A stretch of DNA of 64,000 nt from Candidatus Dormiibacterota bacterium (lineage in GTDB: Bacteria; Chloroflexota; Dormibacteria; Aeolococcales; Aeolococcaceae), in NCBI GenBank assembly GCA_963709585.1, contig CAVPXI010000006.1, positions 96,001-160,000 on the forward strand. Direction: 5' to 3'. Under the pieces are notes generated by a model. That model was not told the origin of the DNA. It saw only the letters and a list, made by a program, of their open reading frames with translations, and did not search any database. The translations under genes were made by a program, and so were the position numbers. Shown here one piece after another: positions 1 to 64,000 of the stretch; within the stretch, counting starts at the first letter, position 1; each line of letters opens with the position of its first letter.

Positions 1-547
1 GGAGGCTGTACTCGTTCTGGGCGCTGACGAACCTGGTGAGGCCCCGGCTCCGCGCCACCCAGTCCGCATCCGCGATCTGCCAGCTCAGCAGGTTCGACGA
101 CCCCGCGCAACGGATCTTGCCCTCGCTGACCAGCTCGGTCAGAGTCTCGAGCGTCTCCTCGATCGGTGTCCCCGGATCCGGGGTGTGGAGCTGGTAGAGA
201 TCGATCCACTCGGTGTCGAGGCGTCGCAGGCTTGCCTCGACCGCGATCCGGATCCAGCGGCGCGACCCGCCGCTGCGCCCCTCACCACCCGACGAGTGCC
301 CGAACTTGGAAGCGATCACCGCCTCCTCGCGACGGCCCTTCAGCGCTGCGCCGAGCATCTCCTCGCTCTGTCCGCCGCCGTAGATGTCGGCGGTGTCGAA
401 GAAGGTGATTCCCTCCTCGAGCGCCGCGTGCACCACGCGGGTCGCACCCTCCGCGTCGATCCTGCGGCCGAAATTGTTGCAACCGAGTCCCACCACCGTC
501 GCCTGCAGAACGCCTCCACCGACGGGACGAGTCTCGAGGTCGCTCAC
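1..547 (-). CDS. Aldo/keto reductase (3' end runs off window)
   Basis: Manual translation from GTG 547: VVGLGCNNFG...GITFFDTADIYGGGQSEE...IASKFG...SLRRLDTEWIDLYQLH...SAQNEYSL, typical AKR motifs. Confidence 0.9.
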   Translation of the reverse strand, partial: MSDLETRPVGGGVLQATVVGLGCNNFGRRIDAEGATRVVHAALEEGITFFDTADIYGGGQSEEMLGAALKGRREEAVIASKFGHSSGGEGRSGGSRRWIRIAVEASLRRLDTEWIDLYQLHTPDPGTPIEETLETLTELVSEGKIRCAGSSNLLSWQIADADWVARSRGLTRFVSAQNEYSL

Positions 548-748
548 GCCGACAGGGTACGCAAAGCTCGTGTCTCCACAGCCGCTGGAGGCTGGTAGGC
601 TGACCCGGTTGGCAAGACGCGTCGTCGGGATCCCACCAGACCAAGGTCCGGCGCCGGAGCCGCCGAACCTCGCATCGGGGCGGTTTCCGACCGCGTCGCC
701 ATCGATTCGCAGAAGACCTCGCGTCGCGACGGCGGCAACGTCGTTTCG

Positions 749-1846
749 GTGCGCACGCTGGTGACCGCGGCACTGATCGTGCTCGGGATCGTGGCGCTGG
801 TGGCGTTCCTCGCCAGCATCATCGGCATCGTCCTGGTCGTGCTCGTGGCCATCGTCTTCGCGGAGGGCATACGGCCGCTCGTGGCGGACCTGCAACGCCG
901 GCGAATCCCACGGCCGCTCGGCATCCTGGCGGTGTACGTCGCGGTCCTCGCCTTTATTGCGGTCATGGTGCTGCTGCTCGTGCAGCCGATCGTCAGCGAG
1001 GCGTCGTCGCTCGCCACCAACTTTCCAACCTATCAAAAGGATTTCCTCAACTGGTTCACCGGGGTCGAACGGCAGTTCCACTTCAACGTGAACATCGCCC
1101 AGCAGGTGGGCTCGGTCATCAACTCCACGCGAAACATCCTGTTCGCGATCGGCAGCACGATCTTCAGCATCATCGTCGACTTCGTGCTCGTGCTCGTGGT
1201 CGGCTTTCTCTGGCTGGTGAGCAGCGACCGTCTCAAGGCATTCACCGTCGACCTGTTTCCCGAAGCCCACCACGACCTGGTCGTCGACATCTTTCGCGAG
1301 ATGGGATTCCGCATGGGCGGGTTTCTCCGGGCGGTGGCGATCAACAGCCTCGCGCTCGGGCTGGTGGTCGGAGTCGTCTGCTGGCTGCTACGCCTCCCGG
1401 ACCCGGTCATCCTCGGCATCTTTGCCGGTCTCACCGCGGCCATTCCGATGGTCGGCGGAATCATCGGCGTTGTGCCCGCCGTACTGCTCGGCTTCACCAT
1501 CAGCCCCGAATATCCGATCCTGGTGCTCGCCGTCCTCCTGGTGATCCAATTCGTCGACGCCAACACCGTGGTGCCCATGGTCATGAACCGCGTGGTCTCG
1601 CTGCCGGCGCTGGGGGTTGTGCTCGCGCTCCTCGTGGGCGGCGCCATCGAGGGCTTGATCGGCGCGATCCTCGCCGTCCCCGTGGCGGCGGCACTTCAGG
1701 TCCTCCTGGTGCGAGCGGCCGTCCCGGCGATCCACCATGCGCAGGGCCGCACCGACCAGGCGTACGCGAAGGCGTACGTCCCGCTGTCCGCCGGCCTCAA
1801 GGACTCGGCGCCGCGTACCGGCGGGCGGCGCGTCAATCCACGCTGA
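749..1846 (+). CDS. AI-2E family transporter
   Basis: Multi-TM protein with IPMVGG and 'GAIEGLIGAILAVP' C-terminal signature; start may be slightly upstream. Confidence 0.85.
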   Translation: MRTLVTAALIVLGIVALVAFLASIIGIVLVVLVAIVFAEGIRPLVADLQRRRIPRPLGILAVYVAVLAFIAVMVLLLVQPIVSEASSLATNFPTYQKDFLNWFTGVERQFHFNVNIAQQVGSVINSTRNILFAIGSTIFSIIVDFVLVLVVGFLWLVSSDRLKAFTVDLFPEAHHDLVVDIFREMGFRMGGFLRAVAINSLALGLVVGVVCWLLRLPDPVILGIFAGLTAAIPMVGGIIGVVPAVLLGFTISPEYPILVLAVLLVIQFVDANTVVPMVMNRVVSLPALGVVLALLVGGAIEGLIGAILAVPVAAALQVLLVRAAVPAIHHAQGRTDQAYAKAYVPLSAGLKDSAPRTGGRRVNPR

Positions 1847-1850
1847 CCGT

Positions 1851-3512
1851 TTAGAGCGGGATGTTGCCGTGCTTTCGCTGTGGGGTCCGAACCTGCTTGT
1901 CTCGCGCCATGCGCAGCGCGGCGATGAGCGCGCCACGCGTCTGTCGAGGCTCGATCACGTCGTCGATGTAGCCCCGTTCGGCAGCGTAGTACGGGTTGGC
2001 AAACTGCTCCCGGTATTCCTCGATCAGCTGTTCTGAGCGCTGTTTCGGGTCGGCTGCCTGGGATATCTCGCGCTTGAAGATGACGCTGACCGCGCCCTGC
2101 GGGCCCATGACGGCAATCTCCGCGGTGGGCCACGCCACGTTGTAGTCGGCGCGGATATGTTTGGAGCACATCACGTCGTACGCACCGCCGTATGCCTTGC
2201 GGGTGATCACCGTCAGCTTGGGAACCGTCGCCTCGCAGTAGGCGTAGAGGAGCTTGGCGCCGTGGCGGATGATGCCGCCGTATTCCTGGTCGGTGCCGGG
2301 GAGGAAGCCGGGCACGTCGACGAAGGTCACCAGCGGGACGTTGAACGAGTCGCACAAGCGCACGAAGCGGGCCGCCTTGATGGACGCGTTGATGTCGAGC
2401 GCGCCCGCGAGCACTCGCGGTTGGTTGCCGACCACGCCGACCGGGTGGCCGTCGAGCCTGGCGAAGCCGCAGATGATGTTCTCGGCGTGGTACTGCATCA
2501 CCTCGAGAAACCGGCCGTCGTCGACGATGCGCGTGACCAGGCTGCGCATGTCGTAGGGCTGATTCGGGTTGTCGGGGATGATGGTCTGCAGCTCGCGATC
2601 CTCGCGGTGCGGGTCGTCGAGGGTCGGCTGGTAGGGCGGCTGCTCGCGGTTGTTGGGTGGCAGATACGCGAGCAGCTCGCGCATCTGACCGAAGGCCTCG
2701 TCCTCGGTGTCGGCGATGAAATGCGCGACGCCACTTCGCTGGTTGTGCACGTCCGAGCCGCCGAGCTCCTCGAAGGTCACCTCCTCGCCGGTGGTGACCT
2801 TGATGACGTCCGGGCCGGTGATGAACATGTACCCCACCTTGCGCACCATGAAGATGAAGTCGGTCATCGCCGGCGAGTACACCGCGCCGCCGGTGCACGG
2901 TCCGACGATCAACGAGAGCTGCGGGACCACACCGCTTGCCTCGACGTTGCGATAGAAGATCTCGGCATAACCCGCCAGCGAGACCACGCCCTCCTGGATG
3001 CGCGCTCCGCCGGAGTCGTTGATACCGACGCATGGGCACCCGGTGCGGAGCGCGAGATCCATGATCTTGGTGACCTTTTCCGCGAACACCTCGCCGAGCG
3101 AACCACCGAAGACCGACGCGTCGTGACTGAAGACGAAGACCTGCCGGCCTCCGATCGACCCCCAGCCGGTGATCACCCCGTCGCCGCGGATCCTCCGCTC
3201 GTCCATGTCGAAGTTGGTGGTGCGGTGGAGGGCGAACATGTCGAGCTCGGTGAAGGATCCCGCGTCGAGCAGGCGGTCGATGCGCTCGCGCGCGGTGAGC
3301 TTGCCCTTCGCGTGCTGGGATCGCTCCGCGGCGCCGCCACGGTGGACCGCGTCGTAGCGGCGTTTGCGGAGCATGTTGATCTTCTTGCCGGTGCCGCCCG
3401 TCGACCCGCTCGTCGAGGCTGCTCCGGCGTCGATCGGTCCAGAGTTGGCGGCCGGAGCGACGGCATCGCTCGCACCGACGGGGGGAACGCCCTTGGGCGC
3501 CTGCCTGCTCAC
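1851..3512 (-). CDS. pccB: Acyl-CoA (propionyl-CoA) carboxylase beta subunit
   Basis: [35 protein letters not shown] and KHGNIPL motifs; next to mutase and epimerase. Confidence 0.92.
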
Positions 3513-3549
3513 GCCGTCAGGCTACCAGGGGACCGCATCGCCGCTCGCT

Positions 3550-5140
3550 TCACACCGTGACCGGCGGACGGTAGACCCCGAAGATCTCGCGAAGCACGCC
3601 GCACACTTCACCGACCGTGGCCTGAGCCGCAAGCGCGCTGCGCATGAGCGGCAGCAAGTTGTCAGTGCCCTGCGCACCCGCGCGCACGGCGGCGAGCGCA
3701 CGGTTCACCTCGGACGCGGAACGGGCCGCGCGCATCTTCTCGAGGCGCTCGATCTGCGCCGCTTCAAGTGTCGCGTCGATGCGCAGGATCGGCACGGTGG
3801 GTTGCGACGTCTCGGTGAACCGGTTGACGCCGACGATGACCCGTTCGCCTGCTTCAACAAGGCGCTGGTGGCGATACGCCAACTCCTGGATCTGCTGCTG
3901 GTAGAAACCGGCCTCGATCGCCGCGACGGCACCGCCCTGGTCGTCGACGCGGCTCATGAGCGCCCGCGATTCGTCCATGAGGTCGTGGGTCAGCGCTTCG
4001 ACGAGGTGTGCCCCGCCCAGCGGATCGGTGACGCTGGCGGCGCCGGTCTCGTGCCCGATCACCTGCTGGGTGCGCAGGGCGATCTCCGCCGCCTGCTCTG
4101 ACGGCAGGGCGAGCGCTTCGTCGTAGCTGTTGGTGTGCAACGACTGCGCCCCACCGCACACCGCCGCCAGCGCCTGCAGCGAGACCCGCACCACGTTGTT
4201 GAGCGGCTGTTGCGCCGTGAGCGTCGCGCCGCTTGTCTGCGCGTGGAATCGCAGCTGCAGGCTGCGTGCTTCGGTCGCGCCGAAGCGGTCGCGCATCACC
4301 TCCGCCCAGAGCGCGCGGGCGGCGCGGAACTTGGCGACCTCTTCGAAGAAGTCGTTGCTGACATTGAAGAAGAAGCTCAGCCGGGGGGCGAAGTCCTCGA
4401 CCTCAAGGCCCGCGTCGATGGCCGCCTGCACGTAGGCGATGCCGTTGCTGAGCGTGAAGGCGATCTCCTGCGGTGCGGTCGCGCCCGCCTCGCGGATGTG
4501 GTAGCCGCTGATGCTGATCGTGTTCCAGCGCGGAAGACGCTGCGCGCAGTACGCGAACGTGTCGGTGACCAGCCGCATCGAAGGTCGCGGGGGAAAGATG
4601 TACGTCCCTCGCGCGGCGTATTCCTTGAGGATGTCGTTCTGGATCGTCCCCCCGAGCGTCGTGGCGGCGATCCCCTTGCGCTCGGCCGCCAGCTCGTAGA
4701 GCAGCAGGAGCGCCGCGGCCGGCGCGTTGATGGTCATCGACGTGGTGACGCGGTCCTGCGGGATGCCGCGCATGAGCAGCTCCATGTCCTCGAGCGAGTC
4801 GATCGCGACACCGACCTTGCCGACCTCACCGTGCGCCACGGGATCGTCGCTGTCGTAACCCATCTGGGTGGGCAGGTCGAACGCCACCGACAGCCCGCTC
4901 TGTCCGGCGCGCAGCAGGTAGTGGAACCGCTGGTTGGTCTGCTCGGCGCTTCCGAAACCCGCGTACTGGCGCATCGTCCAGAGCCGCGACCGGTACCCGT
5001 CCGCGCGGATGCCCCTGGTGTACGGGTAGTCACCGGGAGGTGGCGAGCCGTCCGGCTGGTCCACGTAGAACGGTTCGAGCGGGATGCCCGAACTCGGTCT
5101 CGGCGCGGATGCCGGGCTCTGCGCCGGGGTCCTCGCTCAT
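3550..5140 (-). CDS. Methylmalonyl-CoA mutase, substrate-binding subunit (no fused B12 domain); +1 insertion at 5090-5095
   Basis: [35 protein letters not shown] motifs; removing one base restores N-terminal [11 protein letters not shown] from ATG 5140. Confidence 0.9.
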
Positions 5141-5571
5141 GCGTCCGACCCGGGGTTCTCCTGGTCGGGCTGGCACAGCTCGGTGAGCACCCCGCCTGCC
5201 GCCGAGGGATGGAGGAACGCCACCAGGCGGCCGGCGGCGCCCCGTCGTGGACAGGTGTCGAGGAGTTGGAGGCCGAGCTCGGCGAAGTGGTCGATGCTGG
5301 CCTGAACGTCGTCGACGCCGTAGGCGACGTGATGGAGGCCGCTGCCCCGCCGGGCCAGGAACCCCGCGATCTTCGACTCCGGGCCGGTGCTCCCGAGCAG
5401 CTCGATGCGCAACTCCCCCACCTCGAACATGACCGCCTCGATGCCGTCGGAGGCGACGACCTGGCGGTGCACGGGGGTGGAGCCGGTCAGGCGCTCGTAG
5501 GTCGCGATCGCGACGTCGAGGTCGGCGACGGCGATTCCCACGTGGTCGATCCTCGTGAATGCGCTCGCCAT
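5137..5571 (-). CDS. mce: Methylmalonyl-CoA epimerase
   Basis: IDHVGIAV, GLHHVAY, FLHP..GGVLTEL; operonic with mutase. Confidence 0.9.
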   Translation of the reverse strand: MASAFTRIDHVGIAVADLDVAIATYERLTGSTPVHRQVVASDGIEAVMFEVGELRIELLGSTGPESKIAGFLARRGSGLHHVAYGVDDVQASIDHFAELGLQLLDTCPRRGAAGRLVAFLHPSAAGGVLTELCQPDQENPGSDA

Positions 5572-5646
5572 CGTCGGCCGAGTATAGGAAGCAATACGGC
5601 AACGCCGCGTTCGCGTCGGGGAACTCGATGCTAGCGTCCAGACGCC

Positions 5647-6918
5647 GTGAGCACCCGTCGCGCGGTCGCAGTCGCGGCCGCCGTCAGCACCGTCCTTCTC
5701 GCGTATTACGCGATCTCATGGGCCCAGGTGACCCCGGTTCGCGAACGCGGAACCGACTTCTCCGCCTCGTACGTGGCGGCGCTCCTGGTGCGCGGTGGTG
5801 ATGGAGCCGGACTCTACGACCAGCAGGCCGAGCATTCCCGACACCTGACCCTGCTCCCTGCCGGCACGGTCATCGACCTGCCCTTCATCACGCCCCCGAC
5901 CACAGCGCTGCTCGCCCTCCCTCTCACCGTCCTCGACCCGGGAACCGCCTTCAGGGTCTGGTCGGTCATGGAGCTCGCGCTGCTCGCGCTCGCCGTGTGG
6001 GTGGCGATCCGCGCCGGACCCTGGCCGTCGCGCCTCGGGCGCGCACCTCGAGCGGCCACGATGCTGATGGCGATCGCCGCCGGCGGGACCTACGCGTTCC
6101 TGCTGCTTGGTCAGATCGATGGCATCGCCGCCCTCGGCCTCGCGGCCTCATACGCGGCCTGGCGCAAGGATCGGCCCGCTGCCGCCGGCTTCTGCTTGGC
6201 GCTCGCTTTCGCCGCCACCAAGCCCCATCTTGCTATCGGGCTCGGCGTCTGGCTGGTCGCGCGCCGCGACTGGCGAGCACTCGGCGGGGCCGCGGCCGGC
6301 TGCGCAGCCGTCGCCGCCGTGTCCCTGGCACTGGTCGGCCCGGGGGGCCTCGCCGGGTTCGTGTCGGCATTGGGATTCGCCGTCGGCAACACCCCGGGAG
6401 CGAGCACGCTCGGCATTCCCGGGCTGGTGGCGTCCTGGCTCGGGGGGGGCACGGTCCCGGCGGCCATCGGGGTCACGGGGTCACTGATCGCGCTCGGCGG
6501 CTGCGGCCTGCTCGGGGCGCGATCGCGCGGCAACCGCGGAGCGCTCGAAGCCTCGCTCGCGGGTGCGGCGGCACTGTCGCTGGTGGCGTCCCCGCATCTC
6601 CTGCCCCACGACCTCGTGATCCTCGCACCGGCCTTCGCGTGGTGCGCGGCACGAGCCGCCGTCGCCGAGAGCGCGCCATGGCCGGGTCTGGCGACGATCC
6701 GGCTGATCGCGGCGTGGGCCGTGCTCGGCGTGCTCACCCTCGTCGATACCGGGAACGCGGCGCCCGCGCCTCCGGGGCGGCTCGTGCCCGTGGGGCTGCT
6801 CGGGATCGGCATCGCCGCCCTGATGATCCCTCCGTCGAGACCTCGCGTCGAGAATCCGGCGCGGGTCGCTCTCGCTCAGTCCGGCAGCGGAAGCGGCGCC
6901 GGGGGGTCGACGGCGTAG
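5647..6918 (+). CDS. GT87 (DUF2029) family GT-C membrane glycosyltransferase
   Basis: DFSASY..LYD, PFITPP, GQID, TKPHL, SPHLLPHD motifs; multi-TM. Confidence 0.8.
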   Translation: MSTRRAVAVAAAVSTVLLAYYAISWAQVTPVRERGTDFSASYVAALLVRGGDGAGLYDQQAEHSRHLTLLPAGTVIDLPFITPPTTALLALPLTVLDPGTAFRVWSVMELALLALAVWVAIRAGPWPSRLGRAPRAATMLMAIAAGGTYAFLLLGQIDGIAALGLAASYAAWRKDRPAAAGFCLALAFAATKPHLAIGLGVWLVARRDWRALGGAAAGCAAVAAVSLALVGPGGLAGFVSALGFAVGNTPGASTLGIPGLVASWLGGGTVPAAIGVTGSLIALGGCGLLGARSRGNRGALEASLAGAAALSLVASPHLLPHDLVILAPAFAWCAARAAVAESAPWPGLATIRLIAAWAVLGVLTLVDTGNAAPAPPGRLVPVGLLGIGIAALMIPPSRPRVENPARVALAQSGSGSGAGGSTA

Positions 6919-7793
6919 TCGTAGAAGCCGCGACCGTTCTTGCGGCCGAGGCGGCCGGCATTGACCATGCGCTCGAGGATCGCCACGGTCGCGACGTCGC
7001 CCGGGGCGTGGTCGCGTTGCATGCGGTCCCGGCGAATCGTCAGCACGGTATCGAGACCTGAGAAGTCGGAGAGCTGGAAGGGGCCCATCGGCCAGTTGAG
7101 CCCTTTGCGCACTGCGGTGTCGATGTCCTCCGCCGACGCAACCCCGCCCTTGAGCAGTGAGAAGGCCTCCCGGGACGCCGCGCCCAGGATGCGGTTGACG
7201 ATGAAGCCGTCGATCTCCTTCTCGACCACGATCGGCGTCCGGCCCATCCGCCGCGACCAGGCGACCGCACGGGCGCAGGTCTCGTCGGAGGTTTCGGGGC
7301 CGCGCACCACCTCGCACAGGTCCATGACCAGGACGGGGTGGAAGAAGTGCATGTTGCAGCAGAGCTCCGGACGCGCCGTCGCATCCGCGAGCCGTGAGAC
7401 CACGATGTTGCTCGAGTTGGTGGCGATCCCCGCATGCGCCGGCAGGTGCGCGTCCAGCGCGGCGAAGACCTCGCGCTTGACCGATGGCAGCTCGACGACC
7501 GCCTCGATCGCCCACGCCGAATCCGACGCCGCCGAGGCGAGGTCGGTCGTCGCCGTCACGCGGCGCGCGGCCGACTTCGCCTCCGCGCGTTCGAGCTTGC
7601 CCTTGTCGACACGGCGGTCGAGCCACTGGCGGTTCGACGCCATCGCGCGCTGGAGAGTCTTGGCGTCCACGTCGACGAGCGAGACTTCGATGCCGTGGAG
7701 CGCTGCCTGCTGTGCGATCTGCGCTCCCATGGTCCCGGCTCCCACGACGAGGAGACGCCCCTGGTCCCCACCGTCCGGCACGGTTGACGTCAT
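6876..7793 (-). CDS. 3-hydroxyacyl-CoA dehydrogenase
   Basis: VVGAGTMG, IEAVVE, ATNSS, MHFFHP, GFIVNR, PMGPF, GRLGRKNGRGFY. Confidence 0.92.
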   Translation of the reverse strand: MTSTVPDGGDQGRLLVVGAGTMGAQIAQQAALHGIEVSLVDVDAKTLQRAMASNRQWLDRRVDKGKLERAEAKSAARRVTATTDLASAASDSAWAIEAVVELPSVKREVFAALDAHLPAHAGIATNSSNIVVSRLADATARPELCCNMHFFHPVLVMDLCEVVRGPETSDETCARAVAWSRRMGRTPIVVEKEIDGFIVNRILGAASREAFSLLKGGVASAEDIDTAVRKGLNWPMGPFQLSDFSGLDTVLTIRRDRMQRDHAPGDVATVAILERMVNAGRLGRKNGRGFYDYAVDPPAPLPLPD

Positions 7794-7797
7794 CCGC

Positions 7798-8235
7798 TCA
7801 GCTTTCGTCCGGCCACCTGACCGGCACGCGGGTGGTGCAGTTGGTGAGCTCTTGCGAGGCCTTGGTGTAGCGGATGATCGTCGGGAAGTCGCCCTTCAGC
7901 TTCAGCCGGCCGAGCATGATCCCCTTGGTGGCGTCCAGCTCTTTTTGCGCCACCTGCTTCCAGCGCGAATACGCACCGGTGATCACGAACCTGGCCTGTT
8001 GCGCGTCCTCGCGCGTCCCGACGCGGACGTCGCGCGCCTCACCGTGCCACAGATCGAGGAACACACCGCGGTCGTCCGGGAAGTTCTTGTCCGGCTCGGC
8101 GAGCACCACCAGTCCGACCGTGCCCTCCCAACCCGCCGCCGCCTGCTTGTAGATCGACGACTTGTTGATCTCGGCCTTGAACGCGTCGGCCCACTCCTGG
8201 CTGTAGGCCTCGACGACGACGTCGCTGTCTGCCAC
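7798..8235 (-). CDS. SCP2 sterol/lipid-binding domain protein
   Basis: SQEWAD...DLWHGE...GIMLGRLKLKGD pattern; lies in fatty-acid cluster. Confidence 0.8.
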   Translation of the reverse strand: MADSDVVVEAYSQEWADAFKAEINKSSIYKQAAAGWEGTVGLVVLAEPDKNFPDDRGVFLDLWHGEARDVRVGTREDAQQARFVITGAYSRWKQVAQKELDATKGIMLGRLKLKGDFPTIIRYTKASQELTNCTTRVPVRWPDES

Positions 8236-8337
8236 TGCTCTGCCTCCTTGGACGTGGGCTCCGGCGCCGCCGGGCAGCTAAGTGTGCGTTTCCTGCTTCA
8301 CTCTCCGCCACCGGCGTGAACCTGCCATTCTCTGCAT

Positions 8338-8517
8338 ATGTCCCGAACCACGCCGATGACCGTCGATGCCACGTGCGCGCGCTGCGACGGCACCCGGGTC
8401 ATTCCGCTGACCTTCGGCGATCGTCAGACCGGCTACGAACAACCCGGATACAAGTGCCCCGATTGCGGTGCGCGCTTTCAAGCCCTGCACAACCAGCGAC
8501 TTCCGCGCCCGATCTGA
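8338..8517 (+). CDS. 59-aa zinc-ribbon microprotein (CxxC-x24-CxxC)
   Basis: Manual translation MSRTTPMTVDATCARCDGTRVIPLTFGDRQTGYEQPGYKCPDCGARFQALHNQRLPRPI; fills intergenic gap; homologue at 58311-58451. Confidence 0.7.
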   Translation: MSRTTPMTVDATCARCDGTRVIPLTFGDRQTGYEQPGYKCPDCGARFQALHNQRLPRPI

Positions 8518-8550
8518 GCGGGGGGCGCGCCGCGTTGGCCATCGCGTCTA

Positions 8551-10731
8551 TCAGCCTTGCGCAGGCTCCTTGAGGGCGCGCGCGACGTAGACGGCCACGT
8601 CGTCGACCGCAATCGAACCGCCGATCTGCTTGGCCGAGATGCCTTCGTCGAACATGGCCAGGCAGAAGGGGCACGCGGTCGCGACCTTGGTGGCGTGCGT
8701 GTCCACCGCCTGGTCGACCCTGCGATGGTTGACCCGCGGCTGGTCCTCCTCCATCCACATCCTGCCGCCGCCGGCTCCGCAGCACATCCCCTCGCTCTTG
8801 CTCCGGGCCATCTCGACGACTCTCAGGCCGGGAATGCGCTCGAGGATCTCCCGGGGAGGGGCGAAGATGTCATTCCAGCGACCCAGGTAGCAGGAGTCGT
8901 GGTACGTGATCGTTTCGTCCTGCGCTTTGGCCGGATCGAGTGTGATCCGCCCTTCCTTGAGCAGGCGATCGATCAGCTGGGTGTGATGGACGACCTCGTA
9001 CTCGCCGCCGAAGTCCCCGTACTCGTTGGCGAATGTGTTGAAGCAATGCGGGCACGACGCGATGATCTTGCGCACGTTGTGCCGCTTGAGCACCTCGACG
9101 TTCTCCTTTGCGCGCTCCTGAAAGAGGTACTCGTTCCCGATCCGTCGCGCGGGATCGCCGGTGCACTTCTCCTCGGTGCCGAGGATGGCGAAATCCACAC
9201 CTGCGGCCTGAAGGATCTTCGAAAGCGCCGCCGCGATCGTCCTGGCGCGCTCGTCGAAGGATGCGGCGCACCCGACCCAGTACAGGTACTCGGCGTCAGG
9301 TTTGTCGGCGATGAATGACACGCCGAGGTCCTTCGCCCAATCCGCTCGCGACTGGTGGGAAAGGCCGTACGGGTTGGCGACGTTCTCGATGTTGCGCAGC
9401 GCCGATTCCGCCTGCTTCGGCAGGCGCGATTCGTCGAGGACGAGATGCCGGCGCATGTCCATGATCTTGGGAACATGCTCGATCAGTACCGGGCACTGAT
9501 CCATGCACGCACCGCATGTGGTGCAGGACCAGAGCGTCTCTTCGAGGATGGTGCCGCCGATCAGCGGTCGCGTTCCCCCGGCCGGAACCGCCGCGGCCAC
9601 CTCCTCGGGTGACAGCCACGAGGGTTGAAAATGCCCGGGCAGATCGTGCTCGGCGCCGGGGTGATGATCGCCGGTCGTCCACATCGCCGCGCCATCGCCG
9701 GACGTCTGGGCGATGTGGGCGTCGTGCCTGGTGGCGGCGTAGCCGCCCGCGAGGTTCTCGTACGCGAGGTCGCGGAGGTCGGTGATCAGTGTCTTCGGGG
9801 ACAGCGGCTTGCCCGTGTTGTATGCCGGGCAGTGGGTCTGGCACCGACCGCACTCCGTGCAGGTATAGAGGTCGAGCGTGTCCTTCCATGAGAAGTGCTC
9901 GAGCGCGCCGGCGCCGAAGTGCTGGTCCGCCTCGTTCTCCGCATTCATCACGGCCTCGAGATCGACGGTTCGAAACGCTCCCTTCGGTCGTTCGTTCTTG
10001 AAGAAGACGTTGGGCACCGAAGTGATGATGTGGAGATGCTTGCTGTAGCCGAGGTAGACGAGAAATCCGAAGACCAGGGTCAGGTGTGCCCAGAACAAGA
10101 TGCCGTGAATGACGATCAGCGCCTCGCTCCCCGAGCCGAGCGGCCGGAAAATGCCGGCGAGTGCGGACGCGATGGGTCGCCACTGACCGACCGCTTCGGG
10201 GGCGCCTTCGGCGATCCGCGTGGCGTAGTTGAGCTCCATGCAGATGAGGAGCACGGCGATCCACACGAGGATGAGGATGGCGTCACCACGGTGGCTGCCT
10301 CGAAATCGCGTGGGATTGATCACCAGCCGGTTGAACAGTGCCATCGCGATGCCGCAGATCACGACGAAGAAGAACAGGTCCTGCAGGAAAGCGATCGCGC
10401 CGCTCCCAGGGAGCAGGTTGAACTGAAACCCTTGCCAGAGCGCTTCGACGATCCCCTGTGCAATCGCGGTGAGCAGCACCACGAAGCCCCAGAAGATGAA
10501 GGCGTGCAGAAGACCCGCGAATGGCCACCTGAGCAACCGTCCCTGCGCCACCACGTACACGAAGAAGGCGCGCACTCGCGACGCCGGGTGGTCGAGGCGG
10601 CGCTCGGGGCGAGTCGATCGGCGCATCTCACCGAGCAGCCTTCGCCAGCGCAGCCCGCTCGCGGTCAGCGACGCTCCGGCGAGCAGCACCAACGCGATCG
10701 GACTGAGGATCGCGGTCGCAGCCGCGGACAT
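8551..10731 (-). CDS. Membrane-bound Fe-S oxidoreductase (FadF/HdrD-like, CCG domains)
   Basis: N-terminal TM region, CTECGRCQTHCP and CTTCGACMDQCP clusters, YHDSCYLGR, CCGAGGG. Confidence 0.9.
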   Translation of the reverse strand: MSAAATAILSPIALVLLAGASLTASGLRWRRLLGEMRRSTRPERRLDHPASRVRAFFVYVVAQGRLLRWPFAGLLHAFIFWGFVVLLTAIAQGIVEALWQGFQFNLLPGSGAIAFLQDLFFFVVICGIAMALFNRLVINPTRFRGSHRGDAILILVWIAVLLICMELNYATRIAEGAPEAVGQWRPIASALAGIFRPLGSGSEALIVIHGILFWAHLTLVFGFLVYLGYSKHLHIITSVPNVFFKNERPKGAFRTVDLEAVMNAENEADQHFGAGALEHFSWKDTLDLYTCTECGRCQTHCPAYNTGKPLSPKTLITDLRDLAYENLAGGYAATRHDAHIAQTSGDGAAMWTTGDHHPGAEHDLPGHFQPSWLSPEEVAAAVPAGGTRPLIGGTILEETLWSCTTCGACMDQCPVLIEHVPKIMDMRRHLVLDESRLPKQAESALRNIENVANPYGLSHQSRADWAKDLGVSFIADKPDAEYLYWVGCAASFDERARTIAAALSKILQAAGVDFAILGTEEKCTGDPARRIGNEYLFQERAKENVEVLKRHNVRKIIASCPHCFNTFANEYGDFGGEYEVVHHTQLIDRLLKEGRITLDPAKAQDETITYHDSCYLGRWNDIFAPPREILERIPGLRVVEMARSKSEGMCCGAGGGRMWMEEDQPRVNHRRVDQAVDTHATKVATACPFCLAMFDEGISAKQIGGSIAVDDVAVYVARALKEPAQG

Positions 10732-11504
10732 CAACGCCCTTTCCACTCCGGTGGACGTTTCTGCATGAAAGCCGCGATGCCCTCCTGAGCGTCCTCGGTG
10801 GCGAAGAGCGCCACGAACTCGCGTCGCTCCTCCTTGAGCGCATCGGAGATGGGAAGTTGCGCGCCGGCGCGCATCGCGCGCTTGGTGGCAGCCAGCGCCA
10901 GGGGCGCCCTGGCGGCGAGAAGCTCGGCCCAGCGACGCGCCGCCGCGGCAAGCTCGTCGGGTTCGACGACCTCTGCGACCAATCCGATTGCCAGCGCCCG
11001 GTCGGCATCGATCGGATCGCCGGTGAGCAGCAACTCGGTGGCACGCGCGCTGCCGATCAGCCGAGGGAGCCGCTGCGTCCCGCCCCAGCCCGGGATGATC
11101 CCGAGCTTGATCTCCGGCTGACCGAAGCGCGCGGTACGCGCTGCAAGACGAACGTCGCAGGCAAGCGTCAACTCGCAGCCGCCGCCGAATGCGATGCCGT
11201 TAACCGCGGCGATGACGGGGAGCCGCGACGCCTCGAAGAGCAGGGTGAGATCGGTCGCCTTGCCGATCGCATCGGCGCCCGCGCCGAAGCCGGTGATGTC
11301 GGCACCGGCGGAGAAGAACTTGGGTCCGCTCCCGGTGATGACCAGGGCGCGGCAGGACTCATCGGCTTCGGCATTCGCGAGGCCCTCGACCAGGCCGTTG
11401 ACCACATCCCCGTTGACCGCGTTCGCCGGAGGGTGGTCGATGGTGAGCGTGACGACCGCGCCCTCGCGCTCGACGCGGATGACGTCGTGGAGAACCTGAC
11501 CCAC
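10731..11504 (-). CDS. Enoyl-CoA hydratase/isomerase
   Basis: FSAGADI, AFGGGCEL, FGQPEIKLGIIPGWGGTQRL. Confidence 0.92.
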   Translation of the reverse strand: MGQVLHDVIRVEREGAVVTLTIDHPPANAVNGDVVNGLVEGLANAEADESCRALVITGSGPKFFSAGADITGFGAGADAIGKATDLTLLFEASRLPVIAAVNGIAFGGGCELTLACDVRLAARTARFGQPEIKLGIIPGWGGTQRLPRLIGSARATELLLTGDPIDADRALAIGLVAEVVEPDELAAAARRWAELLAARAPLALAATKRAMRAGAQLPISDALKEERREFVALFATEDAQEGIAAFMQKRPPEWKGR

Positions 11505-11608
11505 GGGCTGTGCCTCCCTCGCGTGCGATGACAGTTGTGTGCGTAGTACAGCAAATGGACGGTCGCGCGCCGCGAGGCCGGCTCAGGCTGCGAGTAGAGT
11601 GCGTAGCG

Positions 11609-12181
11609 GTGGAGCTTCCCCCGATCGGCGACCGCGTCGAGCCCGACGCACTTCGCGCGTTGAGCGACGACGCCCTCGATGCTCTGGGGGCCGACCTGCA
11701 GGCGACCGAGCGCGCCACCATCGCGGCGATGGCCCCGTACGAGCAGCATCTCCGCGAGATCCGCACCCGCGCCACCGAGCTGGCAACCGAGCGCCGGCGG
11801 CGCGAGCGTGCTCAGCAGGTTGCGCAAAGGGCAGGCGTCCGCGAGGCCGCAAAGTCGGGCGGCATGCCGAGCCTGGCGGCGGCGCTGGCAAGCGGGGACG
11901 ACCTTTTCGACGGGGCAACGCCGCTGACCGGCGTGCAGGCATTTCTCAGCACCGGCGGCGAGGTCGGCTTCGGCTTTGCGACGCGGCCGGGGACCATGAC
12001 CTTCACCGATGGGCGCCAGCAACGCATGGCACGCACCTGGGGCGAGGCGCGCGAGTTGCATGCGCTCGGGTGGGATCCAGGCGCGCCGGGGGTTCCCGGT
12101 GTGCGTGTGCACCTCGCCGGCAGCCGCGTCGAGCGCGTGGTGCCGGCGTCGGAGGTGGTGCTCGCCGCCGCGGCGGAGTAA
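11609..12181 (+). CDS. Hypothetical protein with coiled-coil N-terminus
   Basis: Protein-like ORF filling the gap between ech and tmk; start uncertain. Confidence 0.6.
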   Translation: MELPPIGDRVEPDALRALSDDALDALGADLQATERATIAAMAPYEQHLREIRTRATELATERRRRERAQQVAQRAGVREAAKSGGMPSLAAALASGDDLFDGATPLTGVQAFLSTGGEVGFGFATRPGTMTFTDGRQQRMARTWGEARELHALGWDPGAPGVPGVRVHLAGSRVERVVPASEVVLAAAAE

Positions 12182-12235
12182 CCGCGCCTACGTGCTCTCC
12201 GCGACCGTTACCAACCCCACCAGGGTGAAGGCGGA

Positions 12236-12994
12236 TCAGCCGACCGGCGCGCTGCCATAGGGGCTCGACTCAAAACCACCGGTGCTCCTCGCCGGCGGCG
12301 ATGCCGGGGCCGGCGCGGGGAGCCGCTGCACGATGACCTTCTCGACATCACGCGAGACGGCGATCGCGGGTCGGGTGGCGTCGACGCGCACGAACCTTCG
12401 CGGATGCTGCGCCGCCAGTTGCTCGAAGGCGGCCTCCACGGCCGCGTGAAACGTCTCGGGCGCGACCTCGAAGCGGTCGAGCGGTAGCTGCTGGGCGCGC
12501 TGCCGCTGTGCCGCATTCGCCGCAGGGATTGCGAGATACAAGGTGAGGTCGGGCCAGACGTCGCCGCACGCGGCTGCGTGCAGCCGGAGCAGGTCACCGG
12601 GTGGGATGCCTCTTCCGCCACCCTGATATGCGATCGTCGAGTCGGCGTAGCGATCGGCGATGACCACGCTGCCACGCCGGAGTGCCGGCAGGATCATCTC
12701 GTGCAACAACTGCACGCGTTCCGCGGTGAAGAGCAGCGCCTCGGCCCACGCCTCGAGCGCAGGTCCTCGCTGGTGCTGGAGCACGAAGCTATGCAGGATC
12801 TCACCGAGCGGGGTCTCGTTCGGCTGCACCGTTACGACGTCATGCCCTTGCTGGCGCAACGCACCCGCCAGCGACGCGACCTGGGTGCTCTTCCCCGCAC
12901 CGTCAAGCCCCTCGAACGAGATGAAAAAGCCGCGCCAGACGCTCATGTCAATCACCACTCCCCCGCCGTCGGGCCCCTCGCCCGAACGGCTCAT
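12236..12994 (-). CDS. tmk: Thymidylate kinase
   Basis: FEGLDGAGKST P-loop, IADRYADSTIAYQG, WPDLT. Confidence 0.93.
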   Translation of the reverse strand: MSRSGEGPDGGGVVIDMSVWRGFFISFEGLDGAGKSTQVASLAGALRQQGHDVVTVQPNETPLGEILHSFVLQHQRGPALEAWAEALLFTAERVQLLHEMILPALRRGSVVIADRYADSTIAYQGGGRGIPPGDLLRLHAAACGDVWPDLTLYLAIPAANAAQRQRAQQLPLDRFEVAPETFHAAVEAAFEQLAAQHPRRFVRVDATRPAIAVSRDVEKVIVQRLPAPAPASPPARSTGGFESSPYGSAPVG

Positions 12995-14662
12995 TCCGAG
13001 GGTCGCAGTATGACGAGTCTGCGGTTGGGTTCGTCACCCGTGCTGCGTGCCGTGAGCGCGTGCTGTTCGACGAGCTGATGCTGGAGCCTGCGCACGTAAG
13101 CGTTCTGCGGTGTGAGCTCGACGTCGTTACCGGTTCGTTGCATCTGCTCGATACCCTCGAGCACATCCTGCATTGCCGGCTCGTTGTCACCGGACGTGTC
13201 GGCGGTTGTGTCCCCGGGCGCATCGACGCCGTACACCCGCGCGAGCGCACCCTTGATCTGCGCGACCGTGTTGCTGCGCAGCACCTGGATCGGGATGCCC
13301 GACGACTCGGCGGCGCGAACCGGCGAATCGTGGCGGCGGTAATAATTCTTCAAGGTGAGTACCAGGTCGGCGTCGTCAACGTGGTGCTGGATGCGGACTG
13401 GGAGGCGCATCTCGCGCAACGACTGCTCGAGGTAGCTGCGTGAGACCCCATATGGGAAGATCGAGAGCGGCGGTCCCGGACGCACCGGCGGAGCCGGTGG
13501 TTCCCACTCGCGCTCGCGTCGCTGCTGTCCGGCGATGTACTCATCGACGTCAAAGCGCCTCCGGCGCTCGCGAGTCCGCCTTCCGCCGCGTCCACCGCCC
13601 GGGAAAGGCGCCGGTTCGAAGGGCGACGGTCGGGTCGCGGCTGCGCTGGTGTCGACGCGACTGACGATCGCGCCCGACTCGTCGCGAGTTCCGCAGTTGC
13701 GGCGGGCGAACCCTGCCCCGCAGCGCCTCGTCCACGGTCTCCGCAAGCGGTGCATGCACGACCACGCGGTCGCGCTCCTGGATCTCGATGAGCACGTCGA
13801 AGGTGGGTGGCGATTTGCGCTCGAGCACCGACTTCTGCGTCCCGCGGCGCCGAGCCTCCTCGTCCGACAGGGTCACCGTCTGAATCCCGCCGAGCAGATC
13901 GTTGAGCGTCGGATTGACCAGCAGCGAGTCGATGTTGGAGCCATGCGCGGTACCGACCAGCTGCACGCCGCGCTCAGCGATCGTCCGCGCCGCGACGGCT
14001 TCCAGCTCGGTGCCGATCTCGTCGATGACAATGCACTGTGGCATGTGGTTCTCCACCGCCTCGATCATCACCGCGTGCTGGAGCGCCGGTGTCCGGACCT
14101 GCATGCGGCGCGAGCGCCCGATGCCCGGGTGAGGGATGTCGCCGTCGCCGGCGATCTCGTTCGACGTGTCGACGATGACCACTCGCTTGCCACATTCGTC
14201 GCTGAGCACGCGTGCGCATTCGCGGAGCATGGTCGTCTTGCCGATACCCGGAGGACCGAGCAGCAGGATCGACTGGCCGCTGATGACCATGTCCTTGATG
14301 ATGTCGATCGTTCCGGTGACGGCGCGGCCAACCCTGCAGGTCAGCCCCACGATCGTGCCCTTGCGGTTGCGGATCGCGCTGATCCGGTGCAGCGTGCGCT
14401 CGATCCCCGCCCGATTGTCATCACCAAAGAGACCCACGTGCTCGGTGACATAGTCGATCTCGGCGTTGCCCACATTGGCGGAATCGAGGATGGCCTCGCC
14501 GTCGGTGAACCTCGCCTCGGGCTCGCGGCCGAGGTCGAGCACCACCTCGAGGAGGTCACCCCGTCCTTGCGAGAGCCGTTGCGCGGCGGAAGCGATGCGG
14601 GGCGGGAGCGCTGCGAAGAGCAGGATGAGCTCCTCTTCCCATGAGGATCCGTAGGGCATCAT
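12991..14662 (-). CDS. Ycf45/SpoIIIAA-like AAA ATPase with C-terminal R3H domain; +1 insertion at 13686-13691
   Basis: [32 protein letters not shown]; second frame ends [13 protein letters not shown] (R3H). Confidence 0.88.
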
Positions 14663-15753
14663 CTGGGCGACGATCTCTGTCTCCTCGTTGTGGTCGTTGA
14701 CAGGACGCGGAGCGGAACCGAAGGCGCCGCTGATGGCACACTGCGAGCGATGCCGGCGTGGATCAGGACAGGCTTCTTGCGCCGCGAGGGCGCGTTGATG
14801 CGCACCTTCTCGCCAAGCTCGCTGATGAGCAGCAATTGGGTGCCGTAGACGGCAAACCCGCGTACCTGCAGGGCGCGGATCAACTCGAAGTCGTAGTGAC
14901 GGAGCACGCAGGACGCCGGTCCGGACGGCAGCTCCGCGAGCACCGCGTCGATGATGGCGTCACGCAACCCGGGATCGTGCCCCTCGCACATCATGCTGAG
15001 GCTCGCCGGCTGCGCGGCGGTGGGCGGCCGGATCGCCGCCCAGGCGACGATCCCCGGACGCTCGACCACCAGGTGACGGACGTTGTCGCGACCCAGCGAG
15101 GCGATGAGGCCCTGCGCGTATCCGGCCTGCCATGTCTTGAGCGAAGGACCCTCGACATCGGCGACGTGGGAGGGCGTCGTGCGCAGATAGAGCAGGTAGA
15201 TGGCCCCGATGTCATCTCGGCGCGCCGGGCGGATGAGCGTCGACTTCACGCAGGGTTCGGGTTCGGCTGCGGCCTGGTCGCGATAGAGGATCTGCTCGGT
15301 GGCGAACTGGGTGAAGCCGTGCTCGAGAAACACAGGAAGCAGCGGATGGTCGAGGGGCAGGCGCACGTGGACGCGCTGCACGCCGTGCTCGAGACCTTGG
15401 TTGCGCACTCCGTCGAGCAATTCGGCGCGGGCGAAATGACCGTGCGCCGTCGTCGATGTGCACAGGTTGAGGATCTGCCACGAGCGTGGGCGAACCGACA
15501 GCGACTGGACCTGGACGAAACCGACCACACCTTCCTTCGTGTCCTCGGCGACGAGCATCTCCTCCGAGACGTCGGTGATCGGCACCAGCGACGACAGCGA
15601 CTTGGTGAGCGCCTGCCAGAGTTGGAGCAACGTCGCCTGGGGCACGGGGCTGTCGAGGGTCATCTGCGCGCCGTGGCGCTCGTCCTCGGTTGCCTCGCGG
15701 TACAACTGCTCGATCCGCGCGAGGTCGCGAAACGATGCCGAGCGGATGATCAT
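14659..15753 (-). CDS. Tandem GNAT-fold protein
   Basis: Two 'IRxAxxxD' GNAT-like starts; ATGA overlap with pdxT stop. Confidence 0.6.
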
Positions 15754-16356
15754 GCCGCGTTGACCTCGAGGGCGGCGGCCGCTCGCTCCAGGAACAGCTG
15801 ATGCAGGCGAGGATCGTCGGTCATCTCCGGATGGAAGCACAGGCCGAGATGCGGCCCCTGGGCGACGGCCACTGGGTTGTTGCCGAAACTGGCCACAACC
15901 TCGGCGTCGGGGCCGGTGTGCTCGATCAGCGGCGCACGGATGAACACGGCGCGAAATGGCGCCACGCCGAGCAGCGAGACCGGGACATCGGCTTCGAATG
16001 ACTCAAGCTGGCGCCCGTAGCCGTTGCGGCGAACGCTGACGTCGAGGATGCCGAGTGCGATCTGGTCGGTGCGGCCGTCAAGCACCTCGCGGCTCATCAG
16101 GATCAGGCCGGCGCACGTCGAGAGCGTGGGCATGCCCGCGGCGAGCCGCTCCCGGAGGGGCATTTCGAGGTCGAAGACGCGGAGCAGCCGGCTCATCGTC
16201 GTCGAACTCGCCGCCGGGGAGGACGAGCGCGTCGACCTCGTCGAGCTCAGCCGGCGTGCGCACCGTGGACGCCTCGGCGCCGCAGCCGCGGAGTGCCATC
16301 AGGTGTTCCCGGACGTCGCCCTGGAGGGCGAGGACGCCTACCCGAAGGATGGTCAA
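15750..16356 (-). CDS. pdxT: PLP synthase glutaminase subunit; +1 insertion at 16204-16209
   Basis: [12 protein letters not shown](S)TTM restored by deleting one base, TCAGLI, FIRAP, FHPE. Confidence 0.93.
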
Positions 16357-16454
16357 TTCCCTCTCAGCGGACGCGACGGCTCCGTCCCTGGCGGGGCAGG
16401 CTTCGCGTCATTCGCACACCTCTAGTGTACGCCGGGCGCGAGCCGGCGGCAGCG

Positions 16455-17372
16455 TCACCAACCGCGGGTCGCGAGCAGCTCCCCGGCCGGCATCGACGCG
16501 ACGTCGAGCCCCGGCATCGCCTTGCCCAGGCCGGCGCTCACTTCGGCAATGACCTCGGGCTTGTCGAAGTACGTTGTGGCGGCAACGATCGCCTTCGCGT
16601 AGGCCTCGGGATTGGTGCTCTTGAAGATGCCGCTGCCCACGAAGTTGCCGTCGCAGCCGAGTTGCATCATCAGCGCCGCGTCAGCCGGTGTCGCGATGCC
16701 ACCTGCAGAGAAGTTGACGACCGGCAGCTTGCCCGTCCTGTGAATCTCCTGGATGAGCTCGAAGGGCGCGCCGAGATGTTTGGCCTCGGCCATCAATTCC
16801 TCCGGCCGCATCGACGCAATGCGCCGGATGCCGCCCTGCACTGCGCGCATGTGACGGACCGCCTCGACCACGTTGCCGGTCCCAGCCTCGCCCTTGGTGC
16901 GGATCATCGCCGCGCCTTCGCCGATACGCCGCAGCGCCTCGCCGAGGTCACGCGCCCCGCACACGAACGGCACATCGAACTGCCACTTGTCGATGTGGTG
17001 TTCCTCGTCCGCCGGTGTGAGCACCTCGGACTCGTCGATGTAGTCGACACCGAGAGCCTGGAGCACCTGTGCCTCGACGAAGTGGCCGATGCGGGCTTTA
17101 GCCATGACCGGAATGGTCACCGCCGCAATGATTTCCTTGATGAGACTGACGTCGCTCATGCGCGCGACCCCGCCGTCGCGGCGGATGTCCGACGGCACGC
17201 GCTCGAGGGCCATGACGGCGACCGCGCCGGCGTCCTCGGCGATCTTCGCCTGCTCGGCTGTCACGACGTCCATGATGACGCCGCCCTTCAGCATCTCTGC
17301 CAGGCCCCGCTTGACCCGCACACCGCCGGTGTGAGGCTCGTGTCCGTTGGCCGCTGTCTTATCGCTGCTCAT
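16455..17372 (-). CDS. pdxS: PLP synthase lyase subunit
   Basis: [40 protein letters not shown]. Confidence 0.97.
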
Positions 17373-17417
17373 GTTCTCGCTCCTCGTCCGGCTCGCTCTG
17401 CCGGGAACGAGTTCATT

Positions 17418-18008
17418 CTAAGCGCTTCGTGGCGAGTTCTTCGCCTTCGATGCTGTTCGTGCTGCGGGCTTTGTTGCAGGTTTTGTGCTGCTTTTCGCAA
17501 CCGTAGGCGCGGTCTTTGTGGCAGGTTTCGTGGTGGCCTTTGGGTCCGGTTTCACCACCGATCGCCGAGGGCCCAGCTTCTCGGTGTGAAGCTTGAGTGT
17601 CTCGACAGATCGCTGCAGGTTGCCGCGCACGATTGGTTCGGCAGCGCGACCGAGCAGCTTTCCGGCGATCCCACCGCCGAACTCGTACTCCATGTCGAAG
17701 GTCACCTTGGTCTTCTCGCCCTTGGGCAGGAACGCCCACAAGCCGATCTGCTTGAAGCCTTCGTTGGAGTGCCAGCCGATCGCCGTGTTCTCAGACCAAG
17801 TGGTGATGTCTACCACCGATGTCAGCGTCGTCGGTCCGGCTTTCATACCGACCGCAAACTGCGCACCTTTGCCGTGGGTGACCTTGCCCGTCGGCTGCCA
17901 CTTCACCAGGTCCTTCATGTACTTCGTGGTGTTGCGATAGTCGTCGACGTACGCGAACACCGTGGCCACCGGAGCATTGATGGTCATGTCGATGGTGATG
18001 CGACCCAT
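17418..18008 (-). CDS. SRPBCC/polyketide cyclase family protein with Lys/Ala-rich tail
   Basis: INAPVATVFAYVDD start; KPATK repeats at C-terminus. Confidence 0.75.
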   Translation of the reverse strand: MGRITIDMTINAPVATVFAYVDDYRNTTKYMKDLVKWQPTGKVTHGKGAQFAVGMKAGPTTLTSVVDITTWSENTAIGWHSNEGFKQIGLWAFLPKGEKTKVTFDMEYEFGGGIAGKLLGRAAEPIVRGNLQRSVETLKLHTEKLGPRRSVVKPDPKATTKPATKTAPTVAKSSTKPATKPAARTASKAKNSPRSA

Positions 18009-18128
18009 ATACCTGGACTCCTGGCGCGGCGGCACCGCGCGATTGCCTCAGTATGCGAGTCCGGACGGAGCCATGCGAGGGGCCGTCAGGGGCCCGCTGA
18101 GGCGGGTGGTATCATCCGGGCCGGGCGC

Positions 18129-18203
18129 CGGGAAGTAGCTCAGCCAGGTTAGAGTGCACGGTTCGGGACCGTGAGGTCGGGAGTTCGAATCTCCCCTTCC
18201 CGA
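18129..18203 (+). tRNA. tRNA-Pro(CGG)
   Basis: CGGGAAG/CTTCCCG acceptor, CACGG-TTCGGGA-CCGTG anticodon arm, GGGAG-TTCGAAT-CTCCC T arm; CCA not encoded. Confidence 0.95.
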
Positions 18204-18234
18204 CGGTTTCGCAACCTCGGCATCGCCTTTCCCG

Positions 18235-18606
18235 TCAGCGCGGAACCGGGTACAACACGTCGGCCCACTGTTCGCCGCTCAGGTCGAGATCCAGATGGCG
18301 GAACGGACCGACGCCGCGCTGAATGAACCGAAGCTGTGCCGGCATGCGATCGATGAGACGCGCATCGATCAAGACCTCGCGACCGCGCAGCAATCCGAGC
18401 GCGACCCAGGACGCACCACTGGTGTCCGGTTGGGACGCGGTGGTGTCGACGCGAATACGCACATCGCAAACGCGAGCTCCGGAACAGCAGGCTCGTGACG
18501 ACATGTAGGCGATGAACAAACGTGAAGCCTGAGGGTGCTCATCGAGCCATTGCCGCGCGTGGTCGTCGACGTGCAGATCGAAGCGGTTGCGGATGGTCGC
18601 TCCCAT
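18235..18606 (-). CDS. Small hypothetical protein with CC..C motif (HesB/DUF779-like fold possible)
   Basis: VDDHARQWL...SSRACCSGARVC...VLIDARL pattern. Confidence 0.55.
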   Translation of the reverse strand: MGATIRNRFDLHVDDHARQWLDEHPQASRLFIAYMSSRACCSGARVCDVRIRVDTTASQPDTSGASWVALGLLRGREVLIDARLIDRMPAQLRFIQRGVGPFRHLDLDLSGEQWADVLYPVPR

Positions 18607-18626
18607 CAGGCCAATGAGTATGGCGC

Positions 18627-19205
18627 TCACGCGCTGCAGACGGAGCGGTTGAGCCAGCCCGTGGCGTAGACGTCGCCGCCGGTCGGATCCGTACCCGTGC
18701 AATAGATGTCGTCGACCAGCAGCCGGCTGCCCTGGAGGATCACCACGAGGTCGTACTTGTCCATGATCGTGCCTGGACCGAATCCCAATGTCACGTGGGC
18801 GACACCGCCAGTCGCCGATGGCGTCGCGGTCACCAATTCGGTTGTCCATGCAGGATCCTGGCCGCCTCCGACCGGGTCCGGCGCACTCGTCACGTCGTTG
18901 ACATCATGCTTCAGTTGCGCGACCAGTCTCGAGGTCAGCGGGCACGACGCGAAGATGTCGGGTCCAGACGAGCCGGCATCGCAGGTCGTGAACATGGCGG
19001 TACCGATGCACTTTGCAGGCGTGCAGGCCGGATAGACCATGGATGCGATCGTGCTGAGCTGTTCGGCGGTTGCAGCGGACGTTGCCGGGGCCGGTGTTGG
19101 AGTTGCCGTTGCGGAGAAGGTGGGCGATACGGTGACGGTGCTCGTTGCGTGAGCTGTCGGTGTAGCCGATGACCCGCACGACACGAGCAGCGCGGCCGCC
19201 AGCAT
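18627..19205 (-). CDS. Putative lipoprotein, Cys-containing
   Basis: Lipobox LLVSC followed by Thr/Pro-rich linker. Confidence 0.65.
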   Translation of the reverse strand: MLAAALLVSCGSSATPTAHATSTVTVSPTFSATATPTPAPATSAATAEQLSTIASMVYPACTPAKCIGTAMFTTCDAGSSGPDIFASCPLTSRLVAQLKHDVNDVTSAPDPVGGGQDPAWTTELVTATPSATGGVAHVTLGFGPGTIMDKYDLVVILQGSRLLVDDIYCTGTDPTGGDVYATGWLNRSVCSA

Positions 19206-19292
19206 CGGCGCGCTCCGGGCGAATCTCGTGAGCCATATCACGTGACGTTCTCGCAGTTGAAGATGACGGCGACCAGATAGCATAAAGATTAC

Positions 19293-19367
19293 GGCCCCGT
19301 AGCTCAGTGGATAGAGCAGAGGTTTCCTAAACCTTGTGCGCAGGTTCGATTCCTGCCGGGGCTACCA
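19293..19367 (+). tRNA. tRNA-Arg(CCT)
   Basis: GGCCCCG/CGGGGCT acceptor, GAGGT-TTCCTAA-ACCTT anticodon arm, GCAGG-TTCGATT-CCTGC T arm, encoded CCA. Confidence 0.95.
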
Positions 19368-19371
19368 ACGT
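19356..19371 (+). repeat. 16-bp direct repeat, copy 1 (tRNA-Arg 3' end; att-like)
   Basis: CCGGGGCTACCAACGT identical to 20973-20988. Confidence 0.75.
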
Positions 19372-19617
19372 GATCTCGCGGGTCATCGAGGCCACCCGTC
19401 TCACGTCATGGTGGCCGGACGGAGGCGTCCCCAGGGCTGGGGTGGCGGGCGATGGGGTGCGCACCCGGGTCATCGCCGCTGTCCTCGAGGTCGTGGCGAA
19501 GAGGTCGTGGCGAAGCTGAAGGATCTCGGCCTGGATGTCGATCGGCGCCACGCCCCGAAGTGTTATTGCCGCAAATGGCTATAACCCCAGAGGGAACCAC
19601 AATTGTCCGTGCTGTAG

Positions 19618-19638
19618 CGAACAGGTGTTTGGTACAAT
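19618..19638 (+). promoter_or_regulatory. LexA-type SOS box abutting a -10 element of the DUF222-HNH gene
   Basis: CGAAC-AGGT-GTTTG then TACAAT (19633-19638), 6 nt before ATG 19645 (leaderless geometry). Confidence 0.7.
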
Positions 19639-19644
19639 GTAGCC

Positions 19645-20856
19645 ATGGAAGCGTTCGCCATACCGGATGCGCGAGACCGTGTGCATGACGCTGTCGATGC
19701 ACTCGTCGACGAGTTCCATCGACGATGTCTCGACACACGCTCTGGCCGAGGACCTGATCGACATCCGGCGGTCAATCGATCAACTCGAAGCGGAGTTCAT
19801 CCGTCGCTTGCACCGCTTTCATCACGCTGGCGGAGCGCTGGCCGACGGCGGGGTGAGCACGGTGTCCTGGCTGCGAGCTCGTTGCGGCATGACGGTGAAG
19901 GCGGCCGCGTATCGCGTGCACCTGGCACTGACCCTGGGCGAGCTGCCGGCCACCCTCGACAGCGCCCGTGCCGGTCGCGCCTCCTTCAGCAACGTGACCA
20001 TGATCGCCCACCTCGCCGAGGATGTCGGCGTGGAGCAGGTGGCGCCGCTCGAGAGCATCCTGGTGGGAGCGGCCGAGACGCTCGAGCCCGGTGCCATGCG
20101 CACCCTCACCCAGGCCACCCGGCTGCGGCTCGACCCCGATGGCGTGCTCGCCGATGACAACCACGCCCACGAGCGCCGCTGGTTCGAGTGCGACCAGACC
20201 TATGGCGGCGTGTTCGTCCTGCGTGGTGAGCTCGATGCCGAAGGCGGTGCGCTGGTGAAGACCGCGATCGATGCGCTCAGTCACGGTATGAGCCGTGGAG
20301 AGACGCGGACGGGGTCGCAGCGCCGTGCCGACGCGCTGGTCGATCTTGCCGCCACCCAGCTGCGCTGCGGTGACCACCGCGACGTGCACGGGCAGCGGCC
20401 GCATCTCACGGTACGGTGAGTGCGGAGACGCTGCGCTCTGGGGCCGATGCACAGCCTGCCGAGTTGAGCGGCGTAGGTCCGATCCACCCGGAGACCGCGC
20501 GCCGCATCGCCTGTGACGCGGTGCGAACGCTGGTGACGGTTGCGCCGCCTGCTGATGGTTTGGCCTGGACGGCCGGGAGTACGAGTGTGAGGCCGCTCTC
20601 GGTCGGCCGGGCCACACGCACGATCCCCGCACACATCCGCACCGCGCTGAACCTCCGCGACCAGGGCTGCCGCTTCCCGGGGTGCGACCGCCCGCCGGCG
20701 TGGACCGATGGACACCACATCATTTACTGGCCGGACGGTCCAACCGAGGTCGACAATCTGGTCTCCCTCTGCCGGCCGCACCACCGCGCGGTGCACGAGC
20801 AGGGTTGGCGCATCCACATCGCTGACGGAATTGCCGTCGTGGATCCGCCACCCTGA
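19645..20856 (+). CDS. DUF222 (REP13E12-like) HNH endonuclease; compensating frameshifts at ~19711 and ~20412
   Basis: QRRADAL, ARRIACDA, RDQGCRFPGC...GHHI...NLVSLCRPHHRAVH HNH motif. Confidence 0.88.
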
Positions 20857-20946
20857 CGACGTGTCCTCACGCCGTAGCGCTACCCCAACTACGCGGCTGC
20901 TGCTAGGTGGCCACCATCTCCTGCGAGCCCAGCCGAAGAGCGGCCA

Positions 20947-21594
20947 CTATTTGGCTTGAATTCCACTCACTCCCGGGGCTACCAACGTCGTGTACGCGAG
21001 CGCGCCGCCGAATCCGATCAAGCCGGTACCGGCGACGCCATCGGTGACGCGGATTGCCCGCCGTCCCATCGATCGACGCGCGCGTGCAACCCCGGTTGCG
21101 AGCATGGTGACCCACGTCAGACTGCCGATCGCAACGCCGGCGACCAGGAGCACCGCAGCTCCCGTCGTTCGCACCAGTCCGGCAGCGCTCGTCGCGGCAA
21201 AGATGGCGCCCCAGGACACGATGGTTGAGGGGTTGGATGCAGTCCCGCCCAGCGCGGTGATGAAAGCACGCTTCGGACTCGACACCTCGAACGGTGTCTC
21301 CCCGCCGATGCGCACGCGTAGCGCGCTGTAGAGCGTCCGCGCACCGAGCCACACGAGCACGATCGCACCAACCAGGCCGAGCACGAGACGCACGGGGTGG
21401 ATGGCGAGAAGTGGCGTGGCGCCGCCGGCGCCCGCGGCCGCGTAGAGGCCGTCAACCGCGGCGATGCCCGCACCGATTGCGGCACCGACTTTCCATCCGC
21501 TGCGCAGCGTAGACCTGATCAGAAACAGCGACATCGGACCGAGTTGGAGCGCGACGAAGAACCCCAATCCAAGGCCGATGATGGCGGCGTTCAT
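20947..21594 (-). CDS. LysE family translocator
   Basis: GFFVALQLGP, TASNPSTI motifs; multiple TM segments. Confidence 0.85.
   Translation of the reverse strand: MNAAIIGLGLGFFVALQLGPMSLFLIRSTLRSGWKVGAAIGAGIAAVDGLYAAAGAGGATPLLAIHPVRLVLGLVGAIVLVWLGARTLYSALRVRIGGETPFEVSSPKRAFITALGGTASNPSTIVSWGAIFAATSAAGLVRTTGAAVLLVAGVAIGSLTWVTMLATGVARARRSMGRRAIRVTDGVAGTGLIGFGGALAYTTLVAPGVSGIQAK
20973..20988 (+). repeat. 16-bp direct repeat, copy 2 (att-like)
   Basis: Identical to tRNA-Arg 3' end plus 4 nt. Confidence 0.75.
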
Positions 21595-21635
21595 GACTCA
21601 GAACTCTAATGGGAGTCGAGTGGTCACCTTCCGGA

Positions 21636-22199
21636 TCACGACACGCCCGGTGCCTCAACCGATCCGATTCGCTTCCAGTAGATCAGCGTCCCGGTCAATC
21701 CGCCGTGGGGCTTGAACGCATAATCGGGAATCTCGCCGGTCAGTGTGAATCCCAGCCGCTCATAGAGCGTCGCGGCGCCGCCCTCCACCGCAGTGTCGAG
21801 CACCAGCAGCGAACGCTCCCGCTCGGCAGCGACCGTCTCGAGGGCCAGCATCAGCGATGTTGCGATTCCCAGGCCTCGATGGCTCGGACGGGTCATCAGC
21901 TTGGCGACCTCGGCGCGATGCGGCTGGTTTGGCGGAAAGTCGAGCAGGAGCGTCGCCGTCCCGACCAGGACAGTGCCGTCCCAGGCCCCGAGAACGACTC
22001 GTTCGCCGCGGGCGGCGGCGCCCAGCGCATGGTCCCAGTAGGCGTCAGCCGCCGCCGGGGCCAGCGGGTGCATGAAGCTCACCGAACCGCCATTCGCGAC
22101 CACCTCGATGAGGATCTCACTCAACGATGCGCGCGTTGTCGGCGACGGCTCCAACCGGGTGATCACGATATCCGCCACGACCGTGGAGTCTGCCCGCAC
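21636..22199 (-). CDS. GNAT N-acetyltransferase
   Basis: PNQPHRAEVAKL, HRGLGIA, LLVLDT, LYERLGF. Confidence 0.88.
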   Translation of the reverse strand: MRADSTVVADIVITRLEPSPTTRASLSEILIEVVANGGSVSFMHPLAPAAADAYWDHALGAAARGERVVLGAWDGTVLVGTATLLLDFPPNQPHRAEVAKLMTRPSHRGLGIATSLMLALETVAAERERSLLVLDTAVEGGAATLYERLGFTLTGEIPDYAFKPHGGLTGTLIYWKRIGSVEAPGVS

Positions 22200-22230
22200 G
22201 CGGATACTTCTCGCACCGGCCGAGGACTCG

Positions 22231-23258
22231 CTAGATCGCTCCCGACGCGACCGCTTGCTCGATCCACGGAATGACGTTGTCGAGCATCTGATCGAGCGTG
22301 GTCGTTGCCTCGAAGCCGAGCACCCGCCTCGCCTTCTCCACCGACGGGATCCTCCGCTGGACGTCGTGTTCGAAGGGCGGGTCGCTGACGTAGCGGAAGG
22401 GCACGCCGTCGCCTTTGATCCTGTGCCAGATCTTCTCCGCCAGGGTGAGCACGGTCGTCGACTCGACCGTGGAGAGGTTGAAGTCGTCGTTGAGCGCCGC
22501 GGGGCTGTCCATCGCGGTGACGATTCCTTTGGCGAGATCGCCCGCGTATGTGTAGTGCCTGACCTGCGTCCCGTTCCCGAGGATATGCAATGGGTCCTGC
22601 CCCTTGATGACCTTTTGCACGAGGTCGGGCACGACGTGAACTCATCGCCAGCTTGACGTTGCCGCTGAGGATCTCCACGTCGCCGAGGGCGCGGCCCTCA
22701 CCGACACCAACGCAGTTGAACGGCCGGACGATTGTGTACGGCAGGCCGTGCTGGCTACGTGCGGCTCGGGCGAAGTACTCGACCGCGAGCTTCTGAAAAC
22801 CGTAGGACGATCTCGGAGGTGGGATCTCGAGTTCCTGACCCTCGGACGACGGCCAGGACGTGGCCGACTCGAACACCATCGATGAGCTGAGGTAGGTCAC
22901 CTTGCTCAGCGTCCCGTCGCGATGCGCTCGGATGGCCGCGTCGCAGGTGGCGGCGAGGATCCGTTCATTGGTCGCCAGCAGATCGTATGCGTATGTATGG
23001 AAATACGAGATGCCGCCGATCATCGCCGCGCCTGCGATCAGCTGGTCACAGCCGGCGAGCGCGTCGGTCATCAGGGCCGCGTCGCGCGCGTCGCCGCGGA
23101 TGAGCCGGTAGCGCGGATGGCTGTCGAACGATCGGACGACCTGACCGTATTTCGAACTCGTTGTCGACACCGACCACCTCATAGCCTTGTGTCAGCAACT
23201 CCTCAACCACGTACCCGCCGATGAAGCCGGCAGACCCGGTGACCAGGACTCGGGTCAC
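22231..23258 (-). CDS. NAD-dependent epimerase/dehydratase (UDP-sugar); +1 insertions at 23154-23159 and 22638-22643
   Basis: VLVTGSAGFIGG, SSSMVF, YGFQK, RPFNCVG, SHVVPDL restored across three frames. Confidence 0.87.
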
Positions 23259-23998
23259 GCGCCTTCTCCGGGACGGCGGCCGGATGCGCTGCGGTCTCGT
23301 CGAGTGAGGCCGAGCGCATAGAGGTACCAATGCAGGTACCGGGGAATCCACGCCTTGACCTTGAAATTGGATGTGCCGTCGGCACGGTCGAGCCAGATGG
23401 TCGGCAACTCCGCCACCGGCAGGCCGAGGCGCCGCGCTTTTGCCACCAGCTCGATCCCAAGCTCGAAGCCGGCATCGGAGTCGATGCCCACACGATCCAC
23501 GAACGCTCGCGAATATGCCTTGAAGGAGTTGGTCGCATCGTGTGTTCCCACGTGCGCGATGAGATTCAGCGAGACGCCGGCCAGGCGCGAGACGTGGCCT
23601 TTCACCCAGGGGCCACCCACCTGCTGACCGCCGCGCATGTATCGGGACGCACAGGCGACGACGACGCCGCGCTCCACGAGCCTGGTGAGTTGATCGATCT
23701 GCATCGGGTCATCACTGCCATCGGCCATGGTCACGACCACCACGTCGGCGGTAGCCTGTCCGATCCCGAAGCGCAGAGCGTTCGCCGGCCCACGTCCGAG
23801 CGTGTTGAGCACGGGCCTGAGGCGTGGCTCTCGCTGCACATACGTGTCGAGAAACGGAACCGTCGTGTCCTCGAGTGTGTCGTAGACGACGAGCACCTCC
23901 GCCGGCAGTGTGATCGCCTCAAAGATGCGTTCGAGAAACGGGACGACGGCAGCGCCCTCGTTGTATGCGGGTATCACAACGCTGACGCGTGGCTTCAC
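23255..23998 (-). CDS. GT2 polyprenol-phosphate glycosyltransferase (DPM1-like)
   Basis: VVIPAYNEG, MADGSDD, ASRYMRGG, DATNSFKAY. Confidence 0.87.
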   Translation of the reverse strand: MKPRVSVVIPAYNEGAAVVPFLERIFEAITLPAEVLVVYDTLEDTTVPFLDTYVQREPRLRPVLNTLGRGPANALRFGIGQATADVVVVTMADGSDDPMQIDQLTRLVERGVVVACASRYMRGGQQVGGPWVKGHVSRLAGVSLNLIAHVGTHDATNSFKAYSRAFVDRVGIDSDAGFELGIELVAKARRLGLPVAELPTIWLDRADGTSNFKVKAWIPRYLHWYLYALGLTRRDRSASGRRPGEGA

Positions 23999-25200
23999 AC
24001 TCTGACCCCGTTGCCAAGGAGGTTGGTGATGTCGACCACCGGTTTCGTGGTGCGCAGGCCCGCGTATTCCCGGTGCGGGGCGGCGATGATCAGCAGATCG
24101 GACTCCGCGACCACGGCGTCGAAGGGCACGATGTCGGGATCGCCGACGACATACGGGTCGGTGCAGAGCACGCGCGCAGCCTTGCCGGTGAGGATGCGCT
24201 TCAGCTTGTAGCTCAGGCTGGAGCGGGTGTCGTCCGACTCGGCTTTGAATGCCATGCCCAGGAGACCAACGGTCAACGTCGTCAGGTCGAAGCGCTGCTC
24301 GAGCTTTCCCAAGACGTAGAGCGGCACTCCCTCGTTGACCATCACCGCAGCGTGACCAAGGGTGAAACGGTTCTCAGCGAACGCGGTGATCTGCATCGTG
24401 TCCTTGAGAAGACAGGGACCGGCGGTGAGCCCGGCCCCGGGAAGATCGGCGGCGCGTGGATAGTGAAAGGTCACCGCGCTGCGAATCCGCTCGTAGTCGA
24501 GCCCGTTGTCGTTAGCGATCATGTACAGCTGGTTGGCGACCGCGAACTTGAGATAGCGCCAGCTGTTGGTGAACAGCTTGGCGAGCTCGGCCTCCTCCGG
24601 TTCGAGCTCGACGATCTCCGGCGTCAGCCGCCGGAACAGCGCGTCGGCGCGCTGGACGGCCCTTGGAGTCGTGCCCGAGATGATCTGCGGGAGCGTGTGG
24701 AGCTCCACGAGCGCGTAGCCCTCCGCGATTCGCTCGGGACAGAAGCTGACATCGATGTCGCGCCCCAGCCTTCCGATCAGCCGCGCCACGCGCTCGGTCA
24801 CGCCCGGATACACGGTGCTGCGCAGCACCACGAGATGGCCGTCGACGAGGTGGTCGGTGAGCGGTGTGATCACTCGCGCGACCGCCTCGACATCCGGGCT
24901 CAGATACCGATCGACCGGCGTACCCACCACCACGACGATGTGCTCGCTCCGGTCGATCACCGCCGCGTCGGTGGTCGCGCGCAGCCGTCCAGCGGCGAGT
25001 ACACGGGTAAGCACCGGCGGCGCCCCCGCCTCCGCAAATGGCATCGTTCCAGCGTTGACGACGTCGACGACCGCGGCATTGGTGTCGAACAGGACCACGT
25101 CGAGCCCGCTGTCGGCGAAGGCGAGACCCAGGGGCAGACCCACGTGCCCGCATCCCCCGACAACGACGACGTCGTGCTCGAACTGCATCGGTCTTCCCAT
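23995..25200 (-). CDS. Nucleotide-sugar (UDP-Glc/UDP-HexNAc) dehydrogenase
   Basis: GGCGHVG, RSTVYPG, CPERIAEG, AELAKL, GPCLLKD, GMAFK. Confidence 0.9.
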   Translation of the reverse strand: MGRPMQFEHDVVVVGGCGHVGLPLGLAFADSGLDVVLFDTNAAVVDVVNAGTMPFAEAGAPPVLTRVLAAGRLRATTDAAVIDRSEHIVVVVGTPVDRYLSPDVEAVARVITPLTDHLVDGHLVVLRSTVYPGVTERVARLIGRLGRDIDVSFCPERIAEGYALVELHTLPQIISGTTPRAVQRADALFRRLTPEIVELEPEEAELAKLFTNSWRYLKFAVANQLYMIANDNGLDYERIRSAVTFHYPRAADLPGAGLTAGPCLLKDTMQITAFAENRFTLGHAAVMVNEGVPLYVLGKLEQRFDLTTLTVGLLGMAFKAESDDTRSSLSYKLKRILTGKAARVLCTDPYVVGDPDIVPFDAVVAESDLLIIAAPHREYAGLRTTKPVVDITNLLGNGVRV

Positions 25201-26421
25201 CTACGTGGCTGCGACGAGGTGCTGGTGACTCGCTGCGCTGATCTGCTCAGGCGTCTCCTCGGGAGGCGCTCCGTTCCGAACAATAAGGACAATGGCGAGC
25301 GTCACCGCCAGGAGGGGGACGACCTCGGTCGCCAGCAGGGGCGCGAGACCGCGCGGGTAGATGAGCTGAGCCAGCGTGAACGCCCACCCGGCCGCGACCA
25401 CCGACCATGGGCGCGAGCGAGCCACGACCATGCCCAACGGCGCCAGAAAAAGGACATCGTAGGCGAGGGTGTGGAGACCGATCACGACGGCGAGCGCGAT
25501 CGCCACAGCCACGAACAGTGGGGTCTCGACGCGCCGGCGAATCCGGATCAACAGGAAGACGGCGATGCCGGCGAGTATCAGGAAACCGACCTCAGCCACG
25601 GCTGTGCTGCCGGTCCAGCGCGCGAGCGTTCCCGGCAGGCCGATGCCGATCTGAAATTCCTCGAGCCTGGTTGCGCTGCCGAGCCACTGCAGGCTGCACG
25701 AAGGTCCGACCATGAGCACGCTGATCGCGCCGATTGCGGCGACAGTCGCAGTGCACGCGGCCACCACCCGCCATCGGTGATGGATGACCAGGGCGATCAC
25801 GGCGAGGAAGATCAACTGGGGCTTGACCGCGGCAAGACCAAGCAGCACACCTGCAGCGAGGTCCCGATGCCTCCTGAGCAGGTCGAGCGCCAACAACGTG
25901 GCAACCAGGAGCAGCGCGTCGTTCTGCGCCAGGCTGAACTCGGTGTTCGCGATCTCGTTGAGCAGAAGCGCGGCGACCACGGCCGCCATCAACCAGTGCG
26001 GCAGCCGGTTTCGGTCGCGCCAGAGCAGAACCGCGCAGGCGGCGAGCGCCACCGACAGCACGACCTCCCACAGGATCACCGCAGTCGAAAGACGCAGTCC
26101 CGCAAGCGGAGCGTTGAGAAGGGTCATCACCGGTGGCTCGTTGAAGCGCCAGATGAGATCCGCCGACGCCGAGGGCGCAACCAGCCCCGGAACCAGGTGG
26201 GAACCGGCGAGCTGCACCGATCGCGAATAGATGCACCCGAGCCCCGCGGCCTGGGCCTGGTGGGTCGCGGCGACGCCCGCGAAGTCCGAGGTCTGGGGAT
26301 AGATCACGGCATAGCGAACGGCGCCAACGGCCATCGCGATGGATCCGGTGACGCTCGCGAGCGCGACGAGGAGTAGCGGTCTCCGGCGTGGACTGTGCGC
26401 TCGAAGTCCTGGAAGGGGCAT
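25201..26421 (-). CDS. GT87 family GT-C glycosyltransferase
   Basis: SDF, FNEPP, AQND, VKPQL, HTLAYD motifs; multi-TM. Confidence 0.75.
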   Translation of the reverse strand: MPLPGLRAHSPRRRPLLLVALASVTGSIAMAVGAVRYAVIYPQTSDFAGVAATHQAQAAGLGCIYSRSVQLAGSHLVPGLVAPSASADLIWRFNEPPVMTLLNAPLAGLRLSTAVILWEVVLSVALAACAVLLWRDRNRLPHWLMAAVVAALLLNEIANTEFSLAQNDALLLVATLLALDLLRRHRDLAAGVLLGLAAVKPQLIFLAVIALVIHHRWRVVAACTATVAAIGAISVLMVGPSCSLQWLGSATRLEEFQIGIGLPGTLARWTGSTAVAEVGFLILAGIAVFLLIRIRRRVETPLFVAVAIALAVVIGLHTLAYDVLFLAPLGMVVARSRPWSVVAAGWAFTLAQLIYPRGLAPLLATEVVPLLAVTLAIVLIVRNGAPPEETPEQISAASHQHLVAAT

Positions 26422-26473
26422 CTGCGCGACGAACCTAACCCGGGCGATCGATCGCCGCCGGGGACGTTACCGA

Positions 26474-27742
26474 CTAGCTACGGCTTTGGGCGCCGCCCAG
26501 GCCGGCGACGCGCAACCTCGGTGCGTTCGCGAGCCGGCCGGTTCGCGCGGTCGCGATACAAGCGAGCGCAGCCGCCACCATCAATGCCCACCCGGCCAGC
26601 TGTCCCGGCGGGAAGGCCGCCCCGTCGATGAGGTCGGCGCCGGCGGCGACGTTGATCAGCAACCACGCTCCGAAGACGAGTGCGACCGGCGACGTGAACG
26701 TCAACACCGCCGATCGCGCGCGCCGTGCCGCCGCGGCAGCGCCGATCACCAGGGCCGGTGCCAGCATCACGAGATCGTCCGGGTAGGCGTGTGGTGATGC
26801 GAGCAGCGAGAGCACGGCGGCGCCGACCAGCGCCGCGTCCAGACGCCTCGGGTCGCGGCGCACGGTCATCCCGAGCCACAGCGCGGCTGCGCACGCAAGC
26901 AGGGATGCGACGAGCCCGATCACGTGCGCCACCAACCCATTGCCGGCCACCGAGCCCACCACCCCGATGAAGCTCACCATGGTCGCGAGCTCCCACCTGG
27001 TCGTCGACGAGGCGAGGACGCCGACGAACCCGGCGAGTTCCGCCGGCCCGACGAGGGCGAGCGACGCCACCGCGAGCCCCGCAGCACCGGCGATGGCGCC
27101 GGCGATGACCCTGCGTTCTCGCCAGCCGAGCAGGAACGCCAGGAGTCCGAGGGCGAGATGCGGTTTGGCTATCCCCGCCGACACCACAAGCACCGCAGCT
27201 CCGGTCGCCAGACGCCCGCACTTCCACGACCGATAGGCAACCACCAGACCGAGGGCGAGCAGCGGCGTCCACTGCGCCTGTACGAACGTCGTCAAGGTCC
27301 CCAACCCGGCGAGCGCCGCGGCACCTGCCGCCACCTGCCACAGGCGCGGCGTGCCGGCCGGCCACTCGACGCTCCGGACCGCCAGCACCACGGCGAGAAC
27401 CAGCACCGCAAGCTCGAGCACCGACCACAGGCGATACGCCGCATCGAGGGACAGCACCGTCGCAGGCAGCACGAGCGCGGCTGCCACCGGGGTGTTGACG
27501 AACGGAAGGTCCCCCTCGTGATCCGGGGCGATCAGCGCGCTGTGCAACGGCTGCTGCACCGCCTGGCTGTAGAGGTCGCCGGTGTGCCCCTCGCGGAGCA
27601 GCGTGCCGCCGACGTAGAACGCGGTGAAGTCACTCCGACCCACATCGAAGCTGCTGACCTGGGTCCACATGACCGCGTATGCGACCAGCACAGCCGCGGC
27701 AATCGCGATGATCAACCGGGCAGACCGGAGAGATCCGCTCAC
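26474..27742 (-). CDS. GT87 family GT-C glycosyltransferase
   Basis: SDFTAFY..LY, PFVNTP, AKPHL, SPHAYPDD; paralogue of 5647-6918; start uncertain. Confidence 0.8.
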   Translation of the reverse strand: MSGSLRSARLIIAIAAAVLVAYAVMWTQVSSFDVGRSDFTAFYVGGTLLREGHTGDLYSQAVQQPLHSALIAPDHEGDLPFVNTPVAAALVLPATVLSLDAAYRLWSVLELAVLVLAVVLAVRSVEWPAGTPRLWQVAAGAAALAGLGTLTTFVQAQWTPLLALGLVVAYRSWKCGRLATGAAVLVVSAGIAKPHLALGLLAFLLGWRERRVIAGAIAGAAGLAVASLALVGPAELAGFVGVLASSTTRWELATMVSFIGVVGSVAGNGLVAHVIGLVASLLACAAALWLGMTVRRDPRRLDAALVGAAVLSLLASPHAYPDDLVMLAPALVIGAAAAARRARSAVLTFTSPVALVFGAWLLINVAAGADLIDGAAFPPGQLAGWALMVAAALACIATARTGRLANAPRLRVAGLGGAQSRS

Positions 27743-27888
27743 CTCTGGCAGCCTATCCGCTGAGATCGCGGAAGCCCGATGCGTTATCAGCCCGTCACAG
27801 TGCGAGCGCGGCGCTTTCGTATGTCCGTTCGGGGCATCGATGGGAAGAGGATTCCCCGACCGTGCGCGCTGCTGCGACACTTGCCACC

Positions 27889-28254
27889 ATGATCACCGCC
27901 ACCCACGCCGTCCTGTACGCCGACGATCCCGACCGGGCCAGGGCGTTCTTCCGCGACGTGCTCGAGATGCCCAACGTGGACATCCATGGCGGATGGCTCA
28001 TCTTCAGACTGCCTCCCGCCGAGCTCGGGATCCATCCGTCGGGCGAGGGCTCCCCCGGTGGGCACCACGAGCTCTTCCTGATGTGCGATGACATCGATCG
28101 CACCGTCGACGAGCTCACCGCAAAAGGCGCCGAGTTCTCCGGGCCGATCAGCACCGCACGATTCGGACGCCTGACCCGCATACGCATCCCCGGCGGCGGA
28201 GAGATCGGCCTCTATCAGCCGTCGCACCCGACCGCATACGACCTCGACCCCTGA
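27889..28254 (+). CDS. VOC/glyoxalase family protein
   Basis: RAFFRDVL, PPAELGIHP, LMCDDI, IPGGGEIGLYQP. Confidence 0.87.
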   Translation: MITATHAVLYADDPDRARAFFRDVLEMPNVDIHGGWLIFRLPPAELGIHPSGEGSPGGHHELFLMCDDIDRTVDELTAKGAEFSGPISTARFGRLTRIRIPGGGEIGLYQPSHPTAYDLDP

Positions 28255-28299
28255 AACGCTCGGTCGTCACGGTCGGGAACGGGTCGGTACCATGATGCG

Positions 28300-29217
28300 A
28301 TGAGTTCCCAACCCCATCGGCAGATGATCCAGGCGCCGGACGGCCGGCAGCTCGAGGTCGTCTCCGACGGACCGAAGGACGGGCGTTGCTTCCTCTTTCA
28401 CAGCGGAACGCCGTCAGCGGCTGCTGCCTACCCGCCGCTGGTCGCGGAACTCGCCAAGCGAAGTCTGCGCTTCGTGACGTTCTCTCGCCCCGGATACGCC
28501 GGGTCGTCCGCCATGGCGGGTCGGGCTGTGGGCGATGTGGCAACCGACGTGCAGGCCATCCTCGACGCGCTGAAGATCGGTTCGTTCTTCTGCGCCGGCC
28601 AGTCGGGTGGTGGTCCCCACGCGCTGGCATGCGCGGCCCTCCTCTCCGACCGAGTTCTCGCTACGGCGACGCTCGCCGGGGTGGCGCCGTGGCCGGCCGA
28701 GGGGCTCGACTGGCTCGCGGGCATGGGGCCCGAGAACCTTGAAGAGTTCGGCCTGACCATGAAAGGTAGAGACGCGCTCGAGCCCTATCTGGAACGTGAA
28801 GCTTCGTCCCTACGGGGTGTGCAGGCCGCAGCAGTGGCGGCTTCCTTCGGAGGGCTGGTCAGTGACGTCGACAAGGCGGCGCTGACCGGTGATTACGCCG
28901 TGCACATGGCCGCCAGCCTTCAACGTGCCGTCTCGACCGGGATCGCCGGGTGGCGGGACGACGACCTCGCGTTCGCCGCCCCATGGGGATTCGATCTGGC
29001 GTCCATCGAGACCCCGGTCGCGGTCTGGCAGGGGGGCGAGGATCGGATGGTGCCGATGGCGCACGGTGCCTGGCTGGCAGCGCACGTCCGGGGGGCTGAG
29101 GAGCACCTCCTCCCCGATGAGGGTCATCTTTCGCTCGCGCTCAATAAGATCGGCGATGTGCTGGACGGCTTGCTCGCGATGGGCGAGGCCGCGGCGCACC
29201 CGGCTCACGCATCGTGA
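28300..29217 (+). CDS. Alpha/beta hydrolase
   Basis: HSGTP, SRPGY, GQSGG nucleophile, EDRMVP, EGHLS. Confidence 0.9.
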   Translation: MSSQPHRQMIQAPDGRQLEVVSDGPKDGRCFLFHSGTPSAAAAYPPLVAELAKRSLRFVTFSRPGYAGSSAMAGRAVGDVATDVQAILDALKIGSFFCAGQSGGGPHALACAALLSDRVLATATLAGVAPWPAEGLDWLAGMGPENLEEFGLTMKGRDALEPYLEREASSLRGVQAAAVAASFGGLVSDVDKAALTGDYAVHMAASLQRAVSTGIAGWRDDDLAFAAPWGFDLASIETPVAVWQGGEDRMVPMAHGAWLAAHVRGAEEHLLPDEGHLSLALNKIGDVLDGLLAMGEAAAHPAHAS

Positions 29218-29269
29218 ACACCGTATAGTCGCCGCAGCCTTCGAGGACGCGGAGAGGAGATCAACACCA

Positions 29270-30145
29270 ATGACACCTGATGAGGTCAAGCAGAGCATCA
29301 CCGGTTGGTGCGCGTCCGACGACGACCTGGAGATGGCTTCCGACCGCTTCGAGCCGGGCACGGACTTTTCCTTCGGACTGAAGGCAGGCACCCTGAGCAG
29401 CGCGCCGGTCGACCTCGTCGTGCTCAAGGCTGCCGGCGCCGATCGGGTCACCATCCGGCGGAGCGTGACGCTCACCGGCGACCAGGTCGATGCAGCCAAC
29501 CAGCTTGTCGCCTCGCGTCCCGGCTCGGTCACCGCGGCGATCGAACGCTCCGGGGCGGACACCGCGGTCGTCGCGCAGACATACGTCTACCTCGACGGGT
29601 TGAGCAAGCACACATTCGTGCAGGCCGTCGCCGAGCTGGCACGGACCAGCACGCTCCTCGATGCGATCGGGGGTGTCGCCACGGCATCCGAGGTCGATGA
29701 GGAGGCCGCGACCGTCGCATCCGACTCCCTCGATGCGGACGCCGAGCCCGACTCCACCGCGATCCCTGCCGCATCGACGTTCCAGCAGCCGAGTCCGATG
29801 CCACAGCCGCTGCCCACGCCCAGCTTCGCGCCACCGCCGGTGCAGGCACAACCGGTCCAGCCGAGCCACACCCCGCAGCCGGTGCAGGCCTATCAGGCGC
29901 AGCCGGTGCAGGCGCAGCCGGTGCAGCAGCCCGCCCCGATGGGTGGATGGGCGCCGAGTCACTCCGTTCCCCCGCAGGGACTCCGCGCGTGGGGCGCTCC
30001 GGATCCGTCCGGACCCGTGGTCGCCAACCTCGCGCCCGGATTGCCCATCCAGGTCGCTGAAGTCCGAGGAGCGTGGGCGCGGGTGATCTGCTCCAACGGG
30101 TGGACCGGCTGGATCGACGGCCGGATCATTGGCGTCGCTGCCTGA
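29270..30145 (+). CDS. Hypothetical protein: YbjN-like N-domain, Pro/Gln linker, C-terminal SH3b-like domain
   Basis: GGAG RBS; C-terminus GLRAWGAPDP...GAWARVICSNGWTGWIDGR. Confidence 0.65.
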   Translation: MTPDEVKQSITGWCASDDDLEMASDRFEPGTDFSFGLKAGTLSSAPVDLVVLKAAGADRVTIRRSVTLTGDQVDAANQLVASRPGSVTAAIERSGADTAVVAQTYVYLDGLSKHTFVQAVAELARTSTLLDAIGGVATASEVDEEAATVASDSLDADAEPDSTAIPAASTFQQPSPMPQPLPTPSFAPPPVQAQPVQPSHTPQPVQAYQAQPVQAQPVQQPAPMGGWAPSHSVPPQGLRAWGAPDPSGPVVANLAPGLPIQVAEVRGAWARVICSNGWTGWIDGRIIGVAA

Positions 30146-30157
30146 CCCTCGGCCAAC

Positions 30158-30371
30158 GTGACCGAGGTGAAAGCCGAGCTGGTCGGCAATCTCTGGAAGA
30201 TCGTGGTCGCGGTGGGGCAGGCCGTCGAGGAGGACGACACGCTCATGGTCCTCGAGTTCGATGAAGATGGAGATCCCGATCACGACCCCGGTCTCGGGCA
30301 CGGTCGCGCAGATCCTTGTGGCTGAGGGTGAGGTCGTGCAGGAAGGGCAGACGGTCGCGATCATCGACTGA
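30158..30371 (+). CDS. Stand-alone biotin/lipoyl carrier protein; +1 insertion at 30254-30259
   Basis: LE(S)MKMEIP biotinylation motif restored by deleting one T. Confidence 0.88.
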
Positions 30372-30435
30372 GCGGGGCTGGTGACCGTCCCGCGATGATG
30401 GTGGCGCGCGCCGGCGCGCGTGCGACGATGAATTG

Positions 30436-31213
30436 GTGAATTCGAGCCAGCTCGACACGATCAGCGTCAAGACGTCGGACAACGTCACGCTGGGGTACAG
30501 CGTGGCCGGCCTGGGCAGCCCGGCTGGTGGCCCAGATCCTGGACAACCTGATCGCGCTGCCACTCGCGCTGGTTGCGATCCTGCTCTACGGGGCTCTCGC
30601 CGGCGTTTTCGTGACCAGTGCCCAGGGTGCAGGGTTCGCCGGTGCCGGCGCGGGATTCTTTGCCGGGTTCGTCTACTTCGGCTACTTCTTCGTGGCCGAA
30701 GCGGTGACCGGTGGCAAGACCCCGGGCAAGAGCGCCATGGGTCTGCGCGTCATTCGCATCGACGGCTCGGCTGCAAGCTTTGGCGCTCTCGCGGTCCGCA
30801 ACGTCATCCGTATCGTCGACGTTGCCGTGCTCCTGATCGGCGTCGTGGTGATGTTCTTTCAGCCGCAGACCCGCCGCCTCGGCGACCTCGGCGCCGGCAC
30901 GATCGTGGTTCGCGACCGGGCGATGGTCACGCTGGCAGCGGCGGTCACTCCGCCGCCGGTGATGCTTCGGACCCCCGACGCGGGGCCGCCCATCGACGGG
31001 CTCGACCGGATCGGGAGCTTCGAACGCGACGCGCTGCGCGTCTTTCTCTCGCGCCAAGGTCTGAGCCAGAAGCTGCGCGCAGACCTGGCAGCCGACATCG
31101 CGAAGCGCCTGCTCGACAAACTCGAACTGCCGTCGACAGCGCCGGAGCGCCTCTGGCCGCCCGAGCTGTTCATCGAGCGCATCTACCTGCAACTCGATCA
31201 GCGCCATCCATGA
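30436..31213 (+). CDS. RDD family protein; homopolymer frameshift at ~30520
   Basis: AGLGSR-LVAQILD, GKTPGK, RRLGDLGAGT. Confidence 0.85.
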
Positions 31214-32202
31214 GCCTCGACGCGTTCATCGCGGAGCGCCAGGGGCGATGGTCCGCCCTGGAAGCGGCGATCAAGACCGCGAAACGCGGACGCCTGCGCA
31301 CGCAGTCCGCGAGCGACATCGAGAACTTCGGGCTGTTGCTCCGGCAGACCTCGAGCGACCTCGCGATCGCTCGCCGCGATCATCCGGACGCGCCGATCAC
31401 CGAGTACCTCAACACGCTCTGCGCGAGAGCGCATCCGCTGCTATATCGGGGCTCGCCGTGGCGTGCGGGGTCGATCGGGCCGTTCTTCGCGACCGCGCTG
31501 CCCCGATCGTTTCGGGCCGCATGGCCATACATCCTTGCGAGCCTGGCGCTCATGGTGATCGGCTTCATCGCGGGCTGGGTCGCGGTGTACGTGCGTCCCG
31601 ACCTGCGCGCGTCGCTGGTGCCATCCTCACTTTTTGACGAGATGGCGCGCGGCCAGATCGGAACGGGCGTGCAGGACGCGCCGTTCGCGGCGGCATTCAT
31701 CATCCAGAACAACATCCGCGTGGCGCTCATCTGCTTCGCCGGTGGCATGTTGCTCGGTATCCCTACCGTGCTCGTGCTGCTCGCCAACGGGTGGATGCTC
31801 GGGACCGTCGCTGCCGCCGTGCACCTGGGCGGCTACGACTATCAGTTCTGGTCGCTGATCGTCCCTCACGGCGTGCTCGAGCTCAGCGTGATCGTGATCA
31901 GCGGTGGCACCGGCCTCATGCTCGGCGCCGCGATCCTTCGCCCCGGGCAGCTCCGTCGAGGGGAGGCGCTAGCGCGAGTGGCGGTGCGCGCAGTGCTGCT
32001 CGTCCTCGGGGCCGCCAGCCTGCTCATCATCGCCGGCACCCTCGAAACATTCGTCTCGCCGAGCGCGCTCCCGGACGCTATGAAGCTCGCGACCGGAGGG
32101 CTGGTGGGGGTGCTCCTCTACTCTTGGCTCCTGCTCGCGGGACGGACCCCGCGCCGGCCTCGAGCGTTCAGGTTCGACCGTCCAGCGGAAACCCCCGCGT
32201 AG
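31210..32202 (+). CDS. Stage II sporulation protein M / DUF95 membrane protein
   Basis: DLAIAR, QNNIRVA, NGWMLG, PHGVLEL, LETFVSP. Confidence 0.87.
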   Translation: MSLDAFIAERQGRWSALEAAIKTAKRGRLRTQSASDIENFGLLLRQTSSDLAIARRDHPDAPITEYLNTLCARAHPLLYRGSPWRAGSIGPFFATALPRSFRAAWPYILASLALMVIGFIAGWVAVYVRPDLRASLVPSSLFDEMARGQIGTGVQDAPFAAAFIIQNNIRVALICFAGGMLLGIPTVLVLLANGWMLGTVAAAVHLGGYDYQFWSLIVPHGVLELSVIVISGGTGLMLGAAILRPGQLRRGEALARVAVRAVLLVLGAASLLIIAGTLETFVSPSALPDAMKLATGGLVGVLLYSWLLLAGRTPRRPRAFRFDRPAETPA

Positions 32203-32212
32203 ACTGGAGTCT

Positions 32213-33091
32213 ATGGACGTCGTCCGGATCACGCCGCGTGGCTACTGCCATGGGGTGGTGGAGGCGATACGGATCGCCAAACGCGAAGGCGCTGCTCGCG
32301 CGGGCAGCGAGCCGGTCACCATGCTCGGCTACCTCGTCCACAACGAGCACGTGACCCGCGAGCTCGAGGAATCGGGCGTCGCCCTGGTGGCCGAACCCGA
32401 TCGCATGAAGGCGCTCGAACAAGTCACCGAGGGGACGGTCATCTTCACCGCCCACGGGATCTCCCCGGCCGTCGTCGATGCGGCCCGCGCCCGAGGGCTC
32501 AACCTCGTCGACGCCACCTGCAGCGACGTCACCCGAACGCACGACCTCGTCCGCGAGCTGGTGGCGAGCGGCCACCACGTCATCTACATCGGCAAACGCG
32601 GCCATCCCGAGCCCGCCGGCGTGCTCGGCATCGCCCCGGAGCACACAACCCTTATCGAGAGCATCGACGAGGTGGAAACGCTCGACCTGCCCGACCAACG
32701 TCCGCTCGCGGTCACATGCCAGACGACGCTCAGCATGTGGGACACGCAGTCGATCATCGAGCGCCTCGTGGAACGCTTTCCAACAATCGAAGTCCACAAC
32801 GAGATCTGCCGCGCAACTCAGGAACGGCAGGAGGCCGCGGTGCTCGCCGCCGACGATGTCGATTGCGTGGTCGTGGTCGGCAGCGCACGCAGCAGCAACA
32901 GTCAACGCCTTGTGCAGGTGGTTCGTGAGAAAGGCCACCGTCCCGCGTACCTCGTCGACACCGCGGCGGACCTCGATCCCTCGTGGTTTCAGGGCGTTCG
33001 CCGGGTCGGCGTGACCTCCGGCGCATCGACGCCAACGCAGATCACGCGCGCCGTGATCGCCGCCGTGGAAGCGATGCCCGAAACCGGGTGA
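32213..33091 (+). CDS. ispH: 4-hydroxy-3-methylbut-2-enyl diphosphate reductase
   Basis: GYCHGV, FTAHG, DATC, QTTLS, ICRATQERQ, SSNS, TSGASTP. Confidence 0.95.
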   Translation: MDVVRITPRGYCHGVVEAIRIAKREGAARAGSEPVTMLGYLVHNEHVTRELEESGVALVAEPDRMKALEQVTEGTVIFTAHGISPAVVDAARARGLNLVDATCSDVTRTHDLVRELVASGHHVIYIGKRGHPEPAGVLGIAPEHTTLIESIDEVETLDLPDQRPLAVTCQTTLSMWDTQSIIERLVERFPTIEVHNEICRATQERQEAAVLAADDVDCVVVVGSARSSNSQRLVQVVREKGHRPAYLVDTAADLDPSWFQGVRRVGVTSGASTPTQITRAVIAAVEAMPETG

Positions 33092-33149
33092 GGTGACGTT
33101 TCGGCTGAAAGGGTCACAAACCCGGTCAGCCTGCTAGTGTCCTGAACCG

Positions 33150-33758
33150 ATGACCGCAGGAGGGCCGCCGCTTCCCCCGCCTCAGGCGCCCGGTCAATGG
33201 GACGGCGGCCAATCGTATCTTCCCCCGCCCCCTCCGACGTACCCGGTCGCGACGTACTACACCGGGCCGCAAACAGGTCCGGCGCCGGGGATCGCCTATG
33301 CCGGATTCTGGATCCGGGTCGGGGCCTCGATCATCGACAGCATCATCGTCTTGGTGCCGCTCGTGATCGCCTTCATCGTGATCGAGGGATCGGCACTCAG
33401 TGCCTACGCCACCTGCGTCAACAACGCTGCCGCCGCGGCGCTGCCGGCAACCATCTGCGGTTCATTCCTCAGCTCGGCCGGCTACTGGGAGCTGATCGCC
33501 CTCGTCGTCGAGCTCGCCTACTTCGTCATCCTGTGGTCGCAGTTTGGCGCGACCCTCGGCCAGCGGATGCTTGGTCTGCACGTCGTCGACGCGGCGACCG
33601 GCAGGAACATCGGCATCGGGCGCGCGATCGGGCGTTTTGTCGGCTACGTGATCAGCGGATTCGCACTGGACATCGGCTTCATATGGGTCGCGTTCGACGC
33701 CCGCAAGCAAGGCTGGCACGACAAGATCGCCAGCACATTCGTGGTCCGCAAAGTCTAG
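33150..33758 (+). CDS. RDD family protein with Pro-rich N-terminus
   Basis: YAGFWIRVGASIID, QGWHDKIASTFV. Confidence 0.88.
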   Translation: MTAGGPPLPPPQAPGQWDGGQSYLPPPPPTYPVATYYTGPQTGPAPGIAYAGFWIRVGASIIDSIIVLVPLVIAFIVIEGSALSAYATCVNNAAAAALPATICGSFLSSAGYWELIALVVELAYFVILWSQFGATLGQRMLGLHVVDAATGRNIGIGRAIGRFVGYVISGFALDIGFIWVAFDARKQGWHDKIASTFVVRKV

Positions 33759-33814
33759 AATCCGGCAACCGACTTGCCGTCCGAGACGGCCGCCATTCGA
33801 GGAGGAGAGCGATC

Positions 33815-34471
33815 GTGGCAGCACTGCCGCCCCAGCCACCAGGGAGCCTACCCCCGCAACCGCCGGGCGTCCCTCCGCCCGGAGGTCCACAGCCCGCCGG
33901 GCCGCCCCAGGGCCCCTACTCCCCTGGCGGTGCGTACGCGGGCCAGATGCCCCAGCAGTACGTCTCGCAACCGATGCCGCAGCCCGTCGTGGTCAAGGTG
34001 CACAAACGAACCTTCTGGTTGACGATCGCGCAGATCATCATCATCCTCAAGGCCATCCTGATCATCCTGCTCGCAGCGGCGTCGGTCGCGATCGGCGTCT
34101 ACATCCTCGCTGCAGGGCACGCCGCGCTGCACAACATCCCCGGATACAGTAACTACCAGACCCAGTTCGGCAATTCGTTCGTGAATGCCGCCGGAGCGCT
34201 GTTCTTCGCGATCGCGATCGTGCCACTGATCGTCGGCATAGTGGATCTGATCCTGGGCATCGTTGTGGGCCGGCCGTCAAACGTGGCGCGATGGATCATC
34301 ATCGTGCTCGACGTCATCAGCATCATCATCGCGCTCGCCGATTTCGCCAACGCAAGGACGAGCATCGGTGCCCTCATCCTCGTCGTGTACCTCGCGCTCC
34401 AGGTGATCGTCCTCTACGCGTTGCTGATCGACCCGGCGACACGGAGAGACTTCGCCGGCACGAGCCGCTAG
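33815..34471 (+). CDS. Pro-rich multi-TM membrane protein
   Basis: GGAGG RBS; Pro-rich head followed by hydrophobic helices. Confidence 0.7.
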   Translation: MAALPPQPPGSLPPQPPGVPPPGGPQPAGPPQGPYSPGGAYAGQMPQQYVSQPMPQPVVVKVHKRTFWLTIAQIIIILKAILIILLAAASVAIGVYILAAGHAALHNIPGYSNYQTQFGNSFVNAAGALFFAIAIVPLIVGIVDLILGIVVGRPSNVARWIIIVLDVISIIIALADFANARTSIGALILVVYLALQVIVLYALLIDPATRRDFAGTSR

Positions 34472-34492
34472 GCTTCCGGCGAGCGCCAAGCC

Positions 34493-35782
34493 TTACAGCC
34501 GCGCTCGCCGCTTGAGGTCGAGGTAACGGTTCACGAGCCGCGGTGACAGCGTGCGCGCATCGGCGTCGATGGTCTCGACACCCGAGCTGCGCAGCAAGCG
34601 CAACGTGTCGTCGCGATCAGCGATGAGCCCGCCGGCGACCGCTCGCGCGTACGCCTCGTCACCGGTTCGCGGTGCCGCGTTCGCCGCGTCATCGAGCGCC
34701 GGGTCGCGCACCGTGACCACCAAAAGGAGATGCCGGCGGCGCAGGCGGACGCATTGCCGGATGAGCGCTTTCCCCTGGTCGGGATCGAGCACGTCGGTGA
34801 AGATCACCGCCAGCGATCGGCGCGTCTGCCACCTGCTGAAAAAGCCGAGCGCGTCGTCGTAATCGGCCTCGGTCTCCCCCGGCTGTATCGGGCGCGTGGC
34901 ATCGAGAAATCGTCGCAGCTGAGCCGTCCCGGCGCGCGGTGGCAACGTGTCGGTGACCGTGTCGGAAAAAGCGAGCATCCCGGCGCGATCGCCGCTGCGG
35001 AGCGCGACGTGCACGAGCAGCAGCGCCGCGTTGATGGCGTGGTCCAGCTTGGTGAGCTCGCCGGCACCGATCCCCATCAGGCGACCGTGATCCAGGCAGA
35101 TCACCAGCGGTTGGGCTCTCTCGGGGATGAGCTCGGTCGCCATCAAGCGCCCCGTCCGCGCGGTGGCGCGCCAGTTGATGGCGCGCAACGGGTCGTCGGG
35201 GAAGGCATCGCGCACCCGCTCGAACTCGCTGCCCTCGGTGCGCAGGCGCATGGTGCGCAACCCGAGCTCGGCCAGCTGACCGCGGCGCGCCAGGGCCTCG
35301 TACACGTCGATGGCTGCAAGATTCGGATCGACGCGCACCGGGCGCGTCATATCGACGGTCGTCTGTCGCCAGCCGAGCTGCCATGGACCACGGATGCGCA
35401 CGGTGGCGGGCCCGAGGACGACGTCGCCGCGCGCCACCGGGGTGACCGTGTATTCGACTTCAGCGGGAAGCTGCACGTTCCATCGCGTTCGCGAGGCATG
35501 CAGCCCCGGCGTGACCTGCTCGTGGACGATCGCGGTCGCACCCGCGGAGCGCGCGCTGATCCGGAGCGTCACGCGGTTGGCGACGCCCACCGAGAGGAGG
35601 TCGTTGGACACGCGCTCGACGCGCAACATCGACCTGCCCGGCGCGCGCCGTGAGTCGACAACGATCGTGCCGACACACGCGACGAGAAGCACGAGCCCCG
35701 CGAAGAACAGTCCCGCCACCGCCGCCCCGGTTGCGATAACGGCGACCGGCACCAGCAGCAGACCGGCCCCGCGCCAGGTCAT
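34493..35782 (-). CDS. DUF58 (vWA-like) protein
   Basis: EFERVR..DDPLRAINWRATAR, LDHGRLM, GDRAG. Confidence 0.9.
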   Translation of the reverse strand: MTWRGAGLLLVPVAVIATGAAVAGLFFAGLVLLVACVGTIVVDSRRAPGRSMLRVERVSNDLLSVGVANRVTLRISARSAGATAIVHEQVTPGLHASRTRWNVQLPAEVEYTVTPVARGDVVLGPATVRIRGPWQLGWRQTTVDMTRPVRVDPNLAAIDVYEALARRGQLAELGLRTMRLRTEGSEFERVRDAFPDDPLRAINWRATARTGRLMATELIPERAQPLVICLDHGRLMGIGAGELTKLDHAINAALLLVHVALRSGDRAGMLAFSDTVTDTLPPRAGTAQLRRFLDATRPIQPGETEADYDDALGFFSRWQTRRSLAVIFTDVLDPDQGKALIRQCVRLRRRHLLLVVTVRDPALDDAANAAPRTGDEAYARAVAGGLIADRDDTLRLLRSSGVETIDADARTLSPRLVNRYLDLKRRARL

Positions 35783-35792
35783 CGCGGCGCGG

Positions 35793-36774
35793 TCACCTGG
35801 GAACCGGGACCCTGCCCACTGCGCGCTGCACGGCGGCGACCTCGGACACGCCCTGGATCTCCGCCTCGGGACGGCGAATCATCCGGTGCCGAAGCGCCGG
35901 GATGCAGACGTCCTTAACGTCGTCCGGGACCACGTAGTCGCGTCCCTGAATGGCGGCCATCGCCTTGCCGGCGAGGAGCAGGGCGATCGATCCCCGAGGG
36001 CTGGCTCCGAGCGAGAGGTCCGGGCTGGTGCGCGTTGCGGTGACGATCGCGGAGATGTAGCCGAGCACCTCGTCGGAGAGGCGGACCGCCGCCACCTCCG
36101 CGCGAACTTTCGCGAGCGCGGCGGCGTCGATGATCGCGGTCACCCCCGCGGCGGTGAGGTCGTGCGCATTGAATCCGCCGTCGACGCGGCGAAGCATCAC
36201 CATCTCGGTTGCCGGCTCGGGAACGTTCACCTCGAGTTTGAAGAAGAATCGATCCAGCTGAGCCTCCGGGAGTGGGTAGGTGCCCTCGTACTCCACGGGG
36301 TTCTGCGTGGCAACCACCAGAAAGCGGTCGCCGAGCGGGCGGCTCTCTCCATCGGAGGTGACCTGGCGCTCTTCCATCGCCTCGAGGAGCGCCGACTGGG
36401 TCTTCGCCGGCGCCCGGTTGATCTCGTCCGCAAGCAGGGTGTCGGTGAAGATCGGCCCTTCACGGAACTCGAACGTCCCAGAAGTCCTGGCGGTAGACGC
36501 TCGTCCCGACAATGTCAGACGGGAGCAGGTCGGGGGTGAACTGGATTCGGGTGAAGCGGGCGTCGAGCGCCGCCGCGAGCGTCCTCGCCATCAGCGTCTT
36601 CGCGGTGCCCGGGACTCCCTCCAGGAGCACGTGCCCACCACAGAGGACGGCGATGTACAGGCCGTCGATGACCTGGAGCTGGCCGACCACGGCGCGACCC
36701 ATGGTCTCGTGCAGTACCGCGCGCAAGGCGGCGGCGTCGCTCTGGCTTGCCACGGTGGGCATTGTGCCTGTCAT
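35793..36774 (-). CDS. moxR: MoxR family AAA+ ATPase; +1 insertion at 36481-36486
   Basis: [59 protein letters not shown]. Confidence 0.92.
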
Positions 36775-37922
36775 CTCACCGCCGCGCCGGTCCACTGGCG
36801 CTCGCAGGCGTCGACATCGCGCGCGAGCCGGAGCAGCTGGCTCTCCTCGGGTCGCCCCGACGCGAGTGAGCGAGCGTGGGCAAGCAACGCCGCCAGCGCC
36901 TGAGCTGATTGCGCGTTGGTCACCGATATCGCGGCGCAGAAGCCGGCGTCGTCGAGATGTGAGTCAACGCCGGTCGCGCTGCCGATTCTCCGTTTGAGCT
37001 CGTCGGCGTAGCGCGCCGCGATCGGTCCACGTTGCCGGCTGCGCGCAAACAGCTGCCCCATCGCGGTCACATAGGCGGTTGCGCTCGGCACCGCCTGGCC
37101 ACCATCTGCCGCCGGCTTGCCGAGGCGGCGACCGTTCAATGCGATGGCGAGTAGTCCCAACACGCCGAGCAGCAGGGTCGCCAGCCCGACCGGCCCGTCG
37201 AAGATCGCCCCCGCTCCGCTGCTCGCGGATGTTTCCCCGTGGTGGTATTCGTCAAATCGGATCCGGCCTCCGCGAGCGCGCTGCAGCAGGCTGAGCGCCA
37301 GGAACGAGGAGTCGCCGTGGCGGAGGCCGTCATTGGACAGCGGCGCGGTGTCGCCGAGGACGTAGGCGCGACCACCGGCGCCGACCCGCACCATCCCGGC
37401 CACCACGTCGTTCTTCTCCACCAGCATCGGGACCAGCGGACTCTGATTGGAGAACGTCAGGCCGCTCCCGACCGGGACCGAAGCGACGCGATCGGTGCTG
37501 TCGAACGGTTGCGCGAGGGTCGCGATGCCGCTCCCCAGCGAAGCGGACGGGTTCACCTCGAGCGTGCGGAGCAGCGGAGCCGCCGCCCCGAGGCTCCTGG
37601 GCGTGACCACGAGCACCAGGTCGCCACCGGAGCGCAGGAATGTCATCACCGCTTTGACGTCGGCATCGGTGAGCGCGACCGTGGGCTCGTAGCAGAAGAC
37701 GACGTCGCTTCCGGTGAGGTCGAAGGTGCCGCTGATCCTGCCGACATCGAGACCGAGGTTGGAGAACCACGTGTACAGAGCGAGCGTCCCCAGGGTGCCG
37801 GCGGATCGCGATGACGGGTTGAGCTGGTCGTTGGGAGGGATGGCGCTGCTGATCGCGATGACCGCGAGGATGCAGAGCGCCGCGATCAAGGTGAGCATCG
37901 CCGAGAGCGGCGGCCGGCGCAT
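36771..37922 (-). CDS. DUF4350 domain membrane-anchored protein
   Basis: GTLAL, GGDLV, LSNDGL, FDEYHHG, RRLG motifs; MoxR operon position. Confidence 0.8.
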
Positions 37923-38857
37923 CGGCTCGGGGCCCCGGCTCGACGCGCCACCCGCCGTACGGCCTCGCATCGGACCCGGGCGATGTCCCAGTCGTCGGGA
38001 CCGACCGGTGCGCGGCCGTACCAGGCCCTGTCGAAAGACGCCGCGGCGGGGGCGACCACGGCCAGCAGGTCGGCGTCGGTCGAGAGCGTCGCAAGCAGCT
38101 CCCGGGTGGTCCAGGCTCGATCGAGGTGAGCTCGCCGGTCGGCGACATCGAGAAGCGCCGAACGGAACGCCCGTCGCACTGCCTCGCGATGATCACCGCG
38201 CTGCGCGGCCGCCAGTGCGAGCCGCCACTCGTGGTCGGGATCGTCGCCGCGGGTCGCAGGCTCGTCGGATCCGAGCGCCCGCCGCCCGCCGGCGACGCCG
38301 CGCAGCCGGTAGATGACGAGTGCGGTGATGGCGCCGAGTACAAGCAGCCCGAGCAGGATCGAACCACCGTTGCCGAGCAGTCCGAAAAGATGCGAGAGGA
38401 TCCAGTTGATCGCGGCGCCGATGCGCTCGAGGATCGACGGTGGCTGGTTCTGGTCGAGATCGGCAAAAACGGACGACGCGTACACCTGGTGGAGGGCGTT
38501 CTCTGCCGCCCGGGAATCGACGTTGCACGCGGACCCGGCCGGCAACGCGAGCGTGGTCACGATGAGGTCGATGCGCTGCCGGCCGGCGGCGACATCGGGG
38601 GGCGACGCGGTGAGGCCGGCGATGATCGGAGCAAGCTCCAAGCTCGACGACGGTGCGAGGTTCTCGGCTTCGATGACCGAAGTCAGTGCCGCCGCCGGCT
38701 GCGCGGGAACCGCGCTCAGCGCGACGTCCGCACGTCCAAGCAAGGTGAGGTATTCGAGCGTCACGCATGATCCGGCAGCCAGCGCGCGGCCCGCCGCGGG
38801 CACGGCACCGGCCGTCAACGCGACGCTGATGACCACCCCGGCGAGCAGGCGCCTCAC
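37886..38857 (-). CDS. DUF4129 domain secreted/membrane protein
   Basis: GDHREAVR, WTTRE, FDRAWYG motifs; signal peptide. Confidence 0.78.
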   Translation of the reverse strand: MRRLLAGVVISVALTAGAVPAAGRALAAGSCVTLEYLTLLGRADVALSAVPAQPAAALTSVIEAENLAPSSSLELAPIIAGLTASPPDVAAGRQRIDLIVTTLALPAGSACNVDSRAAENALHQVYASSVFADLDQNQPPSILERIGAAINWILSHLFGLLGNGGSILLGLLVLGAITALVIYRLRGVAGGRRALGSDEPATRGDDPDHEWRLALAAAQRGDHREAVRRAFRSALLDVADRRAHLDRAWTTRELLATLSTDADLLAVVAPAAASFDRAWYGRAPVGPDDWDIARVRCEAVRRVARRAGAPSRCAGRRSRRCSP

Positions 38858-39981
38858 AGCGACCGCGCGAGCATCTCGATATCGAATCCTTCCTTGCGGA
38901 TGCGGATGTCGTAATACAGGAGGGTCACCCCGATGTAGGTGATCGGTCCGACGAACACCGCTGCGAGCGCACTCGCCACCTGGTCGAAGACGAAGGTGTT
39001 GTTCGGATCGATGACCGCCCCGGGAATCTCGAAGATGGCGGCGACCACCGAGGAGATGATCGCGGCGATCAGCCCGAGCAGGGCCATCCGTCCGAACGTC
39101 GGCCAGAAGCGGCCGCTGATCAATTGCCAGCTGCGCTGTAGCCCGCGCCAGCCGGAGAGGCGCTCGAGAACGATCGCGGGCACGGCAACGACTGTGCGCA
39201 CGTAGACCATGATCAGTGTCGGAATCAGCGCAATGAACGCCACCACGGCGAGTAGCACGCCGAGCCCGCCGGCGCCAAGGGCGCTGAGCAACAGGACCAG
39301 CGCAAAGACCACCGCCAGGGAACCGGCGTAGGCGCCGATAAGGATGAGGATCATCCAGATCAGCGATCTGAGACGGCCCATCGCCGCTCGATACGCGGAC
39401 ATCAGCGAGCTCGGGCGGTCGAGGTAGCGATCACTGACAGCGCGCGTCGTCGCCGCCTCGCCGAGCGGGACGACGATCAGCAGGCTGACCAGCAACAAAC
39501 CGACCGAAACAGCGAGCACCCCCAGGGCCGAGTTGATGAGTTGCTGCGCCTGCGCCTGGGTGATCGTCTGCGTGCCCAGTGAGGCGAATGGCGAACGCAC
39601 GAATGTCGCGACCCCGGTGAGTTCGAAGAGCAGCCAGGTCAGCAGCGCGTATGGGATCTGCACCACCGCACTGATCGATGCGATCAGCGCGAAATTACGG
39701 CGATACATCGTGAAGGTGGCATCGAGCCACTCGCCCACCGACATGGACCGGAAACGTCCGGATCCGACCTGCGACGGCATGAACCCCGGGTTCCAACCGG
39801 GTTGTGGCGATCCCCAGCCCGGCGGTGACCCCCAGCCCGGCGGTGGTGACCCCCAGCCCGGCGGCGGCGACCCCCACCCGGGTGGCGGCGACCCCCAGCC
39901 CGGCGGCGGTGACCCCCAGCCCGGCGGTTGCGCTCCGAGATCGGCGGGTGGCGGGCTCGGAGGCGGTGGCTGGTCCGTCAT
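38854..39981 (-). CDS. Integral membrane protein of the MoxR module
   Basis: GEWLDATF..YRRNF, RSWQL..GRFW, LLYYDIRIRKEGFD. Confidence 0.8.
   Translation of the reverse strand: MTDQPPPPSPPPADLGAQPPGWGSPPPGWGSPPPGWGSPPPGWGSPPPGWGSPPGWGSPQPGWNPGFMPSQVGSGRFRSMSVGEWLDATFTMYRRNFALIASISAVVQIPYALLTWLLFELTGVATFVRSPFASLGTQTITQAQAQQLINSALGVLAVSVGLLLVSLLIVVPLGEAATTRAVSDRYLDRPSSLMSAYRAAMGRLRSLIWMILILIGAYAGSLAVVFALVLLLSALGAGGLGVLLAVVAFIALIPTLIMVYVRTVVAVPAIVLERLSGWRGLQRSWQLISGRFWPTFGRMALLGLIAAIISSVVAAIFEIPGAVIDPNNTFVFDQVASALAAVFVGPITYIGVTLLYYDIRIRKEGFDIEMLARSL
39792..39928 (-). repeat. Coding tandem repeat (~21 bp, PPPGWGS, about 6 copies)
   Basis: Repeated GACCCCCAGCCCGGCGGCGG-like units. Confidence 0.85.
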
Positions 39982-40098
39982 CGGACCATTGTCAATGCTG
40001 TACCACAAGCGTGATCAAACGGTATCCTCACAACCTGAGGCGATGAGAGAGCTCACTGCCGCGCTAGTTCGCGGCCATTTCACTGTGCGGCGCGCTCG

Positions 40099-41490
40099 AT
40101 GCGGGCGCTAGTTGTCGACCCGACCCTGATCGACCCCGGCTCCGGCCGTCGGGGTCGGGGCCGGCGTCGCCACACGCAGGCGAACTCCTCGATTCCCGTC
40201 GAAGTACGCGACGTCCGGACCCCGGTTCCGCCCGGGCCCGGCTGGGTGCTCATCCGCCCCGCGCTGGCAGGGATCTGCGGCACCGATCTCGCCCTCGTGC
40301 ATCGTGACCCGATGCCCAACGTGCTCACGGCCTACGCCAACTCCGGCACCTTCATTCCCGGCCACGAGGTTGTCGGCGTCGTGGAGCGCGCGTCGTCGAC
40401 CCGCTGGGCCCATGAGGGCGACCGCGTCCTGGTGGAGCCGACCTTGCGCTGCGCTCACAAGGGGCTGGCGGAGTGCCGTCGCTGCCGATCCGGGGATACG
40501 CACCTGTGCGAGAACGCCGATCGCGGTGGGGCGCTGTGCTCCGGCCGGTCGGTCGGATCGAGCGAGAGGGCCGGCGGCGGCTGGAGCGAGGGTTTCCTCG
40601 TCCACGAAGACATGCTCGTCCGGGCCGACGGCATCTCCGATCAGCGAGGAGTCCTCGCCGAACCGGCGGCCACAGCCCTCCACGCGGTCATGCGATGGAC
40701 CCGCCGCGGCGACACCGCGGTCGTCATCGGAACGGGCGCGCTGAGCCGGCTCATCGTCGCAACCCTCCGGCGCCTCCACCCCGACCTCGACATCATCGTG
40801 CTCCATGACGCGCGGAGCGCAGCCCGCCCGCGCCTGGGCAGGCGTCACCGGGAGAGCGCCCCCCTCAACGGCGACCCCAACGCCGCCTTCATGGCGATCC
40901 GATCGATCGGCGCCAATCGCGTCTGGCACGGATCGTCCGACGAGATGCTCCAGAAGACCGCCGAGCACATGGAGGCGCGCCTCATGCGGCCGGCGGGCGG
41001 GGGCCTGCCGGTGCTCGACGGCGGGGTCGACGTGGTGTTCGACTGCCGGGCGTCGGCACTCAGCATCGACCTCGCGGTGCGCCTGCTCCGCGCCGACGGC
41101 ACGCTGGTGCTCTGCGGTCGCTCCGGCCGCCACGAGATCGAGTGGTCGCTCATCTGGGCACGCGAGCTCACCGTGCGCGGGGCCGCGTCGTACGGCCGCG
41201 AGCCGGACGGGAAGCGCACCTTCGGCACGATTCGTGAGTGGTTGAGCGACGCGAGCTTTCCGGTCGACGGCGTCGTGACCCATCGATTCCCGCTGGACGA
41301 GTACCAGGCGGCGCTGGCGATCGCCCAGGCGGGCACGGCCGCGGGCGCCGTGAAGGTGGTCTTCGAAGGTCCGGCGGCCACCAGCCTCCGGCCGTCGGCG
41401 GCGGCGATCGTCGTCCATCAGCCCGACGAGCCGGTGCTGCTCCAGTCGACCGCGGCTCGGGTTCGCGGCGGCCGGGTCAAAGTCTCTTAG
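40099..41490 (+). CDS. Zinc-binding alcohol dehydrogenase family protein
   Basis: GICGTD, PGHEVVG, C..CRRC....C, LAEP, VTHRFPL. Confidence 0.85.
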   Translation: MRALVVDPTLIDPGSGRRGRGRRRHTQANSSIPVEVRDVRTPVPPGPGWVLIRPALAGICGTDLALVHRDPMPNVLTAYANSGTFIPGHEVVGVVERASSTRWAHEGDRVLVEPTLRCAHKGLAECRRCRSGDTHLCENADRGGALCSGRSVGSSERAGGGWSEGFLVHEDMLVRADGISDQRGVLAEPAATALHAVMRWTRRGDTAVVIGTGALSRLIVATLRRLHPDLDIIVLHDARSAARPRLGRRHRESAPLNGDPNAAFMAIRSIGANRVWHGSSDEMLQKTAEHMEARLMRPAGGGLPVLDGGVDVVFDCRASALSIDLAVRLLRADGTLVLCGRSGRHEIEWSLIWARELTVRGAASYGREPDGKRTFGTIREWLSDASFPVDGVVTHRFPLDEYQAALAIAQAGTAAGAVKVVFEGPAATSLRPSAAAIVVHQPDEPVLLQSTAARVRGGRVKVS

Positions 41491-41595
41491 GGGACCTCGC
41501 GTGGTCCCGCGCCGGGCCGGCGCGTGCCCGCGTGATCCGAGCAGCCGGGCGCGCGCGTACCAACAGACGCGCAACCCCCGAGCGTGTGTCGGAGC

Positions 41596-42171
41596 ATGAG
41601 AGTGCACCTTAGTGACGACGACATTGTCCGCTCGATCTCTGACCATTCGCCCGAGGGGATCGAAGCCTTGTACGACCGATACGGTGGCCTCGCTCACACG
41701 GTCGCGCTGCGCATCCTCAGCGACCGGGGCGCCGCCGAGGACGTCGTCCAGGAGTCGTTCCTGGCGGTCTGGCGTCGCGGATCCACCTTCCAGCCCGGTC
41801 GGGGATCGCTTCGCTCCTGGATCTGCACGATCGTCCGCAACCGGGCCATCGACCGCTTGCGCGGCGATCGACACCGGACGCGGCTGGATACGCCGATCGA
41901 GGGGGAGTCCGTCGAGCCCGCGGTCACCGACCCCTGGGTTGCCGTCGCCGTCGAGTTGAGCGGCGAGGAGGTTCGCAAGGCGCTCGCCGAGCTTCCCGCC
42001 GAGCAGCGCCAGACCATCGAGCTCGCTTACTACGGCGGCTACTCTCAGTCCGAGATCGCCGCCGCGATGGAGGTGCCGCTCGGCACAGTCAAAGGGCGCG
42101 TCCGGATCGCCCTCGACAAGCTGCGCGCCAGCCTCGCCGATCGCCTGGAGACACCGTGGCAGCCGCAATGA
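41596..42171 (+). CDS. ECF sigma factor (SigK-like)
   Basis: LYDRY, AEDVVQE, RNRAID, LAYYGG, PLGTVKGR. Confidence 0.9.
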   Translation: MRVHLSDDDIVRSISDHSPEGIEALYDRYGGLAHTVALRILSDRGAAEDVVQESFLAVWRRGSTFQPGRGSLRSWICTIVRNRAIDRLRGDRHRTRLDTPIEGESVEPAVTDPWVAVAVELSGEEVRKALAELPAEQRQTIELAYYGGYSQSEIAAAMEVPLGTVKGRVRIALDKLRASLADRLETPWQPQ

Positions 42172-42866
42172 GCCACGACGAGGTGGCTGACCTCCTTGCG
42201 CTCGATGCCGTCGGTGCGCTCGATCCGTCGGAGCGGGATGCGATGGAGCGCCACCTCGTCACTTGTTCGGCGTGCAGGAAGTCGGCCGCCGACTACGCCA
42301 ACGTTGCGTCGTTGCTTCCGGGCGCGCTCGAGGTGGTACCGCCACCCGCGCGCCTGCGGCGCAGCCTGATGGCGCAGGTCTACGCTGAGGCGAGCGCTCC
42401 GCCGAGCGTGCCCTGGTGGCGGCGAGTGGTTGCCGCGATCCCTGCGAGCCGCGCCCTCACCGTGGTCGGAGCAGCCGCGGTGGTCGCGGCCATCGTATTC
42501 GGGATCTGGGGCGCATCCGGCAGGATGGGTTCGCAGATCCCGATCTCCGTCTCCTACGCCGTGTCGGGAACGACGGCCACCGGAGCCCTGGCCGTCGGCG
42601 GCGGCGAGACCCCGGCAGTGCTGACGGTGGATGGTCTCCAGCCGCTTCCCAGCACCAAGGTCTACGAGGTCTGGCTCATCCCGCCGCACGGCTCACCGAA
42701 AGGGGTGGCGTTTCTCAGCCCCAACCCGCATGGCGGCGTCTGGACGGCGGTCGTCCCGGGGAGCCTGGCTGGATACAAGAGCATCGCCGCGACCGTGGAG
42801 CCGGTCGGAGGCAGCCCGACCCCCTCGAACACCGAGGTCTTGAGCGGTCAGCTCACCGCGTCCTGA
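42168..42866 (+). CDS. Anti-sigma factor (RskA-like, ZAS motif)
   Basis: HLVTCSAC, single TM, YEVWLI, ATVEPVGGSPTP. Confidence 0.87.
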   Translation: MSHDEVADLLALDAVGALDPSERDAMERHLVTCSACRKSAADYANVASLLPGALEVVPPPARLRRSLMAQVYAEASAPPSVPWWRRVVAAIPASRALTVVGAAAVVAAIVFGIWGASGRMGSQIPISVSYAVSGTTATGALAVGGGETPAVLTVDGLQPLPSTKVYEVWLIPPHGSPKGVAFLSPNPHGGVWTAVVPGSLAGYKSIAATVEPVGGSPTPSNTEVLSGQLTAS

Positions 42867-43021
42867 GGCGGCGGCTTCGCAGCCTTGCGCCGTTTCTCCG
42901 CAACCGCCGGGAGGACGCGCTTGATGCCGGCGTTGTCGACCACCATGCGTCGCTCCCGCTTGCGATCGCGCTGGCGGATGCGCTCCCGCTCGGCGTCGGG
43001 CACCTGCGGCTCGGAGTCCAT
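42848..43021 (-). CDS. 57-aa basic hypothetical protein
   Basis: Manual translation MDSEPQVPDAERERIRQRDRKRERRMVVDNAGIKR...; follows 43030 ORF by 8 nt. Confidence 0.45.
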   Translation of the reverse strand: MDSEPQVPDAERERIRQRDRKRERRMVVDNAGIKRVLPAVAEKRRKAAKPPPQDAVS

Positions 43022-43029
43022 GGCGAGGA

Positions 43030-43365
43030 TCAGCCGCTCAGCGTGGCGGGCTGGTGGCGCCGGCCCTTTGCGATCGCCACGCTGACCGCGGTCGCCGCGG
43101 CAAGCGTCACCACCACACCTCCGGCGACTGCCTGGACCCTGCGATCGAGTCCGATCGCCCGGATGCGGACGCCGAAACCGGAAGCGTCGACGATCGCCAG
43201 CGCCGCCGAATAGACGTCGGCTCGCTTACCCGGATCGAGCGTCCACCCCGCCAGTGCCCCCCCGACCTCGTCGCCGGTGTCGACCAGCCCGGGAACCTCG
43301 GGAGCTGCGGCGAATGCAGCCATGTTGCCCGCGAGCGCGGCATCGAGGCGATCCTCGATGTTCAT
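43030..43365 (-). CDS. Small single-TM protein, putative anti-sigma
   Basis: ATGA overlap with ECF sigma stop; C-terminal TM helix. Confidence 0.6.
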   Translation of the reverse strand: MNIEDRLDAALAGNMAAFAAAPEVPGLVDTGDEVGGALAGWTLDPGKRADVYSAALAIVDASGFGVRIRAIGLDRRVQAVAGGVVVTLAAATAVSVAIAKGRRHQPATLSG

Positions 43366-43943
43366 GAGCCCGACCTCGAGAGCCGTTCTGCAGGCAACGG
43401 AGCGCCGAGGCTGCGCCGCAGCGCGGTCAACGCTCGGAAGGTGAGCAGCTTGACCGCGCCGTCGCTCCTCCCCATGATCTCGGCGATCTCCCGGTTTCGA
43501 AGGTCGCCGCCGAAGCGCAGCAGGATCGCCTGACGCTGGTCGTGGGGCAGGACCGCGACCGCGGCGCGCACCTCGTGGGCGCGGTCGTTTTCCTCGGCGT
43601 GCAGAGCGGGGTCGGCGCCGGCGTCGGGAAGCATCCGCGGTTCGAGCTCGATCCAGCCCGGCCGGCGGCGCTCCCTGGCGACCAGGTTGCCTGCAACGCG
43701 GTAGAGCCATGCCGAGTACGGAACCCCGCGCCACTGAAAGCGCGGAAGCTCCTCGATCGCCTTGGCGAAGGTTGCGGCGGTCACGTCGTCGGCCTGCTCC
43801 ATGTTGTGGGTGAGTGTGTAGACGTAGGCATGGATCTGGTCGACGTAGCGCTCGTAGAGCGGCGCGAACGCCGCCCGGTCGCGCTGCGCGGCCAGGACCT
43901 CCAGCCGCTCCTCCTCGAGCTCCGCAGCGGTGCGATGGGCCAT
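43362..43943 (-). CDS. ECF sigma factor
   Basis: AFAPLYERY, WLYRVAGN, EIAEIMGRSDGAVK. Confidence 0.9.
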   Translation of the reverse strand: MAHRTAAELEEERLEVLAAQRDRAAFAPLYERYVDQIHAYVYTLTHNMEQADDVTAATFAKAIEELPRFQWRGVPYSAWLYRVAGNLVARERRRPGWIELEPRMLPDAGADPALHAEENDRAHEVRAAVAVLPHDQRQAILLRFGGDLRNREIAEIMGRSDGAVKLLTFRALTALRRSLGAPLPAERLSRSGS

Positions 43944-44003
43944 CTCTACCGCTGCCTTCCCTGCGAAGGACGCATTTCGCAGAAGCGTGTTGCTGCCATC
44001 GGG

Positions 44004-45236
44004 TTACGCCTGACGGCGCCCTCCGATCAGTCCGAGGCGCGTGCCAACCTCCTCGAAGGCGAGCAGCGCCCGGTCGAGCTGTTCGTGGGTGTGGGTCGCG
44101 CAGACGATCGTCCGCACCCGCGCCCTGCCTCGAGCGACGGTGGGAAACCCGATGCCCTGGGCGAAAACGCCGCGCTCGAGCAGCATGTCGGAGAGCTCCA
44201 TTGCCACCGGGGCTTCGCCGCACATCACCGGCGTGATCGGGGTCTCACTCTGGCCGATATCGAAGCCGAGCTCGCGGAGCCCGCTCTTGAAGTGGCGGGT
44301 ATTGCTCCAGAGCTGCTCCATGAGCTGGGGTTCCTGCTCGAGCACGTCGACGGCCGCGATGCACGCAGCGACCACGGCGGGTGGATGCGAGGACGAGAAC
44401 AGGAACGGCCGCGACTTGTGGATGAGATGGTCGCGAACAATCTGTGTCGAGGCGACATAGCCACCGACCACACCGACCGCCTTGCTCAGGGTGCCGATGT
44501 TCAGCGCAACCCTGCCGTGCAGGCCGAAGTGGTCGGTGGTGCCCCGCCCGTTGGTGCCGAGCACGCCGGTCGCGTGCGCATCGTCGACCATCACCGCGGC
44601 CCCGTACTGCTCGGCGCGCTCGACAAGGTCGGGCAGCGGAGCTATGTCCCCATCCATGCTGAAGACACCGTCGCTCACCAGTAGGATGCGCCGGTACCCC
44701 TTGTTTCGAGCCTCGCTGAGCGCGCGCTCGGCATCGTCCGGGTCGGCGTGCTCGTAGAGAATCCGATCCGCTTTGGTCAAGCGGATGCCGTCGATGATGC
44801 TCGCATGGTTCAGCTTGTCGCTGACCACGCAGTCACCCTGCTCGAGCATCGAACCGATGACACCGACGTTCACTGCATAGCCGCTCTGGAAGGTGAGCGA
44901 CGCTTCGGTGCGCTTGAACGCCGCGAGCCGGCGTTCCAACTCCTGGTGGAGCGTCTGCGTGCCCGCGATGGTGCGCACCGCCCCGGTGCCCGCGCCCCAT
45001 TCGAGCGCCGCGCGCGACGCCGCCTCGACCAGTCGCGGATGCGTGTTCAAGCCGAGATAGTTGTTGCTGGAAAGGCTGATCACCGCCTTGCCGGCGATAT
45101 CCACCTCCGGCCCCTGCGCCGATTCGAGGACACGCAGGGGACGGAACAGTCCGTCGCGCCGCAGCGCGTCAAGATCCTCGTTCAGGGATGCGTCGAGTGC
45201 CTGGACGGCTTTCGATGTGCCCGCGCTCGTCACCAT
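44004..45236 (-). CDS. kbl: Glycine C-acetyltransferase (2-amino-3-ketobutyrate CoA ligase)
   Basis: SSNNYLGL, LNHASIIDG, DGVFSMDGD, DDAHATG, TLSKA; downstream of tdh. Confidence 0.85.
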   Translation of the reverse strand: MVTSAGTSKAVQALDASLNEDLDALRRDGLFRPLRVLESAQGPEVDIAGKAVISLSSNNYLGLNTHPRLVEAASRAALEWGAGTGAVRTIAGTQTLHQELERRLAAFKRTEASLTFQSGYAVNVGVIGSMLEQGDCVVSDKLNHASIIDGIRLTKADRILYEHADPDDAERALSEARNKGYRRILLVSDGVFSMDGDIAPLPDLVERAEQYGAAVMVDDAHATGVLGTNGRGTTDHFGLHGRVALNIGTLSKAVGVVGGYVASTQIVRDHLIHKSRPFLFSSSHPPAVVAACIAAVDVLEQEPQLMEQLWSNTRHFKSGLRELGFDIGQSETPITPVMCGEAPVAMELSDMLLERGVFAQGIGFPTVARGRARVRTIVCATHTHEQLDRALLAFEEVGTRLGLIGGRRQA

Positions 45237-45261
45237 GCGTTCAACGATACCCCGAGTGTCG

Positions 45262-46289
45262 CTACTCGGGCGTGAGGGTCACCTTCCCGCATTGCCCTGA
45301 CTTCATCAGCTCGATCGCGCCATCGATGTCGCGCAGCGCGAAGTGGTGGGTGATCAGCGTGCGCACGTCGATCACGCCGTCTTCGACGTATGCGGTCACC
45401 TGCTTCCAGGTCGCGGGGATGCGCCGCCGGCGATGCCGTACAGGCTCAGACCCTTCATAACCACATCGCTGGAGAGGTCGACGACGTCCAGTCCGTCGCC
45501 GATGCCGAGCAGGCTGATCCAGCCCCCGGGTCGCACGAGACGGGTCGCCGACGCGACCGCAACCGGTGACCCGCTCATCTCCAGCACGCAGTCGATGCCG
45601 GCGCCGGCGGCGCGACGCACGGCGTCATCAGAGGCGTCATCGGTCGCCCGGACGACCGCGTCGGCGCCCATACGCTCGGCGAGGTCGAGTCGATACGCAT
45701 TGCGGTCGACGCCGACGATGCGCGCCGCGCCCTGGACCCGCGCCACGGCGATCGCCGCGCAGCCGATCGGCCCGCAGCCGAACACCACGACCGTGCGTCC
45801 GAGGAGCTCGCCGTACGAGCAGGCGTGCACCGCGTTGCCGAACGGCTCCATGGCGGCGGCGACGTCGGCGGCGACCGCGTCGCTGACCGGCCACACGTTT
45901 TCCTCAGGCACCACGAGATGGGTTGCGAACGCCCCGTCGACGTCGACGCCGATGATACGGGTGTTCTCGCACACGTGGAAGTCGCCGCGACGGCACTCGT
46001 CGCAGTGACCGCACACGATGTGGGACTCGACCGCCACGCGAGTCCCGAGCGGCGGGCCGTGAACGCCGTCACCCCTGGCAACGACCTCGCCGCAGACCTC
46101 GTGACCGACCACGCGCGGCGGATGCACGCGTGCCGCGGCCCAGGGGTTCCAGTCGTAGAGGTGCACGTCGGTACCGCACACCGATGCCGCGACGACGCGG
46201 AGCAGCACCTCGCCGGCCGTTGGTGACGGCATCGGGACGTCGCCAACCACGAACCCGGGCGCAGGCGTCGGTTTGAGAATTGCGAGCAC
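45262..46289 (-). CDS. tdh: L-threonine 3-dehydrogenase; -1 frameshift at ~45427
   Basis: CGTDVH..WNPWA, GHE, ESHIVCG, EPFGNAVH, LEMSG; tail ITHHFAL..SGQCGKV in second frame. Confidence 0.88.
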
Positions 46290-46421
46290 GGCGCCGTGAT
46301 TATGCGTTCGAGCCCCGGAGCGCCGGGTCACCGTCTGCGCGGCGTCCGCCGAGCCCGGAGAGACTGCGGCGCATCGCGGCGATGCCTCGCCGCACAGACA
46401 GAGGCGCGGGAGGACACACGC

Positions 46422-46904
46422 ATGCTCGATGGCATTGACCGGCCGGCTCCAGGGCTACGACGCCCTCGCCGGATCCCGGTCGAGGACCTCAGCGTCTACG
46501 AAGGTCGGGGCGGGCACACCCTGCGCCGCCACGTCGACACCCGGCCCGGCGACGAGATGCGCCGCATCCTTCGCGAGGGCGTCGCGGCCGCCGGGCGATT
46601 CGTGAGTCGCGCCACCGCGCAGCGGTGCGTCGATATCGCGGTGACACGGCGCAGCTCGGACATCGCCGCCTGGCTCGGCGGCAGAGACCGCGGCGCCCCC
46701 TACAGCTTCGTCGAGGACATGGGCGAGGTGGTCGGTCACGTGCTGACCTACGCGGAGGTGAGCCGGGGCGTGGTCGTCCCCACCCAGGTGACCGCGGTCC
46801 GGCTGGTCCTGCGCCGCAACGACGAACTGCCCGGCGGGTTCACGCTGGTGACCGCCTACCCGACACGTTCCCCGTATCGGGACAAGAGACACAAGGAGCG
46901 CTGA
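46422..46904 (+). CDS. RNase A-like (CdiA-CT Ykris-type) nuclease toxin, stand-alone
   Basis: GGAGG RBS; EGRGGHTLRRHV and FTLVTAYP motifs. Confidence 0.78.
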   Translation: MLDGIDRPAPGLRRPRRIPVEDLSVYEGRGGHTLRRHVDTRPGDEMRRILREGVAAAGRFVSRATAQRCVDIAVTRRSSDIAAWLGGRDRGAPYSFVEDMGEVVGHVLTYAEVSRGVVVPTQVTAVRLVLRRNDELPGGFTLVTAYPTRSPYRDKRHKER

Positions 46905-46906
46905 CA

Positions 46907-47248
46907 ATGAACGGCATCATCGATATCGACATCGCGATCGACAAAGCCGCGACCAACTATCCCGCACTCGCGCAGCTGCTCGCCGGCTACTACCACCAGG
47001 ATTGGCGCGAGGATCACGCCACTCCGGATGCCGCGTTGCATGCGTTTGCGGACGACGCGTCGCCGGACACGGTTGCTGCCGCGGCCGGTGATATCGATCG
47101 CCTGCTCAACGCGGGTTTCGACGACGCCGGCCTGGCACGCGTCCTCGCCGACGGATTCGACTGCAATTTCGTCCCGGTCGCGAACGGTCTCACGCCCGCC
47201 GGATGGCTGATCCACGTTCGCGACACGCTCCGCCCTTCGGGATCCTGA
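46907..47248 (+). CDS. CdiI-like immunity protein
   Basis: AAGGAG RBS; YPALAQLLAGYYHQDW...GWL motif; directly after toxin. Confidence 0.8.
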   Translation: MNGIIDIDIAIDKAATNYPALAQLLAGYYHQDWREDHATPDAALHAFADDASPDTVAAAAGDIDRLLNAGFDDAGLARVLADGFDCNFVPVANGLTPAGWLIHVRDTLRPSGS

Positions 47249-47257
47249 GCCTGCCGG

Positions 47258-48098
47258 TCACCGTGCCCGCGGCGACGCCGCGACCCGCTGGAAGAGGGCC
47301 GCGAAATGCACCAACGCCGTGGGCACGAGTGTCGGGATCCCGATGACCAGCGCGACGATGTCAACGGGCCCGCCGAAGAGTCGCACCCAGTAGAGAATGA
47401 AGAGCACGATCCCGGTGAGTCCCGTGTTGCGCCTGCCCCACACCGTGTGCACCAACTCCGGACGCCTGCCAGTCAGGAGCACCAACGGGGTCAACATCGC
47501 CGGTCCCGCGTAGCGCACGACGATCAGCACCGCCAACCAGAGGGGGACGATACCGAGCGCCAGGGACCCGATCGCTCCGACCACAAAGTACAAGGCGTCA
47601 CCGAACGGGTCCATCGCTTTCCCGAGAACGGTGACCGGACCGTATCGGCGGGCGATGAAGCCGTCGACCGCGTCCAGAAGGCCGACCGAACCGCCGATCC
47701 CGCCCCAGAGCGCGAGACCGAGGCGCCCCGGCAGCGATAGGGTTCCGATCAAGAGAACGGGGACACACGCATACCCGCGCAGTGCGGTCAGACCGTTGGG
47801 GATGCCGTAGCGATCCACCGGGTTCCCGTCCGGTGTTCGAAGCAGCGCGGCGCCGCCGACGACGCCGATCGTGACCGCGAGCCACCACACGGCGGTGGCG
47901 ACGACCGCGAGCGCGAGCGTGCCGTGGCCGTGCACCAGCGCGACATCGCTGCTCAGGGCTTCGGTGAGCACGAGCCCGAGCAGTGTCCAGAAGAGCAACG
48001 ATCGACGCAGGCGCGCGCTGCCGCGAAGGCGGGCGAGCGCCGTCCCGTAAAGGCCGGCTAGTCCACCCAGCCCCGGGCTCCGGTCGGCTGCCGCGACG
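47258..48098 (-). CDS. CDP-alcohol phosphatidyltransferase family protein (start uncertain)
   Basis: PNGLTALR, DAVDGFIARR...LGKAMDPFGD. Confidence 0.85.
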
Positions 48099-48104
48099 TC
48101 GGGA

Positions 48105-48332
48105 TCAGACCGCGAGGCACGTGATCGTCTTGACCACGCCGTCCGCGGACTGGATCCGATCGAGGATGAGACGTCCGATACCGGGGACGTCCGCTGCCTC
48201 GACCTGGGCGATGACGTCGTATTCGCCGGTGATCGCGTCCACCAGGACGACACCGTCGCTGCCTCGCAGGGCGTCGGCCACGTGTTGTGCCTTGCCGGCG
48301 GTGGCGGTCACCAGCACATATGCACGAATCAT
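48105..48332 (-). CDS. Lrp/AsnC ligand-binding domain protein
   Basis: RAYVLV, ITGEYDVIA, GVVKTITC. Confidence 0.85.
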   Translation of the reverse strand: MIRAYVLVTATAGKAQHVADALRGSDGVVLVDAITGEYDVIAQVEAADVPGIGRLILDRIQSADGVVKTITCLAV

Positions 48333-48380
48333 CTCGCTGCTCCCCACGGTTGAAACGCTCGGCGACTGTAGCATGGGTAC

Positions 48381-48791
48381 ATGCCGTGGGCCATCGTCAT
48401 CCGGCTCCTCGCCCGGCTCGCGGCGAGCCTGTTTTTCTGGCGGATAGCCACCAGCCGGAGAAGGGCCTTTGCGGGCGGTCAGGCAGTCCCCGGCGCCACG
48501 CCGAAAGCGCGCATCGACGCGCAGGCCGCGGTCATGGCGCTCCGGGCCTCGATCCTGTTGACGTGGCGAGCGCTGCTGGCTGCGACGTTCCTGGCGGCAA
48601 CCGTCGTTCTGGTCGTCGCCGGTGTGACTATCGTTGTCCTGACCCCACGCTGGCTCGGCGCGCTCCTGCTCGCCGGGGCGGTGGCGGCGGGCGCCGCAGC
48701 GTGGTTCGAAGGGCGCGTGGTCATCGTCGCGATGCGCATGCGCAGGCGCAGGCGCCGCGACGAGCGTCTCCGCAAAACAGCGACCTCCTAG
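48381..48791 (+). CDS. Hypothetical membrane protein
   Basis: Hydrophobic helices with basic C-terminus. Confidence 0.6.
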   Translation: MPWAIVIRLLARLAASLFFWRIATSRRRAFAGGQAVPGATPKARIDAQAAVMALRASILLTWRALLAATFLAATVVLVVAGVTIVVLTPRWLGALLLAGAVAAGAAAWFEGRVVIVAMRMRRRRRRDERLRKTATS

Positions 48792-48940
48792 GACCGCCGT
48801 GCGTGGCGGAGCGGGAGGGGTCACCCGCGCCACTGCTCAGCTTGTCAGCGCCCTCCTTCGCGCAAGCATATTGTCGCGCTCTCTCGGGCGCTGCCAAATT
48901 CGCTGTTTCGCGGGTGACCCCTCCCGCTCCGAGGCCTTGC

Positions 48941-50308
48941 TCAGCTCAGGTACGGAGCTACGCCTTCGCCCTGCTCGGCGGCGTCCATCATCAACTCGCT
49001 CACCGTGGGGTGCGCGTGAATGATCGAGCCGAGATCGTCCATCGACAAACCGTCACTGATCGCGACACCCACCTCGTGGATGATCTCCACCGCGTGGACT
49101 CCCATGATTGTGGCGCCCACCAGCCGGTCGGTGGCTGTGTCCGCGTAGAGCTGGGCGAGCCCGTCAGGCTCGCCTTCGCCGAGCGCTTTGCCGTTGCCGA
49201 GGTAGCGGGCTTGGCCGAGCTTGAGCTCGATACCGGCGGCGTTCGCTGCCTCTGGGTTCAGGCCAACCATGGCAATTTCTGGATGCGTGTAGATGCAGGA
49301 CGGCACCACGGTTCGGTCCATGGGCATCACGAAGTGACCGAGGGCATTCTCGACGGCGCGGCCGCCTTCTGCGCTGCCGAGGTGCGCCAGTTGCAGGCCA
49401 CCGATACAGTCCCCGGCTCCCCAGATCTTCGGGTTCGCGGTGCGCAAGAATGCGTCCACCTCGATGTGGTCGCGATCGTTGATGCCGACTCCCGCATCCT
49501 CGAGGCCGATCCCGCGGGTTTGCGAGCGACGGCCGACCGAGACGAGCAGCAGATCGGCGTCGATCGCGGTGCCGTCGTCGAGGTGGGCTTTGACGGCGTC
49601 CGTGGCGTAGTCGACTGATTCGACGCGACGCCCGGGAAGGAATGTGATCCCCTGCTTTTCGACGATGCGGCGCCACTGCTGGACGATGCGCGCGTCGACA
49701 CCGGCAAGGACCTGGGGGAGCACCTCGACCACCGTGATCCGCGATCCGAGCGCAGCGAACAGGCTCGCGAATTCGCAGCCGACGACTCCCCCGCCGATCA
49801 CGAGCATGTGGTCGGGGATACGCTCCAGCCGGAGAATCCCGTTGGACGTGACCACGCGGGGATGCTCCATGTCGATGCCGGGCAGCCCCGATGGCTCGGT
49901 GCCGACGCAGACGATGAGGTGATCGAACTCGTGGCGCTCCTCGCCGGTGACCACCGCGTCGCCATCGACCACGCCCTGGGCGCGAACCACTTTCACGCCA
50001 CGCCGCTTGCAGGCAGCCTCGACGCCCTTGCGCATGGTGAGCACGACCTCTTCCTTGCGTTCCATCATCCGCGGGAAATCCACCTCGGGTTCGGGGACGC
50101 GAATGCCGAACGAGGCGGCGTCGCGGATCTTGCGCAGCAAGTCGGCTCCCGCGAGCAACGACTTGGTGGGAATGCACCCCCAGTTCAGGCAGGTTCCGCC
50201 CAACTCGGCGCGTTCGATGAGAGTCACCTCCGCACCCAGTTGCGCGGCGCGAAGCGCGGCGACATCGCCGGCGGGTCCACCGCCGAGCACCACGACGCGC
50301 TGGGTCAT
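48941..50308 (-). CDS. lpdA: Dihydrolipoyl dehydrogenase (E3)
   Basis: GGTCLNWGCIPTK, IGGGVVGCE, HAHPTVSE. Confidence 0.95.
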   Translation of the reverse strand: MTQRVVVLGGGPAGDVAALRAAQLGAEVTLIERAELGGTCLNWGCIPTKSLLAGADLLRKIRDAASFGIRVPEPEVDFPRMMERKEEVVLTMRKGVEAACKRRGVKVVRAQGVVDGDAVVTGEERHEFDHLIVCVGTEPSGLPGIDMEHPRVVTSNGILRLERIPDHMLVIGGGVVGCEFASLFAALGSRITVVEVLPQVLAGVDARIVQQWRRIVEKQGITFLPGRRVESVDYATDAVKAHLDDGTAIDADLLLVSVGRRSQTRGIGLEDAGVGINDRDHIEVDAFLRTANPKIWGAGDCIGGLQLAHLGSAEGGRAVENALGHFVMPMDRTVVPSCIYTHPEIAMVGLNPEAANAAGIELKLGQARYLGNGKALGEGEPDGLAQLYADTATDRLVGATIMGVHAVEIIHEVGVAISDGLSMDDLGSIIHAHPTVSELMMDAAEQGEGVAPYLS

Positions 50309-53300
50309 GCCGTGGTCTGGGTGGCCGCAGGCGCGGCGGCAAGTGACCCGGTGCCGGCGCGCCGTGACGTGGCGAACGCGTCGGTGACGATGCGTTCCTG
50401 CTCGAGTTGATGAGAGCCCGCGTATCCCTCGGAGGGACTGGCGCGGCGCGACCTGCCGATGTAGTCCCACTGGATGTGCGAGGGTCGTGCAAGACCGAGC
50501 GCGCGCTCGAGGCTCCCCCACGCCCCCATGTTCTGCGGCTCCTCCTGAACCCAGTACAGACGCTCGAGCTTCGGATACGAGGCCACCAGCTCGAGGATTG
50601 CGTCGACCGGTAGCGGGTAGAGTTGCTCAACGCGTGCGATGGCCACGTCGGTGGCGTCCGCGCGTCGCGGCGACAGGATCAGCTCGTAGTAGATCCGGCC
50701 CGAGCAGAGCAGCAGCGAGCGCACCTCCTCGCGACGTTCGTCCCCGGTGGGATCGTCAATCACCGCCAGGAACCTGCCGGTGCTCAGGTCGGAGAGCTTG
50801 GAGGTCGATTCCTTCAGACGCAGCAGGCTCTTCGGCGTGAAGATGACCAGCGGCCGGGGGTCGTTGAGCAGTCCCTGGCTGCGCAACAGGTGGAAATACT
50901 GCGCGGGCGTCGTGCAGTTCGCCAAACGCATGTTGTCGTTCGCGCAGAGTTGCAGGAAGCGCTCGATGCGCGCGCTCGAGTGCTCCGGACCGCTGCCCTC
51001 ATAGCCGTGGGGCAGGAGCATCGTCAACCGTGAGTGCTGACCCCACTTGGCGCGGGCCGATGAGACGAACTGGTCGACGATCATTTCCGCGTTGTTGAAG
51101 AAGTCGCCGTACTGCGCCTCCCAGATGACCAGCGTCTCCGGGTCGGCGGCGCTGTACCCGTACTCGAACCCCAGGCACCCCACCTCGCTGAGCGGGCTGT
51201 TCAGCACCTCGAAGGTCGCCTGCGCATCGGTGAGGTGCTGCATGGGGATGAATACCTCGCCGTTGATCTCGTCGTGAAACGCAAGGTGGCGATGGCTGAA
51301 GGTGCCGCGAACCGTGTCCTGGCCGGTGAGGCGGATCGGATGACCCTGGGTGATGAGCGACGCGAACGCGAGCGCCTCGGCGGTCCCCCAGTCGATCGCG
51401 CCCTCGAGGATCGCCGACTTGCGCCGCTCCATCTGGCGGATCAGCTTGGCGTTGGGTGTGAAGTGCTTGGGGAAGGTGAGCAGCTGTTCGTTGAGCGCGG
51501 CGAGCTGACGGCCCGACACAGCCGTGCGCATCATCGGGTCGTCGGGCTCTTCGATCACCTGCTCGTGGGTGAGGTCGTCGAGCTCGGCGGCGAGGTGTTC
51601 CTTCACCCGCTTGTGCGCGTCCGCGATCCGTCCATAGATCGCTTTGGCCTGCGCTTCGGCGTCTTCGGGTCGGATCAGACCGTCGGCCACCAGTTGCGCG
51701 GCGAACAGCTCGCGGACGGTGGGGTGCTGACGGATCTTCAGGTACATGAGCGGCTGCGTGTACGCGGGTTCGTCGGCCTCGTTGTGGCCGAACCGCCGGT
51801 AGCCGATCAGGTGCACCATGACGTCGCGGCGATACGCCCGCCGGTAGTCGTAGGCGAAGGTGATCGCCGCCAGGCACGCTTCGACATCGTCGGCGTTGAC
51901 GTGCACGATCGGGATGTCGAAGCCCTTGGCCAGGTCGGACGCGTAGCGCGTCGACCGCCCCTCGAGCGGGTTGGTGGTGAAGCCCACCTGGTTGTCGGCG
52001 ATGAAATGCACGGTGCCACCGGTTGTGTATCCCGGGAGCGATTGCAGGTTGAGCACCTCCTGCACGATTCCCTGCCCGGCAAAGGCGGCGTCGCCGTGAA
52101 TCAGCACCGGGAGCGCCGCCATCGGATCGAGATGCAATGTCGTCGCGCGACGCTGAGTTTGCGCCGCCCGGCACCAACCTTCAACGACCGGGTCGATGGC
52201 TTCGAGGTGGCTCGGATTCGGCAGCAGGCGCACCAGGATCACCTTGCCGGTTTCGGTGTGGTATGTCCCGGTCGCGCCGACGTGGTACTTCACGTCGCCG
52301 GTCGAGTCGAAACGTGCGATGGCCCGCCGCGCCGAGGCGAGCTCGAATGCGTTGAGGATCGACTCGTACGAGTGATTGGCGACATGCGCGACCACCGCGA
52401 GGCGGCCGCGATGGGGCATGCCCATGACCACCTCGCCGATACCGTCATCCGCGACCCGGGTCATGAGGGTTTCGAGCATCGGCACGAGCGCGTCGAGTTC
52501 CTTCGAGTGAGAACGTTTTCTGCCCGAGGAACGCCGCGCGCTGGTATCGCTCCATGGTTTCGACCTTGGTGAGGCGCTCGAGGAGGCGGAGGCGGTCCTC
52601 GACCGTGAGCGCCGGCCGGTATTTGCCGGACTCGATGTGCTCACGCAGCCACACGCGCTGTTCATGGCTCGAGATGTGCTCGATCTCGAAGGCGATGGTG
52701 CTGCAGTACGTGCGCCGGAGATTCGGGAGCACCTCGGCCAGGTTGCGACCCGGGACATAGACGCGGAGCAGGTCGGCGGGGATCTGCTCCATCAACTCCT
52801 CGGTCAGGCCGTACGTCGACGGGTCCATCGCAGGATCGCCGATCGGCGGCGAGCCGAGCGGGTCGAGGTGGGCGCCGAGATGACCGTGAGTCCGGTGCGC
52901 CTTGACCAGCGACGTCGCCGCCTGCATCGCCGCGAGCAGGACGCGATCGGGTGCTCCTGCGGCAATCGATGCAGGCGATGCGAGCGGTGGCGAGGGTGGC
53001 GCGGTGGTGCGGAGCGGCGCCACCTCGAGAGCCGGCATGATCAGGCCAAGACTGGCGAAAACACGATCGTAGAAATCGCCGGCGCCGTCGAGCAGGGATT
53101 CGATGCGACCCAGGAACTCGCCGGACTCCGCCCCCTGGATGACTCGGTGGTCATAGGTGCTGGTCACGGTCATCACCTTGCCGACGCCGAGCTCGCGAAT
53201 GCTGTTCTCGGGAACGCCGCGCCACTCCGCGGGATAGCCGATGGCACCGACGGCGACGATCGTCCCCTGACCGGGCATGAGCCGCGGCACCGAGGCCACG

Positions 53301-54415
53301 GTGCCGATGCCACCGGGGTTGGTGAGCGTCAGGGTCGCGCCCTGGAGCTCGTCCGCGGAGAGCGCGTTGGTGCGAGCGCGTTCGATCAATCGCTCGTACT
53401 CGTCGCGGAACTCCTTGAACCCGAGTTCCGAGGCATTCCGGATGACCGGGACGACCAGCGAGCGCGACCCGTCCTTGCGGACGCTGTCCACGGCCAGGCC
53501 GAGGTGCGCTGCTCCGGCCACGCGTGCGGGTTTGCCGTCGTCGGTACGTGCGAAATGGGTCGTCATCGCCGGGCTCGCCTCGGCCGCCTGCGCGATCGCG
53601 TATCCGATCAGGTGGGTGAATGACACCTTGCCCGAGTTGCCACCGGCGGCGAGGGCACTGTTCAGCTGGCGCCGGCGGCTGTCGAGGACGTCGACACCGA
53701 CTGTGCGGAACGACGTCGCCGTCGGGATGTCGCGGCTGCGCTCCATGTAGTCGACCAGCGCCGCGGCCGGACCCCTGATCGGCTCGGCGTGCTCGCCGTC
53801 GACAACGCGCACGCTGGTGTCGTGTCGCGGTCCGCCCGTCCGGGCGACGAGCACATCCCCCTTGGTCACGATCCCGCCCGGGCCCGATCCGGGGACCGCG
53901 TGCAGATCGACGCCGTTTTTCGCGGCCTCGCGCCGCGCGAGCGGCGCGGCATCGACATCCGAGCTGTCCGAGGTGATGGTCGGTCTCGAGGCTACGGGGA
54001 CAGCCGGCGGCGTGGGTGGAGCCTGCGCGGGGGCGGGTTCCGGGACGCTGGGGGCGGGCGCCACAGCCTCGGTCCCAGCCGCTGCGGGCTCGGGCGCCAC
54101 GGCTTCGGTCTCCACCACTGCGGGCTCGGGTGGTGGCGCGGGCGCTGGCGCGGTTGCGGGAACCGCCGCGGGGCCCGGCGCGATGACCGCGAGCGTTGCG
54201 CCGACGGCGACCGTCTCGCCCTCGGCTGCGATGATCTCGGTGAGCCGTCCGGTTGCGGGCGCTGGCACTTCGATGTCGACCTTGTCGGTGGTCACCTCGA
54301 CAACCGGCTCACCCTCGTCGACGCTGTCCCCCACAGCCTTGAGCCAGCGGGACACGATCCCTTCCGAAACCGACTCACCCATCGCCGGGAGGGTCAGCGA
54401 AACAGGGTCAGCCAC
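50305..54415 (-). CDS. sucA: Multifunctional 2-oxoglutarate dehydrogenase: lipoyl + E3-binding + E2 + E1; +1 insertion at 52495-52500
   Basis: TTDKVD lipoyl site, GSGPGG..TKGDV PSBD, TYDHRVIQG, FSLEG, GMPHRGRL, HGDAAFAGQG, WEAQYGDF. Confidence 0.92.
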
Positions 54416-54440
54416 CCTTGAATCGTCTCACCTTCGCTCT

Positions 54441-54986
54441 TCAGCAGTGCGGCTGGCCGTTGACCGCCGGTGAACCAGGGGGAGCGGGGCTGGCGAGCGG
54501 CGGAGGCACCGGAGTTGGCGTGGCGTTCGGAGGCATCGACGGCGCCACCGCGGGCGGGTCGATCAGGGGAGCTCCGAGGGTGGAGTAGCACCCCACCGGC
54601 GGTGTGCAGCCGGTGAGCACGAGCCCCCAGTCCGGTAACTGGGCGAAGCTGGTGCACTGCCAGTCGAGCGCGGTGGTCTGCACGCTGTTGTAGTCGTAGA
54701 CGACGTAGTCGTCGATCCGGCAGTGGTCGTTGGGCGTGATGATGAAGTGCTCGTCGACCGAGTTCGAGAAACCGTTGCCGAGGACGTCCAGCTCCATGCT
54801 CCTGCAGTGCCTGGCGGCCGCCTCGAAGCACGCGACGGCGGGGTCGGCCGAGATCGCCGCGGTATGCGCGGGGTTCGGCATTCCGCATTCGGGGGCGGTC
54901 GGATACCCGCACGAGCTCAGGCTGAGCGCGAGCAGCACCAGTGCCGCCGTCTGGATCATTGCGAGCTTGCGGGCGACTCTCCTCAT
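54441..54986 (-). CDS. Putative Cys-rich lipoprotein
   Basis: Lipobox LSSC, several Cys, Pro-rich tail. Confidence 0.6.
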   Translation of the reverse strand: MRRVARKLAMIQTAALVLLALSLSSCGYPTAPECGMPNPAHTAAISADPAVACFEAAARHCRSMELDVLGNGFSNSVDEHFIITPNDHCRIDDYVVYDYNSVQTTALDWQCTSFAQLPDWGLVLTGCTPPVGCYSTLGAPLIDPPAVAPSMPPNATPTPVPPPLASPAPPGSPAVNGQPHC

Positions 54987-55065
54987 TCGCCGCGAGTTTA
55001 AGGGGCGTGCAGGACCGGCCCGGTGGCCGGATGAGTTCGAGCCGCGGGCGGGAGAGCCGGCATGC

Positions 55066-55350
55066 TCAGCTCGCCTGCGGCTTGTGCCCGTCTCCGGACC
55101 GCCGGCGCCAAGCGGCTCGGAGCCACTGCCGGGTAACCGGGATGAACTCCTCGTCGAGCAGCGCACAGGCGATAAGGACCACGACCGCGCATGCCAAGCC
55201 GATCAAGCCGCTCTGCCAGACCGCGAACGTGGGTCGGCCGCCGGTGCACGACCCGGTGCAGTTGTCGGTGACCTGCGCCGTCGCCAGGCCGAGCAGGATG
55301 CCGACGACGCCACCAACGGCGTAAAGGAGGACCGTCCTGGCCGTGTTCAC
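55066..55350 (-). CDS. Small 2-TM membrane protein
   Basis: Two hydrophobic helices flanking CTGSC. Confidence 0.55.
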   Translation of the reverse strand: MNTARTVLLYAVGGVVGILLGLATAQVTDNCTGSCTGGRPTFAVWQSGLIGLACAVVVLIACALLDEEFIPVTRQWLRAAWRRRSGDGHKPQAS

Positions 55351-55491
55351 GCGATGAATATAGGCGCCGGGTGTTGGGAGAACGGGCGCCGACGCCGCAG
55401 CCGGCGGCACGACGCGGTGGTCCGGCGACGCGGCGACCTACACAAATCCGGGCAATGATATACTTGACGCACCGCGCGAGGGCAGCCCAGA

Positions 55492-55728
55492 ATGGCTGAT
55501 CTTGAAGGTCGCACCATTGACATTCGGGCGTTCGGAGCCATCGGCGACGGTATGGCCGACGACGGCGCGGCCATTGCCGCAGCCTTTGAAGTAGCGTTCG
55601 GAAGTGATCCTCGCGTATCAGGTCCTGCGTCACCTATCCAACCTCCAGGGGGTGACGGATGCGAGCATCCAGACGACTTGCCCCCAATGCGGGGTGGCTC
55701 TGACACTGGCGGAGGCGACGGTCGCTGA
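55492..55728 (+). pseudogene. Fragment with N-terminal motif of pectate_lyase_3/tailspike-type beta-helix proteins
   Basis: DIRAFGAIGDGMADDGAAIAAAF followed by non-homologous tail. Confidence 0.5.
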
Positions 55729-55942
55729 GGAGCGCGAAGTGACCGTCTACCGTTGCCCCAGAGACAAGGCCATCGTGATGCTGGTCACGCCGACCGGGAT
55801 CGACCCGGTTCCGGGATCGGGCTACCGTATTGGTGCCGAGGTTCTCCGCAATCCTGCGGATATCTATCTGAGCGTCGTCGGATCAGCGAACAAGGTGGGT
55901 TTCCCGGCCTCTCCCCACGCCCTCGACGGCTGGAGCCAGTAG
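55652..55942 (+). CDS. Small Cys-motif (CPQC...CPRD) IS passenger protein
   Basis: ORF ends just before transposase promoter; start uncertain. Confidence 0.6.
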   Translation: MTDASIQTTCPQCGVALTLAEATVAEEREVTVYRCPRDKAIVMLVTPTGIDPVPGSGYRIGAEVLRNPADIYLSVVGSANKVGFPASPHALDGWSQ

Positions 55943-55957
55943 CAGAATACTAGGTAC

Positions 55958-55986
55958 TTGACACACTGCTCATTAGGTAGTACACT
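55958..55986 (+). promoter_or_regulatory. Sigma70-type promoter of transposase (leaderless)
   Basis: TTGACA-17 bp-TACACT, 6 nt before ATG 55993. Confidence 0.8.
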
Positions 55987-55992
55987 CACCTT

Positions 55993-56937
55993 ATGAGTTC
56001 GGAGCGGTTCCCCACCACCCTCCTGGCGGCTGTCAGGTACTTCGAGGACGAGGCTGTGTGCCGCGAGTTCCTCGCAGGGCTGCGCTGGCCGGTCGCCGTG
56101 TCGTGCGTCTTCTGCGGCTCGGAGAAGGTCGGGCACATCGCCACGCGGGCGCTGTGGCGCTGCAAGGACTGCCGTAAGCAGTTCAGCGTCAAGAAGGGGA
56201 CGATCTTCGAGGACTCCCCAATCCCCCTCTCCAAGTGGCTGCCTGCGATCTGGCTCTATTCAGCCGGCAAGAAGGGCCGCAGCTCGCACCAGCTCGCCCG
56301 CGATCTCGGCATCACCCAGAAGTCCGCGTGGTTCATGAGCCACCGCATCCGGCTCGCCATGGAGACGGAATCCTTCGACGCGCCGTTGTCGGGTGAGGTC
56401 GAGGTGGACGAGACCATCATGGGTGGCCACGACCAGAACAAGCACTCCTACCTTCGCCGTGGCACCTGGGGCAAGCAGGTCGGGAAGGTGGCTGTCATGG
56501 GCCTCTTGGAGCGCGGCGGCGACGTGCGGGCGAAGATGGTCCCCTCGCGCACTAGCGCCCGTCTTCAAAAGGAGATCCGTAGCAACGTGGCCCTCGGCTC
56601 CATCCTGTACACCGACGCGTTCGCTTCTTACCGTCACGGGCTCGAAGCCGATTACATCCATGAGGTTATCGACCACTCCGAGGAGTACGTCCGTGGGCGT
56701 GTCCATACCAATGGCATCGAGAACTTTTGGAGCTTGTTCAAGCGCGTGATCTACGGCACCCACCATTCCGTCGAGCCTTTCCACCTTGACCGCTACCTCG
56801 ACGAAACGGTCCTTCGGTTCAACACGCGCAAGATGACCGACGCTGGTCGGTTCTCCCTTACCGCTGCTCGCACGACTGGCCGTCGCATCACCTACAAGCA
56901 ACTCACCGGGAAGCTCGAAGAAGGAGCCATCGCGTGA
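55993..56937 (+). CDS. IS1595 family transposase
   Basis: Zn ribbon CVFC..CKDC, HTH (QLARDLGITQKSAW), VEVDET, LYTD, HTNGIENFW, YLDE..RFN. Confidence 0.95.
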   Translation: MSSERFPTTLLAAVRYFEDEAVCREFLAGLRWPVAVSCVFCGSEKVGHIATRALWRCKDCRKQFSVKKGTIFEDSPIPLSKWLPAIWLYSAGKKGRSSHQLARDLGITQKSAWFMSHRIRLAMETESFDAPLSGEVEVDETIMGGHDQNKHSYLRRGTWGKQVGKVAVMGLLERGGDVRAKMVPSRTSARLQKEIRSNVALGSILYTDAFASYRHGLEADYIHEVIDHSEEYVRGRVHTNGIENFWSLFKRVIYGTHHSVEPFHLDRYLDETVLRFNTRKMTDAGRFSLTAARTTGRRITYKQLTGKLEEGAIA

Positions 56938-57101
56938 GCGCCGCCAAATCGAGGCCGCCTCCATCGCCGCCCGACGAAGGGCAGTTCAGGAGTTTCGTGA
57001 CACGGCTCCTCCGCGTGACCAAGAGCGAAATCGACGCGAAGGAAGCGACACGCAAACGTAGACCGCCGCGCAAGGGCGGTGATAAGGTCAAGCCCGACTA
57101 G
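56934..57101 (+). CDS. 55-aa basic protein coupled to transposase
   Basis: GTGA overlap; FRSFVTRLLRVTKSEIDAKE followed by basic tail. Confidence 0.65.
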   Translation: MSAAKSRPPPSPPDEGQFRSFVTRLLRVTKSEIDAKEATRKRRPPRKGGDKVKPD

Positions 57102-57116
57102 GCTTCGGCCTCGTTT

Positions 57117-57163
57117 GGAGGGACCCGGGGGGCTAGGCGCAAACCAAACCCCCGGGGCCTTCC
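57117..57163. terminator. GC-rich hairpin between convergent IS genes
   Basis: GGAGGGACCCGGGGG...CCCCCGGGGCCTTCC, ~15-bp stem; no U-tract. Confidence 0.4.
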
Positions 57164-57272
57164 TCGTATCTGGACAGATTCGCCGCATCGACCGCCCCGC
57201 GCTCCAGCGGTCTGCGAGCCAGCTAACTCATACGCGGTTCGGTTCTTCCACAGGCATCACATCGCTCCTTTG

Positions 57273-57704
57273 CTAACTCAGGTCTGCGGGCTTGGATAGC
57301 ATCTTGTTCGAGAGCTTCCAGATGCTCGGCGCCCACTGACCGTCGCCCTGGCGTTCTGCTACTAGAACGCTCTGCTTCTGAAGGTCATGGAGCGCTTGAC
57401 GCAAGGTCTCCTTTGACGCCTTGCCCTCCCTGTTGCCCCCGAGCCATCCTCTCTTGAACATCTCATTGGCAAGGTCGCTGAGCAGCCATCCACGATTGCC
57501 GCTCTCGCGAAGAACAGTAACCGCGCCCTCGCGGATGGACGGACGCGCCCCGTTGGTTGTTGGGTTCGCGTACGGGGCAGGCGGTCCCGCGTAGTCCTCC
57601 AAGCCGATTATCAGGTTCTGGATCTTCGCCGCCCGCTCATGCAGCGTGTTCAGCTCAGCTCTCAACTCAGCGAGCGCGATGGTCATATGCTCCGAGGTGG
57701 CCAT
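57273..57704 (-). CDS. Coiled-coil plus winged-helix DNA-binding protein (IS passenger)
   Basis: GGAG RBS; N-terminal heptads; SIREGAVTVLRES..LSDLANEMFKRGW..TLRQAL..IWKL wHTH pattern. Confidence 0.65.
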   Translation of the reverse strand: MATSEHMTIALAELRAELNTLHERAAKIQNLIIGLEDYAGPPAPYANPTTNGARPSIREGAVTVLRESGNRGWLLSDLANEMFKRGWLGGNREGKASKETLRQALHDLQKQSVLVAERQGDGQWAPSIWKLSNKMLSKPADLS

Positions 57705-57734
57705 TTCCTAACTCCTTGGCTAGAATGGACGAGC

Positions 57735-57803
57735 GCCCCCGTCCGGAGTTCGAACCGGAAACCCCGACCTTCGAAAGCTGGGTCCAGATCCTCTGGCGGG
57801 GGC
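57735..57803 (-). ncRNA. Non-canonical tRNA-like RNA (TCG in anticodon position)
   Basis: Acceptor GCCCCCG/CGGGGGC, D hairpin CCAG-AGGAT-CTGG, imperfect anticodon arm around TTTCGAA, T arm TCCGG-TTCGA(A)CT-CCGGA. Confidence 0.7.
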
Positions 57804-57862
57804 GCTACACATTCTGAACTCCTCCCTGTGTTCAGCGCAAGGGGGGCTGTAGGGGATACAGG

Positions 57863-57874
57863 GAACAGGCGTTC
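57863..57874. promoter_or_regulatory. LexA-type SOS box inside IS
   Basis: Perfect GAAC-AGGC-GTTC; near-identical to box at 19619-19630. Confidence 0.6.
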
Positions 57875-58121
57875 TATCACTACCCCCCATATAGCGCGAT
57901 ATGGCCCGAGTCACCCTCCCCCATAAGGGCTTTGGAACCCTACGGTGAATATGGGACTCGACGCGTGCGGTGCCCTCACACGGGTGCGTCAGGCTGAACG
58001 CTGGGGGCCGGGCAACGCCCCGGCGGACGTTCGGGGAATGTACGGCCCGATCGCCAAGAGGGTTTGAGTGGCTCGCCCGGCCCTCCCGATCAGCATAGAC
58101 AGTCGAGGCTTGCCGTGCGGG

Positions 58122-58307
58122 CTAGACCGACCCATATCGTCGGCACTCAGAGCATCGTCGTCGCCCACCCTGGCCTAGCGTCTCCCGGTGATCCTCAAGG
58201 ATCTTCTGCGCTCGCTGGCACTCGCTCCGGTCGTGGTAGACCGCGGTGGCGTCCTTCCCGTAGCGAGGGTTGTCGATGCCCGTGTGAAACGCTGGGAGGA
58301 TCGCCAT
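58122..58307 (-). CDS. 61-aa His/Cys small protein (YHD...C...CxxC)
   Basis: PAFHT..VYHDRSEC..GQGGRRRCSEC; 3 nt downstream of the 58311 ORF. Confidence 0.7.
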   Translation of the reverse strand: MAILPAFHTGIDNPRYGKDATAVYHDRSECQRAQKILEDHRETLGQGGRRRCSECRRYGSV

Positions 58308-58310
58308 GAC

Positions 58311-58451
58311 CTATATCGAAGCTTTCGGCTTAAAGATCCGCGCGCCGCACCCGACGCACTTGTGAGCAGGGCGTTCCTCGGGCGGGATCAACTCGGCTTG
58401 GTCAAAGTTCAGCGGGATGATCCGCTTGCTTCCGCACCCCGCACAGGTCAT
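58311..58451 (-). CDS. 46-aa zinc-ribbon microprotein (may start at GTG 58481)
   Basis: Manual translation MTCAGCGSKRIIPLNFDQAELIPPEERPAHKCVGCGARIFKPKASI; homologous to 8338-8517. Confidence 0.7.
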   Translation of the reverse strand: MTCAGCGSKRIIPLNFDQAELIPPEERPAHKCVGCGARIFKPKASI

Positions 58452-58648
58452 CGCTAGGCGCTTAGGGCTACGAACCGCCACAGTGTGAGGACGGTACCGG
58501 GGGAGGGAGTGGCTGTCGGTGCGCTACCGAACCCTAGGAATGGTGTGTCAACTATATCGTTGCCCAAATCCGTATACTCTCGAGAAGCCGGGATCCACCC
58601 GGTGCGGCCGGTGGGGCGACTGTCAGAGCGAACCTTTGGAGGTAGCCC

Positions 58649-59012
58649 ATGCTTGGTGTTCACCGGTTCCGCGCGCTGGTCGGCGTGGCCGCGGCGGTCG
58701 GCGTCGTGGCCTTCGCCGTCCATGCCGGAGCGCAGAACTCCGACGCCCGGCCGCTATGTGAGTTGGGCACCACCGGCCGTCGCCACCGCGACGCCGGGGG
58801 CGGGCCCGGCACTTCCGATGGCGAGCGCCTCGCCCGCCGCGAACGCCGGACCACTTGGAGGTCTGTCCACGCCGCTCTCGGGGCTGTTCAAGCAGTTGAA
58901 CGCGAACACGGCGGCGACGGCCGGCGGCGAATACTCGGTGCTGCAGGACCTCGAACGCGCCCTCGCGGCTCACATTCAGCAGTTCTTGCATTGGGTCACG
59001 GGCGGACGATGA
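58649..59012 (+). CDS. Putative secreted protein; +1 insertion at 58735-58740
   Basis: GGAGG RBS; signal peptide MLGVHRFRALVGVAAAVGVVAFAVHAGA joins QTPTPGRYVSW...LHWVTGGR after deleting one A. Confidence 0.65.
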
Positions 59013-59036
59013 ACGTCGGGCGGTCAGAATCGAGGG

Positions 59037-60900
59037 GTGCCACCTCCTCTCGTGCCAGGCGAAAAGCGCCGGCCAGACATCCGCAACGTCGCGATCATCG
59101 CGCACGTCGACCACGGCAAGACGACGCTTGTCGACGCCCTGCTCAAGCAATCGCGAGTCTTCGCCGCCCACGAACAGGTCGGCGAGTTGATCATGGATTC
59201 GAACGATCTCGAGAGGGAGAAGGGAATCACGATCCTCGCCAAGACCACTTCGGTTCGCTACAACGGGGTCAAGCTCAACATCATCGACACCCCGGGCCAC
59301 GCCGACTTCGGGGGCGAGGTCGAGCGAAGTCCTTGGGATGGCGGACGGGTGCCTGTTGCTGGTCGACGCCGCCGAGGGCCCGATGCCGCAGACGCGGGTC
59401 GTGCTTCGCCAGGCGCTCGCTCTCGGCCTGCAGCCGATCATCGTGGTCAACAAGATCGACCGCACCAACGCCCAGCCGGCCGAGACGGTCGAGGCCACGC
59501 ACGACCTGCTGCTCGAGCTTGCCAAGGAGTCGTGGCAGCTGGACGCGCCGATCCTCTACACCGACGCTCGCGAGGGCACCGCGACCGCCGACCTCACGCA
59601 CGCGGGCGTCACGCTCGAGCCCCTCCTCGACGCCATCCTCGAGCACGTGCCGCCGCCCCTCGCGGACCCCGACGGCCCCCTGCAGATGCTGGTGAGCAAC
59701 CTCGACCACGACAACTGGAGCGGCCGGCTCGCGCTCGGGCGGATTCAGCGAGGCACCGTGCATCCCGGACAGAGCGTCGTCTCCTGCACGGCGTCGGGTG
59801 CGGGGCGGATCGAACGGATCGCGACGGTGCTCACCGTCGAGGCGCTCCAGCGCCTGTCGGTGGAGTTGGCGTCCGCCGGCGAGATCGTCTACCTCTCTGG
59901 ACTCGCGGCGGTTGCCATCGGCGACACCATCGCCGACGCCGAACATCCCGAGGCTTTGCCGCGCCTCGAGATCGGCGAGCCGACGCTGCGGATGCAGTTC
60001 TCGGTCAACCAGTCACCGCTCGCCGGGCGCGAGGCAACCGTGAGCAGCACGTCACGACAGCTGCGCGCGCGCCTGGAACGGGAGTTGCTGACCAACGTCG
60101 CGTTGCGGGTCGAGGACGGGCCGACCGCCGACATCTTCGACGTGAGCGGACGCGGCGAGTTGCATCTCGCGATCCTCATCGAGACGATGCGCCGCGAGGG
60201 GTATGAGTTCGAGGTGTCGCGACCGGCGGTGATCACCAAGGAGGTCGACGGCGAGCGCGTGGAACCCGTCGAGGATTGCGTCATCGACTGCTCGGCGGAC
60301 GTGGTCGGCGCCATCACCGATGCACTCGGCAGTCGCGGGGCAAAGATGACCGCGATGCGAACCGACGCCGGGGGCGGTGTGCGCCTGACCTACCACGCGC
60401 CAACTCGCGCGCTCATCGGTTTGCGCAGCCAGATCCTCACACTGACACGCGGCACCGGCGTGATGGCGACACGGCTGCTCGGCTGGGAGCGCACCTGGGC
60501 GCTGCCCACGACGACGCGCGGCGGCGTGCTCACCGCGAGCCAACCGGGAACGGCTGTCGCCTACGGGCTGGTGACCCTCCAGGAGCGAGGGCAGCCGCTG
60601 ATCGCGCCGGGCACGCCGGTCTACGAGGGCATGATCGTCGGGCTCAACCGCCGGCCTGGGGACATCCACCTCAACGTGACCAAGCAGAAGCAGAAGACCA
60701 ACATCCGGTCGTCCACCGAGGACATGACCATCCGCCTGGTACCACCACGCAAGATGTCGCTCGAGGAGTGCCTCGACTTCATCATCGACGACGAGCTCGT
60801 CGAGGTCACGCCCGTGGGCATCCGCATGCGCAAGCGCGTGCTCAACGCGGACGAGCGCAACAAGCTCCGTAAGCGCTCGATGGCGACCGAGGCCGGTTAG
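59037..60900 (+). CDS. typA: Translational GTPase TypA/BipA; +1 insertion at 59326-59331
   Basis: [54 protein letters not shown]. Confidence 0.95.
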
Positions 60901-60924
60901 CGGAGGCGCCGACCCCTAGGGCGG

Positions 60925-61050
60925 TCAGCGCTCGGCCGGCGACTGCGCGGCGGTCTGAGCGGCGGCCTTCTTCGCCGCCTTGGCGATTGCGGCAGCCTTG
61001 GGCTTCTTGGCGTTGCGCTTCGGGGCTCCGCGGGTCTTCTCACTGGCCAC
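60925..61050 (-). CDS. 41-aa Lys/Ala-rich basic microprotein
   Basis: AAGGAG RBS before GTG 61050; MASEKTRGAPKRNAKKPKAAAIAKAAKKAAA... Confidence 0.5.
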   Translation of the reverse strand: MASEKTRGAPKRNAKKPKAAAIAKAAKKAAAQTAAQSPAER

Positions 61051-61089
61051 GGCCGTCTCCTTGTCAGTGTTGTCAGCTGATCCTGAGAT

Positions 61090-61326
61090 TAGAACAAGTT
61101 CTGCTGCGAGCGACTCGAGGCTCGAGATCGAGGTGGCGGCGATGACGTATGGCGGCGGAACCCCGAAGATCCCGCGCTCGCTGAGCAACTTGATCGGCAC
61201 CGCGACAGCGCCGCTCGGGACCGTGGCAGGAGTGTACGTGGGCATCGGGTAGCAACCGGCAATGAGCGCGCCGAACCCAAATGCTGTCGCGATCCAGGCG
61301 ATGCTGCGCGCCACGGTCTCCATCAC
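61090..61326 (-). pseudogene. Probable truncated lipoprotein N-terminus, in frame with the basic microprotein
   Basis: Lipobox LIAGC; abrupt AT-richer junction at ~61070-61105. Confidence 0.4.
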
Positions 61327-61372
61327 TGCTCGCTACGCGCCCGGCCCCGGTAGGTTCCGGCGCACTCCCGAA

Positions 61373-62380
61373 TCAGGAGAACAGCGAGCTGTACCCGTTG
61401 AGCGCCGGCTGGCCACCGAGATGGGCGTAGAGCACCTTCGACCTGGGGTCGATCTCATTGCGCGAGATCATGTCGATCATGCCCGCCAGTGACTTGCCCT
61501 CGTACACGGGGTCGGTGATCATCCCTTCCAGCCGCGCGCCAAGCCGGATTGCATCGACAGTCCGCTGGTCCGCGAGCCCGTACGTCCCGGCGTGATAGCG
61601 AGCGTCAAGCACGATTTCGTCGCTGCGCAGGTTACGGCCGATCTCTATCAGCTCGGCAGTCTGTCGAGCAATCCGGGTGATCTGGTCGAGAGTTTCCTCG
61701 GGCTTCGCGGACGCGTCGATGCCGATCACCCGTCGCGGTCGCGCCTGGGCCGCGAAACCGGCGATCATTCCCGCCTGCGTGCTTCCCGTGACCGAGCACA
61801 CGATGACGGTGTCGAAGAAGACGCCAAGCTCTCGCTCCTGATCCTCCACTTCCTGCGCCCATCGGGCGAATCCCAGACCCCCAAGTGGATGATCGGACGC
61901 GCCGGCTGGTATCGGGTACGGCTTACCGCCTGCTGCTTCGACCTCGGCAAGCGCCTGCTCCCAGCTCGCTTTGAAACCGATGCCGAACCCCTCCTTCACC
62001 ATTCTGATGTCCGCGCTGAGGATGCGACTCAGCAGGATATTGCCAACCTTGTCATAGACCGAATCGTGCCAGTCGACCCAGCTCTCCTGGACGAGGACGC
62101 AGCGCAAACCGGAATGTGCGGCCACCGCGGCAACCTGACGAGTGTGGTTGGACTGAACACCGCCGATGGAGACCAGCGTGTCGCAGCCCTGGGCGATGGC
62201 ATCGGCGACCAGGTACTCGAGTTTTCTGGTCTTGTTGCCTCCGAACGCCAGTCCGCTGTTGCAATCCTCGCGCTTTGCCCACACCTCGGCGCCGCCCAGC
62301 GACCTGGTGAGTCGTTCCAGCGGATGCACCGGAGACGGACCGAACAGCAACGGCTGGCGAGCGAAGGCAGCGAGCTTCAT
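61373..62380 (-). CDS. acdS: 1-aminocyclopropane-1-carboxylate deaminase
   Basis: [47 protein letters not shown] (diagnostic Glu), HLGG (diagnostic Leu). Confidence 0.92.
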
Positions 62381-62445
62381 GAGCCTCCAGGAGAGCCGAC
62401 GGCTGCGAGTCTATAGTTTGACGACGCAGCGAGAGGGCGGGCCGT

Positions 62446-63048
62446 ATGCTCGGCGTCGTGGCCATAGCCGTGCGGCCGGCGACCGCGGATCGGTGGAGCG
62501 ACCTCGTCACGGTCTTCGGTCGGCGTGGCGAAGATCCTTCATGGTGCTGGTGTCAGCGCTTCCTCAACCCGGAACGTCAGAACTCCTCAGCCGCAGGAGC
62601 GGCACCGCACAATCGCGACGCGTTGTACCAGGAGATCACCCATGCTGCGGCACCGCCGGGGCTCATCGCCTATGTCGGTGATCATCCAGTCGGATGGACC
62701 AGAGTAGGACTCCGCTCTGCGTTTCCAGGGGTACGCGGCAACAGGGCTCTCGCAAGAGTGCTCAATGAGGATGACGCCGGAGTTTGGTGGGTGACGTGCA
62801 TCGTGGTCGACGGCCGGCACCGTCGATCCGGGGTCGGATTGGCCCTCCTGCGAGCCGCAGTCGAATTCGCCCGCGACCACGGTGCGACTGCGGTCGAGGG
62901 ACATCCAGTCGATGTCGCCGCCCTCAAGGCCGCACGAGTGGCAGGATCCGCCATCTACACCGGAACCGTGGCGATGTTCGTCGCCGCGGGTTTCGTCGAG
63001 GTCGCTCGCACGTATCCCACCCGGCCGGTGATGCGGCTCTTGATGTGA
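62446..63048 (+). CDS. GNAT acetyltransferase
   Basis: CWC, PVGW, WWVTC, HRRSGVG, VEGHP, YTG..MF..AGF. Confidence 0.85.
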   Translation: MLGVVAIAVRPATADRWSDLVTVFGRRGEDPSWCWCQRFLNPERQNSSAAGAAPHNRDALYQEITHAAAPPGLIAYVGDHPVGWTRVGLRSAFPGVRGNRALARVLNEDDAGVWWVTCIVVDGRHRRSGVGLALLRAAVEFARDHGATAVEGHPVDVAALKAARVAGSAIYTGTVAMFVAAGFVEVARTYPTRPVMRLLM

Positions 63049-63062
63049 ACGTCGGACGACAC

Positions 63063-63092
63063 TTGACAGACATACACAAATCCGTATAGTCT
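63063..63092 (+). promoter_or_regulatory. Sigma70-type promoter containing a shared 24-bp motif
   Basis: TTGACA-16 bp-TATAGT; 63069-63092 matches the reconstituted IS target site at 22/24. Confidence 0.75.
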
Positions 63093-63171
63093 GCTCGCTG
63101 TCCGGGTACTCACCCGGAACGGCCGGAGGGGCGACCGATCACCGAACGACGTCTATCGGAGGTCGCCCATC

Positions 63172-63411
63172 GTGGTTCAACTCAAGGCACTGATCGATAA
63201 CTGGATCCTCATCGCGCAGGGCCTGCTCGCGAGCGTCGGCGCGCTGGCGTTCCTGATCGCGTTCATGTACAAGATCGTGGCCGTCGACCCCGCCAGTGTC
63301 GCCCAGGCGAAGAAATGGATCGGCCGCATCGTCTTCGGAACGATCGGCGTCGAAGTGGCAGGCACGCTGACCCACGCGCTTATCGCCAGCGTCCCAGCCA
63401 CGATTCACTGA
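63172..63411 (+). CDS. TrbC/VirB2-like pilin
   Basis: GGAGG RBS; 79 aa; two TM helices separated by AQAKKWI. Confidence 0.65.
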   Translation: MVQLKALIDNWILIAQGLLASVGALAFLIAFMYKIVAVDPASVAQAKKWIGRIVFGTIGVEVAGTLTHALIASVPATIH

Positions 63412-63416
63412 GCGGG

Positions 63417-64000
63417 ATGCAGTCGCTCCCTGGAATCGTGCAGGGGATCCGTGATCCCCTCGGCTCGATCCTCCAACTGCTGACCGGCGTGCTGTCGCAC
63501 TTCATCGCGACCGCGCGTGCCGACCTCAACTCTGAGCTCGGTCGCTATCTGTTCACGACCGTCGACCCGACGGGCGGAGGCACCCGCGCATTGACGGCCA
63601 ACCCGGTGATCGCCCATCTGAACGGCTCGATCGCGCTGGTCGCGGACGTGCTCGTCGGCGCCGTCGTGCTCTATGCCTCGCTGCGGAGCATCTTCGAGCA
63701 CTCGATTCGCGCGCGCTACGCGCTCCATCTCGTGATCCCGCGCGTCATGGCGGCGATCGTGCTGGTGCATGGATCGATCTATTTCGTCCAGATGGCTGTC
63801 GACCTGAACAATGCCATCGGCGGCGTGGCCGAGTCGCTTGGCGGCCCCTTGACCATCGACACGCTTCCGTGGTCGGGGTCGATGAGCGCGGCGACAGTGT
63901 CGATCATCCAGGGCTCGCAGGACCTGTTCCACGCGGTCTTCGCGCTCGGCGTTGTCGTCGCGGTGGTGATCCTCGTGCTCTCCTACGTCATCCGCACGGC
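63417..64000 (+). CDS. TrbL/VirB6-like polytopic membrane protein (partial)
   Basis: Manual translation ...IPRVMAAIVLV..S..F.QMAVDLNNA...ILVLSYVIR; follows pilin. Confidence 0.65.
   Translation, partial: MQSLPGIVQGIRDPLGSILQLLTGVLSHFIATARADLNSELGRYLFTTVDPTGGGTRALTANPVIAHLNGSIALVADVLVGAVVLYASLRSIFEHSIRARYALHLVIPRVMAAIVLVHGSIYFVQMAVDLNNAIGGVAESLGGPLTIDTLPWSGSMSAATVSIIQGSQDLFHAVFALGVVVAVVILVLSYVIRT

Follow-up and report, generated by a model that had tools for sequence, protein, structure and literature searches.

An intact IS1595 transporter insertion sequence in a Dormiibacterota genome, with passenger DNA probably assembled in layers

The window analysed here, a stretch of 64,000 nucleotides from a Candidatus Dormiibacterota genome (G000), contains a 3,114-bp element that is very probably an intact IS1595 transporter IS (tIS), inserted recently as one unit and carrying passenger DNA assembled in layers (Table 1). 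It is a further member of the known cargo-carrying IS1595 type and belongs to a large clade of such elements in soil bacteria. Its small cargo genes form a patchwork and cannot be shown to make up a stress or addiction module.

Table 1. Features of the element, with positions in the window.
Feature	Position	Strand	Remarks
IS1595 transporter IS	55451-58564		3,114 bp
Left TSD copy, CAAATCCG	55443-55450		8 bp
Left terminal inverted repeat, GGCAATGATATACTTGACGCACC	55451-55473	+	23 bp
Putative pectate-lyase/tail-spike-like beta-helix gene start (relic)	55492-~55600	+	~35 residues recognisable
112-aa CxxC...CxxD protein, DUF6510-like	55604-55942	+	left-arm cargo
Relic left end, now transposase promoter	55945-55986	+	CTAGG-TA-CTTGACACAC; inverted-repeat positions 11-23 kept
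Transposase promoter	55958-55986	+	TTGACA (55958-63)-17-TACACT (55981-86); scores 10/12
IS1595-family DDE transposase	55993-56937	+	314 aa, intact
55-aa basic accessory protein	56934-57101	+	start overlaps transposase stop (GTGA)
143-aa protein, N-terminal long helix and probable winged-helix (HARE-HTH-like) domain	57273-57704	-	
73-nt conserved structured tRNA-sized element	57733-57805	- (tentative)	about 93% identical between G000 and G016
Candidate 'SOS box', GAAC-N4-GTTC (GAACAGGCGTTC)	57863-57874	.	
Non-coding block conserved with G016	57922-57975	.	about 85% or more
Relic right end of core	57970-57993	-	CCTGACGCACC + CGTGTGAGGGCAC
Conserved non-coding element 'seg'	58002-58109	-	~100 nt; right arm
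61-aa H/C-x...CxxC protein	58122-58307	-	right-arm cargo
56-aa four-Cys zinc-ribbon protein	58311-58481	-	right-arm cargo
Right terminal inverted repeat	58542-58564	-	23 bp; reverse complement GGCAACGATATAGTTGACACACC
Right TSD copy, CAAATCCG	58565-58572		8 bp, exact match to left copy

Ends, target-site duplication and empty sites

The initial annotation had described a complete, probably recent IS1595 transporter element, and the analysis bears this out. The terminal inverted repeats (20 of 23 positions identical) and the exact 8-bp target-site duplication (TSD) on which that description was based were both re-found, and both are features of the IS1595 family. An inward promoter-like site, TTGACG-18-CAGAAT (55464-55493), overlaps the left inverted repeat, and the subterminal sequence there, CGCGCGAGGGCAG, is of the 'right-end type', as at the relic ends inside the element. 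The full element is present once in the G000 genome.

Empty sites were found in relatives: in 18 of 24 same-genus genomes the flanks lie no more than 100 bp apart on one contig, 79 bp being expected without the element, and in G015 the 8-bp target is present in single copy. A contig from run X2 joins 55442 to 58565 directly, skipping 3,122 bases with 8 shared letters and no mismatches. This second line of evidence is one 300-nt contig from a soil metagenome that may be the very sample from which the window was assembled, and the same run also holds pieces of the element with no differences. Exactly 3,122 bases, all cargo included, are missing both in G015 and in the X2 contig, showing that the passengers inside the inverted repeats moved with the transposase as one unit. 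Because the X2 contig skips exactly this length and the target site is uninterrupted in 18 of the 24 genomes, the insertion is recent and probably still polymorphic. The element very probably entered an intergenic CAAATCCG as a single 3,114-bp unit, duplicating those 8 bp.

We regard as scarcely credible the view that the block is no single mobile unit, being instead a chance juxtaposition or an assembly chimera of an IS1595 copy and small genes, with outer repeats that are fortuitous or mere remnants. The internal relic ends do mark earlier boundaries elsewhere, and the nearby assembly has at least one 1-nt frameshift, in typA, but the loss of precisely the bases between the two 8-mers in G015 and X2 contradicts this view. 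Moreover, the outer repeats agree with the inverted-repeat consensus of the transposase clade, and the exact 8-bp TSD is a hallmark of the family, a TSD of at least 7/8 being found in 52 of the 52 relatives with defined ends.

Transposase, accessory gene and relatives

The transposase matched the DDE domain DDE_Tnp_IS1595 of Pfam (PF12762; 4.6e-38, covering 1-153/153), the N-terminal zinc ribbon Zn_ribbon_IS1595 (PF12760; 1.3e-11, 44.7 bits against a cut-off of 25.4) and the NCBIfam model transpos_IS1595 (NF033547; 2.8e-58, 197 bits against a cut-off of 75). These profile matches, together with a promoter that ends 6 nt before the transposase ATG, agree with the original description of an intact transposase gene behind a near-consensus promoter. 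The working core of the element would be this DDE transposase, driven by its promoter with almost no leader, together with the small overlapping gene described next.

The adjoining gene had been noted as a coupled 55-aa basic ORF. Its product carries the motif F-x2-F-x6-L-x-V-P/T-K-x-E-I/L-D followed by a basic tail, and a family of such ~55-aa basic proteins is present in 50 of 55 related elements. A database search with the protein returned 138 proteins, with no Pfam family and with source-given names that are all 'hypothetical' save one; a literature search found no report of a conserved ~55-aa basic protein of the IS1595 clade. The overlap and the family both stood up to analysis, but in 20 of the 33 copies lying directly after the transposase the gene is on the opposite strand, which argues against obligatory translational coupling. 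This small gene accompanies the transposase clade almost universally, and its product may assist or regulate transposition.

Ends could be defined for 52 of 80 related loci (inverted repeats at least 18/23 and TSD at least 7/8). These relatives are 1,995-5,918 bp long; in 50 of them the distance between the left end and the start codon (ATG) of the transposase is 36-61 bp, and in all 52 a variable right cargo of 993-4,940 bp lies downstream of the transposase. Cargo in the clade is often defence- or toxin-antitoxin-like (PIN, SocA/Panacea, AAA_21 with RloB, IrrE/M78 with DUF4411).

Subgroups of IS1595 tIS bear the names ISNwi1+ and ISPna2+, and the passenger-carrying groups were reportedly described by Siguier, Gagnevin and Chandler in 2009 (Res Microbiol 160:232). 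With the tIS of this family, a concept cited in PMC3129680, the present element shares an IS1595-type DDE transposase with an N-terminal Zn ribbon, an 8-bp TSD, inverted repeats starting GG, and passenger genes that are unrelated to transposition and move with the IS as one unit. It differs in having cargo on both sides of the transposase (only downstream in 50 of 52 clade members), in keeping two relic ends inside the element, and in the conserved ~55-aa basic protein of its clade. The initial annotation had allowed that the element might match a characterised tIS; a PLSDB search gave no close named IS, the best annotated plasmid-borne relative being 43.8% identical and labelled only 'IS1595 family transposase'.

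Inner core and outer arms

The nearest relative is a 3,728-bp tIS in a genome of the same genus (G016:C12, the contig of locus L044). The two elements share a transposase that is 91-92% identical (85% for the gene at the nucleotide level), the 55-aa protein (62%), the winged-helix-like protein (55%), the tRNA-like element, the conserved non-coding block and both relic ends. Homology is limited to 55950-57091, the winged-helix-like gene, 57696-57804 and 57923-57980. Both outer arms of the G016 element are unrelated to those of G000: in its 1,235-bp left arm are a further relic end and two ORFs, one lipoprotein-like and one aspartyl-protease-like, and in its right arm of about 400 bp is another ORF. 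Its ends also differ in having no TSD. The comparison of cargo between related elements that had been proposed at the outset went largely against a conserved module, in that the cargo differs and only the transposase, basic protein, winged-helix-like protein and tRNA-like RNA are common, to this one 92%-identical relative only.

Homology to the G016 element begins at the relic left end, whose configuration as a promoter is also seen in L044, L045 and L046. At the relic right end the inverted repeat has lost its outer 12 bp, and its inner half remains together with the subterminal motif; in G016 the same relic lies 410 bp inside the element's own right end, and there the homology stops. The two relics (at 55957 and 57993) have homologous places in G016.

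We propose that the passenger DNA was built up in layers. At the centre would be an inner core with four components: transposase, basic protein, coiled-coil winged-helix-like protein and tRNA-derived structured RNA. On either side this core would stop at a relic end, in which the promoter-bearing inner half of the inverted repeat is all that is left. Beyond the relic ends would lie two arms, each closing in a complete inverted repeat: on the left the relic gene start with the DUF6510-like Zn protein, on the right the conserved non-coding element with the Zn proteins of 61 and 56 aa. These arms may have been captured by nesting or by recombination with other elements or one-ended remnants. The model is drawn from two elements that are closely related and from four motifs of only 11-24 nt; inspection of the element sequence by eye found no direct repeats flanking the inner core, so that insertion of the core into an older element is conjectural. 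In a more speculative extension of the model, the clade might go on capturing end-bearing arms, the old ends being trimmed of their outer 12 bp yet kept as promoters, and both ends would then be expression slots for exchangeable cargo.

In the left arm, the 112-aa protein scored just above the cut-off for DUF6510 in Pfam (4.2e-6; 27.0 bits against 26.4) and, used as a query, was absent from 116 other genomes of the family. The gene fragment preceding it had been read as beta-helix; residues 9-33 gave a weak match to PF12708 (E=0.03) and PHROGs gave weak matches to ten tail or virion families, tail-spike included (E 0.002-0.08), but the assignment was not confirmed.

The right-arm genes are lineage-specific; at other loci in the genus they again adjoin this type of end. 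The element 'seg', which matched no Rfam family, recurs beside Zn-ribbon genes in the genus. The 61-aa protein has paralogs in G000 (C13, 64%; C14, 50%), seven database homologs (64-75%, the two source-named ones being 'hypothetical protein') and a 45% homolog in the left arm of L045. Orthologs of the 56-aa protein adjoin the same type of end at G017:C206, G022:C104, G117:C87 and G000:C15 (truncated), and tblastn gave 7 further matches in the G000 genome. With relatives of the 61-aa and 56-aa proteins conserving their cysteines, and the 112-aa protein only just above its cut-off, the suggested trio of Cys-rich microproteins is plausible. The four loci just named hold one-ended units with no close transposase nearby, made up of an inverted repeat, the 56-aa gene and the non-coding element. 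They resemble transposase-less IS derivatives, a named category in part of PMC3129680, but differ in that only one end was found in each. They may be mobilisable cassettes or decayed elements, and by their appearance either gave rise to the right arm or are its debris.

Winged-helix-like gene, tRNA-like element and the question of joint function

The identification of the 143-aa product as a wHTH protein is plausible. Its match to HARE-HTH (PF05066) is below the cut-off (E=0.0066; 17.3 bits against 25.9), and its AF2 model, of low confidence (pLDDT 59.9), has a C-terminal half of helix-helix-helix-strand-strand order. Foldseek gave no match at E<=0.001; the best was E=0.45, the top rows being mostly winged-helix or other helix-turn-helix DNA-binding proteins. 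Its neighbour by ESM features was HARE-HTH (0.89), and only two other database proteins (83-85%) were found.

The 73-nt element has a 9-bp terminal stem, a T-arm-like hairpin and a UU-UCG-AA loop. The suggested tRNA-like RNA found no support from standard ARAGORN (0 genes) or from the Rfam tRNA model RF00005 (no match at E<=1 over 4 kb, nor at E<=10 over 151 nt), but the permissive mitochondrial mode (ARAGORN -mt) called a D-loop tRNA-Arg(tcg) at the same place in G000 and G016. In the 64 kb of the window this mode made 8 calls, of which 2 are real tRNAs, so that loose calls come at a rate of about one per 10 kb. The tRNA predicted here has a shortened D arm and an anticodon stem with 2 mismatches. 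The element resembles a decayed tRNA-Arg.

The initial annotation had suggested that RNA, regulator and Zn-microprotein cargo could together be a stress-responsive regulatory or addiction module; that they act as one such unit, under SOS control, and stabilise the element in its host is most improbable. A GAAC-N4-GTTC core does lie between the tRNA-like element and the conserved block, related boxes (AGAACATCCGTTTG and GTACAAATGTTC) stand upstream of host lexA and recA, and the cargo of relatives is, as described above, often of toxin-antitoxin or defence type. However, the site is one of 52 in the G000 genome, has the core only, without the GAACAT-type AT-rich centre seen upstream of host lexA, and is changed at the orthologous position in G016, and we do not take it for a LexA operator. 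None of the 7 proteins tested matched a PADLOC model, and no cargo protein matched the toxin or antitoxin families of Pfam and NCBIfam. The Zn-ribbon arm, like the left arm, is not common to the G016 relative; with different histories and relatives, the Zn-ribbon genes and the winged-helix/RNA pair are not a co-inherited unit. We infer that the passengers do not act jointly in 'addiction'.

A narrower proposal is compatible with the layered reading of the rest of the element: the tRNA-like RNA and the coiled-coil winged-helix protein might be a selected functional module of this IS clade, derived from a cargo tRNA gene. We hold this only tentatively, as a rather unlikely possibility. Such a module might supply a tRNA-Arg or mimic one, a decoy for anticodon nucleases being one example; alternatively the RNA might be a processing signal or an antisense partner controlling the adjacent regulator. 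If real, this RNA module could act in counter-defence or in self-regulation. Doubtful as a whole is the joint reading in which the clade is a two-gene transposon (transposase and ~55-aa 'VPK-motif' protein), not a single-gene IS with random cargo, grows in onion-like fashion and has the tRNA-like/winged-helix module recurring in distant members. Besides the negative standard tRNA searches, the frequency of loose calls and the defects of the tRNA model, the RNA was found in only 1 other of 116 family genomes and in 0 of the 67 metagenome loci sharing an 18-mer with it. Its strand is unsettled: the fold z is -4.2 on the plus strand and -1.6 on the minus strand, and a promoter-like site on the plus strand (57698-57726) is directed into it, whereas the tRNA-like reading is on the minus strand. 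On the other side, the G000 minus strand aligned to cargo tRNAs of relatives with z 4.1 and 5.6, and to an ARAGORN-only tRNA of L047 with z 3.3. Real tRNA genes, those of the first two alignments, occur in the cargo of two distant members, L123 and L059 (Rfam 59.9 and 59.4 bits); the former adjoins a 143-aa HARE-HTH protein (PF05066, 2e-6), the latter follows an ORF that by eye looks coiled-coil plus winged-helix, but the proteins of G000, L123 and L059 have no pairwise similarity (BLASTP E 1.0-9.5). Between G000 and G016 the RNA shows two compensatory changes in its terminal stem beside a protein only 55% identical, and it is kept better than a neutral passenger (about 93%, against 85% for the transposase gene), so that the pair may be functional.

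The insertion and its relatives

The element at 55451-58564 is an IS1595-family transporter IS (tIS), with all family features tested present. For IS1595, the tIS concept goes back to Siguier et al. 2009, as cited in passages of PMC3129680. Its ends agree at 20 of 23 inverted-repeat (IR) positions, and it is flanked by an exact 8-bp target-site duplication (TSD). The 314-aa transposase is full-length, with profile matches to PF12762 (4.6e-38, over positions 1-153 of 153), PF12760 (1.3e-11) and NF033547 (2.8e-58). Its promoter, TTGACA-17-TACACT, scores 10/12 and its last base lies 6 nt before the ATG, which suggests a leaderless or nearly leaderless mRNA. The complete element and near-consensus promoter described in the initial annotation are thus borne out. 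No named IS is close (best identity 43.8%) and the host genome (G000) holds one full copy.

Using the element with 1-kb flanks as query against 40 relatives, we found the empty site in 18 of 24 same-genus genomes, with both flanks on one contig less than 100 bp apart. Flank spacing in these 18 was 44-99 bp (79 bp expected without the element), with the flank matches of genome G015 overlapping by the 8-mer, such that a single CAAATCCG forms both the end of the left-flank match and the start of the right-flank match. A single 300-nt contig from X2, a soil-metagenome run, links 55442 directly to 58565, skipping 3,122 bases with no mismatches, and the 8 letters at the joint fit either side; further X2 contigs hold pieces of the 3,114-bp element with no differences. 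In a natural population the insertion thus seems to be polymorphic, on the basis of one contig from a run that may be the window's own source. These results uphold the recent insertion proposed initially, for which a search for the empty site had been suggested: the element is a discrete, recent insertion. As such it is ordinary; it documents an active IS1595 transporter element in a little-studied Dormibacterota-type soil lineage.

The window's assembly contains at least one nearby 1-nt frameshift. A 1-nt shift near 59325 (after …GGEVER) splits the typA/bipA GTPase gene (59037-60900) between frames; it is an assembly indel or else marks a pseudogene.

Features of the IS1595 transporter element and its parts (window positions)
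Feature	Position	Remarks
IS1595 transporter element	55451-58564	3,114 bp
Target duplication	55443-55450 and 58565-58572	CAAATCCG, exact; both flanks of element
Left end	55451-55473	GGCAATGATATACTTGACGCACC; inverted repeat
Left arm	55451-55944	
Promoter-like site	left arm	TTGACG-18-CAGAAT; pointing inward
Start of beta-helix/tail-spike-like protein	left arm	about 35 codons; weak resemblance
Left relic end	55950-55966	CTAGG-TA-CTTGACACAC; IR positions 11-23 kept
IS1595 transposase	55993-56937	full-length, 314 aa; ORF, profile matches
Basic ORF	56934-57101	55 aa; GTGA overlaps transposase stop
tRNA-like element	57733-57805	73 nt; 28 nt upstream of 143-aa gene start
Right relic end	from 57993	CCTGACGCACC-CGTGTGAGGGCAC; minus strand
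Right arm	about 57994-58564	minus strand throughout
Conserved non-coding element (seg)	58002-58109	about 100 nt; minus strand
Four-Cys zinc ribbon	right arm	56 aa; minus strand
H/C...CxxC protein	right arm	61 aa; minus strand
Right end	58542-58564	GGCAACGATATAGTTGACACACC (as reverse complement); inverted repeat
G016 homology 1	55950-57091	transposase and 55-aa gene; 85% nt
G016 homology 2	143-aa gene	55% aa
G016 homology 3	57696-57804	85% by BLAST; about 93% in 73-nt core
G016 homology 4	57923-57980	

A transposase search of species-representative genomes gave 80 loci, the nearest in Candidatus Dormibacterota/Dormibacteria MAGs and most others in Pyrinomonadaceae and further Acidobacteriota. 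Every genome in the comparison is a MAG, and tallies across relatives do not represent independent observations; the unpublished genomes G027, G032 and G036 contribute to just two tallies, one of them that of the empty site. Element limits were assigned by a script scoring inverted repeats and duplications, with cut-offs of at least 18/23 for the IR and at least 7/8 for the TSD, values reached in 52 of the 80 loci. These 52 delimited elements span 1,995-5,918 bp, and the distance from left end to transposase ATG is 36-61 bp in 50 of them, against 710 bp in L045 and 721 bp in L046. All 52 carry right-hand cargo (993-4,940 bp), and the whole clade therefore consists of transporter IS. The duplicated targets of the clade are similar to CTAATTAG.

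Over the 52 loci (L045-L123) the target duplications are AT-rich and palindrome-like, with a consensus of about C-T-A-A-T-T-A-G. Three insertions (L046, L076 and L118) lie 100-250 bp from tRNA genes.

A two-gene core, relic ends and arms

The nearest relative is a 3,728-bp element on contig C12 of genome G016, with a transposase identity of 91-92%. Homology between the two is confined to four parts (Table), and the span is bordered by two relic ends. The left relic end now supplies the transposase -35 region, in an arrangement identical in G016, L045 and L046 and at the same distance to the ATG. The possibility that the internal TACTTGACACAC is a chance promoter was rejected because it is common to four subclade elements, each time 48 nt from the ATG. 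The G016 counterpart of the right relic end, CCTGACGCACC-GTGCGAGGGCGC, lies about 410 bp inward of that element's right end. A subterminal motif, CG(Y)GCGAGGGCAG, is also found behind the present left end of the G000 element and a further internal relic of G016; the present left end thus belongs to the "right-end type". No direct repeats were seen by eye around the inner core. On our reading, an inner element would have gained outer arms, each carrying a complete inverted repeat, and this could have happened by nesting in, or recombination with, other elements or one-ended remnants. Relic ends may mark one route by which transporter IS acquire and exchange cargo. Three leads emerge: a core of two genes, the capture of arms together with relic ends that carry promoters, and the recurrence of tRNA or tRNA-like cargo with winged-helix proteins.

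The second core gene encodes the 55-aa basic protein. The initial annotation had noted its coupling to the transposase; the start does overlap the transposase stop, and the ORF is no one-off. A profile built from 20 ORFs and run on 55 elements (the 52 delimited together with those of G000, G016/L044 and G039) finds a family member in 50, of which the 20 seeds match by construction and 30 are independent of seeding. Members share F-x2-F-x6-L-x-V-P-K-x-E-(I/L)-D as a motif, behind which comes a tail rich in Lys/Arg. Among 46 stand-alone copies, 33 lie directly behind the transposase (13 on the same strand, 20 on the opposite) and four overlap its stop codon. Proteins of 360-378 aa end in this motif in G039, L086 and L107. 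A search of 5.8 billion proteins returned 138 relatives, whose source-given names are all but one "hypothetical protein"; none of the 138 has a Pfam family, and the family members gave no convincing Pfam match. Three close homologs are at 75-87%. Our best guess is that the protein may bind DNA and act in transposition as an accessory or regulatory factor. It has no family assigned, and IS1595-type transposition may have in it a cofactor or regulator so far missing. Among the papers listed by literature searches, none dealt with a conserved small protein, relic ends or tRNA cargo in IS1595.

The beta-helix gene fragment reported initially corresponds to left-arm codons with a weak resemblance to the start of such a protein. 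The same arm encodes a 112-aa CxxC protein that is just over the DUF6510 cut-off and was not found with this query in 116 other family genomes. In the right arm, the 56-aa zinc-ribbon gene adjoins the same end type in G017:C206, G022:C104, G117:C87 and, truncated, G000:C15, and has seven more tblastn matches in the host genome. Two paralogs of the 61-aa protein were identified (64% and 50%), along with seven homologs in the databases, two of them source-named and both "hypothetical protein"; a 45% homolog is located in the L045 left arm. Of the 41 other genomes in the genus, 8 carry the seg element (9 of 42 once G000 is counted), usually next to zinc-ribbon genes and on their strand; its copies include G000:C13:101454-101560 and loci L126-L131, L135 and L137. 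Its core is GAGGGCCGGG…CCCGGCCCCC, and since it has indels of lengths not divisible by three it is non-coding. In the predicted fold of 23 pairs, 93% of cells pair, versus 35-61% with slid partners; the covariation, which 49 of 500 shuffles reach, does not exceed that of this control, and no Rfam family matched.

A zinc-ribbon protein family (55-90 aa, CxxCG-x2-R-x-IPLTF … KCxxCG) is multi-copy and dispersed through the host genome, including window positions 8338-8517 and contigs C13 (four places), C23 and C15. At C13:145635-146521 a zinc-ribbon gene is paired with a paralog of the 61-aa family. Locus L002 (G000:C15:174263-177465) has at 1501-1703 a solo right end, in which the IR is joined to the initial 42 zinc-ribbon codons. 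A response-regulator/adenylate-cyclase-like gene has its 3' end replaced by this unit, which directly adjoins what appears by eye to be a tRNA gene.

The tRNA-like element and the module hypothesis

Between G000 and G016 the tRNA-like element shows two compensatory double changes in its 9-bp terminal stem. This element, described initially as tRNA-like, was recognised by neither standard ARAGORN nor the Rfam tRNA model, even at E ≤ 10. In the permissive mitochondrial mode of ARAGORN, both elements yield a minus-strand D-loop tRNA-Arg(tcg) at matching positions; across the 64-kb window, 2 of the 8 calls that this mode makes are true tRNAs. Two standard tRNA genes, Pro(CGG) at 18129-18204 and Arg(CCT) at 19293-19367, were the positive controls for ARAGORN. 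Genuine tRNA genes occur within the cargo of two distant clade members. That of L123 (Rfam 59.9 bits) is divergent from a gene for a 143-aa HARE-HTH protein, and that of L059 (6745-6820; Rfam 59.4 bits), for which ARAGORN gives a 4-nt anticodon (tccg) and thus an 8-nt anticodon loop, lies behind an ORF that by eye seems to be coiled-coil and winged-helix. Aligned to these and to an ARAGORN-only tRNA of L047, the G000 minus strand gives z of 4.1 (L123), 5.6 (L059) and 3.3 (L047), versus 1.3, 3.3 and 2.5 for the plus strand. The plus strand has a promoter-like site (57698-57726; TTGCCA-17-TAAAGT in G016) and the better fold (z -4.2 versus -1.6 on the minus strand), so that the RNA may come from either strand.

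A DNA search of 116 other family genomes with the hairpin found G016 only. A Deinococcus Y-RNA match was discarded as noise (18 bits; cut-off 80), and 67 metagenome loci with an 18-mer of the hairpin were dismissed as chance matches because similarity never extends beyond 19-32 nt. All six sequencing runs listed contain small matching shares, with no RNA dataset among them; the two labelled RNA-Seq may be DNA, and contigs are uninformative about expression.

The neighbouring 143-aa protein had been called a wHTH (winged helix-turn-helix) protein; there is weak winged-helix evidence, but a low-confidence model gave no Foldseek match at E ≤ 0.001. It has only two close database relatives (83-85%), a metagenome scan gave 393 pattern matches with none confirmed, and BLASTP detects no similarity between it and the L123 and L059 proteins or between those two. 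We read the pair as a decayed or diverged tRNA-derived RNA retained with a putative DNA- or RNA-binding protein.

An SOS box in the cargo and, as a possibility, a stress-responsive regulatory or addiction module had also been put forward. The sole candidate in the element, GAACAGGCGTTC at 57863-57874, lacks the centre of the boxes upstream of host lexA (AGAACATCCGTTTG) and recA (GTACAAATGTTC), is changed in G016 and is one of 52 GAAC-N4-GTTC sites in the host genome; it is probably a chance occurrence. Searches of the element's cargo with PADLOC, PHROGs and NCBIfam gave no usable family, leaving the module unsupported.

Cargo of the related elements

Among 109 cargo ORFs of at least 110 aa in the other elements, 39 have a Pfam match. 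Defence-like or toxin-antitoxin-like families comprise DUF3800 (8 ORFs), AIPR (2), GmrSD, HNH, PIN (2), SocA/Panacea (2), AAA_21 with RloB, Schlafen-AlbA_2 and IrrE/M78 with DUF4411, along with two DNA methylases, one of them fused to Mrr (counted as defence- or toxin-antitoxin-like). Those of unknown or other function are DUF7689 (3), DUF6941 (3) and HARE-HTH, and there are two nested transposases, of the IS66 family and an rve-type integrase, in L107 (5927-7357) and L110 (7295-8530). The clade's cargo is thus variable and often defence- or toxin-antitoxin-like. Since it is rich in such genes, with occasional tRNA genes, these small elements are possible shuttles of immunity-related genes among soil bacteria.

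A recurrent cargo protein of about 270-310 aa without a Pfam match ends in W-R-N-x2-S-H-(S/T)-R (L055, L059, L067, L068 and L104) and is found in six elements by BLAST clustering. By eye, this terminus is reminiscent of the HEPN R-x4-6-H motif.

What the first reader, a model, noticed from the sequence alone, without database searches (positions are those of the whole stretch)
57705..57845. A tRNA-like RNA gene carried inside an IS1595 transposon, directly upstream of a winged-helix gene
Seen: the minus strand reads GCCCCCG-CCAG AGGAT CTGG-A-CCCAGC TTTCGAA GGTCGGG-GTT-TCCGG TTCGA(A)CT CCGGA-CGGGGGC-G. Acceptor and T stems are perfect; the extra A lies in a GACTC site like the other insertion errors, and removing it gives a canonical 7-nt T loop. 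In contrast, there is no 8-9 linker, the D loop is only 5 nt, the anticodon stem is mismatched (7-nt TCG loop or 8-nt loop), no CCA is encoded, and leader and trailer extend the acceptor helix to 10 bp. A TTGCGC...CAGAAT promoter-like element lies just upstream and the wHTH RBS follows within ~20 nt. Inference: intact acceptor/T arms with divergent decoding parts fit a tRNA mimic (RNase P/Z processing signal, anticodon-nuclease decoy, antitoxin or integration bait) better than random decay. I know of no described IS1595-tRNA-mimic system.
Basis: partly seen in the sequence, partly recalled or inferred. Interest (0 to 1): 0.78.

Follow-up and report, generated by a model that had tools for sequence, protein, structure and literature searches.

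The report
Transposon-borne odd tRNA-like gene
A small jumping gene in this soil bacterium carries a well-preserved but misshapen arginine-tRNA look-alike together with a DNA-binding regulator, one more case of mobile elements spreading irregular tRNAs whose purpose is still unknown.

Summary
On the minus strand at 57806-57732 lies a 75-nt RNA-like element with a 10-bp closing helix, a 4-bp D stem with a 5-nt loop, an imperfect anticodon hairpin with an 8-nt loop (UUUCGAAG) and a perfect T arm. It sits 17 nt upstream of the ribosome-binding site (27 nt upstream of the ATG) of a coiled-coil plus winged-helix gene.

ARAGORN and Rfam do not call it a tRNA. Its closest cellular relative is the host tRNA-Arg(UCU).

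It lies inside an IS1595-family transposon (55451-58564) with 23-bp inverted repeats, an 8-bp target duplication and an empty site in a sister genome.

A second copy, at another site in another species, keeps the RNA at about 92% identity while the neighbouring protein is 58% identical. That copy shows two compensatory pair changes and a 7-nt T loop, so the extra A in the window is probably an assembly error.

Relatives of the winged-helix gene in IS1-family elements also sit beside irregular tRNAs. Two of these have 8-nt anticodon loops and one joins a class-II body to an Ala anticodon.

Best reading (0.4): a selected, tRNA-Arg-derived RNA, co-transcribed with its regulator, cut out by tRNA-processing enzymes and acting in trans as an irregular tRNA or mimic. 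A purely cis-acting leader is the main rival. No expression data were available.

The parts
55443..55450 (.). left copy of the 8-bp target-site duplication CAAATCCG
   Evidence: The same 8 bp occur once at the empty site in G033 and flank the insert in the window.
55451..55473 (+). left terminal inverted repeat (23 bp)
   Evidence: 20 of 23 positions match the reverse complement of 58542-58564. The same repeat bounds the G016 copy.
55604..55942 (+). small passenger ORF (112 aa, DUF6510-like zinc ribbon); 55492-55728 also holds a pectate-lyase-like N-terminal fragment
   Evidence: Pfam PF20120 E 4.2e-6; PF12708 only 0.03. This segment is absent from the part homologous to G016.
55993..56937 (+). 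IS1595-family transposase (314 aa)
   Evidence: Pfam DDE_Tnp_IS1595 4.6e-38 and Zn_ribbon_IS1595 1.3e-11. 91% aa identity to the G016 copy.
56934..57101 (+). small ORF overlapping the transposase stop (GTGA), conserved in related elements
   Evidence: tblastn 68% over 38 aa in G016 and G006. Similar small ORFs follow the transposase in G383 and G495.
57273..57704 (-). coiled-coil + winged-helix gene (143 aa)
   Evidence: AF2 model: helix 4-39, then H-H-H-strand-strand. Foldseek top hits are MarR/Fur/PadR/H1 winged helices with E 0.012 or weaker. 30 representative relatives among 1.84 billion proteins.
57712..57717 (-). AAGGAG ribosome-binding site of the wHTH gene
   Evidence: Read from the sequence.
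57732..57806 (-). tRNA-Arg-derived tRNA-like RNA (cloverleaf core 57803-57734)
   Evidence: Model R1 scores 109.2 bits here and 104.7 in G016; the next best hits, 33 bits, are ordinary tRNA-Arg(TCT) genes.
57811..57840 (-). promoter-like TTGCGC-18 nt-CAGAAT
   Evidence: Read from the sequence. A TTGCAT-17-GAAAGT element sits at the same distance in G016. Below the threshold of the scan, so not shown to be a promoter.
57847..57861 (.). palindrome CTGTA-N5-TACAG abutting the -35, a candidate operator
   Evidence: Read. G016 has CTGTAG-N4-CTACAG at the same place while the surrounding sequence has diverged.
57923..57975 (.). conserved block of unknown role
   Evidence: 85% identical to G016, with a 26-nt core identical. 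Also covered by contigs of X1-X4.
57984..58541 (.). right-hand segment made of pieces repeated elsewhere
   Evidence: Pieces match other contigs of G000 (C13, C14, C15) and several genomes of the genus at 71-83%.
58542..58564 (-). right terminal inverted repeat
58565..58572 (.). right copy of the target-site duplication

Best explanation
A 3,114-bp IS1595-family transposon carries a small passenger cassette. The cassette has a weak promoter with an adjoining palindrome, a 72-75-nt RNA derived from a tRNA-Arg, and, 27 nt after the RNA's closing helix (29 nt after its discriminator base), a dimer-type (coiled-coil) winged-helix DNA-binding protein.

The RNA keeps the parts of a tRNA that processing and charging enzymes read:
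- a 7-bp acceptor stem identical to that of the host tRNA-Arg(UCU), with G73
- a T arm with GGTTCGA
- GG-A in the D loop
- C35 and G36

It differs in having a compact core (no 8-9 linker, 5-nt D loop, 6-bp anticodon stem, 3-nt variable loop) and an 8-nt anticodon loop.

Shown here: the RNA is under purifying selection, travels with the wHTH gene inside the transposon, and is not an ordinary tRNA.

Inferred mechanism:
1. The RNA is transcribed as the 5' part of the wHTH transcript.
2. It is released by RNase P and a 3' endonuclease, and CCA is added.
3. It then acts in trans as an irregular tRNA or tRNA mimic of arginine type.
4. The wHTH protein binds the palindrome and sets the RNA's level.

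This makes it a member of the little-understood set of transposon-borne irregular tRNAs.
For: Transposon:
- Pfam hits for the transposase.
- An empty site in G033, an 8-bp duplication and 23-bp inverted repeats.
- A second copy at another site in G016 with the same repeats.

Selection on the RNA:
- 92-94% identity between W and G016, against 58% aa identity for wHTH and poorly alignable flanks.
- 2 of 25 pairs changed on both sides and none broken by the changes.
- A 1-nt length difference in the T loop excludes a shared reading frame.
- 0 differences in 52 nt in contig X2, whose wHTH gene has 46 differences in 405 nt.

tRNA-Arg ancestry:
- The acceptor stem and G73 are the same as in the host tRNA-Arg(TCT).
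- After the two copies themselves, the best hits of model R1 were ordinary tRNA genes. Of the 17 loci checked, 15 held a normal tRNA at the hit (9 Arg-TCT, 5 Pro, 1 Gly).
- ARAGORN in its mitochondrial mode calls both copies Arg(tcg).

Linkage to wHTH beyond this element. I inspected 12 loci with wHTH relatives.
- 5 have a co-oriented tRNA or clearly tRNA-like gene within 300 nt.
  - W and G016.
  - G002: Rfam tRNA 55.3 bits, 8-nt loop TTTCGAAC.
  - G115:C117: Rfam 53 bits, an 87-nt class-II-like body with anticodon UGC.
  - G653: called by ARAGORN at default settings, 8-nt loop.
- A sixth locus, G115:C6, has a weaker candidate.
- Rough expectation from 49 tRNAs in 3.5 Mb is about 0.1 tRNA in such windows.

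Charging and maturation are plausible:
- ArgRS relies mainly on C35, and tRNAs with four-base anticodons can be charged and can be toxic (PMC9094753, passages read).
- tRNAPyl works with one linker nucleotide, a 5-nt D loop, a long anticodon stem and a short variable loop (PMC7609411, passages read).
- The host has a CCA-adding-type enzyme gene, and some host tRNA genes lack an encoded CCA.

Against a codon-supply role: 0 CGA codons among 47 Arg codons in the three conserved transposon ORFs (transposase, small ORF, wHTH) of W.
Against: - There is no transcript, processing or charging evidence. No RNA run holds the stretch.
- Only two full sequences exist, and the D, T and anticodon stems never vary, so covariation supports only the closing helix.
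- The predicted minimum-energy fold is a rod, 0.8-1.7 kcal/mol better than the best cloverleaf-containing fold.
- Rfam's tRNA model finds nothing even at E<=10.
- The missing 8-9 linker and the A.C pair may be incompatible with EF-Tu or ribosome use.
- In contig X3 the stretch 57750-57845 is replaced by 95 diverged letters, so not every relative keeps the same body.
- In two IS1-type cassettes (G049, G050) the same position holds GC-rich hairpins that are not tRNA-shaped. That fits a purely structural, cis-acting role.
- The promoter is sub-threshold.
Confidence: 0.4

Rival explanations
1. Cis-acting leader only. The tRNA-derived fold at the very 5' end of the wHTH transcript serves as a stabilising cap or as an RNase P/RNase E processing or insulating signal ('tRNA punctuation'). 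It sets the level of the wHTH message, or in IS1-type elements the level of the transposase message. The released RNA has no role of its own.
For: - The putative start site lies a few nt before the 10-bp GC-rich helix in both copies.
- The RNA and the gene are always co-oriented and within 300 nt.
- In IS1-type cassettes the RNA sits between wHTH and the transposase. In G049 and G050 it is replaced by plain GC-rich hairpins.
- The acceptor and T arms, which RNase P reads, are the best kept parts.
Against: - The loops and the odd anticodon hairpin are conserved letter for letter: 0 differences in 52 nt in X2, and only linker and variable-loop changes in G016.
- The 8-nt loop UUUCGAAN recurs in the G002 tRNA beside a wHTH relative (profile E 8.8e-15, broken by a stop).
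- A stabilising hairpin would not need GG-A, C35, G36 or a TTCGA loop.
Confidence: 0.3
2. Decoy or antidote. The RNA mimics tRNA-Arg to soak up a tRNA-targeting enzyme, such as an anticodon nuclease or a MenT/AbiEii-type nucleotidyltransferase. This would protect the host, or the element, from a toxin or a defence system.
For: - In G115:C6 a tRNA-like candidate and a wHTH relative are followed on the same strand by AbiEi and AbiEii genes (Pfam 8.2e-29 and 2.8e-5).
- Mukai et al. found irregular tRNAs near toxin-antitoxin loci (PMC5389517).
- The acceptor end and the anticodon loop are the conserved parts.
Against: - No toxin or nuclease gene lies in the W or G016 transposon.
- The G115:C6 RNA is seen only at a relaxed ARAGORN threshold and not by Rfam.
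- That AbiEii-type enzymes act on tRNA ends is recalled, not tested here.
Confidence: 0.1
3. A decaying captured tRNA-Arg pseudogene that merely hitch-hikes with the transposon.
For: - Standard tRNA finders reject it.
- The D arm is shrunken and the anticodon stem mismatched.
- Mukai et al. describe an allo-tRNA pseudogene overlapping a transposon-related ORF.
Against: - It is far better conserved than the adjacent coding gene and flanks.
- The changes in the closing helix are compensatory.
- Both copies keep the same odd features.
Confidence: 0.05
4. A DNA-level element: a cruciform or a protein-binding site used in transposition or recombination, not an RNA.
For: - The sequence is highly self-complementary and folds about as well on either strand (z -3.0 to -3.6).
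- Model R1 also hits the opposite strand at 32-34 bits.
Against: - It lies about 750 bp from the nearest transposon end.
- DDE transposases of this kind act on terminal repeats (established knowledge, recalled).
- The TTCGA T-loop motif and the GG D loop are on the wHTH strand only in G016.
- The G.U pair is strand-specific, though it is balanced by an A.C pair that would be G.U on the other strand.
Confidence: 0.05

Closest known systems
Irregular tRNAs and allo-tRNA(UAU)-type genes linked to transposable elements and toxin-antitoxin loci in soil and peat bacteria (Mukai et al., Nucleic Acids Res 2017, PMC5389517; passages read; review PMC7609411)
   Same: Odd cloverleaves that standard rules do not fit. 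They occur in soil and peat bacteria, next to mobile or addiction genes. They were suggested not to serve normal translation, and their function is unknown.
   Different: Allo-tRNAs have 8/4 or 9/3 acceptor/T branches and long variable arms. This RNA has a 7/5 branch, a 3-nt variable loop, a shrunken D arm and an 8-nt anticodon loop. It sits in an IS1595-family element and is paired with a wHTH gene.
tRNAPyl (compact-core tRNA; PMC7609411, passages read)
   Same: Fewer than two nucleotides between the acceptor and D stems, a 5-nt D loop, a 6-bp anticodon stem and a 3-nt variable loop.
   Different: tRNAPyl lacks G18G19 and T-psi-C and has a CUA anticodon in a 7-nt loop. This RNA keeps GG and TTCGA, has UCG in an 8-nt loop, and no PylS-type synthetase is in view.
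+1 frameshift-suppressor / four-base-anticodon tRNAs (SufB2, sufD; engineered qtRNAs; bioRxiv 10.1101/2020.12.31.424971 seen only in a search listing; PMC9094753 passages read)
   Same: An 8-membered anticodon loop. Arg-type anticodon letters that ArgRS accepts readily. Such tRNAs can be toxic when expressed.
   Different: The known natural cases are chromosomal mutants of normal tRNAs. Here the loop is a conserved feature of a mobile gene with an abnormal core, and no decoding has been shown.
tRNA-like processing modules such as mascRNA at the MALAT1 3' end and tRNA-mRNA co-transcripts (recalled, not looked up)
   Same: Acceptor/T-arm mimicry with a degenerate anticodon arm, and a position within a longer transcript.
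   Different: Those are eukaryotic or chromosomal bacterial cases and are not cargo of an insertion sequence.
IS1595-family insertion sequences with passenger genes (ISfinder description, recalled)
   Same: Zn-ribbon plus DDE transposase, short terminal inverted repeats, 8-bp target duplication and variable passengers.
   Different: I found no report of a tRNA-like passenger (search 'IS1595' + 'tRNA-like': 0 papers).

Membership tests
canonical bacterial tRNA (Rfam RF00005) | Recognised by tRNA covariance or heuristic models | tested here: not met
   ARAGORN at default finds nothing in W or G016. Rfam finds nothing at the gathering score or at E<=10 on 1 kb, and nothing in G016 at E<=0.1. Only ARAGORN's metazoan-mitochondrial mode calls it.
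canonical bacterial tRNA (Rfam RF00005) | 7-bp acceptor stem and 5-bp T stem with a 7-nt T-psi-C loop | tested here: met
   All 12 pairs are standard in both copies. The loop is 7 nt (TTCGACT) in G016 and X2 and 8 nt in W.
canonical bacterial tRNA (Rfam RF00005) | Two linker nucleotides (8, 9) and a D loop of 7 or more nt with G18G19 | tested here: not met
   No linker. The D loop is 5 nt (AGGAT) and retains GG.
canonical bacterial tRNA (Rfam RF00005) | 5-bp anticodon stem and 7-nt loop with U33 and R37 | tested here: not met
   The best pairing is 6 bp with one A.C and one G.U and an 8-nt loop. The 7-nt register gives only 3 of 5 pairs.
canonical bacterial tRNA (Rfam RF00005) | Aminoacylation and use on the ribosome | not testable with these tools
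   Needs biochemistry.
IS1595 family insertion sequence | Transposase with N-terminal zinc ribbon and ISXO2-like DDE domain | tested here: met
   PF12762 4.6e-38 and PF12760 1.3e-11.
IS1595 family insertion sequence | Terminal inverted repeats, 8-bp target duplication, and presence/absence polymorphism | tested here: met
   23-bp repeats match at 20 of 23 positions. The duplication is CAAATCCG. There is an empty site in G033 and a second copy elsewhere in G016. That 8 bp is typical of the family is recalled.
allo-tRNA (Mukai et al. 2017) | 12-bp acceptor branch split 8/4 or 9/3, with a long variable arm | tested here: not met
   Here the split is 7/5 (or 10/5 counting flanks) with a 3-nt variable loop. 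The definition is taken from the abstract listed.
tRNAPyl | CUA anticodon, absence of G18G19 and T-psi-C, cognate PylRS | tested here: not met
   UCG-containing loop, with GG and TTCGA present. The features come from passages. PylRS was not searched for.
winged-helix DNA-binding regulators | H-H-H-strand-strand fold | tested here: inconclusive
   AF2 mean pLDDT 74 with the expected order of elements. The best Foldseek hits are MarR/Fur/PadR/H1 domains but at E 0.012 or weaker. Pfam gives only HARE-HTH at 0.0066, below its cut-off.
toxin-antitoxin / defence system | A toxic component and a neutralising partner in one locus | not tested
   No PADLOC scan was run. No toxin-like Pfam domain was found in the transposon ORFs scanned.

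The most novel reading that the evidence does not exclude
The RNA is a working, arginine-charged tRNA with a compact tRNAPyl-like core and an 8-membered anticodon loop. It shifts the reading frame, or otherwise miscodes, at CGA/CGG-type codons. The wHTH protein keeps it repressed. Insertion sequences of two families (IS1595 and IS1) would then spread a switchable 'translation-sabotage or recoding' cassette. That would be a natural, mobile counterpart of engineered four-base-codon tRNAs.
Probability: 0.15. Interest if true: 0.9.

Novelty: new variant of a known kind. Interest (0 to 1): 0.68.

Why it matters
Irregular tRNAs on mobile elements have been seen since 2017, but nobody knows what they do. 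This case adds four things:
- a new carrier, an IS1595-family transposon
- a new architecture: an arginine-type tRNA with a compact core and an 8-nt anticodon loop
- a conserved protein partner, the coiled-coil winged-helix gene, which also accompanies irregular tRNAs in IS1-family elements
- a clean, small, two-gene cassette with a candidate operator

That makes the question testable. The cassette can be moved into a laboratory strain and assayed for processing, charging, frameshifting, toxicity and regulation. If the RNA miscodes on purpose, it would be a natural example of a mobile element tampering with the genetic code.

Tried and rejected
**Ordinary tRNA.** Rejected.

**Protein-coding explanation of the conservation.** Rejected, because the two copies differ by 1 nt in length inside the element.

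**Codon supply for the transposon's own genes.** Not supported. W has 0 CGA codons among 47 Arg codons; G016 has 3 among 39. The genome background in that call comes from open frames of 600 or more codons and is unreliable.

**Search for more copies**
- Own genome: 1 copy.
- Genus by DNA: real matches in 2 of 42 genomes. The three other listed matches are 19-34-nt pieces, of which only the G034 one was read.
- Family by covariance model: 2 of 117 genomes above 100 bits.
- Viral contigs: 0 hits for one pattern and 1 chance hit inside a coding sequence for the other.
- Metagenome contigs: 0 hits for a 24-letter core. A loop-only pattern gave 7 loci, all coding-sequence chance matches; 0 of 7 matched model R1.
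- Plasmids and phages by tblastn of wHTH: no match.

**The search for related loci.** With alignments A1 and A2 it failed because no stretch was conserved enough. A3 found only the G016 contig.

**Expression.** No RNA holder was listed. The four DNA runs hold only small shares. Their contigs were laid, but the 95 diverged letters of X3 could not be read.

**Relaxed ARAGORN hits.** Those in G007, G049 (L117), G059 and G465 were judged unconvincing.

**G002 IS1 transposase.** It needs a +1 shift near GGC-TCG-C-AAG. I considered this a possible target of the 8-nt-loop tRNA. The shift point cannot be fixed within about 5 codons, and the neighbouring wHTH gene is also broken, so decay or assembly error is as likely.

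**Scripts.** timed out and was rerun.
Full report
**What is there.**
- A 7-bp acceptor-like stem is extended by flanking bases to 10 bp.
- It runs directly, with no linker, into a 4-bp stem with the 5-nt loop AGGAT.
- One unpaired base follows, then a 20-nt hairpin.
- Then come three unpaired bases, a perfect 5-bp T stem with loop TTCGAACT, the 3' acceptor strand and a G. No CCA is encoded.

The anticodon hairpin pairs best as 6 bp (one A.C, one G.U) around an 8-nt loop, UUUCGAAG. The 7-nt register gives only 3 of 5 pairs.

AAGGAG follows 17 nt after the discriminator G (14 nt after the closing helix), and the ATG of a 143-aa ORF lies at 57704.

ARAGORN at default and Rfam find only the two normal tRNAs of the window (18129-18204 and 19293-19367). 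They find nothing here, even at E<=10 on a 1-kb slice. ARAGORN's metazoan-mitochondrial mode calls it 'D-loop mtRNA-Arg(tcg)'.

**It is inside a transposon.**
The ORF 55993-56937 is an IS1595-family transposase (PF12762 4.6e-38, PF12760 1.3e-11).

A search of the genus with 54400-59100 showed the following in the closest relative, G033. Window positions up to 55450 and from 58565 onward are contiguous there, sharing 8 bp. Reading the junctions gives:
- an insert of 3,114 bp (55451-58564)
- 23-bp terminal inverted repeats matching at 20 of 23 positions
- flanking direct repeats of CAAATCCG, present once in G033

A second copy lies in G016 (a contig titled Candidatus Dormiibacterota). It sits at an unrelated site and is bounded by the same repeats (L004 7496-11223). 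It shares with the window:
- the transposase (85% nt, 91% aa)
- a small downstream ORF
- the wHTH gene (58% aa)
- the RNA
- a 53-nt block (57923-57975)

Repeats of this type occur in 18 of 117 genomes of the family. Two complete related elements (G383, G495) carry a different 293-305-aa passenger of no known family and neither wHTH nor the RNA. The RNA plus wHTH is therefore a passenger module, not part of the transposition machinery.

**It is conserved as an RNA.**
Between W and G016 the 78 aligned columns differ at seven places.
- Two pairs of the closing helix changed on both sides (G-C to A-U, and C-G to G-C).
- The single linker base changed.
- Two variable-loop bases changed.
- The T loop differs by one base in length.

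No pair is broken by the changes (96% of cells paired, against 22-58% when partners are slid). With two sequences the shuffle control is uninformative (130 of 500).

The surrounding promoter region and wHTH gene are far more diverged.

Contigs of public runs add partial copies.
- In X2, 57755-57806 is identical (0 of 52), while the same organism's wHTH gene differs at 46 of 405 positions. At that rate, 0 of 52 has a probability of about 0.002 (my arithmetic).
- X2 also shows the 7-nt T loop.
- X4 is identical over 57779-57806.
- X3 is different. There, 57750-57845 is replaced by 95 letters too diverged to align, and I could not read them.

The one-base length difference rules out a shared reading frame.

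The extra A in W is probably an assembly error. G016 and X2 lack it, and the window has a one-base insertion at a similar site in the BipA gene relative to G033.

**Ancestry.**
The acceptor stem and discriminator equal those of the host tRNA-Arg(TCT).

A covariance model of the two copies (R1) scores 109 and 105 bits on them. It scores at most 33 bits elsewhere in 117 genomes of the family.

Of 17 weaker hits checked, 15 are ordinary tRNA genes (9 Arg-TCT, 5 Pro-TGG, 1 Gly) and 2 are nothing. Three of these loci come from genomes flagged as unpublished (G336, G462, G238).

The D loop AGGAU aligns with the GGAU of the host tRNA-Arg D loop. GG and the following A are therefore kept, as are C35, G36 and G73. 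These are the positions named as Arg identity elements in the passages of PMC9094753 that I read.

**Fold.**
Both copies fold better than shuffles (z -2.98). However, the predicted minimum is a rod in which the 3' D strand pairs with the 5' T strand. The best fold containing the cloverleaf is 0.8 (W) to 1.7 (W without the extra A) kcal/mol worse; G016 is 1.6.

Tertiary contacts are not modelled, and many real tRNAs also mis-fold in silico. Still, the D and T stems never vary, so the cloverleaf rests on ancestry and motifs, not on covariation.

A correlated change (linker A to U together with variable-loop UU to AA) fits either fold. I do not count it.

**The partner gene.**
The 143-aa protein has a long N-terminal helix and a C-terminal winged helix (AF2 pLDDT 74). 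The Foldseek best hits are MarR/Fur/PadR/H1 domains, at weak E-values of 0.012 or worse.

It has 30 representative relatives among 1.84 billion proteins.

A palindrome, CTGTA-N5-TACAG, abuts the putative -35 in W. CTGTAG-N4-CTACAG sits at the same place in G016, although the neighbourhood has diverged. I read it as a candidate operator.

The promoter hexamers are weak and below the scan's threshold.

**The wider pattern.**
I searched the wHTH profile in a phylum sample (6 of 401 genomes matched), the family (9 of 117) and the class (9 of 374 at E<=1e-5). I then inspected 12 loci.

| Locus | Mobile element | RNA next to wHTH |
|---|---|---|
| W, G016 | IS1595 family, both inverted repeats | tRNA-Arg-like RNA upstream of wHTH |
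| G002 | IS1 family, both inverted repeats, approximate target duplication | wHTH (broken by a stop), then a tRNA (Rfam 55.3 bits) with 8-nt anticodon loop TTTCGAAC, then the transposase |
| G115:C117 | IS1 family, both inverted repeats, 8-bp duplication | 87-nt class-II-like tRNA with anticodon UGC, A73 and CCA (Rfam 53 bits) |
| G653 | none identified | 98-nt ARAGORN-default tRNA with an 8-nt loop, 260 nt downstream; not seen by Rfam |
| G115:C6 | none identified | tRNA-like candidate with good acceptor and T arms 35 nt upstream of wHTH; seen only at a relaxed threshold; AbiEi and AbiEii follow |
| G049, G050 | IS1 transposase and one repeat | GC-rich hairpins that are not tRNA-shaped |
| G502 | next to an IS1595 transposase fragment | none |
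| G007 | none identified | doubtful candidate |
| G465, G059 | none identified | none; these match only the wHTH part |

In G002 the 3' half of the tRNA resembles tRNA-Arg(TCT).

In total, 5 of 12 loci (6 with the weak one) pair a wHTH relative with an irregular tRNA, and 7 of 12 lie in or beside an IS. With 49 tRNAs in 3.5 Mb, about 0.1 tRNA would be expected in such windows (my estimate).

Earlier notes of this scan describe IS1-family elements with mismatched tRNAs in other phyla. These are unchecked AI notes. I use them only as a lead, and the G002 and G115 elements agree with them.

**Interpretation.**
*Shown:* a selected, tRNA-Arg-derived RNA gene travels with a wHTH gene as cargo of an IS1595-family transposon. 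Homologous wHTH genes accompany irregular tRNAs in IS1-family elements.

*Inferred:* the RNA is co-transcribed with wHTH, excised by tRNA-processing enzymes and acts in trans. The host has a CCA-adding-type gene.

I prefer a trans role for three reasons:
- the loops are conserved to the letter
- the 8-nt UUUCGAAN loop recurs in the tRNA-shaped G002 gene
- the Arg identity positions are kept

The compact core resembles that of tRNAPyl, which works in translation (passages of PMC7609411). tRNAs with four-base anticodons are readily charged by ArgRS and can be toxic (passages of PMC9094753).

The main rival is a purely cis-acting leader. It is supported by the constant co-orientation and by the plain hairpins in G049 and G050.

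A decoy for tRNA-targeting toxins, a pseudogene and a DNA-level element are less likely, for the reasons given under the rivals.

A codon-supply role is unlikely, with 0 CGA among 47 Arg codons in W.

**Novelty.**
A literature search for 'IS1595' with 'tRNA-like' found 0 papers. A search for 'tRNA-like', 'insertion sequence' and 'passenger gene' listed nothing relevant among its 15 top rows.

The nearest published matter is Mukai et al. 2017. I file this as a new variant of a known kind.

**Limits.**
- Only two complete sequences are available.
- There are no RNA data.
- The uncultured host limits experiments to heterologous systems.

Noticed in passing
window 59320-59335: The BipA/TypA gene is split into two frames (59037-60206 and 59338-60900). 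Relative to G033 the window has one extra base at GCGAAGTCC versus GCG-GGTCC. This is probably an assembly insertion at a GA-N-TC-like site, the same kind as the extra A in the T loop. Genome-wide, GACTC is slightly rarer and GAACTC slightly commoner than in pooled loci of relatives.
   Followed up: partly
window 57923-57975: A 53-nt block about 120 nt upstream of the RNA is conserved in G016 (a 26-nt core, 57941-57966, is identical). It is also covered by contigs of runs X1-X4, while its flanks diverge. No function is assigned.
   Followed up: partly
window 57984-58541: The right-hand 560 bp of the transposon is a mosaic of pieces that recur at 71-83% identity on other contigs of the same genome (C13, C14, C15) and in many genomes of the genus. 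They may be remnants or MITE-like derivatives of related elements.
   Followed up: no
L089 1609-2490 (G383) and L082 628-1545 (G495): Related IS1595-family elements with the same terminal repeats carry a different passenger, a 293-305-aa protein with no Pfam match, in place of the wHTH/RNA module.
   Followed up: partly
L112 1132-3212 (G002:C15): The IS1-family element with a wHTH pseudogene and an 8-nt-loop tRNA lies about 250 nt from the start of a 16S rRNA gene (L104 1-888, minus strand). Its transposase needs a +1 shift near GGC-TCG-C-AAG (L112 2678-2687).
   Followed up: partly
L113 (G115:C6) about 4000-5500, minus strand: The order on the strand is tRNA-like candidate, wHTH relative, AbiEi antitoxin, then AbiEii nucleotidyltransferase toxin. 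This may link these cassettes to tRNA-directed toxin systems.
   Followed up: partly
L111 4602-4688 (G115:C117): An 87-nt tRNA has a long variable arm, a 3-bp D stem, A73 and an encoded CCA, but the anticodon UGC (Ala). It lacks G3:U70. It is a candidate identity-mismatched (Leu-type body, Ala anticodon) tRNA inside an IS1 element.
   Followed up: partly
G000 contig C4:95827-95899 and C6:54303-54372 (outside the window): ARAGORN lists a doubtful tRNA-Arg(tcg) with an unusual sequence, and a 'tRNA-???' with a 2-base anticodon. Neither was examined.
   Followed up: no
window 55492-55942: Between the left repeat and the transposase the transposon holds a pectate-lyase-like N-terminal fragment (weak, E 0.03) and a 112-aa DUF6510-like zinc-ribbon ORF. 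The G016 copy has a longer, different segment at this place.
   Followed up: no
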